64,000 bases of DNA from the NCBI GenBank assembly GCA_052246995.1, contig JBQPWD010000002.1:128001-192000 (forward strand), read 5' to 3'. The translations under genes and the position numbers were made by a program. This document shows positions 1 to 64,000 of this stretch, in pieces. The stretch comes from Candidatus Bathyarchaeota archaeon (lineage in GTDB: Archaea > Thermoproteota > Bathyarchaeia > Hecatellales > Hecatellaceae). The notes under the pieces were generated by a model, which did not search any database, was not told where the DNA came from, and was given only the letters and a program-made list of their open reading frames with translations. Every line of letters begins with the position of its first letter. Position 1 is the stretch's first letter.

Positions 1-402
1 GAGGTTGAAGGTTTAGAGGTTGATCAAGTTTTTCTTGGATCTTGTACTAACGGTAGACTTGAAGATTTAGAAATCGCGGCAAAAATATTAAAAGGTAAAA
101 AAATAAGCAAAAAAACAAGGATGATAGTTGTTCCAGCCTCAAGAAGAGTGTATCTTGAAGCATTAAAAAAAGGTTTACTGGAGATTTTTGTTGAAGCTGG
201 GTGCACTGTTTGTAACCCTGGTTGTGGTCCGTGCGTCGGAACCCATCAAGGTGTTCCAGCTGAGGGGGAGGTTGTACTTTCAACATCCAACCGAAACTTT
301 GTTGGAAGAATGGGTTGTGATAAAGCAGACATATACCTTTGCTCTCCAATGACTGCTGCAGCATCAGCTATAAAAGGCAAAATTGTGGAATATAAAGTAT
401 AA
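1..402 (+). CDS. leuC: 3-isopropylmalate dehydratase/homoaconitase large subunit, C-terminal part (truncated by window edge)
   Basis: Frame is open from base 1 ([23 protein letters not shown]...). Aconitase-family Fe-S motifs GSCTN and PGCGPC, plus [12 protein letters not shown]. LeuC and HacA cannot be separated by eye. Confidence 0.85.
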
Positions 403-411
403 TAATCCAGT

Positions 412-930
412 ATGCGTGAAGCTTGTATGAAGTTTAAAGGTAAAGCTTGGAAATTTGGTGATGATGTAAATACTGATGTAATAATTCCTGGAAAATATAA
501 ATTTAAAACCTTAGATATGAAGGAGCTTGCCAAACATGCAATGGAGGGAATTGATCCTAGTTTTTCAAAAAAGGTTAATGTAGGAGACATTATTGTTGCA
601 GGTAAAAATTTTGGCTGCGGTTCAAGCCGTGAACAGGCACCAAGAGTATTAAAGGAGTTAGGAATCTCAACAATAATAGCAGAGTCTTTTGCAAGAATAT
701 TCTTCAGAAATGCTATAAACATAGGGCTGCCTCTAATAGAATGTAAAGATGCTAGTAGAGAGATTGTTGAAGGAGATGTTGTTGAGGTGAACTTGGAAGA
801 AGGGTTAATAGTCAACCATAAAACTGGCAAAAGTTACAAATTTAAACCTATCCCAAAACCTTTACTTGCTATTCTAAATAGTGGTGGGCTCATCAACTAC
901 TTTAAAAATTTCGGAGATTACCAATTTTAA
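412..930 (+). CDS. leuD: 3-isopropylmalate dehydratase/homoaconitase small subunit
   Basis: GDDVNTDVIIP, NFGCGSSREQA and SFARIFFRNAINIGLP motifs; follows the large subunit. Start may be ATG 427. Confidence 0.85.
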   Translation: MREACMKFKGKAWKFGDDVNTDVIIPGKYKFKTLDMKELAKHAMEGIDPSFSKKVNVGDIIVAGKNFGCGSSREQAPRVLKELGISTIIAESFARIFFRNAINIGLPLIECKDASREIVEGDVVEVNLEEGLIVNHKTGKSYKFKPIPKPLLAILNSGGLINYFKNFGDYQF

Positions 931-1002
931 CCGGATGTAATAAAATTAATCTATATGTTAATGTATTTTTATTATCCTAAATAAGGGATGGTGTTTTAGT
1001 TA

Positions 1003-2172
1003 TTGGTGGAAAAAGTTGTACTTGCATACTCTGGAGGCCTTGACACGTCAGTTATGGTTAAATGGTTAAATGAACATTACAACTTTGAAGTTATAACTTT
1101 AACGGTTGATGTTGGTCAAAAAGAGGATTTAAAAGTTATTGAGCAAAAAGCAATAAACTCAGGGGCAGTAAAGCATTACACCATAGATGCAAAAAAAGAG
1201 TTTGTGGAGCGATTTATCTTTCCAGCAATTAAGGCTAATGCCCTTTATGAGGGGAAATATCCTTTAAGTAGTGCTCTTTCAAGACCATTAATAGCTGAAA
1301 AACTTGTTGAAGTTGCAAGAAAAGAAGGAGCTTCTGCTGTCGCTCACGGTTGTACTGGTCGAGGAAATGACCAAGTTAGGTTTGAAGTTACAATTGAATC
1401 ATTAGCTCCTGATTTAAAAATTATTGCTCCTGTACGTGAATGGAGGTTATCAAGGGAAGAGGAAGTTGAGTATGCAAAAAAACATGGAATACCTTTAACA
1501 CTAAAAACTCATCCATACAGCATCGACCAGAATCTTTGGGGTAGGTCTATAGAGTGCGGCCCTCTTGACAATCCTAGCGAAGAACCTCCACCAGAAGTTT
1601 TTGAGTTAACAACTTCACCAGAAGAGGCCCCTAATATTTCAGAATACATTACGTTAACATTTGAAAACGGTATCCCAGTGGCTATTAATGGTAACCGTCT
1701 TGACCCAATTACCCTAATAGATCAGTTAAACATTCTTGCTGGAAAACATGGAGTAGGTAGAATAGACCATGTTGAAGATAGAGTTGTCGGAATAAAATCT
1801 AGAGAAGTTTACGAGTGCCCTGCAGCCTTATGCTTAATTGAGGCTCATAAAGATTTGGAAAAACTTGTCTTAACTAGGCATGAACTAGCCTTCAAACAGT
1901 ATGTTGATGCTGAATGGACTTGGCTTGTTTACTCAGGTTTATGGATGGATCCGTTAAGAGAAGATTTAGAAGTATTTATAGATAAGACGCAGCAACGTGT
2001 ATCGGGAGATGTTAAGCTTAAACTTTTTAAGGGCAGTATGACAATTGTTGGAAGATCGTCTCCATACGCACTTTGTAAGAAAACAGAATATGAACAATCC
2101 ATCGCGTACGGGTTTATTAGACTCTGGGGATTGCAAACAAGGTTCTCAAGACTTACCTTTAGTAAGGATTAA
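1003..2172 (+). CDS. argG: argininosuccinate synthase
   Basis: LAYSGGLDTS, AHGCTGRGNDQVRF, SIDQNLWGRSIE, GIKSREVYE. Confidence 0.97.
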   Translation: MVEKVVLAYSGGLDTSVMVKWLNEHYNFEVITLTVDVGQKEDLKVIEQKAINSGAVKHYTIDAKKEFVERFIFPAIKANALYEGKYPLSSALSRPLIAEKLVEVARKEGASAVAHGCTGRGNDQVRFEVTIESLAPDLKIIAPVREWRLSREEEVEYAKKHGIPLTLKTHPYSIDQNLWGRSIECGPLDNPSEEPPPEVFELTTSPEEAPNISEYITLTFENGIPVAINGNRLDPITLIDQLNILAGKHGVGRIDHVEDRVVGIKSREVYECPAALCLIEAHKDLEKLVLTRHELAFKQYVDAEWTWLVYSGLWMDPLREDLEVFIDKTQQRVSGDVKLKLFKGSMTIVGRSSPYALCKKTEYEQSIAYGFIRLWGLQTRFSRLTFSKD

Positions 2173-2198
2173 ATTAAGGAAAGATTTTTGAATATTTT

Positions 2199-2576
2199 AT
2201 GAGACGTCTGAGTTCGAGAGAACTTAAGCGGATTATAGGTAAATTCGGGGTAAATGCTAAGGAAGTTGAGGATGTTAAAGAAGTTATCCTAAAAACGTCA
2301 ACAAAAGAGGTAATCATTCAAAACCCTGTTGTTACATTGTTTGAGTTTCAAGGTCAAAAAATCTTTCAGATTTTCGGTGAGAAAATAGAAGAAAAAATAA
2401 TTTCAAAAGAACTTGAGTTGTTAAAGGAAGATGAAAAAATTTCAGATGAAGATGTTTTGCTTGTAGCTCAACAGGCAAATGTAGATTTTGAGGAAGCTAA
2501 AGCGGCCTTAAAAGAGTGTAAAGGAGACCTTGCTCAAGCAATTTTAATGTTAGCATCCAAGAAGAAAACGGGTTAA
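2199..2576 (+). CDS. nac: archaeal nascent polypeptide-associated complex protein
   Basis: NAC domain plus C-terminal UBA (EDVLLVAQQANV...GDLAQAIL). Confidence 0.92.
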   Translation: MRRLSSRELKRIIGKFGVNAKEVEDVKEVILKTSTKEVIIQNPVVTLFEFQGQKIFQIFGEKIEEKIISKELELLKEDEKISDEDVLLVAQQANVDFEEAKAALKECKGDLAQAILMLASKKKTG

Positions 2577-3229
2577 ACTACAACCGCTTTTTGTACTTCA
2601 TGAATCTTTTTAATTCGCTTTAATCTAAAGAAATCTTCTCTTGTTCTCTCCTCAAGTTGCATTTGAATATACCTTACTGTGTTTTCCAATCTAGGAATTA
2701 TAACCTTCTCAAGCGCATTAACCCTTCTTTTTGTCATAATAATTACTTCTGCAAGCCTTTTTACAGCTGTTTCAACCTCAGCTAATTCCACCATAAGTTT
2801 AATAGCCTCCTCCATACCTCTTATAGCATCATCAACGGCAGCAGATGTTTCGTGAACATCATACCACCAACCTTTTTCAGGTTTGTCTTTAACATAAACT
2901 TCAAAGATCGGAATAGATACTCCTATAATATTCCTAATTTTTTCATCTACTTCAAAACGTTCAGGCATAGAATAAGCTAACTCATAAATTTTATCCGAGC
3001 CTACAGACAATCTAGCCTTAATAAATTTTTTGTACGTCTCAATTAAAACCACTTCTAACCTTTTACGAGTTTTTTCAAACTTTCCAACAGCATCAAAAAA
3101 ATGCATAAGAAGAGCATCTCTTTTTTCGACAAGTAAGTCATGACCTCTACGCGCAATTTGGACTCTTCTTTTAAGTTTAAGCATCTCAGCCCTTGTTGCA
3201 TGAACCCCTGCAACAATTTCCCTTGACAA
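2573..3229 (-). CDS. atpD: A/V-type ATP synthase subunit D
   Basis: TRAEMLKLKRR...RGHDLLVEKRDAL and TKRRVNALEKVIIP...LEERTREDFFRLK. Confidence 0.95.
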   Translation of the reverse strand: MSREIVAGVHATRAEMLKLKRRVQIARRGHDLLVEKRDALLMHFFDAVGKFEKTRKRLEVVLIETYKKFIKARLSVGSDKIYELAYSMPERFEVDEKIRNIIGVSIPIFEVYVKDKPEKGWWYDVHETSAAVDDAIRGMEEAIKLMVELAEVETAVKRLAEVIIMTKRRVNALEKVIIPRLENTVRYIQMQLEERTREDFFRLKRIKKIHEVQKAVVV

Positions 3230-3346
3230 TTCTTCCCGCCTACTATTTTTAAAACTCCGAATTAAATTTTTTTATACTTTACCCTATTTAAAAATATTTG
3301 GCTTTATCTAATATTCCAAAAATTGGAGAGATGTACAGTTTAAAGC

Positions 3347-3766
3347 TTAATCCGGAATATCCTGTTTGCTAATAAAACGCCACTCTTTCATTAAAACCTC
3401 GTAAAGAGAATCCTCTTCCTCTATAATTTCATATTTTCCTAGGACTTCTGCAAGTTTTTGAGCTATTATATGATAACATGAAAAAATATCGCTACTTAAA
3501 ACCCTAAAGTAAAAGTCATCACAACTACAGTAACCAATAAGCGGAATAACTTCATAATCTCTCTCTTTGCCAACAACAATCCACACAACTCTTCCGCTAG
3601 GTCTAAAAACATATTTTTTAACAGCTTTTTCATCTAAAGCTTTTAAAGCATTTTTAAAACGTTTACCGAAAACCCTGTAAAGTTTCAGTTTTTCGTTTTC
3701 ACTTAATTCTCCAGTCTTTCTTACATTTTCACAAACTTCTTCTATAAGTTTCTCTTCCTCATGCAT
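3347..3766 (-). CDS. SWIM-type zinc-finger protein
   Basis: YCSCDDF...CYHIIA (CxC-xn-CxH). ATG 3766 is preferred to the 3892 start, which overlaps the divergent gene. Confidence 0.8.
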   Translation of the reverse strand: MHEEEKLIEEVCENVRKTGELSENEKLKLYRVFGKRFKNALKALDEKAVKKYVFRPSGRVVWIVVGKERDYEVIPLIGYCSCDDFYFRVLSSDIFSCYHIIAQKLAEVLGKYEIIEEEDSLYEVLMKEWRFISKQDIPD

Positions 3767-3824
3767 CTTCTTATCTAAATAATTGTTATAGGTTAGTTTA
3801 GAAATATTTTTAACGGGTATTATT

Positions 3825-4670
3825 TTGCTAATAAAACCGTATACTCCATGGCCTATCTTATTAATAGAAGAAGGTGAAGAAAAAAATATCATCTTAAGCG
3901 ATATTCATCTAGGGTATGAACTTGAACTTGTAAAATCAGGAATAAATATTCCACCTCAAACTGAAAGATTTAAGGAAACGTTGCTTAAAGTGATTGAAGA
4001 AATTAAACCTTATAGGCTGATAATCCTTGGAGACTTGAAACATGTAATACCAACAATTTCATCTAAGGAATTAGTAGATGTTTCGAGTTTTCTTAGAGAA
4101 TTTGAAAAAAGTGTTGAGACAATCTTACTAATTCCTGGAAACCATGATGGAAAAATATCCTACCTCTCCTCACCAAAAATTGCTATAAGCTCCGCCAGAG
4201 GAACAACTATTGGAAAAAAAGAAAAAATAGGGCTTTTTCATGGCCATACATGGCCAACCCCAAAGCTTTTTGAGGCAAAACTATGGATTATGGGACATAA
4301 CCACCCAACAATCCAGTTTAAGGGCGCCTTTGGTTTTAAAATTTCTAAAACAGTATGGATTAAAGCCCCAATAGATGTTGAGAGGCTAGTAAGCTCTTTT
4401 TTAAGGCATAGAGGAATTACTATTGAAAAAAATCAACTTCCTAGCCAACTTTTAGCTGAAAGATACAATGTTCACGCTAAATGCTCTGAGTTGATAATTG
4501 TTCCAGCATTCAACGACCTTCTTGGAGGAGTGCCGTTTAACATTAAATCAAAGGATGAACTTTTAGGACCTGTTATTAGGTCTAATGGTGTACTTTTGGA
4601 TAAGGCTGAAATTTTTCTTTTAGATGGAACCTATCTAGGGACTATTAGAGAACTGGAAAAAGTTTCATAA
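3825..4670 (+). CDS. calcineurin-like metallophosphoesterase (ICC/MJ0037-like)
   Basis: SDIHLG, GDLKH, GNHD, HGH, GHNHP and PAFN motifs. Confidence 0.88.
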   Translation: MLIKPYTPWPILLIEEGEEKNIILSDIHLGYELELVKSGINIPPQTERFKETLLKVIEEIKPYRLIILGDLKHVIPTISSKELVDVSSFLREFEKSVETILLIPGNHDGKISYLSSPKIAISSARGTTIGKKEKIGLFHGHTWPTPKLFEAKLWIMGHNHPTIQFKGAFGFKISKTVWIKAPIDVERLVSSFLRHRGITIEKNQLPSQLLAERYNVHAKCSELIIVPAFNDLLGGVPFNIKSKDELLGPVIRSNGVLLDKAEIFLLDGTYLGTIRELEKVS

Positions 4671-4753
4671 CGTGGGAAACCGTAACTTTTACTTTAAAAA
4701 TTAAAATAACAAAAGATATAAATCCCCACCCGATAATTTAAGAATGGTTTAAG

Positions 4754-6145
4754 ATGGTGGAAGAATCACCAGATGTAATCATAGTCGGAGCTGGTCCTGC
4801 AGGATTATTTGCAGCGCTAGAAATTACGGAAAAGAGCTCATTAAAAGTTCTCATCATTGACAAAGGAGATAAACCATTAAATCGTGTATGTCCTGAGCAA
4901 AATTATCGTGGATGTACAAAATGCTCTCCTTGTAACGTTCTTTGCGGTATAGGAGGTGCTGGAACTCTCTCAAGTGGGCGGTTAAATCTTAGACCTGATA
5001 TTGGTGGAAACTTGTTTGAATTAACTGGTAGTACAGAAAAAGCTTGGGACCTTATCAAAAAGGTAGATGAAATTTTCCTAAAATACGGTTGTCCAAATAC
5101 ACTATATGAACCTAGTAGTGTAGAAGCTGAAGAATTAGAAAGAAAAGCTGCCGCGGTTGGAGCAAAATTTATTCCAACACCTCAAAGAGAAATAGGAACA
5201 GATAACGCCCCAAAACTTCTTCAAAATTTTATGGAAGATTTAGAAACAAAAAATGTTAAGTTTTTGTTAAAAACAAACGTTTCCCACATAGATAAAGGCT
5301 TTATTACTCTGGAAGACGGTAAAAAAATAAAATCCAAGCATATTATTGTTGCTCCAGGAAGAAGCGGGCAAAACTGGCTTGCTGAAGAAGCAAAAAGGCT
5401 TGGAATCCCAACAAAACATGAGCCAATTGACATTGGTGTTAGAGTGGAAGTCCCAGCAATAGTTATGGAGCCGGTTACCTGTATAAATAAGGATCCAAAG
5501 TTTCATATTTATACAAAAAAATACGACGACCTTGTACGTACTTTTTGTGTAAACCATAGAGGATTTGTATGCTTAGAAGTTTATGATAAAAATCTTGTAG
5601 GTGTAAATGGACATTGTATGAATAGTTTAAAATCTCAAAATACAAATTTCGCCTTTCTCGTGAGAATAAGCTTAACAGAACCACTAGAGGATACTTCTGT
5701 ATACGGTCGCACAATTGCAGCTCAAACAACCCTACTTGGTGGAGGAAAACCGATAGTTCAAAGACTTGGTGATTTAGAAAAAGGTAGAAGGTCAACATGG
5801 AAAAGAATTGAGAATGGAAACATCAAACCGACGTTAAAAACAGTAACACCAGGAGACATTGCTATGGCCATGCCTCACCGCATCATAACTGACATCATTG
5901 AAGGCTTATATAAGCTGGATAACGTTATACCTGGAGTGGCATCTACCTCAACTTTACTATATGCACCAGAGGTTAAATTTTCAGCAAACCGAATTTACAC
6001 TAACAGCAACCTGGAAACCACAATAGAAAACTTATTTGTAGCAGGAGACGGTGCAGGTCTCTCAAGAGGGATTGTAATAGCTGCAGCTACAGGAATTATA
6101 GCTGCACAAGGTATTCTGAAAAAGGAGAAGATTATTCCCGCCTAA
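4754..6145 (+). CDS. FAD-dependent oxidoreductase (COG2509-like)
   Basis: GAGPAG Rossmann motif, Cys cluster CxxCxPC, IGVRVE, VRTFC, VNGH, AGDGAGLSRG. Confidence 0.85.
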   Translation: MVEESPDVIIVGAGPAGLFAALEITEKSSLKVLIIDKGDKPLNRVCPEQNYRGCTKCSPCNVLCGIGGAGTLSSGRLNLRPDIGGNLFELTGSTEKAWDLIKKVDEIFLKYGCPNTLYEPSSVEAEELERKAAAVGAKFIPTPQREIGTDNAPKLLQNFMEDLETKNVKFLLKTNVSHIDKGFITLEDGKKIKSKHIIVAPGRSGQNWLAEEAKRLGIPTKHEPIDIGVRVEVPAIVMEPVTCINKDPKFHIYTKKYDDLVRTFCVNHRGFVCLEVYDKNLVGVNGHCMNSLKSQNTNFAFLVRISLTEPLEDTSVYGRTIAAQTTLLGGGKPIVQRLGDLEKGRRSTWKRIENGNIKPTLKTVTPGDIAMAMPHRIITDIIEGLYKLDNVIPGVASTSTLLYAPEVKFSANRIYTNSNLETTIENLFVAGDGAGLSRGIVIAAATGIIAAQGILKKEKIIPA

Positions 6146-6180
6146 AAACAAGCTGACAAAAAGAAAGTTTCAATCCGAAA

Positions 6181-6747
6181 ATGTTTATGGAATTAGATGT
6201 CAACTTTGTTGTTACAGCCTTCCTTATAATTGTTCCAGCTTATATGGCAAACAGCTTTGCGCTTTTACTTGGCGGTGGAAAGCCTCTAGATATGGGAAAA
6301 AACTTTATTGATGGTAAAAGAATCTTTGGTGAAGGAAAAACTCTTAATGGTGCTATATTTGGAACAATTTTTGGATTTTTAGGTTATCTTATTGAGCTTA
6401 TGTTGCTAAGCAGAATCACGTTTCCCACATCATTTTACATACAATCAAAAATTTACTACTTCATTTTATTCGGTTTTCTTATTGCTGCTGGTGCGGTTGT
6501 TGGAGATTTGGTTGGGGCCTTCATAAAGAGAAGGGTTGGGTTGCCAAGAGGCGCACCAGCCCCTATTCTCGACCAGCTAGATTTTATATCTTTTTCACTT
6601 TTGCTAGCCTACCTATTCAACATCTTCTTTGATCTGGTTACAATAGACATTTACTTAGTTTTTACCATCCTTATTTCAACATTCATAGCTCATAGAGTTG
6701 GATGCTACATTGCGTATAAAACTGGTAAGAAAAAAGAGCCTTGGTGA
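6181..6747 (+). CDS. carS: CDP-archaeol synthase
   Basis: PAYMAN, PLDMGKNFIDGKRIFGEGKT, GDLVGAFIKRR, LDQLDF, C-terminal KKEPW; hydrophobic. Confidence 0.93.
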   Translation: MFMELDVNFVVTAFLIIVPAYMANSFALLLGGGKPLDMGKNFIDGKRIFGEGKTLNGAIFGTIFGFLGYLIELMLLSRITFPTSFYIQSKIYYFILFGFLIAAGAVVGDLVGAFIKRRVGLPRGAPAPILDQLDFISFSLLLAYLFNIFFDLVTIDIYLVFTILISTFIAHRVGCYIAYKTGKKKEPW

Positions 6748-7064
6748 GGTTTGCTTGATTTATTTTTTTAAATTTAAAACTCGACTTTTATAAAGTTTTT
6801 AAATATAAATGTTCAAAAAGAAAAATTTACAAGAAAACACAATTTTAAGTATCTTTTACAAAAATATAAAAAAAGCTTTATCAAAATGCCGTATAACAAA
6901 CATATTTTTTAAATGTAATTGTTAAAAAAATGTTTTTCGAAAAAAGAATTAAAAAATTAAGAGCAAAATTTAAATTGAACCTGTATAAAAATCCTTTTTC
7001 AAGAAAAAATTTTAATAAATTGGTGTAAAATAAAAAACTAGTATTTGGAGGTTCAAAGTTAAGG

Positions 7065-7655
7065 TTGGGGAACAATACAAGTCGTAAGACATTTCTTCCA
7101 AGAAAATTCTTTACTGTAAGCGCCTCAGCAACAAGTAACATCTCTCCATTAAACGCGTTTGATGCAGCTTTGATGAAAGCAGGCATTGCTCAATGCAATC
7201 TTGTTTGTGTTTCATCTATTCTTCCACAAGATGCCGAATACATTGAGAAATATGAAATTACGCCGGGAACTATAACATTCTGTGTTTTGGCGAGAATGGA
7301 TGGAAACCCAGGTGAAACAATAGGTGCGGGTATTGGCTGGGGATGGGGTGTTGATGCAAATGGAAGGAAATATGGAATCGTGGCGGAGGCACATGGATAT
7401 AAGGATAAGGAAGCCATTGAAAAAGAACTTAAGTGGAAACTACAGGAAATGGCAAAAATTAGGGGAATGGAGTTATCATCAGTAAACATAAAAAGCGAGC
7501 ATTTTCAAGTCCCTAAAGGAAAATACGGAAGTGTTATTGTATCCTTGGTATATGTTCCATGGGATACTGAAGAGAATGAAAAAACTAGCCAAGAAGAGAT
7601 GGTAAAACAAGAAATCATAACTCAACAAGTAAAAGAAGAAATGACACTACAATAA
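7065..7655 (+). CDS. pdaD: pyruvoyl-dependent arginine decarboxylase
   Basis: LNAFDAALMKAGIAQCNLVCVSSILP with the Ser-Ser self-cleavage site; GIVAE. Confidence 0.9.
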   Translation: MGNNTSRKTFLPRKFFTVSASATSNISPLNAFDAALMKAGIAQCNLVCVSSILPQDAEYIEKYEITPGTITFCVLARMDGNPGETIGAGIGWGWGVDANGRKYGIVAEAHGYKDKEAIEKELKWKLQEMAKIRGMELSSVNIKSEHFQVPKGKYGSVIVSLVYVPWDTEENEKTSQEEMVKQEIITQQVKEEMTLQ

Positions 7656-7668
7656 CTCGTAAATACAC

Positions 7669-7713
7669 CATCCAATTTTTTGGAGGATTACCAAGTCTCC
7701 AATTTTTTGGATG
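7669..7713. repeat. tandem pair of TCCAATTTTTTGGA motifs forming a 45-bp imperfect inverted repeat
   Basis: Identical 14-mers at 7671-7684 and 7698-7711. CATCCAA...TTGGATG and TTGGAG...CTCCAA pair. Further copies at 10870-10883 and, 1 nt shorter on the minus strand, 3315-3327. Confidence 0.8.
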
Positions 7714-7846
7714 TTGGAAAAACATCTTCTAAAAGTGGGGAAAAAGAGGTACCCCTTAGTGTAAAAAATCTTGGAAACTTAGGGTTTTTTCTCCATGTTT
7801 TGTTATTTTGGTTAATTATGTATTACTATAACAACTTTTTCAACAA

Positions 7847-7880
7847 TTTTCTTTATATAACTTAGATTATATAAAGAAAA
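7847..7880. other. candidate tyrosine-recombinase core site (dif/loxP-like)
   Basis: TTTTCTTTATATAA-CTTAGA-TTATATAAAGAAAA: perfect 14-bp inverted arms with a 6-bp asymmetric spacer, 31 bp upstream of the recombinase ATG. The repeat is certain; the function is inferred. Confidence 0.7.
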
Positions 7881-7881
7881 A

Positions 7882-7893
7882 TCTTTATATAAC
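7882..7893 (+). promoter_or_regulatory. TATA box of the recombinase gene, coinciding with a third half-site
   Basis: TCTTTATATAAC repeats 7850-7861. TTTATATA (7884-7891) starts 28 bp before ATG 7912, consistent with a leaderless transcript. Confidence 0.6.
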
Positions 7894-7911
7894 CTTGAGA
7901 AATAGAGTCTT

Positions 7912-8973
7912 ATGCAGGAAGACTTCTCTAACTTTGAATCTGTCGCCAGATGGATAAGTAACTTTCCAGATAGACCAAACACGAAGAAGAATTATCTTAT
8001 TAGATTTAAAAAGTTTATTGATTGGATAGGAAAAAATCCTGATGACCTTATTGCTGAAGCAAAGAAAAATCCCCTAAAAATTCATAATAAAATAAAAGAA
8101 TACTATAATTTTTTAATAAAGAAAGGTTTTAGCTCTAAGACAGCTATCCTCTCCTATAATTGTTTAAGGTCCTTTTTCAAATGGAACGATATATTTTTAG
8201 GACCAACCCCCCGAGGATTTAAAGGTAGGGTTGAATATGAATCTTCCCATATTTTAACACCTGAAGAGATTGCAAAAATGGTTGATGTATGTAATAACAT
8301 GCGAGATAGATGTGTGATAACTTTTTTAGCTCAATCAGGACAACGTAGTGGGGTTTTAACGGCTCTTAGATATGGGCATGTTAAATCTGGGTTAGAAAGA
8401 GGAGAGACACCATTAATAATTGAAGTTCCAGCTGTTTTAAGAAATATTAATGGTGTAAATGTAAACAAGCTTGGAGAAAGCTATAGGTTTGCTGTTGGAA
8501 ATGATAGTATTACATGTCTTAAAATGATGCTCAAGGAGAGAATTGAGAGCGGAGAAGTTATTGATAAGGATAGTTGGCTTTTTAGAAGTTATTCAAAAGT
8601 TAAAGTTGAAAAAAGTGGGAAAAAAAGGCCTATTAGAGCATCAAAGAGTGAAAGAGGTTTTCCTTTAACAACAGTAGCTATACGTGAAATAATTAATAAG
8701 TCTGCTTTAAAAGCAGGAATTCAGGGAAAAGCTTCAGACAAAAGGTATGAGGTTCATCCGCATATTTTCAGGAGATATTGGAATATGAGAATGCAGGAAG
8801 CAGGATTAAGTGAAGATCTAAGGGATTTTATGCTTGGACATAAGTTACCTTATGGTGGAGCGTACAGCAAATGGTATCCTGATGCTATTAAAAGAGTATG
8901 GATTTCAAAAAATGTTGAAAAATATATTGCAATTCCATCAAAAACAATCTACGCGTATTCTGGACTACTTTAA
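7912..8973 (+). CDS. tyrosine recombinase/site-specific integrase
   Basis: N-terminal core-binding helices. RDR...SGQRSG (catalytic R), HPHIFRR (HxxR), MLGH...GAY (H/Y). The catalytic set looks intact. Confidence 0.93.
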   Translation: MQEDFSNFESVARWISNFPDRPNTKKNYLIRFKKFIDWIGKNPDDLIAEAKKNPLKIHNKIKEYYNFLIKKGFSSKTAILSYNCLRSFFKWNDIFLGPTPRGFKGRVEYESSHILTPEEIAKMVDVCNNMRDRCVITFLAQSGQRSGVLTALRYGHVKSGLERGETPLIIEVPAVLRNINGVNVNKLGESYRFAVGNDSITCLKMMLKERIESGEVIDKDSWLFRSYSKVKVEKSGKKRPIRASKSERGFPLTTVAIREIINKSALKAGIQGKASDKRYEVHPHIFRRYWNMRMQEAGLSEDLRDFMLGHKLPYGGAYSKWYPDAIKRVWISKNVEKYIAIPSKTIYAYSGLL

Positions 8974-9037
8974 CTTCAAAAAACTTTTATAGACGAACTT
9001 CCAATTTTATAAATTCTGCTAGCTGAGGGAGAAGATT

Positions 9038-10565
9038 ATGGGGTGTTATTTTATTTAGTAATAAAGAAGAGAATAAACCACGTGTAATTAAAATTTTTGA
9101 CACAACTCTAAGAGATGGAGAACAAACACCGGGAGTCTCTCTTTCACCTGAAAAAAAGCTTAGAATCGCCAAACTTCTTGATGAAGTTGGTGTTGATGTT
9201 ATTGAAGGAGGTTTTGCTAGCGTCTCTAGAGGGGACTTTGAGGCTTTAAAGATTATGAGCCAAAGCGGGCTTAACGCTGAGATTTTTAGTATGGCTAGAG
9301 CGGACATTAAAGATATAGATAAAGTTATTGAAAGTGGAGTTTGCGGGATCAACATTGTTGTTCCAGTATCAAAAATCCAGATTCAATACAAACTTAGAAA
9401 AACGTCAGATGAAGTTTTAAACTTAACATACGAGTGTGTTAATTACGCAAAAAAGCATGGGTTGATTGTTGAATTATCAGCTGAAGATGGCTCAAGAACA
9501 GAGGTTGAATTTCTTAAAAGCTTCTTTTTAACAGGTATTGCAAGTGGAGCTGACAGAATCTGCTTATGTGATACTGTTGGTGTTTTAACTCCTGAAAAAT
9601 GTTATAAGCTTGTAAATACCTTATGCAAAAGCACCAACAAGCCTTTTAGTATACATTGTCACAATGATTTTGGTTTAGCTACAGCAAACACTATCATAGC
9701 TGTTAAGGCAGGAGCATCTCAAGTACATGTAACCGTTAACGGTTTGGGTGAGAGAGCTGGAAATGCAGCATTAGAAGAGGTTGTAATGGCTCTTACAAAC
9801 CTTTACGGATTTAAAGTTAACATAAAAACAAACAAGTTATACGAGCTTTCCACGACGGTTTCACGCTTGACAGGTGTTCCAGTTCAACCAAATAAACCTA
9901 TAACAGGTGAAAATGCTTTTACTCATGAATCTGGCATTCACGTTAAAGCCATTTTAACCAACCCCGCCACCTATGAACCAATTCAGCCTGAAGTTGTAGG
10001 TGTTAAGAGAAAGCTTGCAATAGGTAAGCATGCAGGAATGTTTAGTGTAAAAACGATTCTCGAAGAAGAATTACACATTCATCCCTCGGAAGAACAACTT
10101 CATGAGATTTTTATGAGGGTTAAAAGCATTGGTGATAAAGGTAAAACAGTAACCTATAGCGACCTTCAAGCTATAGCTGAAGCAGTAATGGGTCTTCCAC
10201 AAATACGACTAATCAAGCTTAAAAATCTTACAGTAACAACAGGAAACAACATTACACCTATGGCCTCTGTCGTGCTTGAAGTTAACGGTAAAGAACTCGT
10301 TGAAGCTGGTGTGGGAGTTGGGCCTGTTGATGCAGCAATAAGTGCTATAAAGAAGGCTATATCAACAGTAGCCGACATAATCCTTGAGAATTATCATGTG
10401 AAGGCAATTACAGGTGGAACCGACGCTGTAGTTGAAGTTGTAGTAAGAGTAAGAAGAGGAGAAAAATCGGTTACAGCATTAGGTGTTCATGAAGATATTG
10501 TTATGGCTAGTGTTGAAGCAGTATTAAGTGCAATAAATGTATTGTTATCTTTAGAAATGAGCTAA
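9038..10565 (+). CDS. cimA: (R)-citramalate synthase / 2-isopropylmalate synthase family; start is anomalous (see findings)
   Basis: DTTLRDGEQTPGV at 9099 is in frame with ORF 9255..10565. HCHNDFG, GERAGNA, HESGIH and a C-terminal regulatory domain (GVGPVDA, GGTDA). Resembles methanogen CimA as I recall it; LeuA is not excluded. Confidence 0.75.
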
Positions 10566-10866
10566 TATTAGCAATAAACTTTTCAAATTCTGATAATGAA
10601 AAAATATTATTTTTGACATAATCCTGTACAAACTTATTTTTCAAGAGAAAACAGCTATTCTCTTTTTCATAATTTTTAAACAAAAAACGCATATTTTATA
10701 TCTTAAAATATAATCAAGTAAGCAAGTTTTTCTAAAAAATTAGTTGATGGTAGATAAATTTTATTGATAAGACCCCTAAACTTCTACTTTTCTCTCAAAT
10801 CTCCAAAATCTGAAAAGACCATTACAGTTAAACATAACCTAAAAAAGCACGATTACACCCTCATAA

Positions 10867-10884
10867 CTCTCCAATTTTTTGGAA
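10867..10884. repeat. copy of the CTCTCCAATTTTTTGGAA motif
   Basis: 10868-10883 is identical over 16 bp to 7696-7711. Confidence 0.75.
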
Positions 10885-11180
10885 GCAAGAAATGATAGCC
10901 TAGGTTTATAGCTTTATCTTGAAACTTTTAGATTAGTATCCAACGAAATACTTGTCAATGCAAAAATGTTGTTTTAAAAATAGACAGTATACCTCATCCA
11001 GCTGGCATCATTTTTACAATTCTTTCGCCAAAACCGAACAATATGCTAATATACGAAGTTTGTAAACCTTGACTGGGATGACTTCTGCGTATGTCTTGTG
11101 GAGGAGACTAAAATCTAATAAAGGTAGAATTGGAATATGTCTACGAAGTAGATGATGTATAAAGTTCCAGAGTTTATTTT

Positions 11181-11274
11181 TGGTAGCCCGGGGGAGATTC
11201 GAACTCCCGTCGGCAGGTTTCTCCTATCTTGGATAACCAGAGCCTGCCATGCTTGGCCGCTACACCACCGGGCT
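11181..11274 (-). tRNA. tRNA-Gln(CUG) with an 18-nt intron at 37/38 and encoded CCA
   Basis: AGCCCGG/CCGGGCT acceptor stem (A1-U72), GCAGG/CCTGC anticodon stem, CTG at 11240-11238, T-loop TTCGAAT. Intron 11236-11219 forms a bulge-helix-bulge. Confidence 0.97.
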
Positions 11275-11385
11275 TCCCATTCTATTTAATGGTGTATAAT
11301 TTTTAAATTTTAGGTTTCCTGTTTTAAGGAAACAAGATTAAGAATATATATGAAGTTTTATGATTTAATGTTTTGGTGATATTCC

Positions 11386-12537
11386 TTGGATTTTGAGTTG
11401 TCGAATGTTCAAAAAGACATCCAGACAGCTGCAAGAGAATTTGCAAAAAAAGAGTTTAGCGGAGAACTGGCAAGAAAGTTTGAACAGATAGAAGAATATC
11501 CGTTTGAATTATGGAAAAAGGCATGCAAACTAGGATTTATAGGAGTACATTTTCCTGAGGAATATGGTGGACAAGGACTTGGTGTTTTTGAGAATGTACT
11601 AGTTGTTGAAGAATTTTGTAAAGCTGATTCTACGCTTGGAACAGCATTAATTCTGGCAGATTTTGCATCGGAGATAATTTTAAGATTTGGAAGTAAGGAA
11701 CAAAAGGAAGAATGTCTTCCCAAAATATGTAAAGGAGAAGCCATCTCTGCGGGCGCTTTTACTGAGCCTCAGCATGGTAGCGATATTACCTCTTTACTCA
11801 CAAAAGCCTCAAAAGATGGAGACCACTGGGTTATTAGCGGTACAAAAACCCTTATAACAAATGCTCCTATTGCAAGTTTTTTTATTGTTTTATGCCAAAC
11901 CAATCCTGAAGCTAAACCACCATACAGAGGTCAAAGCCTCTTTATTGTTGATAAAAGTGCTGAAGGTGTAGATGTTACAAAAATTGGTGGAAAAATGGGT
12001 ATTCGGCCTTCGCTAACAGGGGAAGTATCATTTAACAATGTTAGAGTTCCAAGGGAGAAACTTATAGGTCAAGAAGGTAGAGGGTTTTACCAAACATTAG
12101 AGTTTTTTGATGAAAGCAGAATAGAAATTGCTGCTCAAGCTCTTGGTATTGCTGAGGGTGCTTTAGAACGTGCAATTAACTATGCTAAGCAAAGAGAACA
12201 ATTTGGTCAAAAAATTGCGGAATTTCAGGTTATCCAGCATAAAATTGCAGATATGGCAATAAAGGTTGAAACAGCAAGACTTTTAGTGTATAAAGCAGCG
12301 TGGAATTTTGACCAAAGAAGGATAGACCCGTGCTTAACTTCGATGGCTAAAGCTTATGCTGGAAGAGTTGCTGTTGAAGTTGCTGATGAGGCGGTACAGA
12401 TATTTGGAGGTTATGGGTATATAGGAGAATATGATGTTGAAAGAATTTATAGAGATGCAAAAATAACTGAGATTTACGAAGGAACAAGAGAAATTCAAAA
12501 AAACACTATTGCAAGAGCAATAATAGGAAAACTATAG
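11386..12537 (+). CDS. acyl-CoA dehydrogenase
   Basis: FTEPQHGSD, GTKTLITNA, REQFGQKIAEFQ, QIFGGYGY, IYEGTREIQ. Confidence 0.95.
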   Translation: MDFELSNVQKDIQTAAREFAKKEFSGELARKFEQIEEYPFELWKKACKLGFIGVHFPEEYGGQGLGVFENVLVVEEFCKADSTLGTALILADFASEIILRFGSKEQKEECLPKICKGEAISAGAFTEPQHGSDITSLLTKASKDGDHWVISGTKTLITNAPIASFFIVLCQTNPEAKPPYRGQSLFIVDKSAEGVDVTKIGGKMGIRPSLTGEVSFNNVRVPREKLIGQEGRGFYQTLEFFDESRIEIAAQALGIAEGALERAINYAKQREQFGQKIAEFQVIQHKIADMAIKVETARLLVYKAAWNFDQRRIDPCLTSMAKAYAGRVAVEVADEAVQIFGGYGYIGEYDVERIYRDAKITEIYEGTREIQKNTIARAIIGKL

Positions 12538-12541
12538 CTTC

Positions 12542-13519
12542 TTAGGGTCTTATGTTGTCAAGAAGAGACATAAAAATTGAATTTACCGTTAAGTCTGCCG
12601 TTGTTCCTGGGTTTAGTCGGTTATCCGGAGTTCTTAACTCCTTATCAAGTCTTCTTATTTCGTTTATCCCATTTTTTGTAAGAATCCCTCCAACAGACAA
12701 CACTTTTTTTGCTTTTTCTGTAACTTTTTTCGCGGTTTTTAAACCATTTTTTCTTGCTATCAAACTATCTACCCGAGTAGCCAAAATTGTGAGAAAACAC
12801 TGTACAATAGCCTTATTTAAATCTCCGGTTTTATTATAAACTTCTTTTATCGTTGGATAGCCAATTTGAGATGATATTTGCATACCTGTAACCCACTCAC
12901 TACATATACTATCCCACTTTGAACAAAATCTCATAACATCGTACAGAGTTATACTTCTATTTTGAAGGATTTTTAACGAATCAGGATTGCCTACATCAGG
13001 TATTCTACAATTTACTACTCTTCCTAGCCCTCCAGCTTTGGCTTCTCTTACTGCCTTGTAAAAGTTTATTGCATCTCTTACCGTAGTTGATTTAACAACT
13101 TTTTTAACATTGTTAGATAAAAAATTAATGTCAAGTTTATGCTGGTAACCGTATCCTGTTATTGCGACACTTACAATTGTTGGTGCAAGTAATGTAACAA
13201 CACCAAGATTGGTGTTCCCGCCGCTATGTAAACTTCTTGTTGATGTAATAGCCTCCATAATATGTTTCCCAATACATACATGTTGTAAACTTATTTTTCC
13301 ATTCTTTACAAGTAAACCTTTAAAGGCAAGTTTTCTCATAGCTGGACCTACAGCAATACTTCCTGCAATAAAATGTTCAAGTCTTGTATCTTTAAAGTCA
13401 GAAAATCTGTGGACGGCCCCTGGTTTAGGGTAGCTACAAGCCTCAAGAGCTATTGCAAGTTGAGCTAGGTTTACGATTTCTTCAACAATCTTATGAGATT
13501 TCAACGATGTCAACAACAA
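12542..13519 (-). CDS. citG: CitG-family (triphosphoribosyl-dephospho-CoA synthase-like) protein
   Basis: LEACSYPKPGAVHR, NTNLG, DSLIARKNG, NPGTTADL. Confidence 0.88.
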   Translation of the reverse strand: MLLTSLKSHKIVEEIVNLAQLAIALEACSYPKPGAVHRFSDFKDTRLEHFIAGSIAVGPAMRKLAFKGLLVKNGKISLQHVCIGKHIMEAITSTRSLHSGGNTNLGVVTLLAPTIVSVAITGYGYQHKLDINFLSNNVKKVVKSTTVRDAINFYKAVREAKAGGLGRVVNCRIPDVGNPDSLKILQNRSITLYDVMRFCSKWDSICSEWVTGMQISSQIGYPTIKEVYNKTGDLNKAIVQCFLTILATRVDSLIARKNGLKTAKKVTEKAKKVLSVGGILTKNGINEIRRLDKELRTPDNRLNPGTTADLTVNSIFMSLLDNIRP

Positions 13520-13600
13520 ATAAATATATATGAGTAAGCTTTATTATTCTTTAGATTTAAAAGCTCTATATGACGGAAAAGGAGAGTTTAAGGAAAAAAT

Positions 13601-13909
13601 ATGGCTGAAATTTGTGAAGTTTGTGGACTACCATTAGACCTTTGCGTATGCAGCGAGATAAGTAAAGATCAACAAAAAATCAAAGTTAGACTTGAAAAAA
13701 GAAAGTGGAATAAACCTGTAACAATTGTTGAGGGAATTGATGTTAAGGATGTAGACATCAGTAAACTTGCCGCTGAACTTAAAGCTTTTTGTGCATGTGG
13801 CGGAACAGCAAAAAATAATCAAATAATTCTTCAAGGAGATCACCGAGAAAAAGCCAAGGAAAAGTTGATAGCGCTAGGGTTTTCCAGAGAAAAAATAGAA
13901 GTACAATAA
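13601..13909 (+). CDS. sui1: translation initiation factor aIF1/SUI1
   Basis: CEVCGLPLDLCVC, ACGGT, IILQGDHR. Confidence 0.95.
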   Translation: MAEICEVCGLPLDLCVCSEISKDQQKIKVRLEKRKWNKPVTIVEGIDVKDVDISKLAAELKAFCACGGTAKNNQIILQGDHREKAKEKLIALGFSREKIEVQ

Positions 13910-14044
13910 GTTAAAGATAAAATCTAAACAAAATAGTTAAAATGGTATTTAAAACAAACAATCTTACTAGCAAAGTAAAAAGTAAGAGGTGTCGCGCGTC
14001 CTATGGACGCCCCATCTAACTATAAACATAAGCTTGAGGTTAAG

Positions 14045-14242
14045 ATGCTTCAAAAATCACTAAAAGTACCTGTCGAAAAACTTGAAGAACTTAAGGGTGT
14101 TTTCTCAAAGCGGGTGTTGTTGCGGCTAAAAAAGGAGGCTGTTGAATGCCCATTAAAGGGTTCTTCGGTATCCTTTCTTGAATGTTTCGTATGCGACCGA
14201 TTTATTCGAAGGGTTAAAGGTTATGTGTACTGTTCTGGCTAG
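14045..14242 (+). CDS. small Cys-containing hypothetical protein
   Basis: SD GAGGT before ATG 14045 (alternative ATG 14003); four Cys (C-x11-CxxC-x12-C). Confidence 0.6.
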   Translation: MLQKSLKVPVEKLEELKGVFSKRVLLRLKKEAVECPLKGSSVSFLECFVCDRFIRRVKGYVYCSG

Positions 14243-14304
14243 GTAAACATAAAAAACTATAAAACCTGTTTAAACTTGCTCATTAACTGGAGGTCTCAAA
14301 CTTT

Positions 14305-15567
14305 TTGAACTTTTTTCAAAAATGCTTGGAATGTGGTAGGTCTTATGAAAACCATAAGATTATTTATAGCTGTCCAAGCTGTAACAACCCAATTGAAATT
14401 ACACTTAACATTGAAGAATTAAAAGAAAAAGTATCAAAGACTCTGTTTGCAAATAAAAGTATTTATACAATGTGGCGTTACATAGAACTTCTTCCAATTT
14501 CCCCAAAAAACGTGTACTCACTTGGAGAGGGATTCACGCCAACAGTAAAAAGTAGAAATTTAGCTGAACATCTTAAAATTAGTAAACTTAACTTTAAACT
14601 TGATTTTTTAAACCCAACAGGGTCATTTAAGGATAGAGGAGCATCAATTCTTATTTCCAAAGCTAAGGAGTTTAAAACTAAGGCTGTTGTTATTGATTCT
14701 TCTGGAAATGCTGCAGCTTCTCTTGCAGCATATGCTGCAAGAGCAAATTTACAATGTTATGTTTTTATACCAGCGTACGTAAGCATAGGTAAAGTTGTCC
14801 AAGCAATGATGAGCAACGCTTTTGTTGTTAAGGTTGATGGTACAAGAAGTGAAGCTTACGAAGCAGCGTTAATGGCTCATAAAGAATATGGCTGGTATTA
14901 TTGTGGTTTTCAACTAAATCCCTATCTCTACGAGGGAAACAAAACTATAGGTTACGAAATTTACGAACAATTTAATTGGGAACCTCCAGACTGGGTTGTA
15001 TTTCCAGTTGGTACTGGTAGCGCTTTTCTTGGATGCTGGAAAGGGTTGAAAGAATTTTATAACCTAGGTTTAGCAGATAAACTTCCTTCGCTTGTCTGTA
15101 TTCAATCTGAAGGATGCGCACCAATAGCTAAAGCTTACCTTAAAGGTTTGGATACCATAATGCCTGTAAACCCTCATAAAACCATTGCTGAAGGGTTAAT
15201 GATACCGTCCCCTATTAGAGGACGGTATGTTTTGGCATCTATCAAAGAAAGTAATGGTTTGGCAGAAGTTGTTTCTGATAATGAAATTGCTGAAGCTATG
15301 AAACTTCTAGCTAAGTATGAAGGAATCTTTATCGAACCTTCAGCTGCGGCTGCCTTCGCTGGAGTTAGAAAACTCGTTAACTCTGGAGAAATAGGTAGAG
15401 ATGAAAGTATTCTTTGTATACTAACTGGTAGCGGATTAAAAACCCAAGAAATATGTAAAGGCTTTTTTAAAGAGCCGGTCATAATTAAGGCTTCAATTAC
15501 AAGTTTAAGGGAAATATTTAATAAAAAAGGAGAAGTTTCTAGTCAAATTTTTTTGGAGGATGCTTAA
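14305..15567 (+). CDS. threonine synthase-like PLP enzyme (paralogue)
   Basis: N-terminal CxxC...CxxC, LGEGFTP, NPTGSFKDRG, DSSGNA, EPSAA, TGSGLK. Confidence 0.85.
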   Translation: MNFFQKCLECGRSYENHKIIYSCPSCNNPIEITLNIEELKEKVSKTLFANKSIYTMWRYIELLPISPKNVYSLGEGFTPTVKSRNLAEHLKISKLNFKLDFLNPTGSFKDRGASILISKAKEFKTKAVVIDSSGNAAASLAAYAARANLQCYVFIPAYVSIGKVVQAMMSNAFVVKVDGTRSEAYEAALMAHKEYGWYYCGFQLNPYLYEGNKTIGYEIYEQFNWEPPDWVVFPVGTGSAFLGCWKGLKEFYNLGLADKLPSLVCIQSEGCAPIAKAYLKGLDTIMPVNPHKTIAEGLMIPSPIRGRYVLASIKESNGLAEVVSDNEIAEAMKLLAKYEGIFIEPSAAAAFAGVRKLVNSGEIGRDESILCILTGSGLKTQEICKGFFKEPVIIKASITSLREIFNKKGEVSSQIFLEDA

Positions 15568-16636
15568 GGGTTGGCAATAAATGGTCGATAAGAACGTTTG
15601 CAACCACCGCTTCGACAATAGGAACAGCTCTAGGTATAAAGCATACGTCGTATCTCCCCTTAATCCTTAATTCTGTATTTTCCATTTTTAAAAGATCAAC
15701 AGTTTTCTGAAATTTTGGTATGGAAGAAGGAGGTTTAAATGCAACCCTAACAATTATAGGCATACCTGTTGATAGGCCTCCAAGAATTCCTCCTGCATTG
15801 TTTGTTAATGTGACAATTTTACCATTAATAACTCTGTATTCATCATTATTTTCAGATCCTCTAAGTCTTGCAGCATTAAAACCAGCTCCAAATTCCACAC
15901 CCTTAACTGCAGGAATACAGAAAAGAAATTTTGCAAGATCAGCATCGAGAGAGTTGAAAATAGGTTCCCCAACACCAGGTGGAACATTAACTGCAAAGCA
16001 CTCAATAATACCCCCAACACTATCGTTTTCTTCCCTAGCCTTTAAAATAACATTCTTCATTTCTTCTTCTACCTCAGGGTCACAGCATCTTAACAAGCTT
16101 TTTTCTGTTTTTTCCTTAACTTCTTCGAATGTAATCCTTTTCTTAACTCTAACTCCGCCAACTTCGATTACATGAGCGTAAACCTCAACACCAAGTTTTT
16201 TAAGAAGTTTTTTTGCTATTGCTCCTGCGGCAACAAATCCTACGGTAATTCGTGACGAAAAAATTCCTCCACCACGGTAGTCATGAAAACCATGATATTT
16301 TATAAATGCAGGATAATCTGCGTGTCCTGGTCTAGGTTTCCACCTAAATTCTTCATATACATTTGAAACAACATCTTTGTTGTATACAATCATACATAGT
16401 GGTGCACCAGTAGTGTAACCATTAAAAACACCTGAAAGAATTTCAACCTTATCCTCCTCAATCCTCTTCGTTGAGAATAAATCTTTACTTGGTCTTCTTT
16501 TGTCAAGCTCCTTTTGAATGTCATCTTCACTTAAAGGTAGTCCTGGAGGACATCCATCAACAATAACGCCTACACATTTACCGTGACTTTCGCCAAAAAT
16601 TGTTAAAATAAAATTTCTTCCTATACTGTTTGTCAT
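15539..16636 (-). CDS. aroC: chorismate synthase
   Basis: GESHG, RPGHAD, RGGG..SSRIT, NNAGGILGGLS, GRYD. Confidence 0.96.
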   Translation of the reverse strand: MTNSIGRNFILTIFGESHGKCVGVIVDGCPPGLPLSEDDIQKELDKRRPSKDLFSTKRIEEDKVEILSGVFNGYTTGAPLCMIVYNKDVVSNVYEEFRWKPRPGHADYPAFIKYHGFHDYRGGGIFSSRITVGFVAAGAIAKKLLKKLGVEVYAHVIEVGGVRVKKRITFEEVKEKTEKSLLRCCDPEVEEEMKNVILKAREENDSVGGIIECFAVNVPPGVGEPIFNSLDADLAKFLFCIPAVKGVEFGAGFNAARLRGSENNDEYRVINGKIVTLTNNAGGILGGLSTGMPIIVRVAFKPPSSIPKFQKTVDLLKMENTELRIKGRYDVCFIPRAVPIVEAVVANVLIDHLLPTLKHPPKKFD

Positions 16637-16690
16637 GACAAAAATGTAGAATACTTAACAAATATTAAGGTTTACCTCCTGTAGAAACCA

Positions 16691-17974
16691 TCAACCTTTA
16701 ATTTCTATCCTGCCTCCAATCTTAGCTAGGTCTTCGAAAAAACTAGGATAGGATTTTTTGACACAATCACTATTAAGAATAACTGTTTCTCCTTCAGCTC
16801 TTAAAGCTGCAACTGCACATGCCATAGCAATTCTATGATCATTATGTGGGTTGATGATTGCTCCCTTAAGCTTACATTCTCCTTTAACAATCAAGTTATC
16901 TTCTAAAACTTTAATCTGTGCATTCATCTTTGAAAGTTCAAAAGTTATTACGTTTAAACGGTCTGATTCTTTGATTCTTAGCCTCTTAACGTTTCTTATT
17001 ATTGTTTCTCCTTTAGCGTAGCATGCTAAAACGGCATAAACTGGAACAAGGTCAGGGGTATCTTTTGCATCAACCTCCACACTAGTTAACTCACCACCTA
17101 AAACTTCAACATAATTTTCTCCACAATGAATTTTTACCCCCATCTTTTTTAAAGTGTTGATTATTTCTACATCTGGTTGAGTTTTAAGTGAAGGATAGAG
17201 ATTTTTGAATTTTACATTAGAGTTTGTAATTGCTGCAGCGGCAATAAGGAATGAAGCAGAAGAAAAGTCTCCAAAAATTTTATGGGTATAAGGTTTATAA
17301 TTCTGGTTTGATGGGATGTAGTATGATTCATGGTTACCTAAAACTTTAACGTCAATTCCATGTCTTTTAACAACTTCCAACGTTAACTCTACATACGGCT
17401 TGGACTCAAGAGGAGTTTTTACTTCTATAAAACTGTCATTTTTAGCTAAGGGGCATATAAAAATTAAAGCAGAAACAAACTGTGAACTTACATCACCAAC
17501 AATTGAAGATTTTCCTCCAACAACTCTTCCTCCGTACACTGTTACTGGTGGAAAACCATCAGTTGATTCACAATTTACCCCTAACATCCTCAAGGCATCA
17601 ATAAGAGGATAGATTGGTCTTTTTAGAAGACTACCCTCACCAGTTAAGATTGTTTTACCCTCCGCTAGACTAGCAAATGCTGTCATAAATCTGATGGTTG
17701 TGGCTGAAAGTTTACAGTTTACTGGCTTACTTGGTGCAGTTAGCTTACAATCTCCATCAACAATTAGCATTTTTTCATTTGCCACAATTTTTACACCAAA
17801 ATTTTTGCAACTATTAATAGTTGCAAGTGTATCATCAGAATAAAGCGGTTCTAAAATTTTAGATTCCCCCTTACTAAGAGCCGACGCAACAACAGCCCTA
17901 TGAGTATAGCTTTTTGAGGGGGGAATTTCAACACATCCATCTAGATTTTCAGTTTTTTTAACAACAACTATCAT
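16691..17974 (-). CDS. aroA: EPSP synthase
   Basis: PPSKSYTHR, SSQFVSA, LRIKESDR, DHRIAM, KSYPSF. Confidence 0.96.
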   Translation of the reverse strand: MIVVVKKTENLDGCVEIPPSKSYTHRAVVASALSKGESKILEPLYSDDTLATINSCKNFGVKIVANEKMLIVDGDCKLTAPSKPVNCKLSATTIRFMTAFASLAEGKTILTGEGSLLKRPIYPLIDALRMLGVNCESTDGFPPVTVYGGRVVGGKSSIVGDVSSQFVSALIFICPLAKNDSFIEVKTPLESKPYVELTLEVVKRHGIDVKVLGNHESYYIPSNQNYKPYTHKIFGDFSSASFLIAAAAITNSNVKFKNLYPSLKTQPDVEIINTLKKMGVKIHCGENYVEVLGGELTSVEVDAKDTPDLVPVYAVLACYAKGETIIRNVKRLRIKESDRLNVITFELSKMNAQIKVLEDNLIVKGECKLKGAIINPHNDHRIAMACAVAALRAEGETVILNSDCVKKSYPSFFEDLAKIGGRIEIKG

Positions 17975-17977
17975 ATT

Positions 17978-18847
17978 TTACACCAGAATACTCGATTTTT
18001 TATTGTTAACATTTGCTACCAGAATTTCTTCACCATACTTTTTCCAAACATCCAGAACATCGTCAAGCTTATGATTTTCCACAACAGCTACAACAGCAGG
18101 ACCCTTACCACTTAAACCTGAAGCTATAGCCCCCGCGTTTAAAGCATCAAAAACAATGTCTGTCTTGTATCCAAGAATTGATGAATAAAGCAAACCGTTT
18201 AAGGTTAAAGCCTCCCAGTATTTTCTGTTTAAAGCCCTTTCAAATGCAATTTTAACGTACGGTGCTATTAATTTAACCTTTTTAGCGTTAACACTTACCG
18301 TGTAGGTTTTTTTCTTCGGTACATAAATTAAAACTTTATACTTAGTTGCAACTTTTTCCCTTCTGATCATTTTATGCTTAACGTTATCTGTTACAACAAC
18401 TCCGCCAAAGTAGGAGGCACATACATCATCAAAAGCACCTGTAATGGTTGTTTTTGCTCTAAAAGCAGCTTTAACACTAAGATTAATGATTGTTTCATCA
18501 TCTAAACTTTTACCTAAGGCTGTAAGTGTTGCGAGAATAATAGCGTTTGCAGCAACACTACTGCTTTTTAAGCCCCTAGCAATAGGTATGTTTGACATCG
18601 TTTCAACTTTTGCACCAAACTTTTCTTTAACACCAAAATAATCAAAAACAACTTTAACAGCTTCCTCAATAAGTTTGGTATCCTCGTTGTTACTGGAAAG
18701 TATTCTTCCTCTAACAACGCCAGCTTCATTGGTTAATTCAACTTTTGCCTCTGTTTTTAAGTCTAAACCAAAAGCAGCACCCTTACCTATCGCTATAGCA
18801 TTAACTATTGTCGCTGCACCATAAGCGATAGCTTTACCGTAACTCAT
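17978..18847 (-). CDS. aroK: archaeal (GHMP-family) shikimate kinase
   Basis: ATIVNAIA, IPIARGLKSSS, TGAFDD, GLSGKGP; inside the aro operon. Confidence 0.93.
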   Translation of the reverse strand: MSYGKAIAYGAATIVNAIAIGKGAAFGLDLKTEAKVELTNEAGVVRGRILSSNNEDTKLIEEAVKVVFDYFGVKEKFGAKVETMSNIPIARGLKSSSVAANAIILATLTALGKSLDDETIINLSVKAAFRAKTTITGAFDDVCASYFGGVVVTDNVKHKMIRREKVATKYKVLIYVPKKKTYTVSVNAKKVKLIAPYVKIAFERALNRKYWEALTLNGLLYSSILGYKTDIVFDALNAGAIASGLSGKGPAVVAVVENHKLDDVLDVWKKYGEEILVANVNNKKSSILV

Positions 18848-18869
18848 ACACTTTCTCCAAACTAGAAAT

Positions 18870-19748
18870 TTAATCTTTCTTCAAGTTTTTAAGAACAACT
18901 TTAAACATTTCTTCGGTAGGCGGTTTTCTTTCAAACCATATCTCAAAAGCCTTAGCAGCTTGGTACACTAACATATTGATACCTTCCACTACCTTTACAC
19001 CCTTTTTCTTGGCCTCGGTAAGTAGTCTTGTCTTTAAAGGTTCATATATTATGTCAAAAACAACTATACCTGGCTTAATAAAATCTTTATTAACAGGTGT
19101 TTCCCAAATTTTAGGATACATCCCAACAGATGTTGCATTTATCAGGACATCAGCGTCTTCAAGCTCATTTTTAAGATTTAAATCATCTAACTTTAAACCT
19201 TTAGCTTTTATGTTAAAGTTCATCGTTAAGGATTTTTCTATTTCTACCGCTTTTTCTACAGTCCTATTAAGTATTACTATTTCTCCACCTCTACCAAGTT
19301 TCTCCAATTGTTGAGCAAGTGTAAAGGCTATTGATTTTCCAGCACCTCCAGCCCCTATAACCACCACCTTCTTTCCCTTAAGCTCCACATTACTATGTTT
19401 AAGAGCCTCTAAAGCACCAATACCGTCAGTATTATATCCTACAAGTTTCTCGTCAACGTTTTTCACGGTATTTACAGCACCGATTTTCTCAGCTAAACTA
19501 TCCAACTCATCAAGTAGGGGTATTATTAAAGTTTTATAGGGCATTGTGACGTTAAATCCTGAAACATTTAAACTTCTTAAACCATTAACAGCCCTTTCAA
19601 GGTTTTCTCTTGAAACATTAAAGGCAAGGTAAACAGCATTTATACCAAGTTTCTCAAATATGGCATTATGAATTACTGGACTTAACGAGTGTTGAACAGG
19701 GTTACCTATTAGACAATATAATTTTGTTTTACCGTTGATTAGCCTCAA
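18870..19748 (-). CDS. aroE: shikimate dehydrogenase
   Basis: HSLSP, NVTMPYK, GAVNT, NTDG, GAGGAG, NATSVGM. Confidence 0.96.
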   Translation of the reverse strand: MRLINGKTKLYCLIGNPVQHSLSPVIHNAIFEKLGINAVYLAFNVSRENLERAVNGLRSLNVSGFNVTMPYKTLIIPLLDELDSLAEKIGAVNTVKNVDEKLVGYNTDGIGALEALKHSNVELKGKKVVVIGAGGAGKSIAFTLAQQLEKLGRGGEIVILNRTVEKAVEIEKSLTMNFNIKAKGLKLDDLNLKNELEDADVLINATSVGMYPKIWETPVNKDFIKPGIVVFDIIYEPLKTRLLTEAKKKGVKVVEGINMLVYQAAKAFEIWFERKPPTEEMFKVVLKNLKKD

Positions 19749-19751
19749 AAA

Positions 19752-20444
19752 TTAAGCACCAATAATACTAAAAATTTTTTTTAATTCATTAATAGTCAAC
19801 TGTCCCTTAGCTGATTCCTTTCCTTTAAGTAGTGAAGCGTAAGTATACTCTCCACCAAAAATTGGGGATAAAATTCTTGATGGAACACCTAATTTTCCCA
19901 TACAAAAAGAAACAATTCTCCACTTTTTTGATGCTTTAGATAAGAAACTTAAACATTCTAGGTTATCCTCTAACCTTTTTGCTGTAAAAATGATTTTTAA
20001 AATATCAGCTTTTATATTCACCATTCGTCTAAACAATTTAAACATTTCGCTAATTGTTGGAGTTAACTTGAAGTTGTGATGTGAAACTATTGTTTTACAT
20101 CCAAGGTTTTTTATCTCTGCTATATACTGTTCTACTTTTTCTACCGAAAATTCCATGTCCACATAATCAAAGTTACATTGAGCTGCTTTTAAAAGAACAT
20201 TTAACCTATCATTTTCAGGTTGAGTTGAATATCCACCTTCCCCTATAGGCCTATTTGTTGCTATTAATGGTAAACTTGTTGTTTCTCTAACTTTTTTTAA
20301 ATCAAAATTTGTTAAATTCTTAACGTAGTCTATTCTCAGCTCTGCAAGGTCAGCTTCATCTTTTTCAGCTTTAACTAGCATTTTTTCTACTTCTTTAATA
20401 CTTCTTCCGATAATAACAACACAGATTTTGGCTTTATCTTTCAA
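19752..20444 (-). CDS. aroD: type I 3-dehydroquinate dehydratase
   Basis: ELRID, ATNR...EGG, SHHNF, MGKLG..SRI, AKGQL. TTG 20444 chosen because of the upstream SD GAGGA. Confidence 0.92.
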   Translation of the reverse strand: MKDKAKICVVIIGRSIKEVEKMLVKAEKDEADLAELRIDYVKNLTNFDLKKVRETTSLPLIATNRPIGEGGYSTQPENDRLNVLLKAAQCNFDYVDMEFSVEKVEQYIAEIKNLGCKTIVSHHNFKLTPTISEMFKLFRRMVNIKADILKIIFTAKRLEDNLECLSFLSKASKKWRIVSFCMGKLGVPSRILSPIFGGEYTYASLLKGKESAKGQLTINELKKIFSIIGA

Positions 20445-21510
20445 TAACTGATTCCTCTTTGACAAGGGTACCAAAATGTCTTCCACCAGGATTCCAGTAA
20501 ACTAAAACTTCATCATCGGGTTTAAGGTCTCTTATAGACTTTGAACCGTCTCTTGTAACTAAAAATATTGTTTCAGCGTTTTGTACAATTGTTTTAACAA
20601 TGTTACCTTCAACCTCAGCTTCTACAAGCATTAACGGTCTTTTCTCAATTTTTACACGTGCAATAGTTGTAACTCTAAAATTTCCATTTCTATCAACAAT
20701 TAAAACTTCATCACCAGCTTTTAACTCAGAGAGATATCGAGTTTTGTTTCCTGGTGTAAGTAAGTAAAGGGATACAGGTCCAGCGTTAACCCTAAACGGT
20801 CTAGGTTCAACATAAGGATTTTCAAAAACTTCAGCTTGAATAAGAAAAAGTCCTGCAGATTGGCAACCAACAAGCATTCCCTCTCCTCTGTTCATAAGCT
20901 CACAAGTATCTATACAAACACGGTCTCCTAAACCAAGTTCTCTACATCCAATAATTTTAGCCTGTTTAAGCTCTAATCTTCTTAATTTTTCCTCCTCAAT
21001 AATTTTTGCAACACCCACCAGAATTTTAGGCTCGTTTGTCTTTAAAATCAAGCCATCAACACCGATTTCTAAAGTTTTCATCATTAACTTTGCTTCTTCG
21101 ACGCTGGAAACTTCAACTAAAAGCTTACTCCTTCTATGGACCTTTGCTATAAGGTTCTCCAATGGAATAACTTTCCAGTTTAAACATCGGATGATGATGT
21201 AATCAACATTCTTCTCAGCAGCCTCAACCACCTTCTTTTCGTCACTTCCGCTTGTTATATTTACTAATAGGCAAACCTTTTTTCCGCTATTCTTTAAACT
21301 CGTCATCAATTCTTCATCAATTTTATCCAAAAAAACTATTTCATTGTTTATATCTTTAGATGTAACAGTAAGTCCCAAGGATTTTATGCAAGAAGCCAGG
21401 TTCTTATTTGACGTAATAACTCTACAAGCTACCTTTTTTGATGCCTCTAAAAGCGTATTTTTAAATTCTTCCTGTATAGAGTCTTCAATGCTAACCCACA
21501 GTTCCTTCAA
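20434..21510 (-). CDS. aroB': 3-dehydroquinate synthase II (archaeal oxidative-deamination type)
   Basis: WKVIPLEN, GDRVCIDT, RPFRVNAG, YLSEL, QNAETI, GRHFG. Confidence 0.95.
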   Translation of the reverse strand: MKELWVSIEDSIQEEFKNTLLEASKKVACRVITSNKNLASCIKSLGLTVTSKDINNEIVFLDKIDEELMTSLKNSGKKVCLLVNITSGSDEKKVVEAAEKNVDYIIIRCLNWKVIPLENLIAKVHRRSKLLVEVSSVEEAKLMMKTLEIGVDGLILKTNEPKILVGVAKIIEEEKLRRLELKQAKIIGCRELGLGDRVCIDTCELMNRGEGMLVGCQSAGLFLIQAEVFENPYVEPRPFRVNAGPVSLYLLTPGNKTRYLSELKAGDEVLIVDRNGNFRVTTIARVKIEKRPLMLVEAEVEGNIVKTIVQNAETIFLVTRDGSKSIRDLKPDDEVLVYWNPGGRHFGTLVKEESVIER

Positions 21511-21511
21511 T

Positions 21512-22300
21512 TTAGCCCTCCTTAAGAATTTTTAATGCTCTTTCAACGTCAGAATTTTCATGTACAATAGCATTTAACGCCTTAACCATTTTTGCTGGGT
21601 CTTCATGTTGAAAAACATTTCTACCAATAGATACTCCTACTGCTCCAGCTTCAATAGAATCATAAACCATACTTAAAAATTCAACTTCATTCTTGGTTTT
21701 TGGTCCTCCAGCAATAACTATTGGAACAGGACAGCTTTCAACAACCTCTCTAAAGCTTTTAATACTTCCAGTATAGTTTGTTTTCACAATATCCGCGCCT
21801 AGTTCAGCTCCAACTCTTGCAGCATGCTTAACAAGCTCAACATCATGCTCATTTTGAATCTTTGGTCCTCGAGGGTACATCATTGCAAGTAAGGGTATAC
21901 CAAATTCTGCAGCTTTATCAGCAATTTTACCAAGATATTCTAACATTCTTGGTTCTTGAGTTGCTCCAACGTTAACATGTACAGACACTCCATCAGCACC
22001 AAGTCTTAAAGCCTGTTTTATACTGCAAACCTTAACCTTCCAGTGTAAATCAGGGCCTAAACTTGTACTTCCTGAAAGATGAACTATAATACCCATCTTT
22101 CCAAAGTTTACCCTACTAGCAATACCTTTATGAACAACAACAGCATCAGCTTCCCCAAGAATAAGCCTATCAGCTATCCATTGCATGTTTACAATTCCTT
22201 TAACAGGTCCAATAGATACTCCGTGATCCATTGGAACAATAACTGTTTTTCCATTACTTCTAAAAATTCTACTTAACCTTCTTTTTTTACCGATCTCCAA
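21512..22300 (-). CDS. aroA': 2-amino-3,7-dideoxy-D-threo-hept-6-ulosonate synthase (DhnA-type aldolase)
   Basis: PMDHG, MMYPRG, AELGADIVKT, AGGPK, GRNVFQ; directly upstream of aroB'. Confidence 0.92.
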   Translation of the reverse strand: MEIGKKRRLSRIFRSNGKTVIVPMDHGVSIGPVKGIVNMQWIADRLILGEADAVVVHKGIASRVNFGKMGIIVHLSGSTSLGPDLHWKVKVCSIKQALRLGADGVSVHVNVGATQEPRMLEYLGKIADKAAEFGIPLLAMMYPRGPKIQNEHDVELVKHAARVGAELGADIVKTNYTGSIKSFREVVESCPVPIVIAGGPKTKNEVEFLSMVYDSIEAGAVGVSIGRNVFQHEDPAKMVKALNAIVHENSDVERALKILKEG

Positions 22301-22314
22301 AGGTTTACACCTTT

Positions 22315-23364
22315 TTAAACATATCCTTCTGATTTAAGGAGTTCAGCATTAAGTATGGAGCATCCTGCTGCGCCCCTAATAAGGTTATGTCCTAAAACAA
22401 CATACTTTACACAATCAAAAACTTTGTCATATCTTACCCTTCCAACAACAACAGCCATACCACCACCAGCCATTCTATCAATTCTTGGTTGAGGACGGTT
22501 ATCTTCAGGTCTAACAATTATTGGAGGATGAGGAGCTGTTGGAAGTTTAAGTTTTTGTGGTGCTCCTTCAAAGTTTTTCATCGCTTCAATTATTTCATCG
22601 GGTTTTACCTTCTTTTCTGTTTCAACAAATACAGCTTCAACATGTCCATCAATTGTTGGAACTCTATGACAGCTTGCAGAAACCTTAAAATTTGCATGTT
22701 GATGAGGTAAACCCATTATTTTTAAGGTTTCTCTTTCCACCTTTTCTTCTTCATCTTTAATGAAGGGTATAATGTTGTCAATAATGTCTAATGATGCAAC
22801 CCCAGGATAGCCAGCACCGGAAACAGCTTGCATTGTTGAAACTACGACACGTTTTAAACCAAAGTTGTCATATATTGGCTTTAATGATAAAGTTAGTATT
22901 GCTGTTGTACAATTTGGATTTGTAACTATAGCACCATCCCAGTTTCTTTTTTTACGTTGTTTATCAATCATGCTGACATGGTCAGCATTTACCTCAGGAT
23001 TTAATAGTGGAACATCATCATCCATTCTGTGAGAACTCGCGTTACTTAAAACTATAAACCCGTTTTTTGCAAATTCCTCCTCAATTTGGTAAGCAGCATC
23101 AGAAGGAAGGGCTGAAAAAATAACGTCCACATCCTCATTCTTAAACAGGTTAGGGTCCAAGGGTTTAACCTCTAATTCCCTAGTTTTGCTGGAAAAATCT
23201 TCACTACTTCCCTTAACAGTTTCACCGTATGTCCTGCCTGCAGATTTTTCGGAAGCTGCTACGCTTTTTAACTCAAACCATGGATTTTTTTCTAAAAGCT
23301 TAACAAATTTTTGCCCAACTAGTCCAGTTGCACCTAAAACACCAGCTTTAATTCTTCCAGTCAA
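22315..23364 (-). CDS. asd: aspartate-semialdehyde dehydrogenase
   Basis: GATGLVGQ, NPNCTT, QAVSGAG, CHRVP..DGH, HNLIRGAAG. Confidence 0.96.
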   Translation of the reverse strand: MTGRIKAGVLGATGLVGQKFVKLLEKNPWFELKSVAASEKSAGRTYGETVKGSSEDFSSKTRELEVKPLDPNLFKNEDVDVIFSALPSDAAYQIEEEFAKNGFIVLSNASSHRMDDDVPLLNPEVNADHVSMIDKQRKKRNWDGAIVTNPNCTTAILTLSLKPIYDNFGLKRVVVSTMQAVSGAGYPGVASLDIIDNIIPFIKDEEEKVERETLKIMGLPHQHANFKVSASCHRVPTIDGHVEAVFVETEKKVKPDEIIEAMKNFEGAPQKLKLPTAPHPPIIVRPEDNRPQPRIDRMAGGGMAVVVGRVRYDKVFDCVKYVVLGHNLIRGAAGCSILNAELLKSEGYV

Positions 23365-23367
23365 AAC

Positions 23368-24603
23368 TCAACCACCCTTCAACAACCCGGATTTAGATAA
23401 ACTTTCCTTTATAAGCAAGAAAGCTTTTTCTTTATCATTCCAATGTATAAATAGTCTTACAGATGAGCTTACCGTTATAAGTCCGTAAAGGTTTATACTA
23501 TTTAAGCTGAGTGGTGCAACAACAGTATCAATAATTCCCGGAGTTTCTTCAAGGTCATGTCCTGAAATAGTTATCTGGGATAATGGTTCAAAACTATGAA
23601 TAGCTTTAGCAATTTTTTCATTCCTTATTAAACTATGGAGCTTGTTAATAAATTCTGGCATACATTCTTCAATGTAAAGAATAAGGGATGGATAGGAAAA
23701 TGTCAAACCTAAGAGCTTCTCTAAGGGTAATTCCTCAGATAGAATTTTGGGTAACGTAGTTGCCGGAGAAATTTCTTTACCTACTATAGTTATCATAGAA
23801 ACAGGTTTGTTGTTTAATACAACCTTTAAACCTAAGTTTATTTCGCCTTTAATAATTGTTCCACCTGAGAAATCTTCGTTTAAACCTACTACTCTAACCG
23901 TAATCTCGTTTTTTGCATATTTTAACGCTTTTGGATGAAGAACCTTTGCTCCAGCGGAACTCAAAGTGTACATTTCCTCAGCATCTAAAACATTTATTTT
24001 TTCAGGGTTAGAAACTTTTTTTGGATCTGCCGAGAGAATTCCACCAACATCTTTAACAAAAATAACTTCATCAGAATTTAAACATCTTCCAAGAACCATA
24101 GCGGTGATGTCGCTTCCACCTCTACCTAAGGTTGTAACTTTACCTTCAGGAGATAAACCTATAAAGCCAGGTATAACTACAACATATCCTTTATCAATTA
24201 AAGGTTTGATTTTTTCCAAGATAGCATTCTCAGTCTTATCAAGTAGGACTTCCGCATTTCCATAATTTGAGTCGGTATAAATTGGCCAGAGGTTATCTAG
24301 AGGATCCAAACCTACAACTTTTAAACCTAAAGCCTTTAATGCAACACTCATTAAACGCGTTGCGGTCCGTTCACCCATTGATAAAACCTCATCAAGCTCA
24401 GATTTTCCAAGGTTGTTTAATGAGATTTCATGAGCTGTTTTAAGAAGTTGGTCGGTTACACCAGCTAAAGCTGAAACCACAACAACAATTTTGGTGCCTT
24501 TTTTAACTTCTTTAGCAATTTTTTCAGCAGCCAGCGTAAAATCTTTTGAAGATGCTAGTGTAGAACCACCAAATTTTACAACAATTGTTTTAGCATTTTT
24601 CAT
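23368..24603 (-). CDS. lysC: aspartate kinase (first gene of the aro operon)
   Basis: VVKFGGST, VVVSA, SMGER, TTLGRGGSD, GAKVLHP; ACT-like C-terminus. Confidence 0.9.
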   Translation of the reverse strand: MKNAKTIVVKFGGSTLASSKDFTLAAEKIAKEVKKGTKIVVVVSALAGVTDQLLKTAHEISLNNLGKSELDEVLSMGERTATRLMSVALKALGLKVVGLDPLDNLWPIYTDSNYGNAEVLLDKTENAILEKIKPLIDKGYVVVIPGFIGLSPEGKVTTLGRGGSDITAMVLGRCLNSDEVIFVKDVGGILSADPKKVSNPEKINVLDAEEMYTLSSAGAKVLHPKALKYAKNEITVRVVGLNEDFSGGTIIKGEINLGLKVVLNNKPVSMITIVGKEISPATTLPKILSEELPLEKLLGLTFSYPSLILYIEECMPEFINKLHSLIRNEKIAKAIHSFEPLSQITISGHDLEETPGIIDTVVAPLSLNSINLYGLITVSSSVRLFIHWNDKEKAFLLIKESLSKSGLLKGG

Positions 24604-24776
24604 CCACTAATAACCTCCTGAGGATTTAAAAAAAGCTTAAGCAACAATATTAGAATAGAAATTAAAGAATGGTTTTTTCTAATAGCGAAAAACTTTGTTA
24701 AAGCATGAATAGTTAAAGTAAACTCGATACCTCCTATCCACCACGCAGACCTTCCTAAGATACTTTTAAGTATCAA
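24600..24776 (-). CDS. candidate 58-aa leader peptide with tandem Trp codons (below the ORF-track cut-off)
   Basis: TTG start; MILKSILGRSAWWIGGIEFTLTIHALTKFFAIRKNHSLISILILLLKLFLNPQEVISG*. Stop overlaps the aspartate kinase start (ATGA). No clear SD before the TTG. Confidence 0.5.
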   Translation of the reverse strand: MILKSILGRSAWWIGGIEFTLTIHALTKFFAIRKNHSLISILILLLKLFLNPQEVISG

Positions 24777-24785
24777 GTTCTTAAG

Positions 24786-24838
24786 CTTAAATATTTAAGT
24801 TTTATGGTTGAAGGTAAAATTCATTTTCAGCTGAAAAT
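24786..24838. promoter_or_regulatory. two perfect palindromes in the divergent promoter region
   Basis: CTTAAATATTTAAG (24786-24799, TATA-like on both strands) and ATTTTCAGCTGAAAAT (24823-24838). Confidence 0.45.
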
Positions 24839-24923
24839 TGAGAAGAGTTTTTATGTTATGAGTGGTTATAAAGTTAAGACATGAAGACTTCGTGGTTATA
24901 GTTAGTTAAGAGGTATAACGTTT

Positions 24924-25271
24924 ATGAGTGGAGATGAAATAAGCATAAACCTTAAGGTGGTATCCATACACCCATTTTTCGATGCATACGGGAATGAGTA
25001 TGTTTGTGTTGAGTTTGGTATTGAAGCTCAAAAACCTCCAGCAGTAATGTCTATGCCTCCCAATATTCCACAAGAATTATCAATAGTCATGCCTATTATA
25101 GCCCAGCTACCTAGAATGCTTTCACAAGGTAAAGTTTACACAAATAGGCTTGTACTTTTTCTTACAGTTCATGAATGGGAAAAAATGGAATATAAGTATC
25201 ATTATGGAGAAGAGGTTGAAATTAGGGTTAACAAGAAAACAGGAGAAATAAAACTAATACCGTTAGGTTAA
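24924..25271 (+). CDS. arcadin-1-like protein
   Basis: Length and blocks VVS..FDAYGNEYV, VMPIIAQLPRML, GK...RLVLFLT..E and GEEVEI match Pyrobaculum arcadin-1 as I recall it. Confidence 0.7.
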   Translation: MSGDEISINLKVVSIHPFFDAYGNEYVCVEFGIEAQKPPAVMSMPPNIPQELSIVMPIIAQLPRMLSQGKVYTNRLVLFLTVHEWEKMEYKYHYGEEVEIRVNKKTGEIKLIPLG

Positions 25272-25294
25272 GATCAAAAACTGAACTAAGAAAG

Positions 25295-26239
25295 TTACCT
25301 TCTAGCTTTAACAAACCTAGAAATTTCTGTTCTTATTTGACTGTCACTAATGCCGATAAACACAGTTGCTGTTTTTAGGTCTCCATTTTCAATAAGCGTG
25401 TTAACATGTTGTTTAACAATTTTTTTTGGCCTATAACCTATGCCTAAACCAGACTTCTTAAGTAAAAGGATATCATTAGCCCCATCTCCAATAGCTATAC
25501 ATTTACTTAAATCCGCTTTCTCCTTTTTTGCAATATCCATGAGTGCTTTAAGCTTGTCTTCGGGGCTTAAAATACTACCTTTAAACCTTCCAGTCAAGAC
25601 ACCGTCTTTGATTTCCAGTTTGTTTGCATAAACATACTTTACTCCAAGTTTCTCAGCAATATGATTAGCAAAAATATCAAATCCACCAGTAATTATTGCT
25701 ATTACAAACCCCGCTTTCTTAAGTTCTCCAATAAGGTCCTGAGCACCAGGAGATAGTTCTAGTTTATTCTTCAATTTTTCAAGTTTCCTTAAAGGAAGAC
25801 CTTTAAGGAGAGAAACTCTTTTAGATAAAGCTTCCTTAAAATCCATTTTCCCCTCCATAGCCTTTTTTGTAACATCCTTAACCTTATCCTCAACACCTGC
25901 AAGTTTAGCCATTTCATCAATAATTTCCATGTTTACTAAGGTACCATCCATGTCAAAGGCGATAATCCTCTTCCTCTTCAGATATGTTTTTTCATCCTCG
26001 ACTGATATTCCAGAGCCTAACCTTATTCCTTCATTTTTTAATTCCGATACAAGCTTAGTTAGACTTGTAGTTATGTTTGAAGTATCAACAACCATAACCA
26101 TAACAAACATTTCTCCAAGAATTGACGCCCTACTCTTTAGAATATTTGCATTATACCTGTAAAGAACCTTAGATATTCCCGCAACAATTCCAGGCCTATC
26201 TTTGCCGACCGTTGTAACTATTATTGTACGCCTTCTCAT
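25295..26239 (-). CDS. serB: phosphoserine phosphatase with N-terminal ACT domain
   Basis: GKDRPGIV (ACT), FDMDGTL, EIIDEMA, TGGF, GDGAND. Confidence 0.94.
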   Translation of the reverse strand: MRRRTIIVTTVGKDRPGIVAGISKVLYRYNANILKSRASILGEMFVMVMVVDTSNITTSLTKLVSELKNEGIRLGSGISVEDEKTYLKRKRIIAFDMDGTLVNMEIIDEMAKLAGVEDKVKDVTKKAMEGKMDFKEALSKRVSLLKGLPLRKLEKLKNKLELSPGAQDLIGELKKAGFVIAIITGGFDIFANHIAEKLGVKYVYANKLEIKDGVLTGRFKGSILSPEDKLKALMDIAKKEKADLSKCIAIGDGANDILLLKKSGLGIGYRPKKIVKQHVNTLIENGDLKTATVFIGISDSQIRTEISRFVKARR

Positions 26240-26248
26240 AAGCCAAAC

Positions 26249-26530
26249 CTAAGCTGAAACAAGCAGTTTTACAGGATAAACGTGGATTTTTAAGCCTATT
26301 TTTTTTCCTTCCACACTAAGTTTACTAGTTAGTTCATTTAGTTTTTTGTTTAAGTTTGGGTTTAAGAGCTTAACAATCATTGACATCACGAATATGCCTT
26401 GAAGCACTACTTGGTCAAGTTCCTCAATATTTCCCATTAACTCTGAAACTATTGAGGTTACTCTTGCAACAAGCCCAGGCTTGTCTTTACCAATAGCAAC
26501 TATAACAACTTTGCTTTCCATTTCCACCAT
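26249..26530 (-). CDS. stand-alone ACT-domain protein
   Basis: GKDKPGLVA...NIEELDQ..LQGIFVM. Confidence 0.88.
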   Translation of the reverse strand: MVEMESKVVIVAIGKDKPGLVARVTSIVSELMGNIEELDQVVLQGIFVMSMIVKLLNPNLNKKLNELTSKLSVEGKKIGLKIHVYPVKLLVSA

Positions 26531-26536
26531 TTCTTA

Positions 26537-27628
26537 TTACCCACAACAAATATTCTTTAAATTTTCAATTAAAAAACTGTTTTCTTTTCGGGTTCTAACC
26601 GTAATTCTTAAACAATTTTTAAGCATAGGCATATCACTTACATTCCTCACGATTACTCCTCTTCTAAGAAGACTTTCATAAATATTGTAAACATTAAACT
26701 CGTTAAATCTAACAAGAATAAAGTTTGTGCAAGATGGGTAAACCTGAATACCTTTTACATTTTTAAGTTCTTTTATTAACCACTCTCTCTCACTTAAAAT
26801 GTACTCAATATTCCTTTTAACCACATCAAGGTGTTTTAATACTATGTTTGCAAGTATAAGTGACGGAACACTTAAACTGTTGGGAGGACGCATAATGTTT
26901 AAGATTTGAATAGTCTTAGCATTGGCAACAATGTACCCAACTCTTGCACCAGCTAGGAAAAGTGCTTTAGAAAATGTTCTAAGTATTATTAAATTTTCGT
27001 ACTTGTCAGTGAAATCCACTAAACTTTCACCAGCAAACTCAGCGTAAGATTCATCGACAACAATAGGTATCTCAGGAAAACTCTCCACTAAACTAATAAT
27101 ATCATTTTTAGGTGTTAAATTCCCAGTTGGGTTGTTGGGGTTACATAGAAATATTATTCTGGTGTCTTCATTCACCGTATTCATGAGTTTTTCAACGTCA
27201 TCTGAAAAATCAGTTTTTCTCAAAACCTCAACAATTTTTCCACCCATTGTCTCAACAACAATTCTGTACATAGCGTACGTTGGGCTTGAAATAATAGCAC
27301 TTGTCCCATATTCAACAAAAACTTTGCTTACAATATCTAAAGCTTCATCACAACCAGCGGTTATACAAATTTCGTCAACATCCTTCTTAAGATAATTTGA
27401 TAACTCCTCTCTTAACTCTATGTATGAAGGATCAGGATACTCGTTAATTTTGATATTCTGAATTGTTGATTTAAACTCTTCTACAACTTCTTTTGGAATA
27501 AAAGGCATAGTATTTGTATCAAATCGGATAATCTTGTCAGTAGTTAGACTAAACTTTTTTATAACTTCAACAGGAGATATCTCCCAACTGTATGGTTTAA
27601 ATCCTTTAATAATGCTTCTAATCCTCAT
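26537..27628 (-). CDS. hisC: histidinol-phosphate aminotransferase
   Basis: NEYPDP, GCDEAL, CNPNNPTG, DESYAEF, RTFSKA..LAGARVGY. Confidence 0.92.
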   Translation of the reverse strand: MRIRSIIKGFKPYSWEISPVEVIKKFSLTTDKIIRFDTNTMPFIPKEVVEEFKSTIQNIKINEYPDPSYIELREELSNYLKKDVDEICITAGCDEALDIVSKVFVEYGTSAIISSPTYAMYRIVVETMGGKIVEVLRKTDFSDDVEKLMNTVNEDTRIIFLCNPNNPTGNLTPKNDIISLVESFPEIPIVVDESYAEFAGESLVDFTDKYENLIILRTFSKALFLAGARVGYIVANAKTIQILNIMRPPNSLSVPSLILANIVLKHLDVVKRNIEYILSEREWLIKELKNVKGIQVYPSCTNFILVRFNEFNVYNIYESLLRRGVIVRNVSDMPMLKNCLRITVRTRKENSFLIENLKNICCG

Positions 27629-27700
27629 AACACATTTTACCCTGAAATATCCTGAAAAAAGGTATTAGGTAAACCTTAAAAAGGTTTTATTAATACGCGT

Positions 27701-27730
27701 AAGCAGGCTTACCAAAAAGGTACCTGACTT
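27701..27730 (-). terminator. hairpin with U-rich loop downstream of glyA
   Basis: Minus strand AAGTCAGGTACC-TTTTT-GGTAAGCCTGCTT, 15 nt after the glyA stop. Confidence 0.4.
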
Positions 27731-27745
27731 TTTACTTAATAAAAA

Positions 27746-29029
27746 TTAGTAAAAGGTTACGTATTTGTAAGCTAGGTCTCTCCTAAAGGAATAATGAATC
27801 ATACAGAAATTTTTCATGAAATTTTTAACTTTTTTCGCAACTGAAGCAGGATTTCTTTTTTCAATTACAACCTGCTTTATAAACTTTGAAACCTCCAACA
27901 TATCTTCCTCTTTTAATCCTAACCTTGTTAATTCAGCCGTTCCAAGCCTTATTCCGCTAGGATTACCCACCTTATCAAGATTGTCCCATGGTAAAAGATT
28001 TTTATTGCAAATTATATTTGATTTTTCTAGTAGTGTAGAAATAACCCCTCCACCGCCAAATTTTGACACATCAACCAAGATTTGATGCGTTTCGGTAAAA
28101 CCTTTATCGGCAGCAACAACATCAAAACCATCATTATATAATGATTCACCTAGCGCTTTGGCATTTTTTATAACCTGTTTAGCGTAACTTACACCAAACT
28201 TTTCAACCTCCAAGATGGATACAGCCAATGCAGGGATACGATGAAGATGATGATTACTTACAAGACCTGGAAAAACCGCTTTATCAATTTTTTCAGCCAG
28301 AACACTTTTACAGAATATTACTCCACCTTGAGGTCCTGGAAAAGTTTTATGAGTACTGCTTGTAACAACATCAGCTCCTTCTTCCAACGGGTTTTGAAAC
28401 TGTTTACCCGCTATTAATCCTAAAACATGGGAGGCATCATAAACCAGAACCCCTCCAATGTCGGTTAAGACATTTTTTATTTCCTTTACTGGTTGAGGAA
28501 AAAGTATTACACTACCACCAAGAAAACATAAAGAGGGTTTTACTTTCATGATCTTTGTTACAGAAGCGTCAACATCAATATTCATTTCTTCTTTATCAAA
28601 AACTAAAGTTTCAACTTTAAGACTTCTTAAGCCAGCTCCACCAAAATCCATACAGCTAATATGTCCTCCGTCAACCAAAGATAAAGTTACTATGGTGTCT
28701 CCAAGCTTTGTTAAAGCATAGATTACTGATAAATTGGCCTGAGAACCAGACAAAGGTTTTAAATTTACATGTTCAGCACCAAAAACCTTTTTTAACTTTT
28801 TTTTAGTGAAATCTTCAACTAAATCTATATATCTTGTTCCATTATAAAACCTATTAAACGGTTCACCTTCAGCGTATCTATGAGAAAAATCAGATGCTAA
28901 AAATTCTCTAACAGCTAAGCTGGTAATGTTTTCACTTGCAATAAGATTTATGCACTCGCTTCTCCACTTATGATGCATTTTTACAAGTTTTCTTATATAG
29001 CCGAGTCCCTCTTTACGCTCCTTTATCAT
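27746..29029 (-). CDS. glyA: serine hydroxymethyltransferase (archaeal type)
   Basis: LIASEN, RYAEG, GGHIS, SSTHKTFPGPQGG, SNHH, SGIRLGT. Confidence 0.96.
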   Translation of the reverse strand: MIKERKEGLGYIRKLVKMHHKWRSECINLIASENITSLAVREFLASDFSHRYAEGEPFNRFYNGTRYIDLVEDFTKKKLKKVFGAEHVNLKPLSGSQANLSVIYALTKLGDTIVTLSLVDGGHISCMDFGGAGLRSLKVETLVFDKEEMNIDVDASVTKIMKVKPSLCFLGGSVILFPQPVKEIKNVLTDIGGVLVYDASHVLGLIAGKQFQNPLEEGADVVTSSTHKTFPGPQGGVIFCKSVLAEKIDKAVFPGLVSNHHLHRIPALAVSILEVEKFGVSYAKQVIKNAKALGESLYNDGFDVVAADKGFTETHQILVDVSKFGGGGVISTLLEKSNIICNKNLLPWDNLDKVGNPSGIRLGTAELTRLGLKEEDMLEVSKFIKQVVIEKRNPASVAKKVKNFMKNFCMIHYSFRRDLAYKYVTFY

Positions 29030-29102
29030 TTAACTTTCACCCTTAAAGACAACTTAAACTAAACTTTAGGTTTTAATAGTTAAACTTTTTGTTTCCATGT
29101 TG

Positions 29103-29117
29103 TGATAAAAGTTATCA
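29103..29117. promoter_or_regulatory. candidate operator TGATAA-AAG-TTATCA between divergent glyA and thrC
   Basis: 6-3-6 inverted repeat; 13/15 identical to 37033-37047. Confidence 0.5.
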
Positions 29118-29179
29118 ATAAAGAAGTAAATCAAAAGGTTGATTAAACATTTAACAACTTAAGTACATGAGGTTTTAAA

Positions 29180-30415
29180 ATGTTTTACCTTGAATGCATA
29201 GGTTGTCATGAAAAATACAGCCATTTAGATAGGGTCTACGTTTGTAAAAAATGTGGAGACCTCTTAACCGTGATGTACAATTATGATGAGCTAAGTCAAA
29301 AAATTGAAACTTTAAAGTGGAAAAAATATGCGTTATCTGTATGGAGGTATAAAGAGCTTCTACCAATTACTGATAAATCTAAGATTGTTAGCCTAGGAGA
29401 AGGGGGAACTAGACTTTATAGGTGTAGTAAACTTGAAAAAGAAGTTGGGGTTAAAAGGCTATATTTAAAAAACGAGGGAGAAAATCCTACTGGCTCATTT
29501 AAAGATAGAGGAATGACTGTTGGCATAACAAAGGCATTAGAGTACGGGGTTAAAGTTGTTATTTGCGCTTCAACAGGAAACACTTCAGCATCTCTTTCAG
29601 CTTATGCTGCAAAAGCCGGAATCAACTGTATAGTCATAATACCTGCTGGAAAAGTGGCTTATGGTAAGCTTGCTCAAGCCATCATTTACGGTGCGAAAAT
29701 TATTCAGGTTTCTGGAAATTTTGATGATGCATTAAAAATGGTTTTTAAACTTTCACTTGAGAGAGGTGAAATTTACCTTCTCAATTCAGTTAATCCTTAC
29801 CGGCTTGAGGGGCAAAAAACTTTAGCGTTTGAGGTTGTAGACCAGCTTAAGGGTTTAACTCCTGATAATGTTGTTGTTCCCGTGGGAAATGCTGGAAATA
29901 TAAGCGCAATATGGAAAGGATTTTTTGAGCTTAAGAAGCTAAATTTAGCTGAAAAGTTGCCAAGGATGTTTGGTGTTCAGGCTGAAGGTGCTGCTCCTAT
30001 CGCAAAGGCTGTAAAAAGTGGTGAGAAAACTATTAAACCCGTTCCTAACCCTGAAACTGTTGCTACAGCTATAAGAATAGGCTCACCTGTGAACTGGAAA
30101 AAGGCTATGGATGCTATTAAACAATCTAACGGTGGAGCTGAGATTGTCACAGACACGGAAATCTTGGAAGCCCAGAGAAAATTAGCCAAACTTGAGGGTT
30201 TATTTGTCGAACCTGCAAGTGCATCCTCAATCGCGGGTTTGAAAAGGCTTGTTGAAAGTGGAGAAATAAGTAAAGATGAAACAGTTGTTTGTGTTGCAAC
30301 AGGTCATGGCTTAAAGGATCCTGATACCCCTGTAAAGTTTCTTGGAGAAGAAATTGTTAAAATTGATATTAACTTTGAAGAACTCAAAAAAATTTTAGGG
30401 ATATTAAAAGGTTAA
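29180..30415 (+). CDS. thrC: threonine synthase
   Basis: NPTGSFKDRG, ASTGNTS, NSVNPYRLEGQKT, PVGNAGN, TGHGLKD; operonic with hom and ask. Confidence 0.95.
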   Translation: MFYLECIGCHEKYSHLDRVYVCKKCGDLLTVMYNYDELSQKIETLKWKKYALSVWRYKELLPITDKSKIVSLGEGGTRLYRCSKLEKEVGVKRLYLKNEGENPTGSFKDRGMTVGITKALEYGVKVVICASTGNTSASLSAYAAKAGINCIVIIPAGKVAYGKLAQAIIYGAKIIQVSGNFDDALKMVFKLSLERGEIYLLNSVNPYRLEGQKTLAFEVVDQLKGLTPDNVVVPVGNAGNISAIWKGFFELKKLNLAEKLPRMFGVQAEGAAPIAKAVKSGEKTIKPVPNPETVATAIRIGSPVNWKKAMDAIKQSNGGAEIVTDTEILEAQRKLAKLEGLFVEPASASSIAGLKRLVESGEISKDETVVCVATGHGLKDPDTPVKFLGEEIVKIDINFEELKKILGILKG

Positions 30416-30427
30416 GAGGTTAAAGAG

Positions 30428-31447
30428 TTGAGAATAATCCTAATCGGGTTTGGAGTTGTAGGCCAAAATTTTTCAAAAATGATTGATAAAAGAATAAAAG
30501 AGTTAACTGAAAAATTCAAGTTTTATCCTAGAATTGTTGCCATTGTTGATAAAGGAGGTGCTGTAATAAATAAAAGAGGAATTAGCATAGAAGACGTATT
30601 AAAGGTGAAACATCAAAAAGGTTCAGTTGCCTATGTTGATGAATTTGGTATAAAAGATTTGGAGGGCAGTAAGGTAATAGAGGAAGTTGATGCTGATGTT
30701 GTTGTTGAAACAACTCCAACAAACATTACTAACGGGGAACCAGGACTAACCCATATTAGAACTGCTTTAAAGACGGGGAAACATGTTGTAACAACCAATA
30801 AAGGTCCATTAGCTTTAGCTTTCCCAGCATTGATGGAGCTTGCCAACCATAACAATCTTTTCCTTAGATTTAGTGGGTGTGTTGGCGGTGGCACACCAAT
30901 TCTAAATTTTGCTAAAAAATGTTTACTTGGGGATTACATAATTTCATTCAAAGGTATCTTAAACGGAACAACAAATTATATTCTTACAAGGATGGCTACC
31001 GATAAAATCTCCTTTGAAGAAGCTCTTTCAGAAGCTCGAAGGGCAGGTTATGCTGAGGCTGATCCATCTCTAGATGTTGATGGATGGGATTCTGCGTGCA
31101 AGCTTGTGATTCTATCTAATTGGATTTTTGGTACTAAAGCTGTGTTGCAAGATGTTAAAGTAAATGGTATTAGAGGTATCACGTTAGCTGATGTTGAAGA
31201 TGCGTTAAGACAAAATTGTGAAGTTAAACTTATAGCTTCGGCTGAAAATGGTAAACTTGAGGTTAAACCTCAACCAATTCAAAAAACACATCCATTATGC
31301 GTTGGCGGTATACTTAATGCAGTAACATTTGTATCTACCTATGCTGGCGAAGAAACTATTATCGGTAAGGGTGCAGGAGGAATTGAAACTGCAAGTGCAA
31401 TTTTAAGAGATTTACTTATTATAAAGGAGGGTATGCTAAAAGTTTAA
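30428..31447 (+). CDS. hom: homoserine dehydrogenase
   Basis: GFGVVG, TTNKGP, VGGGTP, GILNGTTN, GYAEADP..DVDG.D, GAGG.ETASA. Confidence 0.95.
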   Translation: MRIILIGFGVVGQNFSKMIDKRIKELTEKFKFYPRIVAIVDKGGAVINKRGISIEDVLKVKHQKGSVAYVDEFGIKDLEGSKVIEEVDADVVVETTPTNITNGEPGLTHIRTALKTGKHVVTTNKGPLALAFPALMELANHNNLFLRFSGCVGGGTPILNFAKKCLLGDYIISFKGILNGTTNYILTRMATDKISFEEALSEARRAGYAEADPSLDVDGWDSACKLVILSNWIFGTKAVLQDVKVNGIRGITLADVEDALRQNCEVKLIASAENGKLEVKPQPIQKTHPLCVGGILNAVTFVSTYAGEETIIGKGAGGIETASAILRDLLIIKEGMLKV

Positions 31448-31484
31448 ATGCCTAAATTTACACCTTTAATTTTTTTAGATAAAA

Positions 31485-32897
31485 ATGAAGCTTATTATGA
31501 AGTTTGGAGGAACATCTGTCGCTGATGGGAAAAGAATTTCGCATGTTGCTAATCTTATAGAGGAGTATGCAAAAGAGAATAAAATTGTTGTTGTGGTTTC
31601 AGCTTTAGCTGGTGTAACCGACCAACTTTTTGAAGTTTGTAAAAATGTAATTAAGTGTGAAAAAGGATTTATTGAAGAGTTTATTAAAGAGTTTAGTGAA
31701 AAACATGTTAAAGCAGCATGTAAAGCAGTCTCCAACCCTTATGTTTTAGAAAATGTAAAAGCAACTATTAATGAAACCACGAATGAGCTTAAAAATGTTT
31801 TATATGGAATTTCTTATCTTCGGGAAATTACCCCAAGGATACTAGACTACGTAGTTTCTTTTGGAGAAAGATTGTCAGCTCCAATAGTTTGTGGTGCGTT
31901 AAAAAGTAATGGTATTAAATCAGAATGGTTTACTGGAGGAGATGCTGGAATTGTTACTGATTCAAATTTTGGGAATGCAAATCCGCTTATGGAGTTAACG
32001 AGTTTTCAAGTTAAAAATAAACTTCAAAATCTTATAGAAGATGGTATAATTCCAGTTGTTACAGGATATATTGCTGTAGACCAAAATGGTGCAATTACAA
32101 CCCTTGGTAGAGGAGGATCAGATTTTACAGCCACAATTTTAGGTTATGCCTTAGATGTTGACGAGGTGTGGATTTGGACTGATGTTGACGGAGTTATGAC
32201 TGCGGATCCAAAGGTTGAGCCTAAAGCTAGGCTTATCCCTCAACTATCTTATAGTGAGGCTATGGAAATGGCTTATTTTGGGGCTAAAATGATCCATCCT
32301 AAAGCTGTTGAGGCTGTCAGTGGAAAGGGCATACCTATAAGAGTTAGAAACACCTTTAACCCTCAAAACCCTGGAACGTTAATATTTAAAGAACAAAAAA
32401 TATCGTCAAAATCCATTGTTAAATCTATTTCGCTTATACGTAAAGCTGCATTGATCACGGTAAGTGGAGCATCAATGTTTGGAGTTCCTGGTACTGCTGG
32501 AAAGGTTTTTAAAATTTTAGGTGACAAAAACATCAACGTTTTAATGATTTCTCAAAGTTCTTCTGAGGCTAATATTTCATTTGTTATTCCAGTAGAAAAA
32601 CTTGAGGATGCGCTAAACACGCTTGAAGACCGTCTGCTTGGAGGAGGTATTATTAAGGAGGTTAAGTCGGAAGATGACATTTGTGTAATCACGCTGGTTG
32701 GGGCAGGAATGGTTGGAACACCAGGAGTTGCTGCAAGAATCTTTGGAGCTGTTGCACGTGAAAAAATTAATGTCAGGATGATCGCGCAAGGGTCGTCAGA
32801 ACTAAGTATATCCTTTGTTGTTAAGGAAAATGATGGTGAAAGAGCTGTAAGAGCATTACACGAAGAGTTTAAACTTGACAAATTGGATGAGTTGTAA
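31485..32897 (+). CDS. aspartate kinase with two ACT domains (threonine cluster)
   Basis: MKFGGTSV, SFGERLS, TLGRGGSD, WTDVDG, MISQSSSE, MIAQGSSE. Confidence 0.94.
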   Translation: MKLIMKFGGTSVADGKRISHVANLIEEYAKENKIVVVVSALAGVTDQLFEVCKNVIKCEKGFIEEFIKEFSEKHVKAACKAVSNPYVLENVKATINETTNELKNVLYGISYLREITPRILDYVVSFGERLSAPIVCGALKSNGIKSEWFTGGDAGIVTDSNFGNANPLMELTSFQVKNKLQNLIEDGIIPVVTGYIAVDQNGAITTLGRGGSDFTATILGYALDVDEVWIWTDVDGVMTADPKVEPKARLIPQLSYSEAMEMAYFGAKMIHPKAVEAVSGKGIPIRVRNTFNPQNPGTLIFKEQKISSKSIVKSISLIRKAALITVSGASMFGVPGTAGKVFKILGDKNINVLMISQSSSEANISFVIPVEKLEDALNTLEDRLLGGGIIKEVKSEDDICVITLVGAGMVGTPGVAARIFGAVAREKINVRMIAQGSSELSISFVVKENDGERAVRALHEEFKLDKLDEL

Positions 32898-32903
32898 ACA
32901 TTT

Positions 32904-33620
32904 TTAAGTTATCTCGCATTTTTTAAGAAGTTTTCTCGGATTTTCTCTTAAAACCTTTAAAATATCTTTCTCGCATAAGCCTGCACCCATAGCCGCTTTA
33001 AAAGCTTCTTCAGAAGTGATAAAATCTTCAGGGCTATGCAGGTCGGTGTTTAATAAAAGTTTAGCTCCTGTTTTTAAAGCCACTTTTGCAAGGTACCCAT
33101 TTGTTAGACAATGTCCTTTACGTAAAGTTAACTCCAAGTAGACGTTATTTTCTCTTGCCAACTCAGTGTCCTCAAAGCTAATTAATCCCGGATGAGCTAA
33201 TACATCAACATCTCCACATTTCACAGCTTCATGGTTTGTTCCAGCTTTAACAGGTTCTTTTATTGTTTCACCATGAACAATTACAAGTTCAGCTCCAAGT
33301 TTTTTCGCTTTTAAAGCCATTGACTGTATCCTTTCAGGAGGAATATGTGTAAGTTCAACACCAATAAAAAACTTTGATTTCGCACTAAATTTTTTAAGCT
33401 CATTTGATGCTTTGATAAGTTTTGGTAAAACTGAATCAATGTTTGAAGCATCAACATGGTCAGTTACAGCTATAGCTTCATAATCAAGAAATTCAGCGTA
33501 TCTCACAATTTCACTTGGTAGAAGCTCCCCATCACTAAGCAGGGAGTGTGTGTGTAAGTCTATTCTTCTAATTTCAATTTTATTCTGAAATTTTCTCTCC
33601 AACTTAAATGTCGCTTCCAA
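32904..33620 (-). CDS. PHP-domain hydrolase, probable histidinol-phosphatase
   Basis: DLHTH..SDG, TDH, GVELTH, VHGET, LAHPG, NTDLH; last gene of the his cluster. Confidence 0.8.
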   Translation of the reverse strand: MEATFKLERKFQNKIEIRRIDLHTHSLLSDGELLPSEIVRYAEFLDYEAIAVTDHVDASNIDSVLPKLIKASNELKKFSAKSKFFIGVELTHIPPERIQSMALKAKKLGAELVIVHGETIKEPVKAGTNHEAVKCGDVDVLAHPGLISFEDTELARENNVYLELTLRKGHCLTNGYLAKVALKTGAKLLLNTDLHSPEDFITSEEAFKAAMGAGLCEKDILKVLRENPRKLLKKCEIT

Positions 33621-33647
33621 AGTTTAATAAAATTATGTTTAACATTA

Positions 33648-34010
33648 TCAATTTTTAAGGTTTTCAGGTTTTTGGAAGAAGCAACTTCTATAGCCTAGAT
33701 GGCATGCAACTCCTATTTGCTTAACCTTAACTAATATTGCATCTAAATCACAATCAAAATATATCTCCTTAACTATTTGGTAGTTTCCAGACGTTTCACC
33801 TTTAAGCCAAAGTTTCCTTCTTGAAGTACTCCAATAGTGGACTTTACCAGTACTCAATGTTTTTTCTACAGCTTCACGATTTGCATATGCAACCATAAGT
33901 ACCTCGTTTGTTTCAAAATCCTGAGCTACCACAATAACTAGTCCATTATGCCTATAATTCAGCTTTTTAACAATTTTTTTTGCATCTTCCAAACTAAGGG
34001 AGTAGGCCAA
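33648..34010 (-). CDS. hisI: phosphoribosyl-AMP cyclohydrolase
   Basis: [28 protein letters not shown]. Confidence 0.96.
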
Positions 34011-34013
34011 GTT

Positions 34014-34298
34014 TTACCTCCTCCTTCTTTTAAATTCTTCAAGCACTTCTTCCAAGGTTATATTTTCTAATACCCACAAAACAAATACATGAAAAATGAG
34101 GTCAACAGATTCATGGATAACCTCTTTTTTGACACCCATTTTTGATGCTTCTATAAGTTCTTTGGATTCTTCCTCAATTTTAGATAAAACTTTCTCCAAC
34201 CCCGCCTTAGTTAATTCTGAAACATAGGAGTTTAGCCTAGGGTTTTCTATTCTATCTCTAATAACATCAAAAACCTCTTTTAATATATTTAAGCTCAA
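34014..34298 (-). CDS. hisE: phosphoribosyl-ATP pyrophosphohydrolase
   Basis: SYVSEL, KIEEESKE, HESVDLIFH. Confidence 0.93.
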   Translation of the reverse strand: MSLNILKEVFDVIRDRIENPRLNSYVSELTKAGLEKVLSKIEEESKELIEASKMGVKKEVIHESVDLIFHVFVLWVLENITLEEVLEEFKRRRR

Positions 34299-34302
34299 AA
34301 AG

Positions 34303-35610
34303 TTAGCACTCCTCCCTAAATCTGGCTTCTACAGACTTTGCATGTAACTCTAACCCCTCAATTTCTGAAAAAAGTTTTACAACCTGGTTAAATCTTTTTA
34401 ACCCATCATGTGAAAGTTGGAGAATCGTTAATGGTTTTAGAAAATCGTACACGGTTAATCCTGAGTGGAAAGATGCAGCGCCACCAGTTGGGAGAACATG
34501 GTTAACACCAACAGCATAATCTGCAACAGGAACAGGAGTAAAACTTCCAACTGAAATTAAACCCGCATTCTTAACCATTGACACAACTTTTTCAGCATTT
34601 TCAGCAATAATTTCTAAATGTTCCGGAGCAAACACGTTAATAAATTTTACAGCCTCATCAACATCTTTTGCAACAAGAATTTTACCGTTTCTTTTTAAAG
34701 TTTCAAAAACATTTTTTTTAACAATTTTTGGTAGGGTATTTGTAATCTCTGCTTTAACTTTGTTTGCAAAATTCTCGGATGTAGAAACAAGAATAGATGT
34801 AGAATTTGGATCATGTTCAGCTTGAGATGCCAAATCCATAGCAACATAAAGAGGGTTTGCTGTTTCGTCAGCGAAAATCATTATTTCTGTTGGTCCAGCT
34901 GGGAAGTCTATGCCAACTTCTCCGTAAACCATCATTTTAGCCACTGTAACATAAACATTTCCAGGACCAACTATTTTGCTAACCTTTGGTATTGTTTCGG
35001 TACCGTAGGCTAATGCTCCTATTGCCTGAGCACCTCCTACTCTATAAACCTCGTCAACACCACCCATATCAAGAGCAACAAGTATTGCAGAATCTATTTT
35101 CCCATTTTTTCTTGGCGGGGTACACGCAACAACCTTTTCAACTCCAGCCACCTTAGCTGGAATGGTAAGCATTAACGCAGTTGAAGGATAAACTTTTCTG
35201 CCACCAGGAATGTAAACACCAACACTGTCTATTGGTTTAAAAATTTGTTTAATAAGCAGGCCACAAGATTTTTTAATTATTTTATCTTTTGGGCGTTGTT
35301 TAGAGTGTACACTTCTAATTCTTTCGGCAGTAGACCTAAAAACTTTAACAAGATTTTTAGGTACCTCACGATATGCTTCAAGAAATTCTTCTTCCGAAAC
35401 TCTTAATTCTTTCTTTGAAAGTCTAACACCATCGTAAATTTCAGTGTATTTTATAAGAGCTTTATCACCATGCTTTTTTACTTCATTTAAAATATCTGAT
35501 ACCGTTTTCCTGTAAACTTCTAAGTTAGTTTTCCACCTAGTAACAATTTTCAAAAAATCCTTCTTTTCAAGCGTATCTAGTCTTAAAACTTTAAACACCA
35601 TAATGCTCAC
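34303..35610 (-). CDS. hisD: histidinol dehydrogenase
   Basis: YIPGG, GGAQAI, GPGNVYV, AGPTE, QAEHD, APEHL, NHVLPT. Confidence 0.96.
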   Translation of the reverse strand: MSIMVFKVLRLDTLEKKDFLKIVTRWKTNLEVYRKTVSDILNEVKKHGDKALIKYTEIYDGVRLSKKELRVSEEEFLEAYREVPKNLVKVFRSTAERIRSVHSKQRPKDKIIKKSCGLLIKQIFKPIDSVGVYIPGGRKVYPSTALMLTIPAKVAGVEKVVACTPPRKNGKIDSAILVALDMGGVDEVYRVGGAQAIGALAYGTETIPKVSKIVGPGNVYVTVAKMMVYGEVGIDFPAGPTEIMIFADETANPLYVAMDLASQAEHDPNSTSILVSTSENFANKVKAEITNTLPKIVKKNVFETLKRNGKILVAKDVDEAVKFINVFAPEHLEIIAENAEKVVSMVKNAGLISVGSFTPVPVADYAVGVNHVLPTGGAASFHSGLTVYDFLKPLTILQLSHDGLKRFNQVVKLFSEIEGLELHAKSVEARFREEC

Positions 35611-35624
35611 TGGTTAAGAGAATT

Positions 35625-36212
35625 TTAGCATATACCCTTTGTACTAGGAACATTGTATTTACCTTTTTCTCTAATTTTTACAGCTTCCTTTAAGGACAAC
35701 CCCAGTGCTTTAAAAACAGCCTCAACCTTGTGATGGTCATCTCCTCCACGTAATACCATAACATGTAGGTTAAATTTTCCTTCATAGCTAAAAGACCTTA
35801 AAAAGTGGTTTACCATAGAAGATGAGAGACCTTCAATATTTTCTGGTTTAAGCTTGAGGTTGGATTTAAAATAAGGTCTACCAGACAGATCAAGACTTAC
35901 CAAAACTAAAACCTCGTCCATAGGAACAATAGCGTATCCAAACCTGTTTATTCCTACCTTTTCACCTAAAGCTTTGCTTAGAGCCTGACCTAATGTTAAA
36001 GCTACATCTTCAATAAGATGATGATTTTTGGATTTTTCGTATGTTTCAGCATAAACTTCCAGTTTCAGCATAGCATGAAGGGCAAAAGAAGTAAGTAAAT
36101 GGTTTAAAAACGCGTTTTCAGTTTTTATTTTTATTTCTCCAGCTTCATCAAGATTTAACTTTACGGTTACACTAGTTTCCTTTGTTATGCGTTTAACTTC
36201 AGCCTCCCGCAT
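35625..36212 (-). CDS. hisB: imidazoleglycerol-phosphate dehydratase
   Basis: RITKET, HHLIED, PMDE, DLSGR, DHHKVEAVFKA, PSTKG. Confidence 0.96.
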   Translation of the reverse strand: MREAEVKRITKETSVTVKLNLDEAGEIKIKTENAFLNHLLTSFALHAMLKLEVYAETYEKSKNHHLIEDVALTLGQALSKALGEKVGINRFGYAIVPMDEVLVLVSLDLSGRPYFKSNLKLKPENIEGLSSSMVNHFLRSFSYEGKFNLHVMVLRGGDDHHKVEAVFKALGLSLKEAVKIREKGKYNVPSTKGIC

Positions 36213-36927
36213 TCTTAATCACCTCCATAGCCTCTTGTAGGCTAAAAACCCCTTCGTAAAGAGCTCTTCCAACAATTACCCCTGCTACATTTGCCCTCAA
36301 AAGCTTTACAATATCTTGAAGAGAAGAAACTCCTCCAGCATAAATGATGGGAATTTTTGTTGTTTCTACAAGCTTTTTAACAACTTCAATATTAATCCCA
36401 CTCATTGTTCCTTCAACATCAACATTTGTAAAAAGATATGCGGCAACATCTAAAGTTTCAAATGTTTTAGCAAGCTGATAGGGAGTTAACTTAACTTTTG
36501 TTTTCCAACCTTCTTTAACAAGGTAACCTTCCTTTGCATCCAAGGCAATTATGATGCGTTTAGGATTCACCATTTCTACAACTTCTTTAACAAAATCTAG
36601 ATTTTCTATTGCAGCCGTACCAAGAATAACCCACCTAGCACCGGCATTTAAAAATAAGGCAACATCCGTGATAGATCTTATACCTCCACCAACTTGTACT
36701 GGAATACTTACATTTTTCAGTATTTCCTTAATTACACTTTTATTATCTTTGAAGCCGTAAATTGCAGCATCAAGATCTACGATGTGGAGAATTTTTGCAC
36801 CACTTTCTTCCCAAAATTTGGCAACAGCCACGGGGTCATCTGAAACCTTTATTCCAGATTCAGGTTTTCCCTGAATAAGCTTTACACACTTACCATTCAT
36901 GATGTCAACTGAAGGTATAATGTACAA
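36199..36927 (-). CDS. hisA: ProFAR isomerase
   Basis: IPSVD...CVKLIQG, HIVDLD, QVGGGIR, AGGV, VGRALY. Confidence 0.94.
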   Translation of the reverse strand: MYIIPSVDIMNGKCVKLIQGKPESGIKVSDDPVAVAKFWEESGAKILHIVDLDAAIYGFKDNKSVIKEILKNVSIPVQVGGGIRSITDVALFLNAGARWVILGTAAIENLDFVKEVVEMVNPKRIIIALDAKEGYLVKEGWKTKVKLTPYQLAKTFETLDVAAYLFTNVDVEGTMSGINIEVVKKLVETTKIPIIYAGGVSSLQDIVKLLRANVAGVIVGRALYEGVFSLQEAMEVIKNAGG

Positions 36928-37032
36928 CCTTACTTTTCACCAAAGTATTGTTATAAAATTTAGTTGTTACAGGCATTTAAAATAAGTTTACTATGCTCAG
37001 CCTAATGTTACAGTGAGCCATCAAGCTGGAAA

Positions 37033-37063
37033 TGATAAAACTTATAAGATAAGTTTTTATATA
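37033..37063 (+). promoter_or_regulatory. candidate operator abutting the lysW TATA box
   Basis: TGATAAAACTTATAA (37033-37047), overlapping the inverted repeat AAAACTTAT-AAG-ATAAGTTTT (37037-37057); TTTATATA at 37056-37063. Confidence 0.55.
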
Positions 37064-37102
37064 GCTTTAACGTCAACATAACAACTGTTAATGTGATAAA
37101 GA

Positions 37103-37276
37103 ATGAAAACTGTATGTCCAGAATGTGGTGCCGAGTTTGAAACACCCCAAGATGTAGTCATAGGTGAAATTTTAACATGTCCTGAATGTGGTTTAGAGTT
37201 GGAGGTAACAAGTATAGAGAAGTGTAATGTAGAAGTTAAACCTTCCCAAGTTTCAGGTGAAGATTGGGGAGAGTGA
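37103..37276 (+). CDS. lysW: amino-group carrier protein LysW (missing from the ORF track, 57 aa)
   Basis: MKTVCPECG...LTCPECGLELEV...GEDWGE*: two CxxC motifs and the diagnostic C-terminal EDWGE. Confidence 0.97.
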   Translation: MKTVCPECGAEFETPQDVVIGEILTCPECGLELEVTSIEKCNVEVKPSQVSGEDWGE

Positions 37277-38137
37277 TTGGGGATCATCATTGGTATTGTT
37301 TATGATCAAATTCGGTGGGAAGAAAAAGCAATAATAGAAACAGCCAAAACTAGAGGTATAAACGTAAACTTAATAGATGCAAAACAAAGTTTCTTTAACA
37401 TTACACGTGAAGATGACTATAGTTCAAAAAATCTTGGAGATGTTCTACTTCAAAGATGCATAAGTTACTTTAGAAATCTTCACCTCACCGCAATTCTTGA
37501 AAGTAAAGGATATTACGTAGTAAACCCTTATAATGTTTCAAGCATATGCGGAAATAAGCTTTTAACAACCATTGCACTATCAAAAGCAGGAATACCGACA
37601 CCTGAAACTTATGTTGCGTTTACACCGGAAGGAGCGTTTTCAGCATTTAAGAAGTTAAATCGTCCAGTAATGTTGAAACCTATCGTTGGAAGCTGGGGTA
37701 GACTTATTGTACCCTTAAAGGATGAAGAAACAGCTAGAGCTGTTTTTGAAGAAAGAGAATACATGTTTCCGCTTTATCAAGTTTATTATATTCAGGATAT
37801 GGTAAAAAGACCTCCAAGAGATATCAGAACATTTGTCATAGATGATGAAGTTATAGCTGCAATCTATAGATACTCGTTTACAGATGTTAAGACAAATATT
37901 GCAAGAGGAGGTAAAGCAGAATACTGCCAAATAACTGATGAGCTTAGAGAGCTTAGTCTTAAAGCAGCTGAAACGGTTGGCGGAGGAATTTTAGGAGTAG
38001 ATATGATGGAAACGGAGAATGGTCTTGTTGTTCATGAAATAAATCATACTGTTGAATTTAAAGCCACTGTTGAAGCAACAGGAGTAAACATACCCAAGTA
38101 TATTGTGGGATATCTTATTAGAAAAGCTAAAAAATAG
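37277..38137 (+). CDS. lysX: LysW ligase, LysX/ArgX (RimK ATP-grasp)
   Basis: RWEEK, QRC.S, KPIVGSWGR, RDIR, TNIARGG, EIN..VEFK. Confidence 0.92.
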   Translation: MGIIIGIVYDQIRWEEKAIIETAKTRGINVNLIDAKQSFFNITREDDYSSKNLGDVLLQRCISYFRNLHLTAILESKGYYVVNPYNVSSICGNKLLTTIALSKAGIPTPETYVAFTPEGAFSAFKKLNRPVMLKPIVGSWGRLIVPLKDEETARAVFEEREYMFPLYQVYYIQDMVKRPPRDIRTFVIDDEVIAAIYRYSFTDVKTNIARGGKAEYCQITDELRELSLKAAETVGGGILGVDMMETENGLVVHEINHTVEFKATVEATGVNIPKYIVGYLIRKAKK

Positions 38138-38169
38138 AAATATTTAATGTTAAATAAAAAACTGAAAAG

Positions 38170-39234
38170 ATGAGAAATTTGGTTCGGGTTGGAATAATCG
38201 GCGGTTCAGGGTACACTGGTGGAGAACTTTTAAGGTTCCTTCTTTTTCATCCAAAAGTCGAGCTAACTCACATAACTTCCAGAGAATATGCTGGTGAACA
38301 TATTTTTAGAGTTCATCCAAATTTAAGAGGTTTAACAAAACTTCAATTTGATAAACCTGACATATCAAAAACAATAAGCTTATGTGACCTCGTATTTGTT
38401 GCCACACCACACGGAGTATCTTCAAAACTTACCCCAAAAATTTTGGAGGCGGGATTAAAAGTTATAGATTTAAGCGCAGATTTTAGACTTAAAGATCCAG
38501 TTGAGTATGAAAAATGGTATGGTTGGCAGCATCCACACCCTGAACTTTTAAAAGATGCGATATATGGAGTTCCGGAGCTTTATAGAGATAAAATTAGAAA
38601 TGCTAGGCTTATAGCCTGCCCAGGATGTATGGCTGTGGCAGCTATACTCAGTCTGGCACCCGTTTTTAAAGAAAAAATTGTTGAAGAAGATAGAGTGGTT
38701 GTTGATGTTAAAATAGGGTCGTCTGGTGCAGGAGCAAAACCTACACGCTCAACCCATCACTCTGAAAGATATGGGGTTATCAGACCCTACAAGCCTGCGG
38801 GACATAGACATACCGCTGAAATAGAACAAGAATTAAAAGCAATTTCAGGTTTAAATGTTAAGGTAGCTATGTCTGCTCATGCAGTAAATATTGTAAGAGG
38901 TATTCTTTCGACATCCCATACATTTTTGACTAGAGAGGTTAGTATAACTGAAATCTGGAAGATTTACCGCTCCTTCTATAAGGATGAACCATTTATTAGA
39001 TTTATTAAGGACAAAAAAGGCTTATACAAGCTTCCAGATCCTAAAATTATTTTAGGTTCAAACTTTTGTGATATAGGGTTTGAGGTTGATGAACATTGCA
39101 ACAGACTTGTAGTTTTAGGGGCAATAGACAACCTAGTAAAAGGAGCAGCAGGTATAGCTGTTCAAAACATGAATATTCTTCTAGGATTTGACGAAAAAGA
39201 TGGGCTTATCCAGCCACCTATACATCCAGTGTAG
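38170..39234 (+). CDS. lysY: LysW-aminoadipyl/glutamyl-phosphate reductase (ArgC family)
   Basis: GGSGYTG, DLSADFR, YGVPE, PGC, GSSGAG, HRHTAE, DNLVKGAAG. Confidence 0.93.
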   Translation: MRNLVRVGIIGGSGYTGGELLRFLLFHPKVELTHITSREYAGEHIFRVHPNLRGLTKLQFDKPDISKTISLCDLVFVATPHGVSSKLTPKILEAGLKVIDLSADFRLKDPVEYEKWYGWQHPHPELLKDAIYGVPELYRDKIRNARLIACPGCMAVAAILSLAPVFKEKIVEEDRVVVDVKIGSSGAGAKPTRSTHHSERYGVIRPYKPAGHRHTAEIEQELKAISGLNVKVAMSAHAVNIVRGILSTSHTFLTREVSITEIWKIYRSFYKDEPFIRFIKDKKGLYKLPDPKIILGSNFCDIGFEVDEHCNRLVVLGAIDNLVKGAAGIAVQNMNILLGFDEKDGLIQPPIHPV

Positions 39235-39468
39235 ACATTTTGTTAAAAATGTTAAAAAAGAATTTTTTTAGCTTCTTTGCAGTAAAATCTCACTTACAAC
39301 AAAGATAGGAATAGTTGTTAGAAAGATGGTCAAGTAAAAGATATTAAAGATAAAAATAGCTTTAAGTTAACAATAATTTAAAAAATCATGGGCTAAAATT
39401 TTAAATAAAAGTGAAATCTTTTTAGGAGTGTTTATGTTAAATTTTTGATGTTTCAGGTGAAACAAAAA

Positions 39469-40287
39469 TTGCAGTTTAAAACTTTTGTGGTTAAGATTGG
39501 TGGAAGTATTTTAAAGTCAGAATTTCCTGAAGGGTTAAAAGAAGACCTTAAAAAGCTTTACATGAATAGTAAAGTTGTCCTTGTTCATGGTGGAGCCGAT
39601 GTTGTAACTCAAGTTGCTGAAGCAATGGGGAAACAGCAAAAGTTTATTATTTCACCTGATGGTATGCGCAGCCGTTATACTGACAAAGAAACAGTGGAAA
39701 TTTATACAATGGTTATGGCTGGAAAAATAAATAAACAGATCGTAGCGGCACTTCATCAATACAATATTAAAGCTGTAGGTCTTAGTGGTGTTGACGGTTT
39801 TCTTTTAAAGGCTATAAGAAAAAAGAAGCTTATAATCTTAGATGAAAGGGGAAGAAAAGTTGCTATTGATGGAGGTTACACTGGTAAGATTGAATGTGTA
39901 AACGTTGAACTTTTAAACAATCTGTTAAACTTAGGCTATCTTCCTGTTGTTGCTCCTATAGCAATGGATGACGAATACAACATTTTAAATGTTGATAGCG
40001 ACCGGGCTGCTGCATATATTGCCGCAGCTTTAAAAGCTGATGGAATGTTAATTTGCACGGATGTTGAAGGTTTAATACTTAATGGGAGTGTTGTTCCAAG
40101 GATAAGTATAGCTGATGCCAAAGAAAAGATTCCATTGATAGGACATGGAATGAAAAAGAAGATTTATGCTGCTGTTGAGGCTTTGGAAGCTGGTGTTAAA
40201 AATGTTTTTATAACTTCTGGCTTTATAAGTAACCCTTTAAGTTTAGCTTTAAACTATAAGGCGGGAACCTTAATTGTCCATGAGTAG
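39469..40287 (+). CDS. lysZ: LysW-aminoadipate/glutamate kinase (ArgB family)
   Basis: VKIGGS, VHGG, SRYTD, GGYTGKI, NVDSDRAA, GMKKK. TTG 39469 follows SD AGGTGA. Confidence 0.92.
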   Translation: MQFKTFVVKIGGSILKSEFPEGLKEDLKKLYMNSKVVLVHGGADVVTQVAEAMGKQQKFIISPDGMRSRYTDKETVEIYTMVMAGKINKQIVAALHQYNIKAVGLSGVDGFLLKAIRKKKLIILDERGRKVAIDGGYTGKIECVNVELLNNLLNLGYLPVVAPIAMDDEYNILNVDSDRAAAYIAAALKADGMLICTDVEGLILNGSVVPRISIADAKEKIPLIGHGMKKKIYAAVEALEAGVKNVFITSGFISNPLSLALNYKAGTLIVHE

Positions 40288-41476
40288 AGATGAAATAATA
40301 AAATTTGAAGATGAGTATCTAGCAAAAGTGTACCATAAAAGGAGCATTGTGGTTGCACAAGGAAAAGACTCTATAATTTGGGATGTTAATGGCAAACAAT
40401 ATGTGGATTGCATGGCAGGTTATGGTGCAGCTTTTGTTGGGCACTCAAACACAAAAATTGTTGAAGCAATAAAGAAACAAGCTGAAAAACTTATTTCATG
40501 TCATTGTTCACTCTATAACGAAGCTAGAGCTCAGCTTTTAAAAAGATTGTCTAAAATTGTGCCTGCAAGTTTACATAAAGTTTTTTTATCAAACAGTGGG
40601 GCTGAAGCTGTAGAGGCAGCATTAAAATTTGCTAGAAAGTTTACAGGAAAAAAGGAAATTATTGCAATGATTAGAAGTTACCACGGTAAAACGTTTGGTG
40701 CACTTTCAGTAACATGGAATCAAAAGTACAGAGCATCTTTTGAACCTTTAATCCCAAACGTGAAGTTTGTTCCTTTTGGTGATGCTGAAAAAGTTGAAAA
40801 AACTGTTAGTAATGATACTGCCGCAATAATTGTTGAACCAATTCAAGGAGAAGCTGGTGTTTATATCCCACCTGAGGATTACCTTAAGCAATTGAGAGAA
40901 ATTGCTGATAGAAAAGGCTTAATTTTAATTTTTGATGAAGTTCAAACAGGATTTGCAAGAACAGGTAAAATGTTTGCTTTTGAACATTGGAATACTATTC
41001 CTGATATTCTTTGCTTAGCCAAATCTGCAGGAGGAGGAGTACCCATAGGAATTACTATGGGTAGAGAAGACATAATGTCAAGTTTAAGTATCGGAGAACA
41101 CTCAAGCACGTTTGGTGGAAATCCTTTGGCTTGTGCAGCCGCTTCAGCAACAATAGATGTTCTAGTTGAGGAGAAAGCATGGGAAATAACATCAAAACTT
41201 GGAGACTACTTTGTAAATGCTTTAAAAAATTCCTGTGAAAAATTTAGGATTCTCAGGGAGGTTAGAGGGTTGGGATTAATGGTTGCCGTTGAATTAAGGT
41301 TTGATGTCCTCGATGTTATAGAAAATATGCAGGAAAAGGGAGTTATAGTGTTAAGTTCAGGAAGGAATATTTTAAGGTTTTTGCCTTCATATAAGATTAC
41401 AAGGGAACAACTAAACTTTGTAGTAGAAGTTTTAAAAAGTTGTTTAGAAGAAAAAGAAAAAAGAGTTTTTAGTTAA
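40274..41476 (+). CDS. lysJ: LysW-semialdehyde transaminase (ArgD family)
   Basis: SNSGAEA, YHGKT, EPIQGE, DEVQTG.RTG, HSSTFGGNP. Confidence 0.92.
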   Translation: MSMSRDEIIKFEDEYLAKVYHKRSIVVAQGKDSIIWDVNGKQYVDCMAGYGAAFVGHSNTKIVEAIKKQAEKLISCHCSLYNEARAQLLKRLSKIVPASLHKVFLSNSGAEAVEAALKFARKFTGKKEIIAMIRSYHGKTFGALSVTWNQKYRASFEPLIPNVKFVPFGDAEKVEKTVSNDTAAIIVEPIQGEAGVYIPPEDYLKQLREIADRKGLILIFDEVQTGFARTGKMFAFEHWNTIPDILCLAKSAGGGVPIGITMGREDIMSSLSIGEHSSTFGGNPLACAAASATIDVLVEEKAWEITSKLGDYFVNALKNSCEKFRILREVRGLGLMVAVELRFDVLDVIENMQEKGVIVLSSGRNILRFLPSYKITREQLNFVVEVLKSCLEEKEKRVFS

Positions 41477-42240
41477 ACAAATAAGTCTTGTTTTATTGGT
41501 CTAGCTAGTATTGAAGCCTTAGCATTGTTGTTTTTAACATATTTTGTGTAGCCCTTAATTATTGCTACAGGAACCCCCTCATCAGCTTCACCTATAATAA
41601 GCTCTGCAGCTGATGCAAGTTCATCAGCTATTGCTATTTGTTTAACCTTTAACGTGTAACCAAAAAGGTCCTTTTCACCTCTTCTATCAAGAATAGGATT
41701 TAAACCCGAAACCCCTATAGCGATGTTAACTTGACCCATTCTTAAAGGTCTACCTGACGTATCTGAGATTATTACCGCAACATCTCTATCAGTTAACTTT
41801 TTAATTTTATTTCTAATTTTTCTAGCGGATTCATCAGGATCTCTTGGTAAAGTTGTAACACTATCCCCACCAGAAACATTGGACACGTCTACCCCGGAGT
41901 TTGCGCAAATAAACCCATGTTTTGTCTGAGTTATCAAGTTTTTACCCCTAAGCCTAATAATTCGCTTTGATTCCCTTAAAATTACCTCAACAATTTCCGC
42001 AGGTTTGGATGTAAGCTCAGAAATTATTTTTGCTTGAACGCTTGGCTTAATTTTTTTAAGCGTAAAAATTAATCCTTCAGCTTTTGAAACTATTGTTTGA
42101 GAAATAACTAAAATATCATTATCCTCAAGTTTTAATCCTTGTTTTTTAATAGCGTCACAAACAATCTCTGCTATATCATCTCCGGGTTTAATTATTGGTA
42201 TACCCTTTACACCTATAATTTCAAGTCTGTCATTATTCAA
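41473..42240 (-). CDS. cofE: coenzyme F420-0:L-glutamate ligase
   Basis: IVSKAEG, ANSGVD.SN, LP.DPD.SA, SDTSGRP.R.G, ADELA.AA. Confidence 0.93.
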   Translation of the reverse strand: MNNDRLEIIGVKGIPIIKPGDDIAEIVCDAIKKQGLKLEDNDILVISQTIVSKAEGLIFTLKKIKPSVQAKIISELTSKPAEIVEVILRESKRIIRLRGKNLITQTKHGFICANSGVDVSNVSGGDSVTTLPRDPDESARKIRNKIKKLTDRDVAVIISDTSGRPLRMGQVNIAIGVSGLNPILDRRGEKDLFGYTLKVKQIAIADELASAAELIIGEADEGVPVAIIKGYTKYVKNNNAKASILARPIKQDLFV

Positions 42241-42259
42241 ACTTAACCACCTTAAACAT

Positions 42260-44101
42260 TTAATACAGCGGCCTTAAACTAATCCGCCTAGGTAGATGTA
42301 GCGGTCTCCAAGGATATCCCCCAATTCTATTTTTTACCTCGTCAATGAATTCTTTCAAAGTAATTTTTTTACGAGTATTAAATTCCCTGAATCTTACATC
42401 AAGTTTTCCACTTTCAACTTCTTCGCTTCCAATTACAATAATGTATGGAATCCAAGATACCTCAGCTCTTCTAACCTTTTTTGCTAAAGTTTCATCCAAA
42501 TCGTCAACGTCAACTCTAATTCCTTCTTTCTCAAGTTCCTCTAAAACTTTTAGTGAAAAGCTAAGATGATCCTTTGAAACAGGTATGATCCTAGCTTGAA
42601 TTGGTGAAAGCCATACTGGAAGCATTGGCAACTTTCCCATTTTTTCATTTTTTACAGCAGAATCAAAAATTGTGAAAATGTATCTTTCAATTGTACCTAT
42701 AAGTGCTGTATGAATTATAACCGGGTAGGTCTTATCTCCGCTTGAGGTAGTATATGTAATGTTAAACCTTTTCGCGTTTCCAGTATCTATCTGGAATGTT
42801 GCAATCTCTCTTGGACGTTTAAGCTCATCAACTATATGGTACTCAACATTTAAAACCCAGTAGTAGATGTTTTCTGGAACAAAACAGAGAAGTATAGGTT
42901 TACCTTCAACTTCAACAAGTTTTTTAAATAAATCCATGTTCTTGCTAAAAAAGCTTTCAGTTGTGTTATACAGGGAAACGTAGTCTCTTCCAAGCTTTCT
43001 AATTTCTTCATATATTTTTTCGTGAACTTTTAAAGCGAAATGTTTGGCTTCTTCAATATCTCTACAGAATATATGTAAGTCTGGCATGTGAAGTTTTCTA
43101 ACTCTGAAGCAAAGTAGAAGCTCACCTTCCTGCTCAAACCTGTAACTGTCAGCAAGCTCGTAAACTCCAAAGGGTAAATCCTTGTAGCTAATAATCCAGT
43201 CTTTAACCATTGCAAATTGTTGATGACAAGCAGCATACCTTAAAATTAGCCTCCGCTTATCTGTTTGTATCTCATAGAGTCTTCCACCAAAAAGTTTAGC
43301 ATGCTCACTAACCGCTGGAATTGAAAGGTCAAACATATTTGTTCCGTGAACACGGTAAACTGGAATATCTAAAGAATCTACAAGCTTAGACGCGTAATCA
43401 GCGGCAAGCTCAAAAATTAAACTAGCCTCCGGACCATACCTCATATGACCAACATCAGAAAACTGTTCCCACGTAATACCAAACTTTTTACAATAATCAA
43501 GAAATCTTGGTTTTTCCCCACCAGGTAATTCTTGTCCTAAGGCTTCTTTCAAAACAAGAATCTTAAATTCTTCCTCTCCGCTTGTAAACTTGTAACTAGC
43601 AGGATCCATGATTTCCATGTTTGTAGTTAAGATTTTATAGATGTTTTTTTGTGGTTTTTCGTGGTAAACAACTTCTTCAGGTACTATTGTACGTGAAAGC
43701 TCTGAGAGGGGATGACCCTTACATTCTATACTAAAGCTTTTATACCAGCCAAAAGGAGCAAGATTAACGTTAAAGTTTGCCTTGTTAAGTATCTCCTTTA
43801 ATGCTTCAAGGATTTTTTTCGCGTTTAGTGGTGATGCAAGCTCAGATGAAAGGTGAGCATAAGGATAAATAACAATATTTTCTACTTTAACGGTGTTAGC
43901 AACATCTTTAACAGCTTCCAGTGCTTTCTCTACTACTTGTTTAGGATTTTTTTCATCAACTTTTTCTACAGCGCAAAAAGCTACTAAAACTTCAGATGTT
44001 GAGTATAATTTACGATTTGTATCTAAATCCTCTGCTTCTTTTAATGCTTTTTCTCTAACCGTGTAACTAAATTTGTCTGCATGAATAAAAAGAAGTCTCA
44101 T
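42260..44101 (-). CDS. thrS: threonyl-tRNA synthetase, archaeal type with N-terminal editing domain
   Basis: MRLLFIH, YPYAHLS, PFGWYK, GHPLSELSR, LRYAAC, MPDLH, IIH...GTIER. Confidence 0.96.
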   Translation of the reverse strand: MRLLFIHADKFSYTVREKALKEAEDLDTNRKLYSTSEVLVAFCAVEKVDEKNPKQVVEKALEAVKDVANTVKVENIVIYPYAHLSSELASPLNAKKILEALKEILNKANFNVNLAPFGWYKSFSIECKGHPLSELSRTIVPEEVVYHEKPQKNIYKILTTNMEIMDPASYKFTSGEEEFKILVLKEALGQELPGGEKPRFLDYCKKFGITWEQFSDVGHMRYGPEASLIFELAADYASKLVDSLDIPVYRVHGTNMFDLSIPAVSEHAKLFGGRLYEIQTDKRRLILRYAACHQQFAMVKDWIISYKDLPFGVYELADSYRFEQEGELLLCFRVRKLHMPDLHIFCRDIEEAKHFALKVHEKIYEEIRKLGRDYVSLYNTTESFFSKNMDLFKKLVEVEGKPILLCFVPENIYYWVLNVEYHIVDELKRPREIATFQIDTGNAKRFNITYTTSSGDKTYPVIIHTALIGTIERYIFTIFDSAVKNEKMGKLPMLPVWLSPIQARIIPVSKDHLSFSLKVLEELEKEGIRVDVDDLDETLAKKVRRAEVSWIPYIIVIGSEEVESGKLDVRFREFNTRKKITLKEFIDEVKNRIGGYPWRPLHLPRRISLRPLY

Positions 44102-44331
44102 CTAAAATCGCCTACCTTATCCCACCTCCACCTTTCAATCATTTTTTCCTTCTTGGAATTCTTTTTAAACTGCTTATAATGAAAATTGCATAGGTAAGCC
44201 TTCTTACCAGCAACCACATCTAAACCCTTAAGTCGAGTTTTTTCAGCGGAAATAGCTCTAACAGCATTTTCTTTGCATCCAACTACACTACATTTAATTT
44301 CCGAGTTTACCTTCTTCATGAAGATGCACAC
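44098..44331 (-). CDS. small basic putative zinc-finger protein
   Basis: CSVVGC...YLCNFHY; stop overlaps the thrS start (ATGA). Confidence 0.7.
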   Translation of the reverse strand: MCIFMKKVNSEIKCSVVGCKENAVRAISAEKTRLKGLDVVAGKKAYLCNFHYKQFKKNSKKEKMIERWRWDKVGDFR

Positions 44332-44440
44332 TTTTACAGAATTTTCTTTATACTTATGAAGGTTAAATAGTCTATCTTAACTTTTTAGGTTAAGTTTTAA
44401 ATAAGGATGGATTAAATGGTTTTTAATAAAGTGGGAGACT

Positions 44441-45040
44441 TTGCTTTCAAGAATTAAAAAGAAGATTGAGGAAAAACTTACAAAACCCGCCAAATTCTTA
44501 TTGAAGATTGGTTTTACACCCATAACTTTAACACTTTTAAATTTAGCTTTATCTATTATTGCAACAATCTTTTACCTTTATGCCTCAATATCAAATCCAA
44601 GTTACCATCTTCTACTTGCAGCTCTCTTTCTTTCTCTTTCAGGTTTTTGTGACATGCTAGATGGAGTAGTTGCAAGAGTAGGAAACATGGTAACCAGATT
44701 GGGCAACTTTTTAGATTCGATTGTTGATAGATACTCGGATGTACTCATACTATCAGCCATAACGATTTATTGTATGAATAACATAATACTTTTACCCCTA
44801 TTTTTTTGGGGGTTAGCAGCAATAGCAGGTTCTATCCTTACAAGCTACGTAAGAGTTAAAGCTGAAAGTTTAAACATAAGATTAGAAGGTGTCGGTTTAA
44901 TCGAGAGGCCTGAAAGGCTGCTCATCATAATTTTAACCACGATTGTTTTCCATCCTGAAATAGGGGTTGTAGTTTTAGCTTTGCTTACAAATTTAACGGT
45001 GTTTCATAGGGTGATTTATGTTAGCAAAATTTTAAGATAG
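44441..45040 (+). CDS. CDP-alcohol phosphatidyltransferase (archaetidylinositol-phosphate synthase-like)
   Basis: DMLDGVVAR...GNFLDSIVDRYSD, SYVRVKAE, ERPER. Confidence 0.92.
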   Translation: MLSRIKKKIEEKLTKPAKFLLKIGFTPITLTLLNLALSIIATIFYLYASISNPSYHLLLAALFLSLSGFCDMLDGVVARVGNMVTRLGNFLDSIVDRYSDVLILSAITIYCMNNIILLPLFFWGLAAIAGSILTSYVRVKAESLNIRLEGVGLIERPERLLIIILTTIVFHPEIGVVVLALLTNLTVFHRVIYVSKILR

Positions 45041-45043
45041 CGA

Positions 45044-45379
45044 TTAATGTTCTGTATCCTTTTTTTCAAGCATTTTAATAATCTTATTTAAAAACTTTTT
45101 ACCGTTATCCAATGCTAAAAATCCCTTTTCAGTAATTATATAATACTTTCTTCTAAACATTCCTTCACTATCCCTTTTTTTAATAAGTCCTTCTCTCTCC
45201 ATCTTATACAAAACAATGTACGTGGTAACGGTTGCAACAGGTATTTGATACTTTTCTTTTAAAACTTTTGCAATCTCATACGCATACATAGACCTTGTTG
45301 AAAGTTCTGTTAGAATGTAAAGCCAAAGATTTTCCTTAGTTACCTTTGAAATAAGTCTTTTAATACTCATACCAACCAA
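45044..45379 (-). CDS. PadR-family transcription regulator
   Basis: YAYEI, YIVLYKMEREGLI, RKYYIITEKG. Confidence 0.9.
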   Translation of the reverse strand: MVGMSIKRLISKVTKENLWLYILTELSTRSMYAYEIAKVLKEKYQIPVATVTTYIVLYKMEREGLIKKRDSEGMFRRKYYIITEKGFLALDNGKKFLNKIIKMLEKKDTEH

Positions 45380-45404
45380 AACTAAGTTAAGGTTACAGTT
45401 TGGC

Positions 45405-45689
45405 TTACAGTGGCTTTGAGATTTTTCTTTCCTCTCTAGACCTGACTTTTACAATACCCCTGTAAACTGCACATGACACACAATAATACTTTGTAACCCT
45501 TTCTCTTGGAATGTATGCTCCATGAGCCTCTAGTTCCTTTGCTAAAGACGAGTCTACAAATGACACCCATCTAGTAACTTTTTTAGCTTTATCTCTAGGA
45601 ACAAGACATCCACATCCGTCACAGTGGATAAGCTCGCTTCTTCCCTTTCCACCTTTTGCCCTTCCCCTACTTTTTCTCTTTTTAGGCAT
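45405..45689 (-). CDS. rps26e: 30S ribosomal protein S26e
   Basis: MPKKRKSRGR, CDGCG..VPRDKA, YCVSCA...IVKVRS. Confidence 0.96.
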   Translation of the reverse strand: MPKKRKSRGRAKGGKGRSELIHCDGCGCLVPRDKAKKVTRWVSFVDSSLAKELEAHGAYIPRERVTKYYCVSCAVYRGIVKVRSREERKISKPL

Positions 45690-45758
45690 TATTTAACTAC
45701 CTACAGCATGTAATTTTAAATCTAACCTAAAAAATAATGATAGATTCTTCTTAATAAA

Positions 45759-47213
45759 CTAATATGATTTTGCAAGTCTGATTATAAGTTCAGCTTTTTC
45801 TTGGCATATTATACATCTTTCTTCATTCTTATCATCAAAATTTTTATCAACGGGTACACCTAAAACATTTAAATTTGTTTTTTCTTCTAACATTAATCCA
45901 CACCTATCTTTCCCACACCATCCAGCTTCAAAAACAAACACACCATTATTTAACATTTTGACAATTTCTTCAACATCCCTAACCCTATAAATACGATTTA
46001 ACTGGAATTCCAACGCTCTTTTCCTCAGATTTTCTTCAATATCATTAAACATCTTTAAAACATTTTCAATAAGAGTATCATCTTTAACAACCTTTTTCTC
46101 AAGAAGATCCCTTCTGGTAAGCGTTACAGTTTTATTTTTGACATCCTGAGGCCCAATTTCAACCCTTACCGGAATACCTTTTAATTCCCATTCAAAAAAT
46201 TTTGAACCAGGTGTGAGTTTTTCTCTAAAATCCTCTACAACCCTTATATTAACATCTTTAAGCTGTTTGCTGATGTCTACACATTTTCTGTTAACATCCT
46301 CCTCATAACCCTTGTAAGGTATAGGTATAACTACAACCTGTATAGGAGCAATTTTTGGTGGAAGAACAAGCCCATGGTCATCTCCATGAATAGCTATTAA
46401 AGATGCAATAACTCTCTCAGAAATACCATAACATGTTTGCCACGCATAATCTCTTGTACCATCCATTTTCTCAAAGGTTATTTCAAAAGCTTTGGAAAAA
46501 TTCTGGTTAAGGTTGTGAATTGTGCCTATCTGTAAAGTTCGCCCATCTGGAAGTATTGTATCAAATGCTATTGAGTAAGATGCTCCTGCAAACTTATCCC
46601 AATCAGGCCTTCTAGATATAAGGTAAGGTATTCCTAGGTTATCAAAAAATTTCTTGTAGATTTCTACAGCCTCATTAATTTGCCTTTCTGCATCTTCAAA
46701 GGACTCGTGGAAGGTATGTGCTTCCTTGAATGTTGTTATTTCCCTCATTCGTATTAGTGGTCTTGTTGCCTTTGTTTCATATCGAAACACACTTACAACC
46801 TGATAAATCTTCTTCGGCAAATCTGCATGGGAACGTATCCATAATTTTAACATAGGGGCAATGGCCGTTTCACTTGTTGGTCTTAATGCCAGCTTCTCGT
46901 TCAGTTCTCTCCCTCCAGCATGAGTTACCCAGAACACCTGATTTTCAAAGCTTCTTATATGTTCAGATTCTTTACCAATCATTTCAGAAGTTATCATTAA
47001 AGGAAAAAGCACTTCTTCATGTCCTGTTTCATCTAAAAATTTGCATATTATGGATATGACGTTTTTTCTTATCTTAAAACCGTAGGGAAGCCAGACACCA
47101 CAACCCTTTATAGGATACCTATAATCTATAATTCCAGCATTTTCAATGATGTATTGGTACCACTCACTAAACTGGTTAAGCCATTTATCCCTTCTCACCA
47201 TTGAATTAATCAA
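45759..47213 (-). CDS. proS: prolyl-tRNA synthetase (archaeal/eukaryal type)
   Basis: FSEWY, LRPTSET, FRYETK, KFAGA, GISER, C-terminal AKSY. Confidence 0.97.
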
Positions 47214-47383
47214 CCCCTAATTTAACACTTAACAAGGTTACAAGATATCCCCTAACAAGAAATTGTTTTTCGTTAAACAAGAACGTTTGCAACCATATAT
47301 TAAGATTTATGGGAATTTAGAGTTAAGCTTAAAAACCTTTTAATGGATTTTTGTGCACATAGCTCATAGAAGAGGTTTAAGGA

Positions 47384-47992
47384 TTGAGTGAATTTCTACA
47401 AACTCTTGTAACACAACTTGGTCTTGCTGGAGTTTTTATTGTAAGCTTACTTGGAAGTGCTTCCATAATTTTTCCGATACCGTATCAGATTGTGATTCTT
47501 TTATTTAGCGTCATTAGCGAAATTAACCCGTTATTTATAGTGACATCTGCGGCTTTAGGTTCTACTGTAGGCGAGGTCGTGGGATATTTTCTAGGTTATA
47601 CTGTAAAAGGTATTGTTAAAGAGGAAACAAGACGTAAGTTTGATTATGCTTTTAAGGTTTTATCAAGGTACAGGAGAACCTGGTTTTTGATTGTTTTTAT
47701 CTTTGCGTTAACACCTCTACCAGATGACCTTCTCATAATTCCGCTTGGAATTTTAAGATTTAATTTTTTCACAGTGCTTATCCCATGTTTACTCGGAAAA
47801 CTTGTAATGTTCTCCATTTTGGTATATGGTGGAAGGCATGTGAGCTTAGTTATTATGGAAGGGTATGGAGAGGTCTCTTTACCTCTAGTAGTAGCTTCCT
47901 TTGTTATCTTGTTTGCTGTAATAGTGTGTTTGTGGAGGATTGATTGGGAAAGATTGTTAAAAAATTGGGAGGTTAAAGGTAAGAAAAGTTGA
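47384..47992 (+). CDS. DedA/VTT-domain membrane protein
   Basis: FPIPY, GSTVGE..GYFLG, TPLPDD, GKL; hydrophobic. Confidence 0.85.
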   Translation: MSEFLQTLVTQLGLAGVFIVSLLGSASIIFPIPYQIVILLFSVISEINPLFIVTSAALGSTVGEVVGYFLGYTVKGIVKEETRRKFDYAFKVLSRYRRTWFLIVFIFALTPLPDDLLIIPLGILRFNFFTVLIPCLLGKLVMFSILVYGGRHVSLVIMEGYGEVSLPLVVASFVILFAVIVCLWRIDWERLLKNWEVKGKKS

Positions 47993-48348
47993 ATCTTAAA
48001 AAAATAAAACTATGTGTCTTGAATGCTTTAAAGGAACTGGAAGATGCTTTAGATAGCTATGTTAAAAACAACATAAAGGCAGCAAGGTTTAAAGTATGGA
48101 AAGCTTCATCAGAATTAGAGTATGCACTCTTTATTTTCGAAATTTTATGGGAATTTAGCAATAACATGCAAGTTGTGCCGAGAAAGGCTGGTAAGAAAAG
48201 AGATATTACCGAATATATAGTTAAACCTCAAGAATTTTTGCAAAAAGCTTTAACCTTTTTAGAAAAGGAAGAAATAGATAAGGCGTATGAGAGTATTTTA
48301 ACATGTAGAGAAATTCTTATAGAATTTCAAGAAAAAGTTTTACGATAA
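47989..48348 (+). CDS. hypothetical helical protein
   Basis: 119-aa ORF whose start overlaps the upstream stop and which fills the gap to purA; no recognised motif. Confidence 0.65.
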   Translation: MNLKKIKLCVLNALKELEDALDSYVKNNIKAARFKVWKASSELEYALFIFEILWEFSNNMQVVPRKAGKKRDITEYIVKPQEFLQKALTFLEKEEIDKAYESILTCREILIEFQEKVLR

Positions 48349-48351
48349 AGT

Positions 48352-49389
48352 TTAAACCTTAGGTCTAACAGGACTTACCCTTCCAGCCCTTTCCATGTCT
48401 ATAATGTCGTAAACATCCGGTCCAGTACCTATAAAAACTACTGGAACACTAAGAGCTTCTTCAATACTCTTAATAAACTTTTTTGCTTCCTCAGAAAGGT
48501 CAGTATATTTCCTTGCACCTCTACACTCAGGATAGACTACGTCAAGTTTTGTTATTGCTATTTGAGTTGCACTATTAAGCATTATAGCTCTCTTAGCTAG
48601 TTCAATATTAAATGGGGCTACTCGTCTAACCCTGCCAGTCACGGTTGCAATTTCAACCCAACCTCTTCTTTCAGCCTCATCTCGTGATAATTCGTTTGGT
48701 AATGGTCCACCACCAACTCTAGTTATATATGCCTTAAACACTACAAGGACATTATCAACCCTTAGTGGACCTACTCCAACGTCACCGCAAATTGACGATG
48801 CAGTAACATCTTTAGAAGTACAATAGGGATAAGTTCCATGGTATAGAGAAAGAAATGTTCCTTGTGTACCTTCAATTAGAACATTTTTATCTTCATCTAA
48901 AGCCTTATTTACCTCAAATGCAACGTCAACAAGAAAATCCTTAAGCTCAGGAATGTCCTTGGCTGTTTTAGCTATTCTTTTAACTCTATCAACATTACAA
49001 GGACCTGTTCCAGTGCCAGTTGTACCAATTTTCTTGGAAAGGTAGGTGGAGGATTTATCAGCTTCTATATGCTTTTCTTCTATTATTGCACAATTAGGGT
49101 CCAAACCAGCTCTTTCTTTACAACCTGTTAACTCAACTTCTTCAAGAAAAATTTTTGGGTTTACTAGCACGCCTGCCCCAATTAAACATTTACATTTAGT
49201 GTTTACAAAGCTACTTGGTAGCATTCGAAGCTTATATTGTTTTTCATCAATCTGCACGGTATGTCCTGCGTTAGGCCCAACTCCACCTCTAACCCCAACA
49301 GCAACATCATCTCTTAAAGATAAATAAGAAATTATTTTTCCTTTACCTTCATCTCCCCAAAAACCTCCAACAACAACAGTACATGGCAA
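48352..49389 (-). CDS. purA: adenylosuccinate synthetase (short archaeal form)
   Basis: GGFWGDEGKGK, GPNAGHT, EGTQG, YPY.TS, TVTGR.RR, TKLD. Confidence 0.97.
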   Translation of the reverse strand: MPCTVVVGGFWGDEGKGKIISYLSLRDDVAVGVRGGVGPNAGHTVQIDEKQYKLRMLPSSFVNTKCKCLIGAGVLVNPKIFLEEVELTGCKERAGLDPNCAIIEEKHIEADKSSTYLSKKIGTTGTGTGPCNVDRVKRIAKTAKDIPELKDFLVDVAFEVNKALDEDKNVLIEGTQGTFLSLYHGTYPYCTSKDVTASSICGDVGVGPLRVDNVLVVFKAYITRVGGGPLPNELSRDEAERRGWVEIATVTGRVRRVAPFNIELAKRAIMLNSATQIAITKLDVVYPECRGARKYTDLSEEAKKFIKSIEEALSVPVVFIGTGPDVYDIIDMERAGRVSPVRPKV

Positions 49390-49512
49390 AGCTGAACATC
49401 ACCTAACCCATATAGCTCATTGTTAACATTGCTAGTTTTAAGGTTACAATTATTTAAACATTTAAAACCAGCTCGTAAAGTAGATATTTTAATAAACATT
49501 AGGCGTTTTCTT

Positions 49513-50214
49513 ATGAAAAAAACAAGGGTTTTAGTGCTATTTTCCGGTGGAAAAGATTCAACGTTAAGTGTTTGGAAAGCCATAAAAATGGGATATAACG
49601 TTGTTGGATTACTTACAGTTAAACCTTTAAATTCTGAATCATGGATGTTTCACTACCCCTGCATAGAGTTAACTTCTCTACAAGCTGAAGCTATTGGAAT
49701 TAAGCTTTATAAATTTCAAAGCTCAGGGATTAAAGAGGAAGAAGTAAAAGAACTTGAGGACTTCTTAAGAGAATTAAAGCTTAATGTTGGTTTTGAAGCA
49801 TTAGTTTCAGGGGTTGTTGAAAGTAGCTATCAAAAAACAAGGGTTGATGATGTTTGCAAAAGGTTAGGTTTAAAACACTTAACACCACTATGGCATAGAA
49901 ATCCTGAAGATATTTTGATGGAATTAATAAGTCAAGGATTTGATGTTGTATTTACAGCTGTAGCAGCACAGGGGTTTACAGAGAAATGGCTTAACAGAAA
50001 GCTAGATTTAGAGGCGTTTAAAGAGTTAAAACTTCTTAACAAAAAGTACGGTATACATATCTCACTTGAGGGTGGCGAGGGTGAAACATTTGTAAAGGAT
50101 GCCCCGTTCTTTAAGAAAAAAATAGAGCTTCTAGAGGTTGAAAAAATATGGAAACATGATTCAGGTTATATTTTAGCGAAAAAAGCGGTATTAATTAATA
50201 AAAAAGATGTTTAA
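49513..50214 (+). CDS. dph6: diphthine-ammonia ligase (PP-loop ATPase)
   Basis: FSGGKDS, SWMFH, S.YQK.R, PLW, EGGEGET. ATG 49513 preferred. Confidence 0.88.
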   Translation: MKKTRVLVLFSGGKDSTLSVWKAIKMGYNVVGLLTVKPLNSESWMFHYPCIELTSLQAEAIGIKLYKFQSSGIKEEEVKELEDFLRELKLNVGFEALVSGVVESSYQKTRVDDVCKRLGLKHLTPLWHRNPEDILMELISQGFDVVFTAVAAQGFTEKWLNRKLDLEAFKELKLLNKKYGIHISLEGGEGETFVKDAPFFKKKIELLEVEKIWKHDSGYILAKKAVLINKKDV

Positions 50215-50289
50215 ACTAGCAAAAATTATCCAACGTAACTCTTATCTTTTCTAAGTAGAAATATGGATATTCTAGGGAGGAGTTTAACG

Positions 50290-51072
50290 ATGAAAAATGT
50301 TAAGATAGGTGTAATTGGAGGAACTGGATTGTATGCTCTTTTAACTAATCCTGAAGAAATTAAAGTAGACACACCATACGGTCCTACATCAGACAGAATA
50401 GCTATTGGAGAAATCGGCAAGAAAAAAGTCGCATTTTTACCCAGACATGGAAGATATCATCAACATCCACCGCATAAAGTTCCCTATAAAGCAAATATTT
50501 GGGCTCTAAAGCATCTTGGAGTTGAAAGAATTATTGCACCTTGTGCTGTTGGAAGCTTACAACCTCATGTTAAAATTGGAGATTTCGTGATTTGTGACCA
50601 ATTTGTTAACAAGACGTTTGACAGAGATGATACGTTTTACAATGGTCCAGTAACAACACATATTGCAATGGCTGAACCATACTGTCCAGAGTTACGTGAA
50701 TTAACAATAAAGGTAGGTAGAGAGCTAAACCTGCCTATACATGAAAAAGGAACAGCAGTAGTAATTCAAGGACCAAGGTTTAGCACCAGGGCTGAAAGTG
50801 AGTGGTTTAAAAGTTTCGGTTGGGAGGTAATTAACATGACTATTTATCCTGAGGTTGTTCTTGCTAGGGAGCTTGAAATATGTTATGTAAACATAGCAAT
50901 GGTTACCGATTATGATGTTTGGCACCCTAAACCGTTAAGTGTAAAAGAGCTTATTGAAACTTTAAATAAAAACATTGAAAATGTTAAAAAACTTATTTAC
51001 AGCATGATTCCAAGAATACCAGACGAAAGGAAATGCGTATGTAAAGATGCACTTAAAAATGCAAAAATATAA
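50290..51072 (+). CDS. mtnP: 5'-methylthioadenosine phosphorylase
   Basis: IGGTG, TPYG, PRHG..H, GPRFSTRAES, NMT..PE, TDYD. Confidence 0.93.
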   Translation: MKNVKIGVIGGTGLYALLTNPEEIKVDTPYGPTSDRIAIGEIGKKKVAFLPRHGRYHQHPPHKVPYKANIWALKHLGVERIIAPCAVGSLQPHVKIGDFVICDQFVNKTFDRDDTFYNGPVTTHIAMAEPYCPELRELTIKVGRELNLPIHEKGTAVVIQGPRFSTRAESEWFKSFGWEVINMTIYPEVVLARELEICYVNIAMVTDYDVWHPKPLSVKELIETLNKNIENVKKLIYSMIPRIPDERKCVCKDALKNAKI

Positions 51073-51076
51073 AATT

Positions 51077-51673
51077 TCAATTTTTAAGGATAAGTTTACT
51101 TAAATATTTTAGTTTGAAGTACTTTTTAGGAATTCCTGTTCTCCCCAACTCTTTTACCTTTTCTTCGTACGCTAAGCCTTTTTTTCCCATTATCACCCTT
51201 ATTGTTTCATAAATTTCCCATGGATAAATTATCCAGTTGCTAGTTTCCTTAATATAGTAGTCAGGTTTAATGATAGACCAAGGCTTATAATGTAAAGTTG
51301 CAGTTTTTACATTACTTATGTCCATACTTGTAAAAAGGTTTACAGCGGCTTGAAGACTATACCCCTTATCAGCAACATCATCAACAACAAGGATGGACTT
51401 ATTTTTTATAAATTGCTCAGGAGGCTTTTGTAGTATTGCCGGTTTTTCACGAGTTTCAGCTATTCCGGTATAGTATTTTATAGAAACTGTAAAAATGTCT
51501 GACACATCAAGTACATCTGCTAAAATTCGTACAACCCATAAACCTCCTCTACTAATACCTATAAGACAATCAGGATTAAATCCGCTTTCCAAGATTTTTA
51601 TACCTAACTTTTGAGACATATAAAAAATCTTTGCTGGAGAGTAGTATTCATATGAAATTGGTTTCTTCTCCAT
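51077..51673 (-). CDS. type I purine phosphoribosyltransferase (HGPRT/XGPRT-like)
   Basis: ISRGG, VVDDVADKG.SL, WIIYPWE. Confidence 0.85.
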   Translation of the reverse strand: MEKKPISYEYYSPAKIFYMSQKLGIKILESGFNPDCLIGISRGGLWVVRILADVLDVSDIFTVSIKYYTGIAETREKPAILQKPPEQFIKNKSILVVDDVADKGYSLQAAVNLFTSMDISNVKTATLHYKPWSIIKPDYYIKETSNWIIYPWEIYETIRVIMGKKGLAYEEKVKELGRTGIPKKYFKLKYLSKLILKN

Positions 51674-51688
51674 TTTACCACCAACTCG

Positions 51689-53440
51689 CTAAGCGAAAGT
51701 TTTATCTTTACTAGGGAAAATCGAAATAAACTTGTGTTTATTTACGTCAACAAGTCCTTTATCCGTTAACCTTATTTCAGGTATAACTGGAAGGGAAATA
51801 AATGATAGAGTCATAAATGGGTTTGGAAGCGTACAACCGATATTTTTAGATGCTAATATAAGCTTATCTAGCTTTTCTTTAACAGTTTCCAATGGTTTAT
51901 CAGACATGAGACCTGCAATAGGTAAAGGTAGAGAAGCTAAAGGTGTTCTACTTCTAACAACAACCATTCCCCCACCCATCTTAACCAACTCTCTAACCAC
52001 TACCTTTAAATCTTCATCATCAACACCAACAGCAACAATGTTATGAGAATCATGCGCAACCGAAGAACCTAATGCACCACTTTTTAAGCCAAAACCTTTA
52101 ACAAATCCAACACCAACATTTCCAGAGCTTTTATATCGTTCAACAACAATTACTTTTAAAATATCTCTCCCAACGTCAGAAACAACTTTGCCGTTTTCTA
52201 TTTTACCATCAAAAATAAGCTTCCTAGTTAAAATTTGGTCTGGATAAACTTCTATAACATTTACAAGCTTATCCTCAGCTGGCACCTTGATTTTTTCTAA
52301 ACATTTTAACATAACATTCATAGGGCTTTTAACAGGCTTTATAGATGGTTTAGTTTCAACAATAATTTTACCCTCTACAGCAACAACTTCACCGCCAATA
52401 AAAACCATTTTAACGTTAAAGTTGCTTTTGATACTATCCAAAAGAATAAAATCGGCATAATACCCTGGAGCTAGCGCTCCGATTCTTTTTAAGCCAAAAT
52501 ATTCAGCAGCATTAATTGTGGCCATTTGAATAGCAATTAAAGGGTCTACTCCAAAACCTATAGCTTTTTTAACCATAAAATCTACATGACCCTCAAGTAA
52601 AAGGTCTGAAGGATGTCTATCATCCGAAGCAAAAAGAAACCTCTTATAGTTTTTCTCATTTACTAGGGGTAGAAGATCTTTGAGGTTTTTTTCAGTTGAA
52701 CCTTCTCTTAGCATTACTCTCATACCAGCTTTAACCTTCTCTTTTGCTTCCTCTAATTTTACACATTCATGGTCTGAGCTTATTCCGGCTGAAACATAAG
52801 CATAAAGTTGCTTGCCCATGAGACCTGGAGCATGACCATCAATAACTTTACCTTTAAAGGTCTCTAACTTATCCATAACATGAGGTTGAGTTAAAACTAC
52901 TCCAGGGTAATTCATCATTTCAGCCAGCCCTATTACCTCCTCCTCATCAATTAAGGTTAAAAGATCCTTAGCCTCTAACAACGCACCAGAAGTTTCCATG
53001 TCTGTTGCAGGAACGCAGGATGGAAGCATAACATAAAACCTTAGGAGACTTTCCCTACCATTCTCGATCATAAACTTGATACCATCTAAACCTAAAACGT
53101 TAGCTATTTCATGGGGATCTGCAACCACAGCCGTTGTTCCTCTTGGTACAACAGCTTTAGCATATTCTGAAACTGTTACCATTGAGCTTTCAATATGTAC
53201 ATGACTGTCAATAAAACCTGGACAAACATACAAGTTTTTAGCATTCAAAACTTTTTTTGCATTATATTCTCCAAACCCGATAATGTATCCTTTGTAGATA
53301 GCTAAACATTCTTCGTAGATTTCACCTGTAAACACGTTAATTATGGAGGCATTTTTAATTAAAAGGTCTACATCCATATCGCCTCTAGCAGCAACTATGA
53401 TCTCTTCTAAGCTAGCTTCAGGTTTCTTCAACGCCACCAC
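51689..53440 (-). CDS. ade: adenine deaminase
   Basis: DSHVHIESS, DPHEIAN, DGHAP, SDHE, REGS, SDD, AHDSHN, LPVIP. Confidence 0.96.
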   Translation of the reverse strand: MVALKKPEASLEEIIVAARGDMDVDLLIKNASIINVFTGEIYEECLAIYKGYIIGFGEYNAKKVLNAKNLYVCPGFIDSHVHIESSMVTVSEYAKAVVPRGTTAVVADPHEIANVLGLDGIKFMIENGRESLLRFYVMLPSCVPATDMETSGALLEAKDLLTLIDEEEVIGLAEMMNYPGVVLTQPHVMDKLETFKGKVIDGHAPGLMGKQLYAYVSAGISSDHECVKLEEAKEKVKAGMRVMLREGSTEKNLKDLLPLVNEKNYKRFLFASDDRHPSDLLLEGHVDFMVKKAIGFGVDPLIAIQMATINAAEYFGLKRIGALAPGYYADFILLDSIKSNFNVKMVFIGGEVVAVEGKIIVETKPSIKPVKSPMNVMLKCLEKIKVPAEDKLVNVIEVYPDQILTRKLIFDGKIENGKVVSDVGRDILKVIVVERYKSSGNVGVGFVKGFGLKSGALGSSVAHDSHNIVAVGVDDEDLKVVVRELVKMGGGMVVVRSRTPLASLPLPIAGLMSDKPLETVKEKLDKLILASKNIGCTLPNPFMTLSFISLPVIPEIRLTDKGLVDVNKHKFISIFPSKDKTFA

Positions 53441-53539
53441 ATTTAGGCTGGTATCCTTTTATCAACTAATAAGTTTTTAGGTTTAAAAGAAAGTTAATTA
53501 AAGTTTAAGATGTAAGCTATTTAGTGTAAGGGTTAGGAG

Positions 53540-55153
53540 TTGGTAAAGTACATATTTGTTAGTGGAGGCGTACTTTCAAGCGTAGGAAAAGGAGTGGTAG
53601 CTTCATCCATAGGTAAAATGTTCCAAGTTAGAGGTTTTCATGTAACAGCTATAAAAATAGATCCTTATGTAAATGTTGATGCAGGCACAATGAACCCACT
53701 AATGCATGGAGAAATTTTTGTAACCGATGACGGTGGAGAAACAGATTTGGATTTAGGTTGGTATGAAAGATTTCTCGATGTTCAAATGAGAAAAGATAAC
53801 AACATAACAACAGGACAAATATATGGTAGCGTAATCGAGAAAGAAAGAAAGGGAGAATATCTTGGAAAATGTGTTCAAATAATTCCACATATAACCGATG
53901 AGATAAAATCTAGAATACGCTCAGTTGCCAAAAATAGTGAAGTTGACGTTGTTTTAACAGAAATTGGCGGAACAGCAGGAGACATTGAAGGTTTACCTTT
54001 TCTCGAGGCTGCAAGACAAATGAGACTTGAAGAGGGATCTTTAAACACGCTTTTTGTTCATGTTGCTCTTATTCCAATTCTTGAAACAACAAAAGAACAA
54101 AAAACCAAACCTCTTCAACATAGTGTAAATGAGCTTAGAAGAATAGGAATTCAGCCAGATATAGTTGTTGCAAGATGTGCAACAATGATTGAACCTGATG
54201 TTAAAAAGAAAATAGCGTTGTTTGCAAATGTTGAAGAAAAGTGTGTTTTTTGCTCTCCAACAATAGATTGTATTTATGAACTACCCCTAGTCCTTGATAA
54301 GCAGGGAATGGGCGATTACATCTGTGAAAGATTAGGATTTCAAAAAAGAAAACCTGACTGGGATGGCTGGATAAAAATTCTTGAAGGATTTTTAAATCCA
54401 ACACAGAGTGTAAAAATCGCAATGTGTGGAAAGTACACAAAACTTGCAGATTCCTATATAAGCATAAACGAGGCTTTAAAACATGCAGGAGCCTCTCTCA
54501 AAACATCTGTGAGAATAGATTGGATTGAAACTGAAGTTTTTGAGAAGGATAAATCTAAACTTGAAATTTTAGATGCATACGACGGTGTACTTGTTCCACC
54601 GGGTTTTGGTCCAAGAGGAACGGAGGGAAAGATTCTAGCTATAGAGTATGCAAGAGAACATAATATACCATTTTTAGGAGTATGCTTTGGATTTCAAATG
54701 GCTGTTGTTGAATTTGCAAGAAATGTATGCAATTTAAAAAATGCAAACAGTGTTGAAAATAACCCTGAAACACCACATCCGATCTTAGACTATCTACCTG
54801 AACAAAAAAATGTTAAAACGCTTGGCGGAACAATGCGGCTTGGTGTTCATGCAATAAGGCTTAAACCTGGAAGTTTGGTTTATAGCCTCTACAACTCTAA
54901 CGACATTATCTATGAAAGACATAGACATAGATTTGAGGTAAACCCAAAGTATTGGGAGATGTTAGAAAAAAATGGTCTTGTTTTTTCCGGTAAAAGTTTA
55001 GATAATAAAAGAATTGAAGCATTTGAACTTCCATCAAACCTTTTTCATATTGGAACACAGTTTCATCCTGAATTTAAAAGCAGACCTGGCAAACCTAGCC
55101 CTATTTACTATGGATTTATAGCTGCATGTTTAAAGAAGAGTGAACTAAATTAA
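53540..55153 (+). CDS. pyrG: CTP synthase
   Basis: GGVLSSVGKG, KIDPY, KTKPLQ, GVCFG, RHRHR, QFHPE. Confidence 0.98.
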   Translation: MVKYIFVSGGVLSSVGKGVVASSIGKMFQVRGFHVTAIKIDPYVNVDAGTMNPLMHGEIFVTDDGGETDLDLGWYERFLDVQMRKDNNITTGQIYGSVIEKERKGEYLGKCVQIIPHITDEIKSRIRSVAKNSEVDVVLTEIGGTAGDIEGLPFLEAARQMRLEEGSLNTLFVHVALIPILETTKEQKTKPLQHSVNELRRIGIQPDIVVARCATMIEPDVKKKIALFANVEEKCVFCSPTIDCIYELPLVLDKQGMGDYICERLGFQKRKPDWDGWIKILEGFLNPTQSVKIAMCGKYTKLADSYISINEALKHAGASLKTSVRIDWIETEVFEKDKSKLEILDAYDGVLVPPGFGPRGTEGKILAIEYAREHNIPFLGVCFGFQMAVVEFARNVCNLKNANSVENNPETPHPILDYLPEQKNVKTLGGTMRLGVHAIRLKPGSLVYSLYNSNDIIYERHRHRFEVNPKYWEMLEKNGLVFSGKSLDNKRIEAFELPSNLFHIGTQFHPEFKSRPGKPSPIYYGFIAACLKKSELN

Positions 55154-55196
55154 GTATTAGATATACAATAATTGTTCACTTTTTGTAGATTTTATT

Positions 55197-56123
55197 ATGT
55201 CTTTCAAATCTTTTATGGAGAAATTTAAGGAAATTGCTGTAGAAGATTTTAAGGTACTACTAGCTATTGAAGCAGGCATGAAACAATACGAATATGTTCC
55301 TTTTGAAAAAGTTGTTAACTACTCTAAATTTTCAGTTGATAAAGTTGAATATGCACTTAACCATCTAAACCGTTTAAGGCTTGTTAGAAGCATTACCTCG
55401 CCCTATAAAGGCTATTGCTTAAACTATTTTGGCTATGATTTTCTGGCACTCAAGTTTTTTGTTAATTCTGGATTTTTAAAGGCGATAGGAAAACCCTTAG
55501 GTGTTGGAAAGGAAGCTGATGTGTATGAAGCATTAACACCGGAAGATGAAATAGTAGCATTAAAATTTCATAGGCTTGGAAGAATAAGCTTTAGACAAAC
55601 AGCCAAAGTTAGAAGTTACGGTAAAGCCAAAACTTTTTGGCTTTTTCGGTCTAAAATTGCTGCTGAAAAAGAGTATAAAGCACTAAAAAAGCTTTATAGT
55701 TGTGGTGTTGCCGTTCCCAAACCCATTTCTCAAAATAGGCATGCTATTTTAATGGGGAAGATTGATGGTCTTATGCTTAGACAGTTTAAACACCTGAATA
55801 GGCTTGAAGATGTTTTTTTAAAGATATTAGAAAATGTTAAATTAGCCTATCATAGAGCAGGAGTAATACATGCAGACCTAAGCGAATATAACATCCTGCT
55901 GGATGAAGAAGAGAAAAACATTCAAATAATAGATTGGCCTCAGCATGTAACTACTAACCATCCTAACGCACAACAAATTCTTGAAAAAGACCTCAAAAAC
56001 ATCTTAAGATTTTTTAGACGAAAGTTTGACTTACAAATTCCGTTTAAAGATGTTTTAAATTTTGTAATATCTGACAAATCTGTTAAAAAAGTTCAAATTT
56101 TCCCTCAACAATCTGACTTGTAA
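55197..56123 (+). CDS. rio2: RIO2 Ser/Thr kinase
   Basis: N-terminal wHTH, GVGKEADVY, KFHRLGR.SF, HADLSEYNI, IDWPQ. Confidence 0.94.
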   Translation: MSFKSFMEKFKEIAVEDFKVLLAIEAGMKQYEYVPFEKVVNYSKFSVDKVEYALNHLNRLRLVRSITSPYKGYCLNYFGYDFLALKFFVNSGFLKAIGKPLGVGKEADVYEALTPEDEIVALKFHRLGRISFRQTAKVRSYGKAKTFWLFRSKIAAEKEYKALKKLYSCGVAVPKPISQNRHAILMGKIDGLMLRQFKHLNRLEDVFLKILENVKLAYHRAGVIHADLSEYNILLDEEEKNIQIIDWPQHVTTNHPNAQQILEKDLKNILRFFRRKFDLQIPFKDVLNFVISDKSVKKVQIFPQQSDL

Positions 56124-57303
56124 GCTTTGGAACATTTGCTGTTTCTTCGTAAACAATAGATTTAATATCCGCAGCAATATTTCTAAGAGAATAACCTTTC
56201 TCTAAGTTCACGTGGATACTTACGGCCTGTGGCTCGGTTATAGGTTTACCAATACTACTGAGTATTTTAACGTAGACTTCCCTAATACCCTTAACTTCGT
56301 TAAACACCTTTTCAGCAACAATTTTAGCTAAAAGATTGTATATCTTTCCCGTATGACTTACTGGGTTTTTTCCAGCTGCAGCTTCAAGACTCATTTGTCT
56401 ACATGGTGTTATTAACCCACTAACTCTGTTACCTCTACCAGTGTTACCATCATCACCATGCTCAGCCGATGTCCCAGTAACCGTTAAATAAAAAATTCCT
56501 TTTCTTACATTATCTCCAACATTTACTCTAATATCTTCAACTTCTAGCTCCTTACCTACAAGCCTAGTTGCAAAATCTTTAACTTTGTCGGCAACCTCTT
56601 CCTTTACATTAAGATAATGGGTTTTATCAGGAATCAAGCTACTTATCATTGCAGCTGAAATTGTTAACCTAATTTTGTTTTTTTTCCTTAAACCCATAAC
56701 CTTGATGTCCTCTCCTACCTCAGGGAGTTCCTTTTTAAATTTTTCTGAATTTAGATATTTCTCAGTTTCAAGCACAACTTTTTCTGTTGGTGTTAGGGGT
56801 GCAAAGGAAACTCCAAAGGAAGTATCATTGGATAATGGAACCCCGCGCTTACTCTCAAAAATCTTTACAAGATCTACTGAACCTTGCTTAATTTTACAAT
56901 CTATTTTTACATGTTTTTCAGGGTCTAAGAACCTAAAGTTGTTCAGTAGGTAATTCTTAATAGCGTTAGTACAAATTTCTTTAACCTGGATTTCAACCAG
57001 CTTTTTATTACTTTTTACCGTAGTCACGGCTCTTCCAGCCACAATCACCTCTATAGGTTCTTCAACATAACCGCCACCAAACCTTGGGTTGGATTTACCG
57101 CCAACAACTAAACTTTTATCAACGTTATGATGTAAGATTGTATTAAAATTTTCTAGGTAATATTTACATAAAGCTTTACAACAACACTCAGAAGACATGT
57201 CTGAAATGTAGTCTGGATGACCTTTACCTTTTCTTTCGACAATTTCAATGCTTTGCTCGGATACCGGTTTACCAACTATCTTTTCTATGAATATCTGCCT
57301 CAC
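56083..57303 (-). CDS. mat: archaeal methionine adenosyltransferase
   Basis: [44 protein letters not shown]. Confidence 0.96.
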
Positions 57304-57333
57304 TTTTCTTCAGCCACTTAAGTTCACTTTTAA

Positions 57334-57567
57334 TTACTCAAACGAAATGAGTATTATGTTATTTCCACGAATGAAAACATTTCCATACTCTTTTATTGGA
57401 ACATTGTCGTTGTACTCTGTTGCATCATCAAGAATAAGGTTCATATAGGTGTCACACTGGACGAGTCTCCCACGATACTCCAAATCATTTTTAAGTTTTA
57501 CTCTAACATTACTTTTAACATTTTTCATTAGAAAAACTATAGGTTTTTTTACTGCTTCATTTGTCAT
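57334..57567 (-). CDS. lsm: Sm-like archaeal protein (SmAP2-type context next to mat)
   Basis: VKLKN..EYRGRL...D.YMNLIL and FIRGNNI. Confidence 0.93.
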   Translation of the reverse strand: MTNEAVKKPIVFLMKNVKSNVRVKLKNDLEYRGRLVQCDTYMNLILDDATEYNDNVPIKEYGNVFIRGNNIILISFE

Positions 57568-57810
57568 AAATACGTCTCCTCGACAACCATTGCAGTAGTA
57601 ATCCGCCTATAATTTTTCTTCTTGAGTGTAAGTAAATAAATCTAACTGTTTCAACTTTTTGGAGCACTAAACAATGTCTGTCAACAAAAAATTAGTTTAA
57701 AAACAAATTTTTTAGCTAGATTTTTATACTGAGCAATATATTTTCATCAACTTATATAAACATGTTTATGTAAAAAGTCTATCATTACACTAAAAAATTA
57801 GTCAAAAATT

Positions 57811-57866
57811 TTTATATAGACATAAGTCAATCTTTTCCTTAAAAACAAGGAAATTTTTTAAGGAAA
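57811..57866 (+). promoter_or_regulatory. pur operon TATA box and 12-bp inverted repeat over the predicted start site
   Basis: TTTATATA 57811-57818; TTTCCTTAAAAA (57834-57845)-9 nt-TTTTTAAGGAAA (57855-57866). Confidence 0.45.
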
Positions 57867-58082
57867 CGGTTGAAGAAGTTAACTAGCGGTAGATGTAAAA
57901 TGAAAAATCTTGTTGTAGAGGTTACAACCGAGAACAAACTCCTCCACACGAGACTTGGAAGAGAAAAACAATAAAGGTAAAATGACTTGAGTGTTAAAGG
58001 AGATATGAATACGTTAAATCTGTTAGGAGCTTTAAAAAGTAGTTGGGAAAAGAATGCACAAAGTTATGGAGGTTAACTAGGA

Positions 58083-59513
58083 TTGGCCAGGGAGTCATGT
58101 GGAGTTATTGGGGTATATAGCAAAACGGGAAAAAGTGTGGCAGTGAAGATATTCTATGGGCTTATGGCTTTACAGCATAGAGGTCAAGAAAGCGCTGGTA
58201 TCGCACTTACAAATGGTGACGATAAAGTTTTTTTAAAAAAAGGTTATGGACTTGTTGGCGAAGCCTTACCATTTACTGAGATATCAATGCTTAATGGTAA
58301 AATTGGAATTGGTCATGTAAGATATCCAACTACTGGAAGCACAAGTTTAACCGATGCCCAACCATTTAACCTTGATGGTGTAGCCGCTTCGCATAATGGT
58401 ACAATAGTTAACTACGTTGAACTTAGAGAAGAGCTAAGAAGAAAGGGCGCATACTTTACCTCAACATGTGACATAGAAGTTCTATTAAACATTCTACTAC
58501 GGGAGTATAGAGAAAGAAAAGATTATTTTGAGGCACTTGCAGAAATGGATAAAGTTGTTGAGGGATCCTATTCGGTTGTATGTTTAACAGGTAAAGGTGA
58601 GATGGTCATTTTTAGAGATCCATATGGTTTCAAACCATTATGTTACGGTGAAAGTGATGAATACTTTATATCGGCTTCTGAAAGTGTTGCAATAGACATA
58701 TGTGGTGGACACCTAGTTTCAGATGTTCAACCAGGTGAAGCTTTACTAGCTTCAGATGGAAAAATCGAAAAAAAATGTTTTGCCAAACGTATGAAAAAAG
58801 CCTACTGTATGTTTGAGTACGTGTATTTTAGCAGACCTGATTCTGTAATTGAGGGTACAAGCGTTTATGATGTAAGAGTCAAGCTTGGGTTAAATCTCGC
58901 AAAAACTTATGAAAATAATGCTGACGTTGTTGTTCCTGTTCCAGACACTTCAAGACCTGCAGCTGAAGGAATAAGCAGGTATAGCGGTCTCCCTGTTGCT
59001 GAGGGCTTAATAAAAAACAGGTACATCCACAGAACTTTTATCATGCCTAGGCAAACTCTTAGAGAAGAATCTGTAAAAATTAAGCTTAATCCTCTTAAAT
59101 CTGTTCTTAAAGGTCGGCGAATTATATTGGTTGACGACAGCATTGTTAGAGGAACCACGATAAAAAACATTATTCGCATGATTAGAAACGCTGGAGCTAA
59201 AGAAGTTCATGTAAGAATTACTTGTCCACCAATAATTTCTCCATGTTTTTACGGTATAGATATCTCAACTTATGGAGAACTTATCGCCTTTAACCATTCA
59301 ATTGAAGAAATACGTAGAATTATTGGAGCTGATAGCTTAGGCTATCAAACAATAGACGGACTTGTAGACGCCATAGGTATAGGAAAAGATAAGCTATGTT
59401 TAGCATGCTTAACAGAAGAATATCCTACACCCAAAGCTCAAGAAATTGCAGACAGGATGAAGAAAAAATGTCCAACAAGTAGCACTAGATATTTTGAATT
59501 TAAAAATGGGTGA
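58083..59513 (+). CDS. purF: amidophosphoribosyltransferase (intact glutaminase domain)
   Basis: Short propeptide then CGVIG; QHRGQE, GHVRY, HNG, VDDSIVRGTT; Fe-S Cys in CMFEY, PCFYG, CLAC. Confidence 0.96.
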   Translation: MARESCGVIGVYSKTGKSVAVKIFYGLMALQHRGQESAGIALTNGDDKVFLKKGYGLVGEALPFTEISMLNGKIGIGHVRYPTTGSTSLTDAQPFNLDGVAASHNGTIVNYVELREELRRKGAYFTSTCDIEVLLNILLREYRERKDYFEALAEMDKVVEGSYSVVCLTGKGEMVIFRDPYGFKPLCYGESDEYFISASESVAIDICGGHLVSDVQPGEALLASDGKIEKKCFAKRMKKAYCMFEYVYFSRPDSVIEGTSVYDVRVKLGLNLAKTYENNADVVVPVPDTSRPAAEGISRYSGLPVAEGLIKNRYIHRTFIMPRQTLREESVKIKLNPLKSVLKGRRIILVDDSIVRGTTIKNIIRMIRNAGAKEVHVRITCPPIISPCFYGIDISTYGELIAFNHSIEEIRRIIGADSLGYQTIDGLVDAIGIGKDKLCLACLTEEYPTPKAQEIADRMKKKCPTSSTRYFEFKNG

Positions 59514-59518
59514 GACTT

Positions 59519-60862
59519 TTGGGGGGAATTGTAGGAATATACGGATTTAGTAAGGAGTGGCGAATGGCGAGGTTTACATATTATGCGTTACTAGCCCTTC
59601 AACATAGAGGTCAAGAAAATTGTGGAATAGCAACTTTCAACGGAGAAAGTTTATCGTTTTACAAGGGTTTTGGTATGGTAGATCAAGTTTTCTCAAATGA
59701 AAAAATTTTTGAGGGACTTCACGGATGGATTGGTATTGGAAGTGTTTCTTCTACGTCTAAGAATTCTTTAGAAAAAGTTCAACCAATAATTATCTCCGAA
59801 CCTAGAAATATTGCTTTATGCTACGATGGAAAAATATTAAATTGGAAAGAAATCTCTAAAAAAGAGTGTTTAAATGTAGAGGATGAAGACGAGTTTTTAG
59901 CTAAACTCTTTTCTAGCGAACTTATGAACGTTAAAGATTCCTTAACAGCCATGATTAATGTTATGAAGAAAATTAAAGGTGTGTACTGTATTATAGCATT
60001 GACCGATAAAGGTGAAATGATTGTTGCCAGGGATAAGTTTGGCGTTAAACCGTTAACAATTGGAAGTTTTGGTTTTGATTATGGAGTTGTTGCATCAGAA
60101 AGCTGTGTAATGGACGTGATTGGCGCGGATTTTAAGGGAGATATTCAACCTGGAGAAGTTTATCTTTTTGATGCTTACAGTATTGAAAGAAAACAGGTTT
60201 TTAAACCCCAGCCTAAGTATTGCTCATTTGAATATGTTTACTACTCCAGACCCGACTCTATAATAAACGGTAAAAGCGTTTACGAAGTTAGAGTAAAAAT
60301 AGGAGAAATACTTGCGGAAGAACATTCCACAACCAAGAAGGTTGATGTTGTTTTAGGCGTTCCAGAAACCGCAATACCTTTTGCTATTGCATACTCAAAT
60401 AAGACTGGAATACCTCTAGGTTTAGGTTTTGTTCAAACAGGTAGAAGAATAAGAAGTGCAATAAAACCTTCAGAATTTGAACGTATGGTTGGTGTTCAAC
60501 TTAAGCTTAATCCTATAAAATCCGCAATTACTGGTAAAAAAGTTGTTCTTGTAGATGATAGCGTCGTTAGGGGGACCACAACAAAAAACACGGTATATCA
60601 GATGAGAAACCGTATTGGAGCTAAAGAAGTTCATGTAAGAATTGGAAGCTCAAGGCTTATAGCTCCCTGCCCTTATGGTACTGACGTTCCAGAAAAAGAT
60701 GAACTTATAGCTGCAAACCTAACAGCCAAAGAAGTTAGTAAAGTTGTTGGTGCAGACACGTTTTACTGGCTCAGTCTTAAAGGTCTAGTAAAAGCCATAG
60801 GAATAGCAAGAAAAAATCTTTGTTTGGGGTGTTTTACTGGAAGGTACTTAAACATAAGCTAA
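59519..60862 (+). CDS. purF: amidophosphoribosyltransferase paralogue lacking the glutaminase nucleophile
   Basis: Begins MGGIVG (Gly for Cys). HVRY is replaced by SVSS and HNG by YDG. Retains QHRGQE, VDDSVVRGTT and four Fe-S Cys. Confidence 0.88.
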   Translation: MGGIVGIYGFSKEWRMARFTYYALLALQHRGQENCGIATFNGESLSFYKGFGMVDQVFSNEKIFEGLHGWIGIGSVSSTSKNSLEKVQPIIISEPRNIALCYDGKILNWKEISKKECLNVEDEDEFLAKLFSSELMNVKDSLTAMINVMKKIKGVYCIIALTDKGEMIVARDKFGVKPLTIGSFGFDYGVVASESCVMDVIGADFKGDIQPGEVYLFDAYSIERKQVFKPQPKYCSFEYVYYSRPDSIINGKSVYEVRVKIGEILAEEHSTTKKVDVVLGVPETAIPFAIAYSNKTGIPLGLGFVQTGRRIRSAIKPSEFERMVGVQLKLNPIKSAITGKKVVLVDDSVVRGTTTKNTVYQMRNRIGAKEVHVRIGSSRLIAPCPYGTDVPEKDELIAANLTAKEVSKVVGADTFYWLSLKGLVKAIGIARKNLCLGCFTGRYLNIS

Positions 60863-60883
60863 AAATTTTGGTGGGTATACGAG

Positions 60884-61435
60884 ATGGTTAAATTAGAGGT
60901 TGAAGTTAAGGTTAGAGTTGAAGACTTAGCTAAAGTTGAAGCTAACCTTAAAAAACTTATGGCAACTGAAGTAAGTTACGGAGTTCAAGAAGATTTATAC
61001 TTTAATGCGCCGCATAGAAACTTCATGATTACCGATGAAGCTTTAAGAATTAGAAAGTCAAATGGTAAATGTTTTTTAACATATAAGGGATGTAGAGTAG
61101 ATAATCAAGCAAAAACTAGAGAAGAGTTGGAAGTTGAGGTTGAAGATTTTGATAAGATTAAGCTTATTCTGGAAAGACTTGGTTTTAAGCCTCTCTACTT
61201 GATTAAAAAAATGAGGAAAACCTTTCAGTTTGAGAATTTAAAAATTAATTTAGATAATGTTGAAAAACTTGGAAGTTTTGTTGAGGTTGAAGGTTTTGCT
61301 GAAAATGAAAAAGAACGTGAAATAACAGTGGAAAATGTAAAAAAGGTGCTTTTAAAGCTAAATTTACATGATAAAAAACTGGAGGATAAAACGTATCTTG
61401 AACTTTTTTTACAAAAAGAAATGATAAAAAATTAG
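60884..61435 (+). CDS. CYTH/triphosphate-tunnel metalloenzyme (CyaB-like)
   Basis: EVEVK, DLYF, LRIR, TYKG, REELE, LGSFVEVE. Confidence 0.9.
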   Translation: MVKLEVEVKVRVEDLAKVEANLKKLMATEVSYGVQEDLYFNAPHRNFMITDEALRIRKSNGKCFLTYKGCRVDNQAKTREELEVEVEDFDKIKLILERLGFKPLYLIKKMRKTFQFENLKINLDNVEKLGSFVEVEGFAENEKEREITVENVKKVLLKLNLHDKKLEDKTYLELFLQKEMIKN

Positions 61436-61439
61436 AAGG

Positions 61440-62930
61440 GTGAGAAACTTCTTGCGTATTTTACTTGTAGGAGAAGGTGCAAGAGAACATGCAATAGCAG
61501 AGGCTATATCAAAAAGTTCGTATGAACCTAAGCTTTATGCAGCTATGAGTTTAAACAATCCAGGCATCTATAGTCTTTGCAAGAAAACAGGAGGAGATGT
61601 TTTACTTGGAAACTCAAAAAATCCTAAGTTCGTTGTTGAGGCTGCTAAAAAATTTAATGTTGACTTCGTTTTTGTAGGCCCTGAAGAACCTTTATTTCAC
61701 GGGGTTGCTGACAAACTTGAGGAAACCGGAATACCGTGTATTGGGGCTAAGCGCAAGCCAGCTGAGATTGAAATGTCCAAAGCTTTTATGAGAAGACTTA
61801 TGTGGAAGTATAAAGTTCCGGGAAGACTGAGATTTAAGGCTTTTAAAAGTGTTGATGAAGCTGTTGCGTACATTAAGGAGTACGCTGAAAGCGTGGCTTT
61901 AAAACCTGCTAGGCAGGCAGGAGGTAAAGGAGTTAAAGTTATAGCTGACCTTCAAGCTTATCTTAGGTCAGAAAAAACACATGTCAAAGAAAAACATGTT
62001 AAAGCAATAGACGAAGTTTATATGCATGAATTTACAGACATTGAAGATAGAATTTTAGTTGAAGAAAGAGTTGAAGGCCCGGAATACACTCTTCAAGCTT
62101 TTACTGATGGTAGGGTAGTTAAACCTTTACCCCTTGTTCAAGATAACAAAAATGCATTTGAAATGGATATTGGACCTGAAACTGGGGGTATGGGGTCTAT
62201 AGCAGGAAAAGGTAAACTTTTACCGTTTATAACCGATGAGGAGTATGAAACATCAACCAAAATTGTTGAAGCTTGTGTTAAAGCTGTAGAAAAAGAGTTT
62301 GGCGAAAAGTATAAAGGTGTTATCTCTGGACAAATGATGTGTACTGCAAGTTGGGGTCCAACAATAATAGAATTTTACAGTAGATTTGGCGACCCTGAAG
62401 CTGTAAACGTTTTACCAATAATGGAAACTGATATTGTTGATATTTGTGAAGCTATAATCGATGAAGGGTTGAATAAAGTTAAACTTAAGTTCGAGGATGT
62501 AGCTACGGTTGTAAAATGTGTGGCGCCAAAAGGTTATCCTGAAGAAAGGGAGATGGCTAAGGGTCATCCTGTACATGTTGATGAAGAGGCTATAAGGAGA
62601 GCAGGTTGTAAGGTTTACTATGGTTCAATAGACTTAAAAAGTAACGGTGAGATGATTTCAGGCGGTTCTAGACTTGTTGAAATTTTTGGTAAAGGTGAAA
62701 ACATTATTGAAGCTGGAGATGCTGTTGAGAGATGTGTACCATATGTTTGGCTTAAGGATGGTTGGGGAGTTTTCCACAGAAAAGATATAGGTTCAAAGGA
62801 ACTTTTGGAGAAAAGAATAGAACAAGCAAACATTGTAAGAGGTGTGTATAAGTATAGGTTAGAAAAGAAGCTTATAGGTAAAACAATAGAGTGGATACCT
62901 AAAAAGGGTAAAATCATCTTAGAGGCGTAA
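61440..62930 (+). CDS. purD: phosphoribosylamine-glycine ligase
   Basis: GEGAREHA, GPEEPL, AGGKGV, GPETGGMG, RFGDPE, GYP. Confidence 0.95.
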   Translation: MRNFLRILLVGEGAREHAIAEAISKSSYEPKLYAAMSLNNPGIYSLCKKTGGDVLLGNSKNPKFVVEAAKKFNVDFVFVGPEEPLFHGVADKLEETGIPCIGAKRKPAEIEMSKAFMRRLMWKYKVPGRLRFKAFKSVDEAVAYIKEYAESVALKPARQAGGKGVKVIADLQAYLRSEKTHVKEKHVKAIDEVYMHEFTDIEDRILVEERVEGPEYTLQAFTDGRVVKPLPLVQDNKNAFEMDIGPETGGMGSIAGKGKLLPFITDEEYETSTKIVEACVKAVEKEFGEKYKGVISGQMMCTASWGPTIIEFYSRFGDPEAVNVLPIMETDIVDICEAIIDEGLNKVKLKFEDVATVVKCVAPKGYPEEREMAKGHPVHVDEEAIRRAGCKVYYGSIDLKSNGEMISGGSRLVEIFGKGENIIEAGDAVERCVPYVWLKDGWGVFHRKDIGSKELLEKRIEQANIVRGVYKYRLEKKLIGKTIEWIPKKGKIILEA

Positions 62931-62951
62931 ACAGGTATTAGGTGAAGTAAA

Positions 62952-63356
62952 TTGAAGGGTAAAGTTGCAATCATACTTGGAAGTGAAAGAGATAGGAGTG
63001 TAGCTGAAGAAGCTGTAAAAGTATTAGAAAAAGTTGAAATAGCTTATGAAGTTAAGGTTTTGTCAGCCCATAGAAATCCTAAAGAACTTGAAGAATACAT
63101 TAAAAACTGTGATGCTGATGTTTTTATAGGCATAGCTGGGCTTTCAGCACATTTACCTGGTTTTATAGCCTCAAGAACAGATAAACCGGTTATAGGTGTA
63201 CCCTTAAATGTCCAGCTTGGAGGACTTGACGCGCTGCTTTCCATAGTTCAAATGCCTAAAGGTGTCCCTGTAGCATGTGTAGGCATAAATAACGCTGAAA
63301 ACGCAGCCTGGCTTGCATACAGAATTTTAAGTTTAAAAGAAAAGTTAACCAAGTAG
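62952..63356 (+). CDS. purE: AIR carboxylase/N5-CAIR mutase
   Basis: [33 protein letters not shown]. Confidence 0.95.
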
Positions 63357-63641
63357 CCGAAAAAAGATGGTAAAAACAATTAAACATTTTTAGCATATGA
63401 TGACGGTCTAAGCTTAGAGTGTGACAGTGACTATTAAAGAAACTTTTCATCCTTTTAGTAAAAACTATCCGATAACTTAGTTAGGGATAAAGCTTTATCG
63501 AGAGTTTCACTATAAAAATAAAAACTGTTAAGCAGGTAATTCTTCACAGGTAAGATTAGATCAAACTGGTTTTCAACACTTCTTTCTGACTAATTTGTTT
63601 AAAAATTTTCCGGAGAAATTTAATATTAACTAAAGCAGCTT

Positions 63642-64000
63642 TTATGCTTGATATTTTTGTTTTATACGCACAAGGTTTTGACCACCAATCTTTAGTACGT
63701 CAATAATCCCTTCTTTTTTAAGCCTTTGGATCGTTCTCCAAACTGTTGTCTTCGGAAGTTTAAATTTTTCCCTGATTTCAGCTTCAAAAACTTCCCCGCC
63801 ACTATTAGCTATAAATTCTAAAACTTCTTTATCTTCTAATCTTAGCTGAGAGTGTTGTCTAAAAATTTTATCTAAGTTTATAGTAAAAGCCTTTTTAACA
63901 TAGCCAGTTTTAGACTCACCTTTTTTAAGCAGAAATTTGTAAGCTAAAATTCCAGCTAAAATTATGAGTATGACGGAGATGGCAAGATAAGTTAATATTG
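63642..64000 (-). CDS. membrane-anchored winged-helix protein (COG2512-like), C-terminal part, truncated by window edge and missing from the ORF track
   Basis: Open frame ILTYLAISVILIILAGILAYKF (TM)...EDKEVLEFIANSGGEVFEAEIREKFKLPKTTVWRTIQRLKKEGII...GGQNLV*. Confidence 0.85.
   Translation of the reverse strand, partial: ILTYLAISVILIILAGILAYKFLLKKGESKTGYVKKAFTINLDKIFRQHSQLRLEDKEVLEFIANSGGEVFEAEIREKFKLPKTTVWRTIQRLKKEGIIDVLKIGGQNLVRIKQKYQA

Follow-up and report, generated by a model that had tools for sequence, protein, structure and literature searches.

A near-symmetric dif-like palindrome next to a lone tyrosine recombinase gene in Hecatellales (Bathyarchaeia): a candidate gene-linked Xer-type module

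The locus described here belongs to a heat-loving archaeon of the order Hecatellales (Bathyarchaeia), whose genome (G000) comprises 1.53 Mb in 17 contigs and is 100% complete. The window analyzed is the whole stretch of 64,000 nucleotides at positions 128001-192000 of contig C2, and the positions given below are counted within it. A gene encoding a tyrosine recombinase of 353 amino acids (P0001), with a full catalytic set and a predicted two-domain fold, extends from 7912 to 8973 on the plus strand. It is preceded by a palindrome made of a 14-bp left arm (TTTTCTTTATATAA, 7847-7860), an asymmetric 6-bp spacer (CTTAGA, 7861-7866) which is the presumed crossover region, and a 14-bp right arm (TTATATAAAGAAAA, 7867-7880) which is the perfect complement of the left one. 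Arm complementarity over 7847-7880 is 14/14 and the site ends 31 bp before the ATG of the recombinase gene at 7912; both points had been made in the initial annotation and can be read directly from the DNA. The A-rich outer end of the right arm abuts, and probably overlaps, the probable promoter of the gene. A third element on the plus strand (TCTTTATATAACC, 7882-7895) is a direct copy of the left-arm core and a probable TATA box.

From base composition, 0.015 perfect 14+6+14 palindromes would be expected in the whole G000 genome; three were found, and one of them is the site at 7847-7880. The exact 11-mer core of the arms occurs three times in the genome, each time at the recombinase locus (the two arms and the direct copy at 7882-7892), and the arm sequence is absent elsewhere. 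The direct copy had gone unmentioned in the initial annotation. According to Cortez 2010, dif consists of imperfect inverted repeats of 11 bp on either side of a 6-bp spacer, and TAA(N)6-8TTA has been reported as the most conserved feature of the archaeal dif sites known (Yamaura 2025). Judged from its letters, the palindrome looks like a dif site, with arms some 11 bp long in inverted orientation, a spacer of 6 bp, TAA...TTA at the core and one copy per chromosome. Six sequencing runs from two studies contain the stretch, none of them an RNA run, and contigs from four runs (short and of low depth) were compared with the assembly. One of these contigs spans 7784-8125 and is identical to the assembly; neither variants nor joints at the site were seen in the read-derived contigs, which cannot reveal minor spacer orientations.

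The neighbours of the recombinase gene in G000 are core genes, encoding CDP-archaeol synthase, pyruvoyl arginine decarboxylase and LeuA, in agreement with the earlier statement that no viral or plasmid genes lie nearby. A tRNA is the only Rfam match over 7000-11500, and an intron-bearing tRNA-Gln gene is located on the minus strand at 11181-11274, about 2.2 kb downstream of the recombinase gene. It is not duplicated, so that the absence of a duplicated tRNA end holds true, although the tRNA lies nearer than the wording of that claim suggests. The recombinase and leuA genes could be viewed as an island beside this tRNA-Gln, bracketed by exact 16-nt direct repeats (TCTCCAATTTTTTGGA, at 7696-7711 and 10868-10883), but we find this hardly tenable. 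The repeat does not overlap the tRNA-Gln, which lies 300 bp beyond it, and in the sister species G001 leuA is not followed by a copy, the third one being located about 4.4 kb away on the other side. The 16-nt motif follows the stop codon of the upstream gene in all genera, whether or not leuA comes after the recombinase, and is also present at other loci and beside the PvlArgDC gene in another family. Finally, the repeat has arms of only 5 bp, separated by 4 bp, which is less than a core site requires.

P0001 is a member of the tyrosine recombinase superfamily. It matches the Pfam family PF00589 (Phage_integrase) with 44.7 bits, the cut-off being 27.1, shows a weak SAM-like domain match (Pfam) at its N-terminus, and is the only PF00589 match in the G000 genome. 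The catalytic set is listed as R-K-H-R-[H/W]-Y in Castillo 2017; in P0001, residues R145, K186, H284, R287, H310 and Y318 are invariant across 15 orthologues, which argues that catalysis has been retained and agrees with the first description of the enzyme as catalytically complete. Mean column identity in the 15-orthologue alignment is 73% and the protein is, as far as this comparison tells, under strong constraint. In an alignment with XerA (4a8e), R145 and the H284/R287/H310 block fall opposite their counterparts, and a sequence search of the PDB returned P. abyssi XerA as the only meaningful match (E 0.003). An AlphaFold2 model of the recombinase (pLDDT 92.7) was compared to known structures with Foldseek. 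The best matches were T. acidophilum XerA (E 8e-10) and P. abyssi XerA, followed by the integron integrase IntI, Cre, Tn1549 Int and XerH (E ~1e-4 for the latter). The predicted fold is a simple two-domain clamp, consisting of a core-binding and a catalytic domain, with no extra arm-binding domain.

The relationship to XerA was then assessed at the level of families. The best NCBIfam model is archaeal XerA (NF040815), which P0001 matches with 66.4 bits, mainly over its N-terminal half, against a curated cut-off of 220. The only other models matched are XerD, XerC and a FimB-like invertase, and no XerS model is among the NCBIfam matches at E up to 1. The chain also exceeds those of the solved XerA structures (266-292 residues) by some 60-90 residues. 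A quick maximum likelihood tree was built from 69 sequences, rooted on XerA by choice and including 15 canonical XerA sequences (every second of 30 fetched loci). The Hecatellales recombinases formed a monophyletic clade (support 100) inside a wider Bathyarchaeial family, and a long, fully supported branch separated canonical XerA from both the clade and that family. The recombinase is not an XerA. The initial annotation, which had judged the enzyme unlike a typical XerA and had proposed a phylogeny and a search for another xerA gene as checks, is borne out: score and clade both set the protein apart, and neither another tyrosine recombinase nor a canonical xerA was found in the G000 genome.

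Canonical XerA, taken as a score of at least 220 bits, was found in none of 41 relatives of the same class, and the same search passed 4 of 14 control genomes. In a sample of 301 genomes of the phylum, 44 passed the XerA cut-off, all of them other Thermoproteota; none of the same-class genomes in that sample exceeded it, the best scoring 183 bits. In 16 of the 41 class relatives, near-complete genomes among them, no match whatever to the XerA model was obtained, which implies that a Xer-type function may be dispensable in the class.

Orthologues of the recombinase (60-88% identity) are present in 9 of 14 Hecatellales species genomes, G000 included, and in seven of the eight Hecatellales genomes that are at least 90% complete. 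Each orthologue-bearing genome holds one copy, and the slot is the same. In every readable locus, the genes for CarS (the CDP-archaeol synthase) and PvlArgDC (the pyruvoyl arginine decarboxylase) come first and the recombinase gene follows, with a gene for an ATP-dependent DNA ligase between PvlArgDC and the recombinase in all genera except that of G000. Downstream of the recombinase, LeuA, SufC/SufBD or hydrogenase genes are found, depending on the locus. No mobile-element genes adjoin the recombinase in any of the nine genomes, the slot lying between core genes in six genera. G002 (98% complete) contains the slot without ligase, recombinase or site, and in G004 and G010 the contigs stop inside the decarboxylase gene.

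The upstream DNA was readable at 13 distinct orthologue loci, which were used to compare the site. Arm symmetry reaches at least 9/14 in ten of them (14, 13, 13, 13, 11, 11, 10, 10, 10 and 9), a level attained by a random arm pair with P ~0.007, and TAA-N6-TTA is kept in 11 of the 13. A conserved repeat resembling TATAA-N6-TTATA, which had been put forward as something to look for upstream of orthologues, is thus recovered. The site lies 30-32 bp before the start codon in G000, G001 and G007, and the remaining readable loci have related sites. The spacer measures 6 bp at all loci where the register is set by arm symmetry, the left arm being of the form TCTT...ATAA and the right arm of the form TTA...AGA; the inner ATAA and the outer TCTT of the left arm are its best-kept parts. 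The middle of the arms varies between genera, both sides changing together in a compensatory manner, and G007 has 13/13 symmetric positions with a different sequence. The G003 site, in which the outer 10 bp are palindromic and the inner TAA/TTA is lost, allows a second reading, with arms of 10 bp and 14 bp between them. In G008, G009 and L090, which share a distinct right arm, a LAGLIDADG ORF of 130 amino acids is inserted between site and gene and symmetry is only 5-7/14; in G006, the position of the site is occupied by 100 N. From these alignments, a gene-linked site is preserved across the order Hecatellales.

A degenerate form of the site, with one mismatch at most, was searched for in the 14 Hecatellales genomes. 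Matches on both strands were obtained at the recombinase locus in five genomes, and none in G002, which is without the gene. Off the locus, the 14 genomes gave two both-strand and six single-strand matches. One match, on contig C39 of G004, is located inside a permease-like ORF and was set aside as noise.

Both arms of the G000 site include a TATA-like stretch with the same letters as the probable promoter element, as might be expected if the palindrome had simply arisen from AT-rich promoter sequence, for instance through a doubled TATA box or a divergent promoter, or were a structural hairpin without protein partner. We regard such an origin as very unlikely, because the arms in G007, G005, G013, L086, L094 and L088 are not TATA-like and are nevertheless palindromic with the same spacing. 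Furthermore, there is no minus-strand gene upstream and no T-run after the hairpin.

Comparison of closely related loci brought out a peculiar behaviour of the spacer. The G001 spacer is the exact reverse complement of CTTAGA, the spacer of G000, and BLAST of the two genomes aligned the 34-bp site with 97% identity in inverted orientation, within a collinear alignment of 81%. In a second pair, G007 and the metagenome contig L085, which are 99.1% identical over 1787 bp (13 mismatches), the spacers TTTAAG and CTTAAA are again exact reverse complements. The probability that at least two of the 13 mismatches fall within the 6-bp spacer is ~9e-4, before complementary letters are even required. According to these two pairs, the asymmetric core flips quickly and repeatedly, twice independently, with the arms fixed. 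The flips may result from hairpin-mediated template switching, intrinsic to a perfect palindrome, or be a by-product of the enzyme. By either cause, their repetition indicates that orientation relative to the flanks is not under selection, and a spacer free to flip fits a lone site that has no partner orientation to match.

The right arm ends 1 bp before the element ATCYTTATAYAAC, which in turn ends about 17 bp before the ATG. This element is conserved in G001, G007, G003 and L088, and L086 and L094 have it with an extra T or two. Given the layout of archaeal promoters, we take ATCYTTATAYAAC to be the TATA box and the A-rich outer arm to be the BRE. That the site abuts the probable promoter of the recombinase gene suggests autoregulation, and makes regulation part of the picture: with the right arm touching the probable BRE/TATA, bound recombinase would hinder initiation and probably repress its own gene. 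Autoregulation through the site has likewise been proposed for difSL-xerS (Le Bourgeois 2007).

The same arrangement could mean that the palindrome is only an operator through which transcription of the gene is controlled, with no recombination at the site. The protein bound to it would be the recombinase, as a pure repressor, or an unlinked factor, and the real substrate of the enzyme would be elsewhere or on a mobile element. With a conserved TATA-like element (about 17-30 bp ahead of the start codon) only 1 bp away, the palindrome has just as much the look of a plain operator; dyad symmetry and fixed spacing are typical of operators too, and in G003 only the outer parts of the arms are palindromic. 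However, an unlinked factor would not usually have just one site in an entire genome, and a 6-bp spacer with a TAA-N6-TTA core is what recombination sites have. The six catalytic residues are also invariant in the 15 orthologues, and no other conserved candidate substrate was seen. On balance we hold an operator-only role to be unlikely.

The wider family to which the recombinase belongs was examined with a family profile. At E up to 1e-40, matches were obtained in 73 of 401 genomes of the class, the nine orthologue-bearing Hecatellales genomes included. Members of the family measure 370-500 amino acids, are often present several times per genome and at contig ends, sometimes as adjacent inverted pairs, and some adjoin toxin-like or unassigned small ORFs. 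By these signs the wider protein family looks mobile, and the Hecatellales recombinase looks like a slot-bound, single-copy offshoot of an integrase-like Bathyarchaeial family. None of 19 wider-family loci scored at least 9 for inverted repeats upstream of the gene, but this is a weak negative, since with the same scoring the site is recovered in no more than 5 of the 15 orthologue rows. A scan for TAA-N6-8-TTA was positive at 4 of 21 wider-family loci, and never directly before the gene, versus 8 of 12 orthologue loci.

One of the Hecatellales copies has a history of its own. The flanks of the G009 recombinase are closest to those of its congener G006 (ligase 73%, decarboxylase 91%, LeuA 87%), whereas the recombinase itself is closest to that of another genus (76-77%, versus 62% to G006), with which G009 also shares the LAGLIDADG ORF and the right arm. 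On the strength of these identities, the G009 copy is a replacement by an allele from another genus, from which it follows that the module has some mobility and is not purely vertical.

The origin of the clade, which with XerA as outgroup nests in a family that is multi-copy, found at contig ends and in inverted pairs, and beside toxin-like or unassigned small ORFs, together with the foreign allele in G009, would be compatible with an integration module. The palindrome would then serve a mobile element for attachment, or be the attachment site that such an element left behind, and the enzyme would be either an integrase of the host that captures elements bearing the same site or one stranded there along with an attP-like site. 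Against this, no mobile-element genes flank the recombinase in the nine genomes, the slot is among core genes in six genera, and the site exists in one copy, no insert being bracketed by two copies of it. When viral and genome collections were scanned for the arm pattern, the matches were all judged unrelated. Neither att duplication nor a tRNA target nor element genes, the hallmarks of an integrated element, were found. We therefore attach only a low probability to an integration module. The initial annotation had regarded a patchy distribution, like that of a mobile remnant, as evidence against a resident role; the slot is conserved within the order, but the wider family looks mobile and G002 is without the module. 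As to the arm-pattern matches themselves, the one viral contig carries a much longer AT-rich hairpin in unrelated sequence, and the eight bacterial contigs from the genome collection were taken as chance or unrelated.

The reading which we favour, and consider slightly better than even, is that the palindrome and the gene form a gene-linked, single-recombinase, dif-like module for dimer resolution, analogous to XerS/difSL. A simple, catalytically intact tyrosine recombinase needs two inverted arms and a spacer of 6-8 bp, and the palindrome is the only conserved and unique candidate. It would be the core site on which the neighbouring enzyme acts, with a monomer on each arm. Two sites would synapse in a tetramer, cleavage would take place at the edges of the spacer and strands would be exchanged across its 6 bp. 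With one site per chromosome, productive recombination would occur only between copies on sister or dimeric chromosomes, which points to resolution of chromosome dimers or multimers by a single homomeric enzyme. A slot-bound branch of the Bathyarchaeial integrase-like family thus appears to fill the Xer role in Hecatellales. Most of the tests of the overall reading given in the initial annotation were favourable; the G002 genome, the 16 of 41 relatives with no XerA-model match and the mobile look of the family count on the other side.

A close parallel is XerS/difSL of streptococci and lactococci, in which a single recombinase likewise acts on a site directly upstream of its own gene, throughout the taxon and with the canonical Xer missing; difSL has been placed immediately upstream of xerS (Castillo 2017; Le Bourgeois 2007). 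The same two sources describe that module as probably acquired and proposed to be autoregulated. XerS/difSL differs in being bacterial and of another protein family, and in the design of its site, difSL having 31 bp with an 11-bp centre instead of the near-perfect symmetry and 6-bp spacer observed here. Archaea are moreover described as having no FtsK partner (2021 review), unlike the setting of XerS/difSL. XerH/difH and XerL/dif are further cases in which a single non-canonical Xer replaces XerCD in a lineage (Castillo 2017; Legionellales paper). They belong to unrelated lineages, and XerH is only a distant structural match to P0001.

Among archaeal systems, XerA resolves dimers as a homomeric enzyme (Cortez 2010; 2021 review), and some archaea have been reported to harbour an individual xerA/dif module (Castillo 2017). 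XerA/dif of Pyrococcus, Thermoplasma, Thermococcus and Sulfolobus resembles the present module in having one homomeric recombinase and one site with inverted arms, 6 bp and TAA...TTA, and XerA is the best match of the Hecatellales recombinase by family model, sequence and structure. It differs by score (66 vs 220 bits), by clade and by its shorter chain. As for the distance between gene and site, predicted dif sites were placed close to xerA in Sulfolobales and not adjoining it in Thermococcales by Cortez 2010, and dif-like elements were located upstream of the xerA operon in haloarchaea by Yamaura 2025. At 30 canonical Thermoproteota XerA loci, flanks of about 1.4 kb contained no TAA-N6-TTA repeat; the precedent of a dif close to xerA was therefore not reproduced at this distance. 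Cre/loxP of phage P1 also relies on a two-domain enzyme that works alone on two symmetric arms around an asymmetric spacer, loxP having 13-bp arms and an 8-bp spacer. Unlike the chromosomal, slot-bound recombinase, Cre is a phage enzyme, and the two proteins share about 14% identity over the structural alignment.

Gene-linked Xer modules are thus known already, from difSL-xerS, Sulfolobales and haloarchaea. The novelty of the present module lies in its protein family, in the near-perfect symmetry of its site and the direct abutment of that site on the promoter, in its flipping spacer and in its taxon, a class where canonical XerA was not found. The literature searched yielded no account of Xer/dif in Bathyarchaeia, the 2021 review being the only paper to name the group along with Xer terms. 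Bathyarchaeia are abundant and uncultured, and dimer resolution in archaea is poorly known outside a few studied lineages. A broader scenario may be sketched, more tentatively and with odds that we put clearly below even. Hecatellales would have lost, or never had, XerA and have recruited a mobile-element integrase as dimer resolvase; the site would be fused to the promoter of its own gene and the module self-regulating. It could be swapped as a unit between genera into the same slot, once together with a homing-endonuclease gene, and the spacer flips would be a footprint of the enzyme at work in vivo on a perfectly symmetric site. If the module does resolve dimers, it would be an archaeal counterpart of the XerS/difSL replacement and the Xer function would have been re-invented from integrases in both domains. 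One protein and one symmetric 34-bp site from a thermophile would also make a compact in-vitro system, in which the palindrome-keeping changes of the arms across genera would provide a ready-made specificity series.

The position of the site on the chromosome was also considered. Cumulative GC and AT skew along contig C2 follow the gene strand, with no clear inflection at the site, and the two orc1/cdc6 genes of G000 are carried by contigs other than that of the site, as are the orc1/cdc6 genes of G003.

In three loci belonging to two genera, a free-standing ORF of 130 amino acids resembling a LAGLIDADG endonuclease separates the recombinase gene from its upstream palindromic site (positions 7086–7481 of L064 in genome G009, 1281–1673 of L009 in G008, and locus L090). 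The Pfam match to LAGLIDADG was weak and was obtained for the G009 copy only (E 1e-4). Congeners of these loci are devoid of the ORF, which is accompanied, at all three, by a common and less symmetric right arm of the site and, in G009, by a recombinase allele of another genus. Taken together, the ORF, the shared right arm and the foreign allele look like the outcome of homing with co-conversion.

Apart from the recombinase site, only two perfect palindromes with 14-bp arms and a 6-bp spacer are present in the genome containing the window (G000), at positions 84380–84413 of contig C7 and 2628–2661 of C15, a contig of 5970 bp; both are far above chance expectation. The motif TCCAATTTTTTGGA is found in just three copies in this genome, all of them at the recombinase locus (window positions 7671–7684, 7698–7711 and 10870–10883). 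Relatives harbour two or three copies each, often as an inverted pair, and mostly directly 3′ of the stop codon that ends the gene preceding the recombinase. A similar motif pair adjoins a 337-aa recombinase neighbouring the pyruvoyl arginine decarboxylase gene at L108, a locus from a different Bathyarchaeial family. The motif may correspond to a terminator-like hairpin or to a protein-binding site.

Directly 3′ of the recombinase gene, most genera carry a conserved ORF of 97–143 amino acids on the opposite strand (L063, L064, L065, L066 and L073), for which no Pfam match was obtained. This ORF is also found in the corresponding slot of G002, a near-complete relative lacking the recombinase, and is absent from the 90-bp gap following the recombinase in the window. 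Further downstream, a tRNA-Gln(CTG) gene (11181–11274, minus strand) probably carries an intron, given its length of 94 nt.

Within the leuA start region (9024–9100), a stop codon lies immediately upstream in the LeuA frame, in which no ATG, GTG or TTG occurs before 9255. An ATG at 9038, preceded 6 nt upstream by the Shine-Dalgarno-like GAGGGAG, is one base out of this frame and reads MGCYFI before a stop. The same layout was observed at L062, L063, L064 and L086 and is kept in five of six distinct genomes, an in-frame ATG being present in G007 only; substitutions between genera fall at third positions of the LeuA frame. This conserved layout and substitution pattern suggest either that the reading frame changes directly behind the initiation codon, through a programmed +1 shift or a step of four bases, or that a leader ORF is followed by re-initiation of an unusual kind.

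Adjacent, oppositely oriented pairs of 390–450-aa recombinases of the wider family were also noticed in several Bathyarchaeia (G007 contig C111, G177 C8, G313 C6, G351 C14 and G068 C110; loci L021/L027, L114 and L115), L115 possibly comprising three genes instead of a pair.
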